From: an uncultured Nitrososphaeraceae archaeon
Lineage (GTDB): Archaea > Thermoproteota > Nitrososphaeria > Nitrososphaerales > Nitrososphaeraceae
Direction of reading: 5' to 3'
NCBI GenBank assembly: GCA_963825865.1
Contig: CAWGVG010000032.1
Span: forward strand, 1-25,116
DNA length: 25,116 nt
Shown here: positions 1 through 25,116 of the stretch, piece after piece
Layout: every line of letters begins with the position of its first letter
How positions within the stretch are numbered: the stretch's first letter is position 1
Notes under the pieces: model-generated
What the model saw: the letters and a program-made list of their open reading frames with translations, nothing else
Told to the model about the DNA's origin: nothing
Databases searched by the model: none
Made by a program: the position numbers and the translations under genes

Positions 1-375
1 TTCGTATTACTCTTTTTCTGAATAGGAGGAAGATGATCATCTTTGACTAGGAAAACTATATTGATCATAATCACGTCACATTCTAAGATATGCTAGATGT
101 AAACATTGACAGAGTGCTACTAACAAGGCTGGTACTTTTGGTTTCATTGCTTTTTGGGTCTTGTATAGGAATAAGAATGGACAGAACACTTTGCAAGCGA
201 CATATTAGATGTTATATATTGCAGCGGTGGCAATTCTGGGTTAGGTATTAGAGAGGTAACTATGGATGAGACATTAGATCTAATAATTAGGTTTATCTGC
301 CTGATTCAATATACTTAATAATAATAATAATACTTAGACTAAAGATTATGGCAAAATGAGTGATTTATTAAAAAA

Positions 376-1002
376 ATGAAAGCAGTATATATTGTAGATG
401 ATGCAAAAATTGCAAAATAACTCATTGATCCAATGCGAAGAGCTATTCTAGGTCTACTCAGGCAAAGGCCTATGACACAGGCAGGATTGGCTAATGAACT
501 GGGGTTGACAGCAGCTTCTCTTAATTATCATATCAATATACTTAGATCTAAAAAATTGGTAACTATAGCAAAGAAAGAAGTCGAAAGACATAGAATAATG
601 CAAATATTTTTCTCAACAACAGCATATCTATTTGTATACGATTTAGATTCATTGCCAAAAAGTATTGCTCGATATTTCTATCCTGTTAGCCTTGAAAGAG
701 CAAGAGCAGTAGTTGTATCTTTGCATATGTTGAATAGAAAAGTCCTGTCATCATCATCATCATCATCATCATCATCACCACAATCTTCAGTGTATACTAT
801 CGACCAGACTCCAGAATCTATTGATGCGATATCAGAAAATCTATCTCGATTTCTTGTTAAAACTGCCAAGTCTTATGAAGATAAGGTTGTTAATCATGGT
901 GATGAGAGCATTATTTATGAAATTTATTCAAAAGCATTAAGCAGTTTCCTCAAAGAGAAAAATATCAGAAACTCCCTACTAGTAAGAAAACCGACATCAT
1001 AG
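376..1002 (+). CDS. ArsR/winged-helix transcriptional regulator (premature in-frame TAA at 418-420, or a shorter start at 433)
   Basis: ATG at 376 gives MKAVYIVDDAKIAK*LIDPMRRAILGLLRQRPMTQAGLANELGLTAASLNYHINIL. The DPxRRxIL...MTxxxLAxxLGLxxxxLxYH pattern is typical of ArsR/HTH_20 proteins. Confidence 0.75.
748..777 (+). repeat. (TCA)10 trinucleotide repeat encoding poly-Ser inside the ArsR-like gene
   Basis: Ten consecutive TCA units read directly. Confidence 0.95.
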
Positions 1003-1043
1003 ACTAAGCCAGAAACCAAAATCTTGCATGTCATAACGTACTT

Positions 1044-1337
1044 TTGCTTTCAGGCGTAATTGTATCTATAGCTATTGTCACAAAGTTAATTGGCTGTGGT
1101 CTTCCTTCAATGATATTTCTAAGAAACAGGACCAAATCAATGAGAGTAGGAATTGGAATGATTTCAAGAGGAGAAGTAGGCTTAATTGTAGCAGGAGTAG
1201 GAGTGACATCGGGAGCTTTATCTGCAGATATCTATACTGCTGTAATTATAATGGTAGCAGTAACTACAATCATTACTCCTATATGGCTTAAGAAATCTTT
1301 TAAAAAGGAAGATGATATGTTGTTGTCATCATCATAG
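1044..1337 (+). pseudogene. C-terminal fragment of a cation:proton antiporter (CPA2/Na_H_Exchanger)
   Basis: TKLIGCG...VGIGMISRGEVGLIVAGVG...YTAVIIMVAVTTIITP is the CPA2 C-terminal signature. Only ~97 aa of a ~400 aa protein, with no room upstream for the rest. Confidence 0.85.
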
Positions 1338-2018
1338 TTGCTTTTATTTTCTTTATTTTTAATGTGCATTTTGGGATATGTCAAAAACACCTGCACTAAA
1401 CCATTAAAAAAAGATAGTGCCATTACAATAAAATATCGTTCAGCTTTTGCTTTTATATAGTATTGTGCACTGGAGCATTGCAAATAAGTCAGTTTGGTTA
1501 TTCCCAACTACAACTATTCAAAATGATAAAAACTGGCCTAACTGCTATTGGTGAAAGTTTCTCCCCATTTTTATTCCAGAAGAGCTGTTATACTTTGCAC
1601 GACAAAGTGTATGAGTAATTTATATGATGATGCTACTACTATTATTAAGCTAGAACGCGACAATATTGGAGGCCAACGTTCCAAAATTGATGTAATAGCT
1701 ACTATTCTTTATATTTGTCTGGAAGGTAGTAATAGGAAAGGGTAACCTAAGTGTCGTGCTGGTAGTGGTATCGTTGAGTAGAGTCTGATGTTCCATTAGT
1801 ACAAAATCAGAAGGGGCAGATGCGGCAATTCTATTTCCTAGGCCAAGAAAGGGAAATGGAAAAAATACAGAAGTATTGTATGGAGTATACTAAGGTTATC
1901 TATGTAAGAAACCAATTGTATTGTTTTCAGATAAGAGGGAAGAAATGCGAATGGTAGGTAAGTTTAAGAAATACGAATAATAGGAATAAAAACATCTTAT
2001 TAGCTAATCTTATATAGA

Positions 2019-2237
2019 TTGACATGGTTTTATTTTCATTTGTATAATAAAAAATTAACAGTATTTTGTATTGCCTTGACAGTAACATTGGTTGTAGGAG
2101 CATTATTACAATCACATCAACAAACGTTGGCGATAAAAGATCAAGTCAAGATGAAGGATAAAGAGCGTTTGAACAATCCTCCATTTCAAACCTGTAAAGG
2201 CAATGGACTTCGCACTGAATGCAAATTCAATTCTTGA
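2019..2237 (+). CDS. small putative secreted or membrane-anchored hypothetical protein
   Basis: Basic residues, a hydrophobic helix (LTVFCIALTVTLVVGALL), then a polar tail with two Cys. Confidence 0.4.
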   Translation: MTWFYFHLYNKKLTVFCIALTVTLVVGALLQSHQQTLAIKDQVKMKDKERLNNPPFQTCKGNGLRTECKFNS

Positions 2238-2311
2238 ACCATATGTGGCAAGGTTTCATGCGTCTAAAACCCAATTGGAGAGATTTAACAACCTAAAAGA
2301 ATAATGAATAG

Positions 2312-2600
2312 TTGACTGTCTACGCAATTATGTTAGTGACACAATTAGCATGAGGTACGAATTGGAAGAGCCATTTTTCGAAGAAAAAGGAAGGATTACG
2401 GCTTAGAAACAAATTGGCGGCGATAAAATACAAGTGACATTTTCATCTAATGGGACAATTAAGGGCAATATAGAAGTAACAAACAACGGAGATTTTGTAA
2501 GTGTGTCTAAAGGTAATAAGGGAACTTCAGCTCAAGGACAAGGAGTAGTGACTACAAAGGATGGTAGTGAAAAAGCAAATTATACTACAATATCAGCCAT
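2312..2600 (+). pseudogene. degraded beta-rich secreted hypothetical protein (family recalled from Nitrososphaeraceae)
   Basis: Reads ...LEEPFFEEKGRITA*KQIGGDKIQVTFSSNGTIKGNIEVTNNGDFVSVSKG...QGQGVVTTKDGSEKANYT, with internal stops, a frameshift and an apparent 3' truncation. Confidence 0.55.
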
Positions 2601-2647
2601 TGGTAAACAAGAATTAGATTACAATCGAATACTACTACTAGCTACAA

Positions 2648-3025
2648 TCAACTTCTCGAAGAAGCTGTCAGGGTTCTTCTTCTCTTATCCGTTATCGCAA
2701 TAACACTGGCATATATCAGTAAAGCCTGCAAAATATAACCCCCAATAATTAAAACAATGGTATTGACTGGTTTTACAAAGGTCATCATCATCCTATGAAT
2801 ATGGGCAGTAGTAATGCTATTGCCTATAATTATCAAGCTTGCAAGTATAATACATATGTAAAGCGGCCTTGTATAGCCTTTAGAAACAAGTACCGCCAGC
2901 CCGATGAATACAAGTTCAAGCATTATTGCTACAGGGATAAATCTCGGATCGCCAAAAGGAATTCCTACTAAGCCTACTAATACTATAGAAGTAAGAGCAA
3001 TAAGCACCAAATATTCTGGTTTCAT
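2648..3025 (-). CDS. hypothetical membrane protein (~4 TM helices)
   Basis: 125-aa ATG ORF with four hydrophobic segments. Confidence 0.75.
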   Translation of the reverse strand: MKPEYLVLIALTSIVLVGLVGIPFGDPRFIPVAIMLELVFIGLAVLVSKGYTRPLYICIILASLIIIGNSITTAHIHRMMMTFVKPVNTIVLIIGGYILQALLIYASVIAITDKRRRTLTASSRS

Positions 3026-3337
3026 TAATACTAATTCATCAATGTTACACTAATTTAGATGCAGCGAGTAATGTGTGTGCTAGAAGTCTTAATGGCATTC
3101 AACGTATGAGAAATATCTGGTAGTAGACAGAGTCATGCCTCCTATCGCAGGGGAAGAGAAAAGATATGGAGGGTCTCCATCTACCTGAGAAAATTGAGTT
3201 GCGGAGTTAATAAATAAAGGCTATCTGTCGGGACAGGGAGAGAGGAGGACTCGACTTACAAACACTCAACACAGCAAGGAGTGTACAACACCATCATAGA
3301 TAGAGTTAATTGAGATTTGAAATTAATGATTGCAAGT

Positions 3338-3730
3338 ATGCTATTGTCCTTAGACTCACGCGCTAGGCTCAATAACGGTATCGAGATTGCATACCTTGGC
3401 CTTGGAGTCTACCAGTCACCTCCCGGAAAGGTTACCCAACGCGCTGTCAGATATGCGCTGGATATTGGGTACAGGCATATTGACACTGCTCAGCTATATG
3501 GCAATGAAGAGGATGTAGGGTATGCAGTTAGAGAAAGCGGAATCAAAAGGGATGATGTCTTCATTACCACAAAGGTCTGGAACAGCTACCAGGGATATGA
3601 CTCTACCCTACAAGCATGCGAGCAGAGCTTGCGAAGACTTGGGATGACATATGTGGACCTATACCTGATACACTGGCCGGTACAAGGGATGAGTCTGGAC
3701 CCATTCATCCATGCGTTATATGAAGCATAG
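3338..3730 (+). pseudogene. aldo/keto reductase, N-terminal half only
   Basis: LNNG...[56 protein letters not shown] similarity stops at ~3700, where repeat module X begins. Confidence 0.9.
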
Positions 3731-3960
3731 GTCTAGCTATTTGATAACGATTATGTAAAAAAATGGGACCATATAGAGGCCCATCTCTCCCCATTGTCTC
3801 CTTATATTGACTTTCATTTGGTCTTGACCTTCTATTGCTTTTAACTTGCTCTTTGTCATTTGGGCCGAATTCCCTACTATTGTTACTAATCCTTGTGTAG
3901 AAACTTCTTTTGTACATCCGATAGTTCCGTTCTATCACGCTCGCTTGCTAAATCATTAAT
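3701..3960. repeat. repeat module X copy 1 (direct repeat of 14676-15016)
   Basis: CCATTCATCCATGCGTTATAT...GGGACCATATAGAGG and CTTATATTGACTTTCATTTGG...TCATTAAT are shared with copy 2. Confidence 0.95.
3711..3728. repeat. 18-bp palindromic motif copy A (ATGCGTTATATGAAGCAT)
   Basis: Read directly; one of five copies. Confidence 0.9.
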
Positions 3961-3978
3961 CGAGTACCTTCAGTAAGG

Positions 3979-4207
3979 GCGTTAAGTCATAACAGGAACA
4001 CAATATATTTGAATACTTTTCACAAGCTATCTGATGCGTTATATGGAGCATATGCTCTTTTCTACTTTAGTTTCCTGCTGTGTCTCAACCTCAGATTCCA
4101 ATCCTGCGATTTGCAGCAGGTGATGGTGGAAACAATTTGCAAGTGTTGGAGATGAAAGGAATATAGTCTGCTAGATTTTCAATAGCTGGCTGATGCTTGT
4201 CTATTTC
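3979..4207. repeat. repeat module Y copy 1 (direct repeat of 11982-12211), containing motif copy B at 4034-4051
   Basis: GCGTTAAGTCATAACAG...CTGATGCGTTATATGGAGCATATGCTC...GCTGGCTGATGCTTGTCT is nearly identical to copy 2. Confidence 0.95.
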
Positions 4208-4299
4208 ACAGACAGGAATTTATGAGCGGATATGATGTAGGGTTTAGTGCATGTGGTCATGAATCTTCTCCTGTCGCTTCAAATGTTGACCGTGGTAGA

Positions 4300-4556
4300 T
4301 AGTCCCAAGCACCTAACCTAATTCCTGAAAAAGCCATTGGATAGACTATAGATTTTATTCTCCTGTCAGGATATTCCACTAGCCTTTGTATTTCTTCTAT
4401 AGTTGGTGCTCTATCATTTGCTGCTTGCCTTCCTTTGGGTAGACCACGTGTTATCATTTTCCAATTAATAAGCTGAACGCAACTGTTCATTTCGAAAAAT
4501 AGCTTTGTAGATTTGTAATAATTTTTGATAGTTGACTCTGTGATTTCACCAAAGTC
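4300..4556 (-). pseudogene. internal fragment of a tyrosine recombinase/integrase
   Basis: GEITESTIKNYYKSTKLFFEMN...INWKMITRGLPKGRQAANDRAPTIEEIQRLVEYPDRRIKSIVYPMAFSGIRLGAWDYL. Includes the box I SGxR catalytic Arg; both ends are missing. Confidence 0.85.
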
Positions 4557-4593
4557 CATAGAAGATGTTGTAAGTTTAGTAGTAGATGGTGAG

Positions 4594-4776
4594 ATGATGC
4601 AGAATAAGTAATCACGATAATCATATTGCGCATGACTATCTAAGAGTTGTATCAACTTGGAGTGCACCTATTGTAAAAGTAGAACACAATTTGCATGCAT
4701 CAAATGTGGATATTGCTACGGAGGGAAGAAAGAGGAATTGGAAAGTTCGATCAGAGTCCATAGCAACTACTCCTAA
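4594..4776 (+). pseudogene. small Cys/His zinc-finger protein remnant, not in the ORF track
   Basis: With one frameshift it reads HDNHIAHDYLRVVST/LECTYCKSRTQFACIKCGYCY... (CxxC...CxxCxxC). Confidence 0.55.
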
Positions 4777-4937
4777 CTCTGCATTTTTAGAGAAACATTC
4801 AATTCTATATTCAGCAATAAAATCTGAATATAGAATTCGTAAATGAGAAAACTACGGTGAAAGCTAAAATAATATCCATGTTCTTCTCCGTCTTGAGTCT
4901 GTATCCATACCATTGAAGCAGACTTTTGATGCCTGCA

Positions 4938-5183
4938 GGTTTGATTCTTTTTGGGTGATGGATTATTTCCATCAAATTCCAATAATAGGAAAACCAGAAG
5001 AACATATACTAGAAGGCTGGACAGTAATATCTATACTTGTAGGCATAACAACAAAAATAAAGCCGGGAACACTTGTAACCGGTGTAATATACGAATATCA
5101 ATCAGTCTTGGCGAAAGTAGCTGCCTACGCTCGATGTACTAAGTAAGGGAAGATTATTCATTGGAATAGGAGCTGCCTGGAAC
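4938..5183 (+). pseudogene. fragment of an LLM-class (luciferase-like, probably F420-dependent) oxidoreductase
   Basis: FDSFWVMDYFHQIP...LEGWTVIS...TTKIKPGTLVTG...SVLAKVAA, then after a frameshift TLDVLSKGRLFIGIGAAWN. Confidence 0.85.
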
Positions 5184-5334
5184 ATTGTTATAGCATTGTT
5201 CATGATTGATTTTACATTGCGAAGTTCTGATAGTTCTTGCACTCAGGGACTTTGTTGTTTCTGCAATAAAGAGTAGTCCGTTCTTTACCAAATATCACTG
5301 CTTGTGTAATGAGGGGTGCTCGAGATAATTTCAG

Positions 5335-5694
5335 TCAGTATGGCATAAAGATTGTCTTGTGCGTGGCTTCTGGATGCATAGGGCATTGTGTTACGGCATT
5401 TACTCTATTTTCATACCGTCGGCCACATACTGTACATTCATAGCAGAAATCAAATTCGATTGCGCCTATTGCAGGAAAATCATTGCTTGTATACTTAGTT
5501 TTAAGCGCAAACGCATAGGTTTGAATATGGCAATTAAAACATTCTGCTATCTCTCTAGGCGGTACTCTTGCTTCTACCTCTGATTCGTTCATAATGCCCC
5601 TATGTATTACAAAGGTAGATTTACCGCACCCCGGACAAGCTAAAGTTGGACCAAACATAGGATTAACCCAATCTACTTTAAATTCTGTATCCAT
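5335..5694 (-). CDS. Cys-rich putative zinc-binding protein
   Basis: Intact 119-aa ATG ORF with CPGC, CFNC, CTVC and CPMH pairs. Confidence 0.7.
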   Translation of the reverse strand: MDTEFKVDWVNPMFGPTLACPGCGKSTFVIHRGIMNESEVEARVPPREIAECFNCHIQTYAFALKTKYTSNDFPAIGAIEFDFCYECTVCGRRYENRVNAVTQCPMHPEATHKTIFMPY

Positions 5695-6013
5695 TTTGTA
5701 TTCTATTTATAATAGCAAGACGGTAGTATAAATATAGTAAGGTTTGCATAGTACTACCTGTATGTATACTAGTAATAGTCTTACAGATATTAGAAAGAGG
5801 ACTAACCTTATACGATAGAGCAATTACTAAAAATTCTATCAGAAAGGGCTAACTCGCTGAGGCTGTTGTAGTTCCAGAATACCATATCAAGTGATATTCG
5901 AAATTTTGTAAAATCCACTTCAGCAATTCGCTGGCCTTTATAGCAACAGTAGCAAAAAACCACTAACCAACGAAAAGTAAGTAATAGCGTTAGCAACAAA
6001 ATTGTATAAACTA

Positions 6014-6582
6014 CTAACAAAAAAGAATGTCGCAGTTAGCAGGATATAACTCTGTCGGAGTGTGAATCTCACGCCATTCTCTTATCTTTTTTATCGCATA
6101 TGCATCTGCATCTGTATCGCTGGATCCTTTAGGCTTTGCACCCCACGCCCTGCCACGTTTATTATAGATGTTATTTGCTTGCCACATATGTCTATACTCG
6201 TGTGCTAAAACAAGGATTAATGCCTCTTCCCTAGATAGAATTAGAGCAGGAAGATAATAGTCACCGCTATTCTCTTTGTGTCCTCCCTCTTCACATACAG
6301 GGAATTCATTCTCATTTCTTGAGATATTTACCTCGATGCAAGTATGCTACATTTTTTCAATTACTAGGTCTAACGTAACAACAAGCTCGTCCTCTTCAGG
6401 TTTCATCTGGAAAACTCGTTGTTCTTGCATTTGGTATACTGCAGTTCCACGAAAGAAACCACTATAACCATAGTTACAATTAAGTACTGTTATATTGTTA
6501 AGCTTTGAGACTCCACTATATTTTGGCTTTACAAATCTTATCATTTCTCTAATTTTCTCGGTGTGTAGTTTTCAAGTCTCAT
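6014..6582 (-). pseudogene. HExxH zincin-type metallopeptidase (internal TAG at 6347-6349, frameshift near the start)
   Basis: Reading through the TAG of ORF 6347..6544 gives ...LSREEALILVLAHEYRHMWQ...SDTDADAYAIKKIREWR to a TAG at 6014. The ATG (6580-6582) overlaps the RadA-like stop as ATGA. Confidence 0.7.
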
Positions 6583-7409
6583 TTTTCGTAATCTTCAAAT
6601 CCCCTTTCAACTATCCCTAAAGGATGCCATCCGAAACGTCTAAGTGGACTTTTAACTAATCGCGCATCGACACTATTAGTAATAGCGCTTCTATGTACTA
6701 AATTGATGATATACGTACTAGTATAAGAAACAACTTTGCCGCCAAATGGTCTTGGATCCTTGAATTCGGATTTGGCATCGGGGGTAGACGTACTTTGATT
6801 TGTTATCACTACTGCAATGTTAGATGTTCGTGCCAAGTTACGCAACTTGTGCATGTATATATTTAGTTTCTCTGCTCTTTTTGAAAGATTAGAACGTCCA
6901 GGATATTCGGCCCTATAATGGAACATCATTGAATCTACAATTAACAATTTTATTTTTGAATTAGATTTGTTGGCAATAGAACAGGCTTCCTCAATACATA
7001 ATTCTTGTTGCTTGCTATTTTTTGGGTGTTCAACATAGATGTTCTGAAGTATATTTACCGAGTCTAACTTCCTTGCTTTGGCAATAGATTGGATTTTTTC
7101 TTCGCGAAAGGTCCCTTCAGTATCAATGTAGATAACTTGGTATGCAGAAGATAAAATAACACACAAGAAATGACAAAGATGCGTTTTGCCTGCAGTAGGT
7201 GCTCCATAGAATTGAGTTATTTCTCCCAGCTCTAATCCTCCACTCAAAAGGTCATCTAAATGTTGAGAGCCAGTAGAAAGCCGCTGTTTTCTTCTTTGTT
7301 GCTGGCTGTATAATTGATCAGCTGCTGATGTGAAGAAACTATCGTTAGTAGAAGAGACTTTATGCTGTTCATCTATTTTTCCTGAGTTCAAATCAGATCT
7401 GCTGCTCAA
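6579..7409 (-). CDS. RadA/Rad51 paralog lacking the N-terminal HhH domain
   Basis: RLSTGSQHLDDLLSGG, Walker A GAPTAGKT, YIDTEGTFR, Walker B LLIVDS, YRAEYPGR, AVVITNQ, PFGG. Confidence 0.9.
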   Translation of the reverse strand: MSSRSDLNSGKIDEQHKVSSTNDSFFTSAADQLYSQQQRRKQRLSTGSQHLDDLLSGGLELGEITQFYGAPTAGKTHLCHFLCVILSSAYQVIYIDTEGTFREEKIQSIAKARKLDSVNILQNIYVEHPKNSKQQELCIEEACSIANKSNSKIKLLIVDSMMFHYRAEYPGRSNLSKRAEKLNIYMHKLRNLARTSNIAVVITNQSTSTPDAKSEFKDPRPFGGKVVSYTSTYIINLVHRSAITNSVDARLVKSPLRRFGWHPLGIVERGFEDYEK

Positions 7410-7411
7410 GA

Positions 7412-8368
7412 TTACCCGGCTTCCTCCTCCACTACACTACTATTTGCATTCAATTTTTCTTCTAAAGCATCAGCAAGTGATTTCTTTGGATATTCCTGCT
7501 TTTCTATTCTAATTCTACTTTTACCATCTTTCCAATCTTTAGCATATGCGGTGATTAATGCATGCTCCCAACTTCCCAACTTGTATAAATTTTTTCCCCT
7601 TCATAAGTGATTAAAGCGTCAGCACCGAAATGCCACATTGTCACAATCCAATCCAGGTAATTGGGAATGATTACTACATTTGCCTGATTAATGATGTTGC
7701 CAATCTTCTATTATTCTAGATAACTTCTCTTCTACTCTTACGAGCGCGTTTGAAATCCGAATAACACCGTTGATATCTACTATTACAGGCTCATAAGAGC
7801 AGCCAATAATAACACTTACTGTGTCAGTTTTATGTACGGTTACATCTATGTTAAGTTCGCTGATGGCTATAGTTCCTAAAAATATGTCTTTGCTTAGAGA
7901 GTTGACATTATATTTGGAATTAGAAGATATGATGGACCATATCCCTTTTGCCTCAAATCTTAAACGGATATCATGTAATGCTCTTTGCCCAAGAGGAAGA
8001 TTCTGAATAATCCTATAGACTGGATCATTTGAGAGATGTCGATATCTCTGTTGGTAATGAAGAGGAGATATGAGGACCCCTGTATGGTATCCTGTCATTG
8101 GTTCTTCTGTAGACTCTTGTTCTTTGAGAGTATAGAATGCCTGAGGGGAATAACAAACAAGTTGTATTTTTCCAGCCTTAAGCATGTCTGAAATCTTATT
8201 ACGAAAAGTACCATATGCAATTGAGTAGCTTTGTCCGTCTAGCTCGAACTTAGGAACAAAGTCACAATACGAGAATGATCTATTTTCCTTTTGCAATGTC
8301 TGAGTTATTCGTTTCCACAATGCAGAATCAGAATCACTCATTATTTTTGTAGCACCTTGTTTTTGCAT
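7412..8368 (-). pseudogene. mobile-element protein with an N-terminal wHTH-like region; putative Rep_trans-like rolling-circle initiator (two frameshifts)
   Basis: ORF 7688..8368 continues after frameshifts as IPNYLDWIVTMWHFGADAL...LITAYAKDWKDGKSRIRIEKQEYPKKSLADALEEKLN to a TAA at 7412. The Rep call is inferred from the HFGxD / YxK / RxE motif order. Confidence 0.55.
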
Positions 8369-8381
8369 TACGTTTCTGAAA

Positions 8382-8483
8382 TCAGAGAAGTATGATGACG
8401 ATGATGATACTTGGCCTTTGGTTACTTATTTGCCTCAGTAACTTCCTTGTTCTTCGTTCTACAAGGATTGTTGACTTTGCCAT
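8382..8483 (-). pseudogene. ribbon-helix-helix/CopG-like remnant
   Basis: MAKSTILVERRTRKLLRQI.. fits the TIxVxxxTRxxLxx start of small archaeal RHH-like proteins; the C-terminal part looks lost. Confidence 0.45.
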
Positions 8484-8517
8484 ATGCAATATTGTGCATT
8501 CCCTATAGTAATAGATA

Positions 8518-8552
8518 TCAAGTATACTATACTATACAAGCACTATACTTGA
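8518..8552. promoter_or_regulatory. inverted repeat TCAAGTATA-N17-TATACTTGA in the divergent promoter region; candidate operator
   Basis: Perfect 9-bp arms plus several CTATA direct repeats. Confidence 0.5.
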
Positions 8553-8557
8553 AGAAA

Positions 8558-9506
8558 ATGGTAATTGATGCTGACGAATTGAAAACTATAGGTAAACGTC
8601 TTATTAATTTAGCCGGAAACGAAGTGCATGTTGAAAAAGCAATAAAGAATGACAGGACTATTTCCAGAGAATATCAGTTTTCACTCAAAGAGAAATTAGT
8701 CTTTGAATATGTAAAGGATCATCCTGGTACTACTCAAGAGAATGTAGTAGAGAATGTAAAGCAATATTCACGTGTAACTATACTGAAAACAATAGCTGAT
8801 CTAGAAAACGAAGGATTGATAGAGATCAGTAAAGACGAACACAAGCCTAAAAAGTTACCATTTATACGTTAACAGGAAAAATGTACTGGTTTCGTTAATT
8901 GAAGATCTTGATCATTTCAAAGAATCATTTTTCAATCTTATAGATGAAACAAAAGGAACTCTAAAAACTTTAAACGATAACATTAGTGTTTCAAAAAGAA
9001 TACAGGAGTACAATTTAATAGATGCTCTTCTTATGCCATATAAATGTCTGATTAATACTTGCATTATGTTCGACTTAGTCTTACGACCTAAAGAACCACT
9101 TGATATAAACATTCTTTATAAAAAGTTCGCAATAATTCTTACGGAGATACCAGAAATTCAAATTAAACTGTATGAATCAATATCTACGCCTTCAAGATTC
9201 TATCGTGAGGATGAAATTTACGCTAAAATATTTGAAAGTGGTCTACAGTCGTTAACCCAGGATAATATGTATAATATGCTTGACACTTTTGAAAAACATA
9301 ACTTAAGCAAAAGCGCCGAACAAGTATTAGATATCGTTTGGAAGATGAGTATGCCTCTCCTTCACATTGTTATCAATAGTTGTTATTCAACTTTTATACC
9401 ATCTGAGCCAGAAAGGGTAGGGGATTGGAGAAAGCTAGTGTGTCGTCCTATCTACTGGTATACACCTAAGACGACTCAAAGTTCATATGTCAAAAATTAT
9501 GAATGA
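8558..9506 (+). CDS. winged-helix DNA-binding protein with a helical C-terminal domain (one frameshift at ~8850 joins two ORFs)
   Basis: EKLVFEYVKDHPGTTQENVVENVKQYSRVTILKTIADLENEGLI is wHTH-like. The shifted frame KSYHLYVNRKNVLVSLIEDLDHFKESF... is open into ORF 9033..9506. Confidence 0.7.
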
Positions 9507-9527
9507 TTTTTTTCATCTAGTATTAAA

Positions 9528-10874
9528 TCATTCTACTGTTTTCTTTGTTAATGCTTCTGGCTTAACGTGAGCTAACAGAGGATTTTGCTGTATCATCGAC
9601 ATAATCTGTTCGTACTTTTGCTCAATATCCAGAATCTTCTTATTCTCTGCTTCTTTTATTTCATCAAAAGCTGAGGTACCAAGGGATAACTACACTTGGA
9701 ACAGTATTTATTGTCAAATCCATTTACCAATGTACAACGAGGACAGGCCAAGACTGATGGCTTTTTTTGCATTTCTGTATCAGAAATAACACCATTGTGA
9801 ATAAGGATCTGTCTTTTTAAATCATTTCCCATTCTTCTTTTTATATATCTTGAAGCCTGTCTTGAATTCATTGACCAGCGTACCTTCTTCTTAAGAGCAT
9901 AATCAGGCAGGTAATCAGAATCAGAGGTTATCGCAGAATGTCTTATACAATAAGGATTCCATTTTTTAGTTTGGATATGGTATTGAAGTTTTTCTTTTTC
10001 ACCTTTATCAGTAATTGATTTTTCTCCAATTAAACGGATTATTCTTGTTCTTAGATATTTCATCATTGTCCACATCGCCTCTGGCTTTATTGGACCACCA
10101 GTATAACTATTGCAGATTAGCCTTGTATTGGACTCATTTCTAAAAGGATGCTCATTAAGCCAATCACGTACGAATGGAAATGAACATGTCAACAATATAG
10201 GCCCAGTTCCAGTTTTTGCTTCATGAGGAATTTCTCCCTCGCCATAACGCTCTTTCAATCTTATGTGTTTAATTTTTAATAAAGTGACCTCATGATTTCT
10301 TGCATCAAGATCCCAAAATAATGTCAAAGCAGCTTTATTACGCTTCGATAGCTCGTATTTTAAAATACTTAAAAGTTCATCGCGTTCCCACAATTCTGTT
10401 TCTAAATAAGGGCTTGTTCGTTTTGTCTTCTTTTTTCTGATTTGAATAAACGAAGGTGTTTGCCAATCATAGAAAGATGAAGGATAATAATAATGAGTAT
10501 TGTTAATGTCAGTATTAGAACTTCCAGAATTTTTCTTATGATATGCATTATACAACCATCTAAAAAAATATTTTATATGGCTTAAGTAGTGATTCCAAGT
10601 AGTAATCCATCTTGTATCAGGATCTTCTTCGATGGTTTTAATTTTCGTGTCTAGAAATTTGATAATTTGCTCGTCCTTTTTGAATATCAAAAAAAGTAAT
10701 ATTAGAATTAATATAATTTGCAAAGTTCATGATAGCTTTAAGATTATTATTTATGTGTTTTTCAGAGGCACCAGTATTTTTCAAATATTCATAGAAGTCT
10801 TGGATTAGAGCTACATTAGTAGAATTACCTATCAAAGAGATTTTGTTAACCGTTGTAGACAACTTGACTGGCAT
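9528..10874 (-). CDS. tyrosine recombinase/integrase with an N-terminal core-binding domain and a C-terminal zinc ribbon (frameshifts at ~10680 and ~9675)
   Basis: DLDARNHEV (R), AKTG (K), PYCIRHS, VRWS, SRYI (Y), CPRC..CSKC. The shifted tail SAFDEIKEAENKK...IQQNPLLAHVKPEAL ends in TGA at 9528. Confidence 0.9.
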
Positions 10875-10947
10875 CTATTAATTAAATCCTCCTCCTTTAT
10901 TCTTGGTTTGTAATTTCTTCAACTAGTATATGAACCCGTTATGTAAG

Positions 10948-10990
10948 TGGACTGGGTGGGATTTGAACCCACGATCTTGCACTTGCGAAG
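10948..10990 (-). tRNA. 3' half of tRNA-Ala(CGC); att-like remnant, not a full tRNA
   Basis: Minus strand: C TTCGCAA GTGCA AGATC GTGGG TTCAAAT CCCAC CCAGTCC A. This gives an anticodon loop with CGC, a T-arm, and an acceptor 3' strand with U70 and discriminator A. The 5' half is absent. Confidence 0.85.
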
Positions 10991-11068
10991 AAGTGGAAGC
11001 AACACTTCATTTTCTTGGTTAAAAATAGCCGAACGACAGCAAAATGAAAAACTAAGGTTTATGCGAGA

Positions 11069-11520
11069 TTATCTGTTTAGCCTTTTTCGAAATTTATCTT
11101 TCTCTTGCTTTGATGCAGCATTAACAAATCTCATTCTGGGTACTTTAGGACTGAAACCCCATCTATGTAATAGTCGGTAGATGTGAACTTCATGATATTT
11201 GACTCCTGTTCTTTCATATATCAAATTCATCACTTCTTTAGCCATCCATCCTGACTGATTTTCTGATAGCCTCTTCTTATCCTAGTAGATGTTTCTTTTG
11301 ATACTTCTGGAGGTCTACCGGTTCTAACTCTATCTTTCAATCCATTCAAACCTTCCTTATCAAATCTCTTGAGCCATTTGTAAGCCCACCATCTAGATTT
11401 ATGAAATTCCTTTTCAGCTACACTGGATGCTTCTTTCTTATCTCTTCTAACACGTCTTGCTAGTAGAATTCTTTCCCGTACGTTAGCATTCTTTTCTTTT
11501 CTATAGGCTTTGTTCAAAAT
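11069..11520 (-). mobile_element. IS630-family transposase orfA (HTH part) remnant; DDE part missing
   Basis: RERILL...WAYKWLKRFDKEGLNGLKDRVRTGRPP, frameshift, GWMAKEVMNLIYERTGVKYHEVHIYRLLHRWGFSPKVP...FRKR*. Confidence 0.85.
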
Positions 11521-11630
11521 TGCAGTCGAAGTCAAAGCGAATACAGAGTCTACTCGTAAAAGACTCAAGCTAAATTGGTGTTGACCAAGATCCTTAGACA
11601 GTTGTATCAAATTATGTTAAGCAGTCTACA

Positions 11631-11948
11631 ATGCAAAAAGAAATAATCTGCGAATGTTATATTCATTCAATTTTGAAAACCAGACTTGGGTTGCTCTGCA
11701 TAAGGAAAGGATATGTTATTGCCAAGAATAAAGATGAACGTGATAGAATGAAATACTATGCTATTGTTATACAGAAGCTCGAACGTGAATTAGGAATCAA
11801 AGTTAGTAGTTTTCCAGAGCTTGAGCTGATGGCCCTTAAATTTTTCCAAGAAAATTCAGAACACTTGCCAGAAGGTATCACCGGTGAAGAGGTGCTCAAC
11901 TTGCTTCTACAACGGGATAAGGATTATAACAAAGCTATACGAAGGTAA
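11631..11948 (+). CDS. hypothetical protein
   Basis: 105-aa ATG ORF; the MKYYAxxIQKLERELGIKVSSFPEL segment is recalled from thaumarchaeal hypothetical proteins. Confidence 0.55.
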   Translation: MQKEIICECYIHSILKTRLGLLCIRKGYVIAKNKDERDRMKYYAIVIQKLERELGIKVSSFPELELMALKFFQENSEHLPEGITGEEVLNLLLQRDKDYNKAIRR

Positions 11949-11981
11949 GTATGAAGAGTAAAAAGAAGATTTTTTTACATA

Positions 11982-12211
11982 GCGTTAAGTCATAACAGTA
12001 ACACAATATCTTTGAATACTTTTCACAAGCTATCTGATGCGTTATATGGAGCATATGCTCTTCTCTACTTTAGTTTCCTGCGGTGTCTCAACCTCAGATT
12101 CCGATCCTGCGATTTACAGCAGTTGATGGTGGAAATAATTTGCACAGTGTTGGAGATGAAAGGAATATAGTCTGCTAGATTTTCAATAGCTGGCTGATGC
12201 TTGTCTGTTTC
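11982..12211. repeat. repeat module Y copy 2, containing motif copy C at 12037-12054
   Basis: Aligns by eye to 3979-4207 with scattered substitutions. Confidence 0.95.
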
Positions 12212-12306
12212 TGAAAGTTTTAGAAGCTGCATTAGTAGCCTTTCCAGAAATTGAATATGTAGACCGCAGCCACCGTTTTACCTCGCTCATTTATTCATTG
12301 TCACAC

Positions 12307-12465
12307 TCACTCATTCTCTGGCGGAGCACTTATTCTTATTGCCCGCCTCATAGTTTCAATGTTGTATACATGATCTCTAGTAACACAAAGGTGAACAATA
12401 TCTTTCACAGTAACATTATTTTTATCTCGTCTCACAATCTCTATCTTGTCTGCTGTAATAGACAA
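12307..12465 (-). CDS. possible 52-aa small protein, below the ORF-track cutoff
   Basis: TTG-start frame MSITADKIEIVRRDKNNVTVKDIVHLCVTRDHVYNIETMRRAIRISAPPENE*; supported only by composition. Confidence 0.3.
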   Translation of the reverse strand: MSITADKIEIVRRDKNNVTVKDIVHLCVTRDHVYNIETMRRAIRISAPPENE

Positions 12466-12604
12466 TCGCAATATTGCTTAAAAGTTATTTTCTATTATTA
12501 TTATTTATTGAACCTATGCACAGACATTCATAATAATTAGGTCATAACAATAGAAGACGTCGATAACAAAATGCAAAATAATAATCGACAAGAAAGAAGA
12601 AGAT

Positions 12605-13050
12605 ATGACGACAGTCAAAAGAGAAGACTATCAATACACTCCCAAAGAAGGTTTTGTCCTCACGCATTTCCTGACCGTAGCATGATGTTAAACGATCGAG
12701 CAGACTTTTATCTTCGCATTCTTGGAGGAAAAGTTATCCGCAGTGGAGAACCCACCATCATCCAGATTGCCAATAGCTGGATAGTTTTGAACGTAGGGGG
12801 AGGACCAACAGACGATAAGCCAACCGTAACTCTTCAGCCACCTCAAAATCCTAAGGAAGTCAGCAACTTCATGAATATTCGTGTCGCGGACATCCAGGGC
12901 CCTTATGAGGATTGGGGAAGGAAAGGAGCCGAATTTCTTACCGAGCCAAAGGATCATGCTTTAGAGATTCGCTGTTACATGCGTGACCCTGATGGCTATA
13001 TTATCGAGGTCGGACAAACAACTGGTGGACTGAAAGATATCAAGGCATAA
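12605..13050 (+). CDS. VOC/glyoxalase family protein (two 1-nt insertions near 12680-12700)
   Basis: MTTVK...PKEGFVLTHFLTVA/DVKRS/ADFYLRILGGK...MNIRVADI...GAEFLTEP...RCYMRDPDGYIIEVGQ. Confidence 0.85.
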
Positions 13051-13141
13051 TCAAAAGATGGATTCTATCCAAATATCTAATTTCCCACTACAGCACTACC
13101 ACTAAAGAACAATAGTATATCGTTTTTACAAATTTTTATAA

Positions 13142-13285
13142 GTAGAATATATTGTCGATTCAGAAAAAAATGTGTTTAAAATACCTGATGATGAACAATG
13201 GGATGTAGCAGCAAGTCTGGCTACAACCACTATAACACCATATCATGCATTAAAAGAAGCGTCACTAAAGCTAATGAATTGTTGT
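13142..13285 (+). pseudogene. internal fragment of a Zn-dependent alcohol dehydrogenase (MDR), not in the ORF track
   Basis: VEYIVDSEKNVFKIPDDEQWDVAASLATTTITPYHALKEASLK matches the MDR pattern AEY..VP..N.FKIPD......AA.L.....T.YHAL. Confidence 0.75.
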
Positions 13286-13305
13286 GGGTACCAACCCAAA
13301 CGCCG

Positions 13306-13629
13306 CTAGGCCTGCGGGTGATCCATGGCTTGACGGGCGCGATATTCCGGATCATTGGGATGCGGAGTCAGTGGCGTAATGGTGACCTTCATCCAGATAT
13401 GAAGGGGTAACGAGGCGAGGACTTCGCGAAGCTCTGCCTCGTCGGCGGCGCGGAACAGCCCAATGCTGCGCCATTCGCTTGGACCAAGCGGCGGGCGCCA
13501 GAGCCGGACCAAATGGCCCGCTTTGGCGAGCTCAGCGGCGCGTACTGCCTCCGCCACGCGCAATTCATCGACTTTGACGGGGCTAGTTCCTTCGGGAACC
13601 GTGGTGACCAGATCGATGAGGTATTCCAA
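13306..13629 (-). CDS. muconolactone delta-isomerase (CatC-like) family protein, GC-rich
   Basis: MEYL...AEAVRAAELAKAGHLVRLWR...SIGLFRAADEAELREVLASLPLHIWMKVTITPLTPHP. AAAGGAG SD lies 6 nt upstream of the TTG. Confidence 0.88.
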   Translation of the reverse strand: MEYLIDLVTTVPEGTSPVKVDELRVAEAVRAAELAKAGHLVRLWRPPLGPSEWRSIGLFRAADEAELREVLASLPLHIWMKVTITPLTPHPNDPEYRARQAMDHPQA

Positions 13630-13667
13630 GGGTTTCTCCTTTCGCTCAAAAGGATTTAGTCGTTTCT

Positions 13668-13826
13668 AAATACGTAGAAGCAACAATAGAGAAAGGCAGG
13701 AAATACAACCCTGACGCATTCAATCCATTGTACTTTACTTCTAAATCAATGGGTATAGATCTAGCATACGGTAGTTCAGCATTTGGTATTGTGGTAACAC
13801 AATGGGTAGATGATCACATACAGATA
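13668..13826 (+). pseudogene. fragment resembling the RNase H-like nuclease domain of a terminase large subunit
   Basis: EATIEKGRKYNPDAFNPLYFTSKSMGIDLAYGSSAFGIVVTQWVDDHIQI fits the MGIDxxYGxSxFGIVV first acidic motif. Confidence 0.55.
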
Positions 13827-13865
13827 TCGCCATTGTATATTTTTATAATATATGCTCAGCTCCAT

Positions 13866-14450
13866 CTAATTACCAGTTGTAAGAACACATCTAAACCTAT
13901 CTTTACCACTCATCATAAGATCATATGCCTCTGCTGCGCGCTCTAATGGAAGGACTTCATTCATAGACCTTACACCAGAGAGAACACTAAATGAGAGTGT
14001 GTCTTGCGAGTCGATTGACGTACCAGCTGGCCAACCTATCAATGATCGACGTCCTAATATCGTTAGATATGGAGACACTTGAATTGGCTGATCAGATGCT
14101 CCAATTATGACAAGCTTTCCATTGACTGCAAGACCTCCAAGGATTTCAGTCATCGCCTTTCCACTTGGGACAGTTGCAAGTATCACTTTAGCTCCTCCCA
14201 GCTTGTTAAGTTCTTCGATTGCGTTTTGTGACCGGTTATCAATGTATTGCCTTGCACCCAGATTCTTCACCAATTCCTCTTCCTTGTCTCTTGCTCGCCC
14301 AATGGCAACAGTATTAAAACCCATCTTGGCAGCAAACTGAATTCCAAGATGACCAAGTCCGCCTATCCCGAGAATTGCAACTACATCGCCTACACGTGCT
14401 CCACTATTCCGAAGAGCATTGTATGTAGTGCACATCAATGGTGCAACTTA
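13866..14450 (-). pseudogene. Zn-dependent alcohol dehydrogenase, C-terminal (Rossmann) half only
   Basis: APLMC-TTYNALRNSG...VAILGIGGLGHLGIQFAAKMG...AAEAYDLMMSGKDRFRCVLT; the catalytic N-domain is absent. Confidence 0.9.
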
Positions 14451-14675
14451 TCTCACTAAAAGCTTGCTCGGGGATTAATACAGCTTGTATATTCTAGAGT
14501 GTAAACATTTGCTATCCATTACAAATTCTTTTTTAAACTTGCTTTATCAAAATTTCCGTTATTCACAGGCTTTAGTAAGGAACCAAAAGAGGTATTGTAT
14601 GGTATTAGATGATAACAAGACGGTAACAAAGACTATATAAAAACAGCAGCATGTTTGAGATAGATATATTTATAT

Positions 14676-15016
14676 CCATTCATCCATGCGTTATATAGAG
14701 CATAGGTCTATCTATTTGCTAACGATTATGTAAAAAATGGGACCATATAGAGGGTATTATCAAAATTAGCTGTCGTACTTCCAGAACATCTGTACCAAGC
14801 AATAATCAAAAGTTTTGTAAAATTCACTTCAGCAATTCGGCAACCATTCTATTGTCTTATATTGACTTTCATTTGGCCTTGACCTTCAATTGCTTTTGAC
14901 TTGCTCTTTGTCATTTGGACCTGAATTCTCTACTATTGTTACTAATCCTTGTATAGAGACTTCTTTTGTACATCCGATAGTTCCGTTCTATCACTCACGC
15001 TTGCTATATCATTAAT
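14676..15016. repeat. repeat module X copy 2 (motif copy D at 14686-14703; extra ~90 bp internal segment)
   Basis: Aligns to 3701-3960 except for 14755-14845, which resembles 5862-5930. Confidence 0.95.
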
Positions 15017-15066
15017 GGAATATTTGGTTAGAAAGCGACTAAGACTAAGATTGAACCAGACTTTGG

Positions 15067-15084
15067 ATGCGTTATATAACGCAT
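15067..15084. repeat. motif copy E, perfect palindrome ATGCGTTATATAACGCAT
   Basis: An 18-mer that is its own reverse complement. Confidence 0.95.
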
Positions 15085-15483
15085 AGCCATACTACTGAGT
15101 GAACCATTTTTTGTGTTATATGTTCTAAAACCCATTCTAGGGTACGTATTTCATACTGCAAACTGTCTTATTATGTAATTCATAATGTATATCATTCCTT
15201 GTTTTCTTAAACTTGCTCTCAAGGACATGTTTTAGCCTCTAATTTATGATCCATGTAGAGATATCAGATCAAATCATTTTGCGTATGTACAAATATAATG
15301 ATTAAAGCACTAGCTAGAAAAGAAGAGTCCCTGGAAAGTCATTGTAGCAGAGCAAATCTAAAAGACGTTATTCACAGACCAAATGCAGACGAGTTTCCTA
15401 CTTTTGCAGAGTACATCCTACATTGTCTATCTTTGACTTTTGAATCTTTATGCTTCAGATAAATCTAATATGCTACAGTCCCA

Positions 15484-16181
15484 ATGAAAAAAAAGAAAAT
15501 CGCTCTTGTGACAGGATCCAATAAAGGCCTTGGATTTGAAACCTGCCTTCGGTTAGGCCAATTAGGTCTTACTGTAATATTGAGTGCTCGAGATTTTATC
15601 AAAGGCCAAGTGGGCTGCAAAACAATTAGCTGATAGAGGATTGGACGTATTATTTTACCAGTCTGATGTATCAAGTCAAAGTAATATTAGTAGGATAGCA
15701 CTTCAAATAGAGCAACAATTTGGACGGCTAGATATACTTGTCAATAATGGAGCAATTCTCTATGACACCTGGCAAAAGGCTGTCGATGCAGATTTAGAGG
15801 TTGTCAATCAGGCCTTAATAACTAACCTGTTTGGACCTTGGAGGCTATCTCAAGTATGCATACCTATGATGAAGAGAAATAAGTACGGTCGCATTGTAAA
15901 TGTGTCCAGTGACAGGCTCTCTACATTACATGGGTGCTGGAACACCGCCAGCATATAGCGTCTCCAAAGCAGCTCTTAATGCATTAACTCGAATTCTATG
16001 AAGTAGAGCTTCTGGTACTGGTATTTTGGTTAATTCAGTTGATCCAGGATGGGTAGCCACAGATATGGGCAGAGGAGGACGTCCAGTAGAAGAAGGAGCA
16101 AAAGGAATAATATGGGCCGCAACATTGCCAGATAATGGTCCAACTGGAGGATTTTTCTTTGATGGCAAGCCAGCTCCATAG
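15484..16181 (+). pseudogene. short-chain dehydrogenase/reductase (carbonyl-reductase-like), frameshifted
   Basis: ALVTGSNKGLG, LDILVNNG, GRIVNVSS, AYSVSK (YxxSK), [21 protein letters not shown], spread across frameshifted segments. Confidence 0.9.
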
Positions 16182-16549
16182 TAAAGTAAACCTATTCTGA
16201 ATCATACTATGCTCGCACGCCCGTGCGAAGCAAATTCTGTCTTTATTCTTTCTACAAACAGGTGATATATGTAAACCACCCACACAGGCATAGACGAATT
16301 GATAAAAGCCACATATTTTGATTTTTTAGAATATGAAAAAGTCCTTTTTGTTCAATATTCCATAACTTCGAATAGTTCTTTTCCTTACTCTGTCATCTTA
16401 TCGGGATCGATTAAGTGACCGTCAGGAAACAATCTTCTGACAAGTGCATCTGCATATTCTTGGTCTGGATACTCTTGGCATTCTATTCTAACTATATTCT
16501 TGCCGTCTTTCATACGTTTGGTATAAATCCTATACAGGTCTGAGATGCC

Positions 16550-17130
16550 TCCTTCAAAATCTCATGAGGTCTGCAACTCGTGTCCCTTGAAATAGCATGA
16601 TAGCACTTGATACGCTTGCTAGGACAGTACTTGTAGAATAAAAGGTCGTCTTCAGTAGTCCAGAGATCAGTAGGCTTGTATATTGACTTTTCTTTTCTTT
16701 TTAGCTGAGGTATATTATCAACAATACTTGGCTTTGGACGTTTCTTTTGCTCAATATCTGGATAATACAGCCATCTAAAGAATTGTATTAATAATACTGT
16801 ATAGAGATTATAAGTTCCAATCCATTTGTGCAATGGATCTGATGCTTCAGATTTTCTGAAACTATCTAGATATAATAATAAATCCTCTCTTGAAATCTGG
16901 TTGAAAGGTTTGTTATTATTATGAAATTTGGATAGATCAGATAGTAAAAAGACATTTAACTTCCTATAATTATCAGAAAGGTTAATCTCTGTTCTCATTG
17001 CTTGAATGTAATTAACTATAGTGATAGCATTTTCTGGCTGAAGAGTCCTTAAACGATTAACATATTGCGGCTTCTAGTCCTTCTGTAACAATATCGATTT
17101 TTCTATCATATAAGGCGTCTTTGGTAGTAT
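16550..17130 (-). pseudogene. N-terminal half of another tyrosine integrase, truncated just after the catalytic Arg
   Basis: DPLHKWIGTYN...FFRWLY...KRKEKSIYKPTDLWT...RDTSCRPHEILK; paralogous to 9528..10874 (DPDTRWITTWN, FFRWLY, ARNHEV). Confidence 0.85.
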
Positions 17131-17352
17131 AATCATTATTAAAGGAAGGATGAAATGATATTGTTGGTTCTGATGATACTTTTTGTCACAATCTCAGGAT
17201 TTCCTTTGCAATTATATAAAGTGCTATTCAATACCATTTTATTATTCAATAAGAGTTGTTACTCGTCATTCTCAAACCTATATTTTTACACTTAATGACC
17301 ATTGTCAGCTGAATAGTATATCCGTTATATTATTAACAAAGTGATAGAGTCG

Positions 17353-17652
17353 TCAAGAACCAACCCTTTTCATCTTTGAACCACATTTAGGACATGCTGC
17401 TTGATTGTGTTTTGTACCACAACCCATGCAGTAATAGTTCAATGCACTATTGCCAAACATTGTTGTTGTCCCAGACATACCCATCCTTCTCAATGCTCTC
17501 TTTCTCATGTAAAAACTCAGCAATATGAAAACTGCTATTATTATTGGTAGAGAGTAAGGAAAAGGAACAAATATTGAAATAGCAAGACTGATACCAAGTG
17601 AAATACCAATCCACATTAGCTGCTGTAAAAAAAACTCCTTGTTATTACTCAA
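17353..17652 (-). CDS. small membrane protein with a C-terminal zinc ribbon
   Basis: Two TM helices followed by CMGC...CPKCGS. Confidence 0.75.
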   Translation of the reverse strand: MSNNKEFFLQQLMWIGISLGISLAISIFVPFPYSLPIIIAVFILLSFYMRKRALRRMGMSGTTTMFGNSALNYYCMGCGTKHNQAACPKCGSKMKRVGS

Positions 17653-18415
17653 TATTACTCACACCATCTTCTCACATATTCGTATCATTTTACTATGATT
17701 TAAATATCTTCTAGAAGTTAGATATGAAGATTAATAATGATCAATATCTACCAAAAGTGTCTACTGAATTTTTATTCCGTTTGTTTATGGGTTACCTAAT
17801 CCTACTTACCATGCATTGTTTCTGTTACAATGCCAGTTTACATTAAATTAAGTAATATTTATTGATTTTTAGTTAGCTGTCATTAATAAAATTAGCAGTA
17901 TCTAGGCAAAAGTCGGATTAGCAAACAGCTCCAGGCAAAGACATCACATAAAAGCAATTACACATAAACAACAAAGCAGAGAGAGGAATACTTAGTGTTA
18001 TTTGACCTATAAGTGGTAACGATATTGCAGACGAACATTTGTATTTAATCATTAAATCAGAGCTGCTCTCTATACCAGGACTTTTGTCATTGAATAGATG
18101 TCAAATGAACATTCATGTTAACTGCACATCGTGTATGTACATTTTTTATTGGCTTAAAGGTCTCAAATTTGTTATTATGTTGTTATAATTTGATTATTAT
18201 AAATAGAGATCAAGTTACGAACAATTCAAATAGCGGAGTTGCATACTTCTACAGAAGTTGGCAAAAAAATCTCTTCACGATATTGAGAAGAAGTGCGCAT
18301 TATGCAGCTGCTTCCTTTCTGCGACCAGCGAATTGAATATTTGCTCGGAATGCATTAAGTGTGCCGATTGTTGTATTGGCCTTGAAAAACTCACAGATTA
18401 GTCATATTATTATTA

Positions 18416-18970
18416 TTATTCTACCATTTTTAGTGTATCAGTTACCGTTATTATCCCTATCACAGTGCTTTTTTCGCTAATTAGAACGCACTTTGCAAAT
18501 CTGACTAAGGGGACTAATGCCTTAGCTGGTGTAGACACGTCAACTACAGGAGGCGGGGTTTCCATTACCATCGAAATGACCATATTACGCATATTCTTTT
18601 CATCCTTTTCTACCATGCTTTTTGCTAGCCCATCTTCGCTCAATATTCCTACAACACGAGAGCCGTCGAATACAGGAATTTGGCTTATAGAATTACTTCT
18701 CATTTTATCTATTGCAGTATTGAGAGTTTCATATTTTTGCACAGAAATTAAATTGCGGCTGCAAATGTCCCCTGCTTTCATTGAAGATTGACCTTCTAAA
18801 GAACCTAAAATTTCAAAGATCTTCCTAGCTGTTTCATAACTCGGTTTGCATCTACCTGATTCTATCTGATTAATCATTGATGTACTTATGCCAGTCAGTG
18901 TTGCTAGCTTTCTCTGTGTAATACCTATCCTAATTCTGGCCTGTTTGATATATTCGAGTCTCGGAAGCAT
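18416..18970 (-). CDS. XRE/HTH transcriptional regulator with a CBS pair (conserved archaeal type)
   Basis: IKQARIRIGITQRKLATLTGISTSMINQIESGRCKPSY plus two CBS domains (SQIPVFD, GIITVTD). Confidence 0.92.
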   Translation of the reverse strand: MLPRLEYIKQARIRIGITQRKLATLTGISTSMINQIESGRCKPSYETARKIFEILGSLEGQSSMKAGDICSRNLISVQKYETLNTAIDKMRSNSISQIPVFDGSRVVGILSEDGLAKSMVEKDEKNMRNMVISMVMETPPPVVDVSTPAKALVPLVRFAKCVLISEKSTVIGIITVTDTLKMVE

Positions 18971-19182
18971 TCTAAATGGGTTTACATTTTATCAGCTCTG
19001 CCTTATAACCTTCACCAAACATCTACTACTCTTTGTACTGCTGGCATCGATTTAAATCAATAATTAGTTGTTATTTTGATTGTTGTGCATGTAGAAACAA
19101 CTTGACAAATTAGGTAAAGCTTTCGTCTTAGTATTATTCATTGTAATTTGATATCCTTATATGATATGCATACGAAAACTCC

Positions 19183-20481
19183 TTGCTATTAGCAAAGATG
19201 AAGACAAACGCTGACCAAAATAGATGGGATTCAGTAAAGAGGTACAAACTGACCAAAATGTTGAATGAACTTTCAAACTTTTCTGGTCATGGTACAGAAT
19301 TGGTAACGGTATATATTCCGCCACGACGTCAAATTTTTGACGTTATATCTCAATTGCGTAACGAAGCTGGAACTGCCTCGAACATTAAGTCCGACTTGAC
19401 TCGAACCCACGTTCAAGATGCATTAAGCAGAACAATCGAACATATCAAACTTTTCAAGGACACGCCTGAAAATGGACTTGTTGTTTTCTGTGGAGCTATT
19501 CCGACAGGCAAAGGTTTTGGCACTGAAAAGATTGAACTTTACTCTGTTATGCCACCAAAGCCAATTCAGATCAATCTCTATCGATGCGACGATCATTTCT
19601 GGACAGACCATTTAAAGGACATGATGAAAGACGACAAGGTATTAGGAATTTTGGCCATCGATAATCAAGAGGCAGGTCTTGGAATTTTAACTGGTGATAG
19701 ATGGGAGGTTATAGATACACTGACGTCTGGTGTAGCAGGTAAACACAGACAAGGGGGTCAATCTGCAAAAAGATTTGAAAGGCTTCGTGACAATGAACTA
19801 AATGAATATTATCGTAGAATTGCAGATCATTCACAAAAAGTATTCATTAATCAATTTAATGTCAAGGGCATTATCGTAGGAGGACCTGGTCCTACAAAAG
19901 AAAATTTTCTTAAAGAAGAATATTTAGATTATAGATTGCAAAACAATGTTATCAGTACTTTGGATATATCATATTCAGGTGATGAGGGTATTAGGGAAAT
20001 CATAGACAAAGTTAACGAACAAGGAGTTTTGACCGAATATCGCTTGATGGAAGAAAAAAAAATTATCAAGAAATTCATGAAAGAGGTTCATACAGGAAAG
20101 GGGCTTGGCATATATGGTATTTTTGATGTAGTAAAATCCTTGCAAAATGGGATGGTTGACACGGTTATTGTGACTGACGATATTGCTTATTTCAAAATCG
20201 ATGTAAAATGCAAAAGATGTGGGAACATTCAGGAAAGGTTTACTAACAGAGCTGATTTGATTCCTTTAAAGCAGGAACTTTTATCAAAACCTTGTCCATC
20301 GTGTGGCGCAATTGATTTTGAAATTAATGAAAAAGATATTGTAGATTATTTGGAAGAGATGACTGCGTTAACTGGAGGCAAGATTGAAGTAATATCTGCA
20401 AAGACCGAAGAAGGTGCTCAGTTGGCAAGCATTGGCAAAATTGGAGCAATTCTTCGATTCAGGCCTATTGCAAGCTCTTGA
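19183..20481 (+). CDS. prf1: archaeal peptide chain release factor aRF1 (start may be the ATG at 19198)
   Basis: GTELVTVYIP, ASNIKS, LYRCD, GKHRQGGQSAKRFER, IGAILRF; CKRC/CPSC mini-domain. Confidence 0.98.
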   Translation: MLLAKMKTNADQNRWDSVKRYKLTKMLNELSNFSGHGTELVTVYIPPRRQIFDVISQLRNEAGTASNIKSDLTRTHVQDALSRTIEHIKLFKDTPENGLVVFCGAIPTGKGFGTEKIELYSVMPPKPIQINLYRCDDHFWTDHLKDMMKDDKVLGILAIDNQEAGLGILTGDRWEVIDTLTSGVAGKHRQGGQSAKRFERLRDNELNEYYRRIADHSQKVFINQFNVKGIIVGGPGPTKENFLKEEYLDYRLQNNVISTLDISYSGDEGIREIIDKVNEQGVLTEYRLMEEKKIIKKFMKEVHTGKGLGIYGIFDVVKSLQNGMVDTVIVTDDIAYFKIDVKCKRCGNIQERFTNRADLIPLKQELLSKPCPSCGAIDFEINEKDIVDYLEEMTALTGGKIEVISAKTEEGAQLASIGKIGAILRFRPIASS

Positions 20482-20527
20482 TTGTATAGCTTTTTTAACA
20501 TTAGTGCTAATGTATAACATATACATT

Positions 20528-20920
20528 ATGGGAGTATCTAGGCAGCAAGGACAAATTCGCAAAGTAATGATAGTTGAAGATGAACAGGATATTCTGCTCT
20601 TGTATAAGGATTACTTAAAGTCCAAGGGACATTTTGTGATAGTAAGTTCTACTACTGCTGATGAAGTATTAGTTGATTATGAAAAGTATGCACCTGATAT
20701 AGTAATCATAGACTATAAACTTCCAGGCAAAAAAAATGGCATCCAGGCAGCAAAAGAAATTCTTATTAAATATCCTTCAGCCCGAGTATTGATAATAACG
20801 GCATATGAAAATGCAAAAGAAGAATTAAAGAAAGATGAATTTTTTAAAACTAAGAAAGCAGAGGTATTGATAAAGCCTGTCAAATTGGCACATCTGGCAG
20901 ATACCATCGTTAATATTTAG
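20528..20920 (+). CDS. single-domain response regulator receiver (CheY-like)
   Basis: MIVEDE, PDIVIIDYKLP..NG, IITAY, IKPV; the ATG at 20528 is the likely start. Confidence 0.92.
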   Translation: MGVSRQQGQIRKVMIVEDEQDILLLYKDYLKSKGHFVIVSSTTADEVLVDYEKYAPDIVIIDYKLPGKKNGIQAAKEILIKYPSARVLIITAYENAKEELKKDEFFKTKKAEVLIKPVKLAHLADTIVNI

Positions 20921-21391
20921 ACATACAAAAACCTGCCACCCCACTCACGTCATTCATTATAATTATTCTAACCTCCACCTATTATATTGAATATATCTAT
21001 ACTGTCATTATCTTGGCAACTATTGAAGGTTAAAATTAGACAATACCTGGTTCGAGAATCCCTGATAATGTATTATTCTTTTTATGTATATACCGTTAAA
21101 AAACAACAGGATTAAACATTAGTTATATTTATTTTGAATATTGGCTAATATTATATGATTATACAGAAAGAATAAGAGAACAGAAGGATTGATAACCGAA
21201 ACAATTATGAAAAAAGCGACGTTAAAGATACAATGGTAGATGTAGGATGTATTATAAGAGCAGTTCTGAAATCAGTAATAAAGGTAAGTAAAGAAAAGTT
21301 TCACATGGTCATTAAACATCAAAGAAATATTGTACGGTGATGACGACAATAATAAATAATACATAATAGCGATACTGCAAAAGCTCACTGA

Positions 21392-21603
21392 ATGGCCAAC
21401 AACAAATGTCCAAAATGTTCTTCTGACATGATGCAACACCCATCATTACTATCGGTGCCATTAAGTTAATGATCCAAACAAAAGATAAAATCAAAAATGT
21501 AAATATAGAAGATCAGGATGCAAGTTATGTCTTTAAATTCAACTCCTGTAAAATGTGTGGATACTGCGAGTTCTATCTTATTAACAGTGGAAGTAGAGTT
21601 TAA
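21392..21603 (+). CDS. small zinc-ribbon protein (one frameshift; missed by the ORF track)
   Basis: MANNKCPKCSSDM...SVPL/..IQTKDKIKNVNIEDQDASYVFKFNSCKMCGYCEFYLINSGSRV*. Confidence 0.65.
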
Positions 21604-22450
21604 TAGAGGTTTATACATTCACTATTCATAAGTTTAGCAAGTATGATGATTTATATCAGGAATCTTTTTCAGAGAATTTAGAGCGATGATCTCTAAAATT
21701 TTAAAATAATGATTGTGTACGAGTTTGTATATTTTCTGAAATATGCCTCCTTGTTTATCAATTCAATGGTTTCTTTGGGTTTTTTTGTTGTGTTGCTTCT
21801 TTAATATCTTCTTTGTCAAACCTCCCATCATAGGCAAAAAAGAAATATGTCCTTAAAACAAAATCAAGGCATCCATATCAACTGAGAATTTTGGTAACTT
21901 ATACGTGGTGTTTTTTAATACGACGATGTGCAAAAAATAAAGGAAGAATTGTTTTGTATTTCTACAAGTAAGGAGAGTTGTAACACAGCGTAGTTGTAAC
22001 TTGCAAATCCTGTTGGTTATAAGGGTCAAGTTTATAGAATTGATCGTTCTTTAATAATTATGGTCAGTGAAAATTAAACCTGCTCTGTGTCATGAAAGTC
22101 ATGTCCTTATTGTCAATCCAAATTTAAAGACAATGCTGAACTCTCAAAACACATAGACAGAATACATACTGGTTTGGGTTTGCTAGAAGGGGACAGGCGC
22201 AAATGGTAAACAAGATTGCGGACCATTACTTTTTATTTTTTATAATTGAATTTAATTCTATCGTAACGCATGTATTCCTTATCTTTGGTAATTGTTTTTT
22301 CTAAGTAATCTGTCGCCCGTGTATACAGTGCATATATAGATCTATATCATTAAAAATAAAAAAAAATGCTTTTATGAATATTCTATACTTTCTTCTTTAA
22401 AGGTGGATTATACTGCCTTGTTCTCATTTTTCCAGTATGCTATTAGCACC

Positions 22451-23038
22451 TCAGGTCTTATGTGCGTGTTCACTAACATGTGGAGATTGCCCAACAAACT
22501 TTCTTCTAAAGTGACCAGAGGGTCTTTTTGATAAAAGTTCAATAAACCATGCCTCGTGTTCAACTTCTTCTTGCATTATTTTTTGTGCAATATCGTATGT
22601 TCGTGGATCTTTGCCGGCAGTCATATCACATACTTCTCCCCATGATCTTATTGCACATTGCTCTGCCTCTAGCAATACTGTAAGTATGGATTTGATATCT
22701 TGCCAATTATCAGGTAAATAGGCATCAGGGCATCCAGCTTGGTCAGCAAATTCTCTAATATCTCGTGGTAAACTACCACCTAACTCATATAATCTGGGAG
22801 TCATTGCCTCAAAATGATTTCTATCTTCAATCCTAGCATCCTCTACTATTTCCTTAATTCCTTCACCTTCTAAACCTGTACAATGCATTCTTAAGATTGT
22901 ATAATAGTAATATGTTGTAAACTCAGCGCCTACACCTTTTCTAATTAATTCTATTAATCTTTGTACATTTACCCCATTCTTTTCCAAAACTTCCAATGCT
23001 ACAATTTTTGGAACTGTTCCTTTTGTAGTACTTGCCAT
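22451..23038 (-). CDS. dps: Dps-like (DPSL) ferritin-superfamily protein
   Basis: [63 protein letters not shown]. Confidence 0.93.
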
Positions 23039-23060
23039 AATCAAACATCATAATATAAGG

Positions 23061-23076
23061 TATAAAAGCGTTTTTT
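23061..23076 (-). promoter_or_regulatory. BRE/TATA box of the dps-like gene (probably leaderless)
   Basis: Minus strand AAAAAACGCTTTTATA ends 23 nt upstream of the ATG at 23038. Confidence 0.55.
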
Positions 23077-23381
23077 AGATCTCTAATCTATTGAGTATTG
23101 TATATTGCTTTAGTATTATATGGAAACCAATATTATTTTTCAATCCCTTGCAATCTATCTGCATGACGCACATCCATCATCATATGCTGGTGATCGTATC
23201 TTACGTTAAATATATAGAATACGTGATATCAATTTAAGACATTGCTGATCTTTGATTTAATCGAACACCAAACTACCATGTAGAGTTTGTATATATATAT
23301 ATATAAATACATACATCTGTTCCGTTTTCCTAAGAAAATACATCCGAATTCAGGATGGCAATATGGATTGTAGGTAAAAAT

Positions 23382-24827
23382 CTAAAGGAAGCCATATTCT
23401 TTCCATTTCTTATCAACAAATGCCTTTGTAAGATTATCTACAGTGACCTGTTGCTGAATTTCCCTTGTGAATCCTTCTTCTTTCCATTTAGTAGTTGCAT
23501 CAATTCCCATCTTAGATCCTATATTTACAAGTGGAGATGCGGGATCCAATGTGTCAGTTGGAGCGTTATCAATTATCATAGTATCGCTTTTGGGTCGGTT
23601 CTTGTCGTAATGGCCCATATTACTTCATTCATATCCTGAATGTTAATGTCATCGTCCACAACTACAAAAATTTTTGTTAGCGAAAATTGTCCCATCCCCC
23701 ACAAACCCATCATAACTTTCTTCGCCTGTCCAGGATACCTTTTCTTTATTGAAATTACCGCAAGGCCTTGAAACCAACCTGCAGGAGGCATAGAGAAATC
23801 GACAACCTCTGGATGAAACATTTGAATCAGCGGCAAAAAAGAACTTTCGATGACTTTTCCATAAATGCATCTTCAAAAATAGGTTTGCCTACGACAGTTG
23901 TCAGATAAATCGGATTTTTCCTTCTCATTATTCCGGTAAGTGTAAACGTAGGGTAAGGTTCAGGCGGAGTATAATACCCGGTATGATCCCCAAATGGACC
24001 TTCCATACGAATATCATCAGGATCTACATAGCCCTCCAATACAATTTCAGCATTAGCAGGAACATCCAAATCAATAGTTTTACACTTTACAAGTTTAATT
24101 CCTTTTTTCCTCGTTATTCCGGAAAAAAGAAATTTGTCAAGGCCTTCAGGAACAGGCGCAACAGCACTGAAAATTGTTGCGGGGTCTGCACCTATAATTA
24201 TAGCTACTTCGATTCTTTCTTTTTTTCCTTCATTATTTCATAGTGTTGTGCTCCGCGCTTATGAATTTGCCAATGCATTATTGCTTTTTTATCATCTATT
24301 ATTTGAATTCTATATACGCCCAAATTTCGGATTTCAGTTTCGGGATGCTTTGTAACGGTTAGTCCAAAGGTAATGAATTTTCCAGCGTCTCCAATAAAGG
24401 ATTTTAGGATAGGCAAGGAATATAGGCTGGCTTATATAGTTCAACAACTTCAGTTACAGGGCCTGAATCAACGTATTTTGGACCATATTCTGCAAATTCA
24501 GAGAATTTTGGTATCATTTTAAGTTTATTGAGCATTCCAGAAGGGATTTTCATTTTTGTTAGATTTTAATACGTCCCCCAATTTCCCTAAAATCTTTAAA
24601 TTCAAGAGCAATTGTAATTTTTCCATTGTTCCAAACGCGTTCCCAAGCACGGGGATATTTGAGCCTTCTACATTTTCAAATAATAACAGCTGGCTTATTA
24701 CCCATATACATTAGCCCGCCTCATAATCTCTGCAATTTCCAAATTGATACTCACCTCGTTTTTACCCTTTTTAATTGTCCAGCATTATCCAAGGCTTTAA
24801 CGTATTCTCCAGGCTTTCGAAAGGCAT
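23382..24827 (-). CDS. ubiD: UbiD-family (menaquinone biosynthesis-type) prFMN decarboxylase, broken by multiple indels
   Basis: MPFESLGEYVKALDNAGQL..., RNLGVYR, MHWQIHKRG, EGPFGDHTGYY, KKRYPGQAKK, VVVDDD, DTLDPAS, KMGIDAT; full length across several frame changes. Confidence 0.92.
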
Positions 24828-25116
24828 GGGAAAAGATGGTTCATACAGGTAAGAGAAGCGTTGTCAATAGCCAAAAAAGTAATGGTTTATAAATCATCAC
24901 TAAAAAGTTTTAGAATGAGGAAAAGTAATCTCAGAGAAAAATTAATTAAACCAATTACTAAGCAAAAGGCAAGTGAAAAGTGCCAAAACATAAGAATAAA
25001 TTTTTGTTGATTTTAAGCGAAATTAAAATAATTTTTTGATTTTATGTCTACAATTCTAAATTTTTCTAGCATCTATTCTCACATTTTTAACTAATCGCTT
25101 GACAATTTTTATTGCC

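Follow-up and report, generated by a model that had tools for sequence, protein, structure and literature searches.

The cryptic integrated elements (CIE) of Thaumarchaeota carry a tyrosine integrase and short att sites, often lie in tRNA genes, and one site may hold an array of them. They have varied replication genes and no capsid or conjugation genes, according to the sections of the survey at hand (Krupovic et al. 2019, PMC6563490). The replication genes named in those sections are MCM, PolB, primpol-S3H, Cdc6/Orc1, HUH Rep and other helicases, with no protein like the one described here, and the only RadA is an inactivated homologue in the PolB-arCOG08101 operon of NitGar-E5 (PMC6563490). 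Two groups of initiators with a TBP-like fold are also relevant. In Rep_trans (PF02486; RepD/RepDE, pT181 family), which includes relaxases as well as rolling-circle initiators, the residues used are Y191, K193 and R212/E214, located on the inward-facing side of a TBP-like sheet (PMC4797284, PMC13107129). The second group, Rep-Arvir/DUF7845 (PF25227), includes RepSNJ2 of pleolipovirus SNJ2; the portions at hand of the text and one supplement of the paper that describes it do not mention Nitrososphaeria and describe no RadA partner (PMC13107129).

The DNA analyzed here is a stretch of 25,116 nt from an uncultured Nitrososphaeraceae archaeon (the window). We hold with high confidence that positions 5335-10991 are a decayed copy of a recurrent, integrase-bearing, plasmid-like family of integrated elements in soil Nitrososphaerales. 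The same confidence applies jointly to the disruption of this copy, to a usual family layout of tRNA > integrase > divergent HTH regulator < X > variable genes, and to the translational coupling, in the window's lineage, of X to a RadA paralogue that lacks the HhH domain (sRadA). The element pairs a previously undescribed protein, which probably starts replication, with its own shortened RadA recombinase. Like CIE in the material at hand, the X elements have a tyrosine integrase, an association with tRNA and no capsid or conjugation genes. The features are as follows.

5335..5694, minus strand: Cys-rich ORF, 119 aa, several CxxC pairs; intact, putative member of the element
5862..5930, no strand assigned: 70-nt repeat-unit fragment, also at 14769-14839, inside repeat C
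6014..6582, minus strand: gene for a small HExxH (LAHEYRH) protein, broken; its start ATG at 6582 overlaps the RadA TGA (ATGA)
6579..7409, minus strand: sRadA, short RadA paralogue, 276 aa, intact; Pfam Rad51 5.8e-48, no N-terminal HhH domain
7412..8368, minus strand: protein X pseudogene (X is the hallmark of the element family); two 1-nt deletions, one near 7701 and one near 7565
8411..9506 (8411-8872 + 9033-9506), plus strand: divergent HTH regulator gene, split in two ORFs
9531..10874, minus strand: tyrosine-recombinase integrase pseudogene, ~450 aa read through, with a C-terminal zinc ribbon
10926..10937, minus strand: conserved GGGTTCATATAC box, 10 nt past the tRNA end, between tRNA and integrase start
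10948..10991, minus strand: tRNA-Ala(CGC)-like 3' half, anticodon loop to acceptor end; att-type junction adjoining the integrase, 5' half missing

The integration site and the decay of the window copy

The tRNA-Ala half reported in the initial annotation is present. Its anticodon loop is UUCGCAA (CGC = Ala), its acceptor strand contains U70, which we take to be an Ala identity element, and from the anticodon loop to the 3' end it aligns with complete tRNAs that precede homologous integrases in loci L020, L021 and L022. ARAGORN detected no tRNA in the window, and an Rfam search of the window recovered only the T-arm of the half. In four loci (L005, L020, L021 and L022), the integrase directly follows a tRNA. 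The GGGTTCATATAC box is single-copy in the window, occupies the same position only in L020, L021 and L022 (3 of 65 loci) and is possibly an integrase arm site. Neither the intact tRNA-Ala(CGC) nor the partner att that had been proposed for follow-up was found; the search for a partner att repeat covered the window, L005, L020, L021 and L022.

The minus-strand integrase frame stood, but the gene is not intact, with two frameshifts near 10680 and 9680. Its matches are weak (XerA 5.7e-6; PHROG integrase 7e-4), and its 64-66% identity to the intact 448/465-aa proteins of L021 and L031 is spread over three frames. Among the 31 loci with at least 4 kb upstream of X, 21 have an integrase upstream of X on the same strand within 4.5 kb. 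Similarly, the plus-strand wHTH gene proposed earlier has weak HTH matches (Sta1/Lrs14/Csa3, E ~0.003; PHROG regulators, 1.4e-4), but 8411-8872 is one half of a gene of ~305-330 aa, the other half being 9033-9506. Aligned to the single 305/330-aa genes of L022 and L021, which sit there between integrase and X, the two ORFs cover residues 20-120 and 173-257.

An arrangement of repeats bears on how the block arrived. Direct repeats of 230 nt (3979-4207 and 11982-12211), 95.7% identical and 8,003 nt apart, bracket the whole block, so it may have been inserted or rearranged as an 8,003-bp unit by homologous recombination between them, with the tRNA half as an uninterrupted attP-type site within the unit. 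The lack of a short att partner agrees with this, as does the sequence upstream of the tRNA 3' half, which is a truncated IS630-like gene and not a tRNA 5' half. However, the repeats belong to a mosaic family with more copies at 3701-3966, 14676-15022 and 5862-5930, so in such a junkyard region they may flank the block by chance. A fragment of a second integrase (4296-4607) lies within the 8,003-bp unit, and partial tRNA ends beside the integrase occur also in L031 and L060, as expected from decay or tandem arrays. We therefore consider recombination between the repeats improbable.

Rather than a working compact element, the window holds a decayed remnant in which the RadA-like and Cys-rich ORFs alone are intact. 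The integrase, HTH regulator, X and HExxH genes are disrupted, the tRNA 5' half is missing, and the conserved TGACA repeat that precedes X in relatives has been lost. With these genes disrupted and both sites incomplete or gone, the copy is very probably immobile. One of the integrase frameshifts coincides with seven consecutive A (10678-10700 region), which would suit an intact, active element whose apparent disruptions stem from errors of sequencing or assembly. We regard that explanation as extremely improbable for several reasons. First, this is the only frameshift within such a run, the 1-nt deletions lying outside long homopolymer runs. Secondly, there are at least eight independent lesions, including a G-to-T nonsense change in the HExxH gene and the loss of the TGACA repeat and of the tRNA 5' half. 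Third, neighboring housekeeping genes are intact, for example eRF1 (432 aa). Lastly, X is often split in the MAG loci as well, with an intact ORF (at least 280 aa) in 23 of 65 and none in 42, some of these cut by contig ends. The element had been described as compact, at ~6 kb; at least one relative (L005) spans more than 13 kb, so that extent may reflect truncation. Searches of the phage and plasmid collections turned up no copy as a free circle or plasmid.

Protein X, its recurrence and its predicted fold

Comparison with the 88%-identical, 300-aa protein P0002 identified 7412-7579 and 7688-8368 as pieces of a single X gene of ~300 aa. The first piece, previously called an RHH-like remnant, is actually the C-terminus of X. 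The second, previously called a wHTH/Rep-like gene, is a piece of broken X. X has no match in Pfam, NCBIfam or PHROG, so the wHTH/Rep label has no sequence-level support, but a Rep function is plausible from the fold and the conserved residues. The X family comprises at least 298 unnamed proteins (E<=0.001), typically of ~300 aa, none with a Pfam domain. One genome scan identified 65 X loci, every one in Nitrososphaerales MAGs, and the integrase and X were the only genes conserved across them. Eight loci occur in one MAG, six in another and five in each of two more, in varied contexts; the block is thus not a fixed, syntenic host locus. The idea of a small integrative family is supported at the level of the family, by the recurrent X loci and by the integrase beside a tRNA.

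The AF2 model of X (pLDDT 81.7) has a small N-terminal alpha/beta domain followed by a TBP-like part. X models as a TBP-like fold, as in the Rep_trans and Rep-Arvir rolling-circle initiators. Among the PDB matches listed, every rank down to 43 is a TBP (E from 6.4e-5), with low TM-scores (0.25-0.51) and rmsd of 7-12 A; the best structural matches are TBPs and not RepD. BFVD matches include TBP-like and Inoviridae proteins, one of them named 'GST REP'. In 117 sequences (minimum 32% identity), the invariant strands Tyr-x-Lys and Arg-x-Arg-x-Glu contain Y260 (99%), K262 (99%), R270 (92%), R272 (98%) and E/D274 (99%), and H116, H231 and D235 are conserved in 100%. Atlas neighbors are DUF7845 (0.82) and Rep_trans/Phage_CRI (0.76-0.77), under the 0.9 lead threshold. 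By sequence, X matched neither Rep_trans nor DUF7845 even at E<=10, no PDB chain fell below E 0.25, and PF25227 matched none of 25 X proteins.

X resembles Rep_trans, as described in the parts of that paper at hand, in its predicted TBP-like beta-sheet, which forms the catalytic domain of Rep_trans, in a Tyr with a Lys two residues on, in an Arg-x-Glu pair on the neighboring strand, in having a DNA-binding module in the same protein and in being encoded by small mobile replicons (PMC4797284). It differs in the absence of a sequence match, in TBP structural scores that are better than those of any Rep chain among the matches listed, and in an activity that is putative. In addition, Rep_trans is described as bacterial in the portion at hand of PMC13107129, whereas X is archaeal. 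In the same portion, Rep-Arvir shares with X an archaeal host, the TBP-like fold, a Rep unrecognizable by sequence, a location beside the integrase of integrative elements and a conserved DNA element near the gene (PMC13107129). The domain order differs: Rep-Arvir has an N-terminal catalytic domain and then a wHTH (PMC13107129), and the X model has its alpha/beta domain first.

The conserved DNA element of the X loci is TGACA[AG]TGACA; in 31 of 37 loci it precedes X by 19-76 nt (mean 0.015 in shuffles). It could equally be an operator. X may then be no nuclease but a TBP-like DNA-binding regulator or partition factor acting on this operator, in a non-replicative integrative island with sRadA as recombination or repair cargo. 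The promoter distance of the repeat before the start codon, the genuine TBPs at the top of the fold matches, the lack of sequence similarity of X to any Rep and the absence of an origin-like hairpin (a search of the window gave neither a hairpin nor an origin) all agree with this. However, a Tyr/Lys/Arg/acidic/His cluster that is invariant on beta strands down to 32% identity is typical of an enzyme more than of a TBP-type saddle. X is also the sole gene conserved besides the integrase, which would be the position of a replication gene in small integrative plasmids. We consider a regulatory X the less probable alternative, though one of real weight. That X is a nicking initiator is a judgement we hold in even balance.

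The linked RadA paralogue and a proposed cycle

The RadA-like gene reported with a 2-nt gap was recovered as a 276-aa ORF starting 2 nt past the preceding ORF. It has Walker A (GAPTAGKT), Walker B (LLIVDS) and an FxxA-type motif (FTSA), at which the protein begins. It covers positions 70-315 of 316 of the RadA model (211.7 bits, cut-off 259), scores 129.4 on the RadB model (cut-off 172.4) and is nearer RadA (2bke, 6.5e-43) than RadB (2cvf, 1.6e-19). sRadA thus shares the Rad51/RadA ATPase core, with Walker A and B, with archaeal RadA and RadB, and lacks the N-terminal HhH domain like RadB and the core-only RecA-family forms of phages (UvsX). Sak4 is presumably a further such phage recombinase. 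PHROG matches were 'UvsX-like recombinase' (1e-19) and 'DNA repair protein' (3.7e-21), and the phage collection gave no match at 1e-5. sRadA groups in clades of short forms, separate from the canonical RadA with HhH domain found in these organisms (40-45% identity), and its L2 region reads GGKVVSY versus GGN/HVVAH in canonical thaumarchaeal RadA. In contrast to the inactivated NitGar-E5 homologue (PMC6563490), the RadA described here has retained its ATPase motifs and forms a coupled pair with X.

The co-occurrence of the Rep-like and RadA-like genes, suggested as a check, was found elsewhere, with the pair overlapping or nearly so in elements that have an integrase beside a tRNA. At the junction, X and RadA overlap by up to 7 nt or are up to 15 nt apart, and in 12 X/RadA protein pairs the longest contig reported was equally long for both members. 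However, among the 56 loci with at least 900 nt downstream of X, a RadA-like gene lies directly downstream in only 8. RadA therefore marks one lineage and not the whole X family, and its absence from the other 48 indicates that the family does not need it. On the X tree, one change of state explains the link (7 loci with RadA, 17 without), and the RadA-linked loci all fall in a single X clade that includes the window. Thus, the proposal of a family with its own recombinase-fold ATPase in the replication operon applies to recurring X-RadA pairs within this lineage only. Exceptions among X-linked RadAs are L021, without Walker A, and L016, of full length.

The following cycle is proposed for intact relatives. 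The integrase would insert the element at the tRNA 3' half and excise it as a circle. On the circle, X would bind the TGACA repeats that immediately precede the X gene and, as a TBP-fold enzyme architecturally related to Rep_trans/Rep-Arvir, would nick DNA via Tyr260 to initiate replication by the rolling-circle mode. As a RadA core that is ATPase-competent and has a polymerization motif, sRadA might coat the displaced single strand, which it may protect, or for which it may promote annealing or strand invasion for second-strand synthesis or recombinational rescue. This role of sRadA is tentative, and in our view less probable than nicking by X. The HExxH and Cys-rich genes would be local cargo of the window's sub-lineage. 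Taken complete, the element family together with this mechanism is the explanation we favor, by a modest degree.

The HExxH and Cys-rich genes

The ATGA overlap of the HExxH gene, initially annotated as a zincin peptidase gene, is as first described, but two lesions break the gene, a frameshift near 6560 and a TAG in frame at 6347-6349, where the intact, 90%-identical P0385 has Glu (GAG). The Cys-rich ORF is likewise present, and family-model searches gave no match for it. Neither gene is family-wide; homologues are absent from the 65 X loci except for a short Zn-motif match in L001 and L002.

The gene order around HExxH raises a further possibility, a DNA-damage induction switch in the window's sub-lineage. 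An sRadA-ssDNA filament would activate the peptidase, the repressor would be cleaved, and X and excision would be turned on, presumably as in the RecA-stimulated ImmA/ImmR switch of ICEBs1. RadA is followed by HExxH with overlapping stop and start, the divergent HTH regulator adjoins the operon, and the Atlas clusters nearest the HExxH protein are phage 'metallopeptidase' clusters (0.93), with ImmA/IrrE-type clusters at 0.84. Like those proteins, it is small and lies in a mobile element beside an HTH regulator; unlike them, it reaches no family model at cut-off (DUF6782, a weak match at 0.0043, far below the Pfam cut-off). In addition, it has only 6 relatives in databases, the one distant relative reads HELRYH with the motif out of register, its fold prediction is unreliable (pLDDT 39.9), and the gene is absent from most X-RadA loci. 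Such a switch is therefore very unlikely, and cargo remains our preferred reading of the HExxH gene. In protein P0388 the repeat sequence of 5862-5930 is joined onto the N-terminus of HExxH, and the fragment in the window possibly marks where element-derived sequence ends on the distal side.

State of the block in the window

The initial annotation described the block at 5335-10990 as a compact integrative element. Our analysis found that the state and compactness of this copy had been misjudged. The open reading frames are present where they had been placed, but most of them are broken relative to their homologues. For example, the Rep-like gene that is the hallmark of the element family, here called X, is a pseudogene in the window (7412-8368, minus strand). 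Its breaks were located against P0002, a database protein of 300 aa that is 88% identical. A 226-aa ORF (7688-8368) forms the first part of the gene, and a 55-aa ORF (7412-7579), formerly taken for a separate RHH-like remnant, aligns with the last part of P0002 and is not a gene of its own. The middle 46 residues lie in the third frame, and the frames of what was originally one ~300-aa gene are parted by two 1-nt deletions near 7701 and 7565.

The integrase gene does run along the minus strand, from 10874 down to 9531, but it occupies three frames relative to the references used, intact proteins of 448 and 465 aa from L021 and L031 (two of the 65 X loci, L001-L065, found in a genome scan). The presumed plus-strand wHTH gene is present as two ORFs, 8411-8872 and 9033-9506, which are the N- and C-terminal parts of a single gene; alignment places undivided counterparts of 305-330 aa at the same position in L021 and L022. 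The overlap of the HExxH start codon with the RadA stop codon was borne out. The HExxH gene begins with MRLENYT, like P0388, and then contains a frame shift followed by a TAG codon where the 90%-identical P0385 has Glu. The only whole ORFs are the RadA-like one (276 aa) and the Cys-rich one (119 aa), both present as annotated. The lesion density in neighbouring genes is ~1.6/kb, at which about one ORF of 831 nt in four would stay intact by chance. Thus, the intactness of the RadA ORF is no evidence of selection. The absence of capsid and conjugation genes held, as no such family was matched by the window ORFs (28+13) or by 19 locus ORFs. What had been observed of the block is confirmed in part, and its interpretation is supported for the family as a whole. 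The locus itself is better annotated as a pseudogenised element within a junkyard of integrase remnants.

Six relatives of the HExxH protein were identified. The motif is kept in the window, P0385, P0386, P0387 and P0389, while the sole distant homologue, P0390, has HELRYH out of register. P0389 is a fusion of the X N-terminus to the HExxH C-terminus, and P0388 is a fusion of the HExxH N-terminus to sequence found at window 5880-5950. These fusions indicate that the X and HExxH genes are linked in close relatives and that deletions have occurred there too. The HExxH protein reached no family model (DUF6782, 16.8 bits against a cut-off of 27) and matched nothing in NCBIfam or PHROGs. Its AF2 model was unusable (pLDDT 39.9), and phage metallopeptidases were indicated by the Atlas only. 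No homologues of the HExxH and Cys-rich genes were found in the 65 loci, save for L001 and L002, where a short Zn motif matched.

The X family and its short RadA

At E<=0.001, the relatives of X number 298, all of them unnamed and without a Pfam domain. The 65 X loci, identified in one scan of species-representative genomes, are all from Nitrososphaerales MAGs, with eight loci in one MAG, six in another and five each in two others. Of the 65, 23 retain X as an unbroken ORF of 280 aa or longer, so decay is common in this family. Gene-order maps revealed a recurrent arrangement of an integrase, an oppositely oriented ~300-aa gene, often a cluster C2 gene, X, and then variable genes. Of the 31 loci with enough upstream sequence, 21 have the integrase no more than 4.5 kb upstream of X and on its strand. 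The variable genes include a RadA-like gene, a ParB-N/DNA-methylase fusion, a ~950-aa protein and a SWIM-finger ORF, among others. In the absence of RadA, the gene after X often encodes the ParB-N/N6-N4 DNA methylase fusion (~410-450 aa) or the ~950-aa protein (after X in L005, L014, L017 and L023; also L020, L023, L048 and others). The ~950-aa protein, found after X in nine loci, had no match in Pfam, PHROG or PDB. In addition, L045 and L046 are on two contigs (0.47 Mb and 2.2 Mb) of one MAG. Their truncated X fragments are the same, down to the match statistics, which means that either this region is duplicated or the assembly contains a duplicate.

The pairing of X with a RadA-like gene recurs elsewhere, with the RadA-like gene directly after X in 8 of the 56 loci whose sequence continues for 900 nt or more downstream. 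In L001, L002, L005, L016 and L021 it starts -7 to +15 nt from the end of X, and L006 has an additional partial copy at a contig end. In the X tree, one 28-row clade (SH-aLRT 85) contains the window, L001, L002, L005, L006, L016 and 12 X proteins that are putatively paired with a short RadA, as the longest contig recorded for each has the length recorded for that of a short RadA. The sixth RadA-linked locus, L021, falls just outside this clade, and the 17 loci without RadA are all outside it. RadA linkage therefore maps to one change of state on the tree. Since the labels are common to kin, this result indicates a lineage-specific linkage and not independent co-evolution. The RadA tree mirrors the X tree in several pairings (e.g., P0312, P0317 and P0323 against P0024, P0016 and P0032). 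The RadA of L016 is a different, full-length protein and that of L021 is without Walker A. It follows that X and RadA have long been linked, with occasional replacement.

The short RadAs are mostly 260-295 aa, do not contain the HHH domain (no PF14520) and are 45-69% identical to the window protein (sRadA, 6579-7409, minus strand), whereas the canonical RadAs of these archaea, which do have the HHH domain, share 40-45% identity with it. FxxA is the RadA polymerisation motif. sRadA begins at a motif of this type (FTSA) and keeps Walker A (GAPTAGKT), Walker B (LLIVDS) and the IDTEG segment; FxxA is absent from the linked RadAs of L005 and L002. At the position where canonical thaumarchaeal RadAs have GGN/HVVAH, sRadA has GGKVVSY. 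Only positions 70-315 of the 316 in the RadA model were matched, which leaves out the N-terminal helix-hairpin-helix. sRadA scored below the RadA equivalog cut-offs (NF003301 / TIGR02236; 211.7 against 259, and 197.5 against 361) and below that of RadB (129.4 against 172.4 for TIGR02237), and it is nearer to solved RadA (6.5e-43) than to a PDB RadB chain (1.6e-19). In soil Nitrososphaeraceae, the short 'RadA' genes belong to elements and do not encode the host recombinase, and the X family is a natural case of a mobile element with its own RadA-derived recombinase.

Neither X nor sRadA had a match in the phage and plasmid collections. The literature covered, which lay outside most subscription journals, held no account of the X family or of an X-RadA module in ammonia-oxidising archaea, and neither did the accessible portion of 10.1101/2025.08.23.671958. 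One supplement of PMC13107129 does not contain the terms 'Nitroso', 'Thermoproteota' or 'Thaumarchae'; the remaining tables of that study could list X-like proteins.

Predicted fold and possible role of X

Sequence comparisons assigned X to no family. X, the Cys-rich ORF, a 157-aa ORF and the repeats matched nothing in Pfam, NCBIfam or PHROGs, and the X profile reached a best E of 0.25 against PDB sequences. In the AF2 model (pLDDT 81.7, pTM 0.60), X begins with a small alpha/beta domain at the N-terminus, followed by a disordered linker and then by two beta-sheet-plus-helix repeats. Foldseek against the PDB returned only TATA-binding proteins (TBPs) down to rank 43, with E from 6.4e-5 and low TM-scores of 0.25-0.51; the TBP-like part of the model spans residues ~100-298. 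In BFVD, X matched TBP-like proteins from large viruses, one archaeal-virus protein and several proteins of Inoviridae, among them one named 'GST REP'. The nearest named Atlas clusters were DUF7845 (0.82) and Rep_trans/Phage_CRI (0.76-0.77), all under the level that counts beyond leads.

Two families of rolling-circle initiators are relevant here. The catalytic fold of Rep_trans initiators is described as TBP-like (PMC4797284, PMC13107129), and the X model has such a fold, although at low TM-scores. According to the latter study, from 2026, Rep-Arvir (DUF7845) is an archaeal group with the same fold that is not recognisable by sequence, and its role was proved for the SNJ2 provirus (PMC13107129). 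However, none of 25 X proteins matched Rep_trans (PF02486) or Rep-Arvir (PF25227) at E<=10. Domain order also differs, as in Rep-Arvir the catalytic domain is N-terminal and a central wHTH comes after it (PMC13107129), whereas the TBP-like part of X follows a small N-terminal domain. For these reasons, X was assigned to neither family.

[quoted passage not shown] In X, Y260-x-K262, R270-x-R272-x-E/D274, D26, D166, D182 and D235 are 92-100% conserved and are candidate counterparts of these residues.

Conserved residues of X (117 sequences, identity to P0002 down to 32%)
Y260: 99%
K262: 99%
R270: 92%
R272: 98%
E/D274: 99%
H116, H231, D235: 100%
D26: 98%
D166: 96%

Y260-x-K262 and R270-x-R272-x-E274 should be on the same face in the model, since they are on the two strands of one predicted hairpin. 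We give about even chances to X working like an initiator of the Rep_trans superfamily, in which case it would nick DNA and attach to it covalently at an origin. In the mechanism we infer, X would start replication by nicking and, more tentatively, sRadA would handle the single-stranded intermediates. A broader and rather doubtful proposal is that X represents a third, ammonia-oxidiser-specific branch of TBP-fold rolling-circle initiators, standing beside bacterial Rep_trans and archaeal Rep-Arvir, and that one of its lineages has recruited the truncated, catalytically intact RadA as a dedicated partner for the single-stranded replication intermediate. If this were true, the TBP-fold Rep superfamily would gain a third major lineage, with a recombinase-assisted rolling-circle or integration mode undescribed for any plasmid family.

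A candidate cis element was identified upstream of X. In 31 of 37 loci, the repeat TGACA[AG]TGACA precedes the estimated start of X by 19-76 nt, on the same strand as the gene; in shuffled upstream regions, the mean was 0.015 loci. It often has a third ATGACA ahead, and the longer form of the region is aATGACAc-N4-5-ATGACA(R)TGACAGGT. This repeat could be an iteron/origin or an operator. In the window, the repeat is missing, and homology to relatives ends exactly at its expected site. When 5695-6013 and 8342-8560 were folded as single strands, the z-scores were 0.36 and -1.85, and thus neither segment shows an origin-like hairpin. An inverted copy (TGTCA[CT]TGTCA) is found within the X coding region, in the variable segment ahead of the second sheet, in L010, L011, L012, L024, L025, L027, L028, L038, L043, L051 and L057. 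This copy encodes V-T/I-V-I and may reflect chance in the coding sequence or act as a cis site within the gene.

Ammonia-oxidising archaea drive soil nitrification, and to our knowledge no plasmid or genetic system exists for them. If X is a replication initiator, the X gene and the TGACA repeat would constitute a minimal replicon and a testable vector backbone. The same minimal-replicon and vector approach was carried out for haloarchaea in the SNJ2 Rep-Arvir work (PMC13107129). On the more doubtful third-branch proposal, intact relatives such as L001, L005 and L016, with this repeat, would be the first candidate autonomous replicons for Nitrososphaerales.

Putative integration site and surrounding sequence

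The window is archaeal, with ~35% G+C, and the block is inside a ~14-kb junkyard of gene fragments.

Features in and around the block (strand given where assigned)
1044-1337: truncated Na/H exchanger, C-terminus
3317-3730: truncated aldo/keto reductase, N-terminus
3701-4207, 11982-12211, 14676-15022, 5862-5930: mosaic direct-repeat family, 82-98% identity
4296-4607, minus strand: integrase remnant of a type that accompanies X elsewhere
9531-10874, minus strand: integrase remnant, also of a type that accompanies X elsewhere
11069-11610, minus strand: IS630-type transposase, two overlapping ORFs with N-terminal HTH domains only and without the catalytic part
13866-14438: truncated Zn-ADH (alcohol dehydrogenase), C-terminus
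15584-15958: SDR fragment
16552-17067, minus strand: integrase remnant, also of a type that accompanies X elsewhere
19183-20481: intact eRF1 gene

ARAGORN found no tRNA in the window and Rfam found only a T-arm. The annotated tRNA half was nevertheless verified, as 10948-10991 (minus strand) aligns with complete tRNAs of related loci from the anticodon loop to the acceptor end. Complete tRNAs directly precede homologous integrases on the same strand in L020 and L022 (tRNA-Met) and L021 (type unassigned), and the distance from tRNA to integrase is 57-89 nt in L005, L020, L021 and L022. In the window, the tRNA 3' half is 73 nt upstream of the integrase, a comparable tRNA-adjacent placement. A 12-nt box, GGGTTCATATAC, follows the tRNA at equal distance in the window, L020, L021 and L022 only; a search for a second copy gave none. 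Truncated IS630-like transposase fragments replace the tRNA 5' half upstream, and partial tRNA ends are also all that remains in L031 and L060. The IS630-type ORFs abut the tRNA half and have relatives in L009 and L049.

The partner att site was not found in the window or in L005, L020, L021 and L022. The tRNA end had no second match in the window at <=3 mismatches, and a T-loop search gave a single weak extra match at 15532, with two matches reached in 8 of 100 shuffles. Around the tRNAs of L005, L020, L021 and L022, no exact repeat reached 12 nt, and no 18-mer recurred (<=3 mismatches) around those of the window and the same four loci. Of the hallmarks of a thaumarchaeal cryptic integrated element, an integrase and one att-type tRNA half are present and no partner repeat was found. 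The window integrase matched XerA (NF040815) at 5.7e-6, yet with 26.1 bits against a cut-off of 220, and a PHROG integrase weakly (7e-4). Its intact homologues matched PF00589 at 3.6e-4 to 5.6e-4, under the gathering score.

The three integrase remnants on the same strand suggest a tandem array or one site used repeatedly. What is left of the outer two amounts to residues 39-209 of 481 and 69-167 of 411. In the mosaic repeats, 3701-4207 is a copy of 14676-15022 joined to a copy of 11982-12211, and a 70-nt piece occurs again at 5862-5930. The copy at 14676-15022 has an insert of ~80 nt, the same sequence as is found just downstream of the HExxH gene. Translated in every frame, the repeats had no Pfam match, and none of the 65 loci has a copy. 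A distance of 8,003 nt separates the 230-nt copies, and the unit they bracket contains the entire block, which may represent tandem element remnants or recombination between repeats. In addition, an 18-nt near-palindrome, ATGCGTTATATAACGCAT, occurs five times (3711, 4034, 12037, 14686 and 15067, plus strand; <=3 mismatches) against a shuffle mean of 0.02. Two copies are 323-381 nt apart within each long repeat, and these pairs may be a protein-binding site or MITE-like ends.

Several minor features were also recorded. An F420-type oxidoreductase fragment considered at 4913-5146 was dropped because Pfam gave no support. A weak match to the C/D-box sRNA sR35 at 1519-1575 (plus strand; 23.2 bits against a gathering score of 60, E 0.065) is probably due to chance. 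A glyoxalase-family gene close to the block (12571-13050, plus strand) has a 78%-identical homologue at L055 166-645, 2.7 kb from an X fragment and in a different relative orientation. Lastly, a zinc-ribbon/DUF996-like gene of 99 aa (17353-17652, minus strand) is just upstream of an outer integrase remnant, and its 57%-identical homologue at L009 3874-4182 is upstream of the L009 integrase remnant; this gene may be a common target or an element gene.
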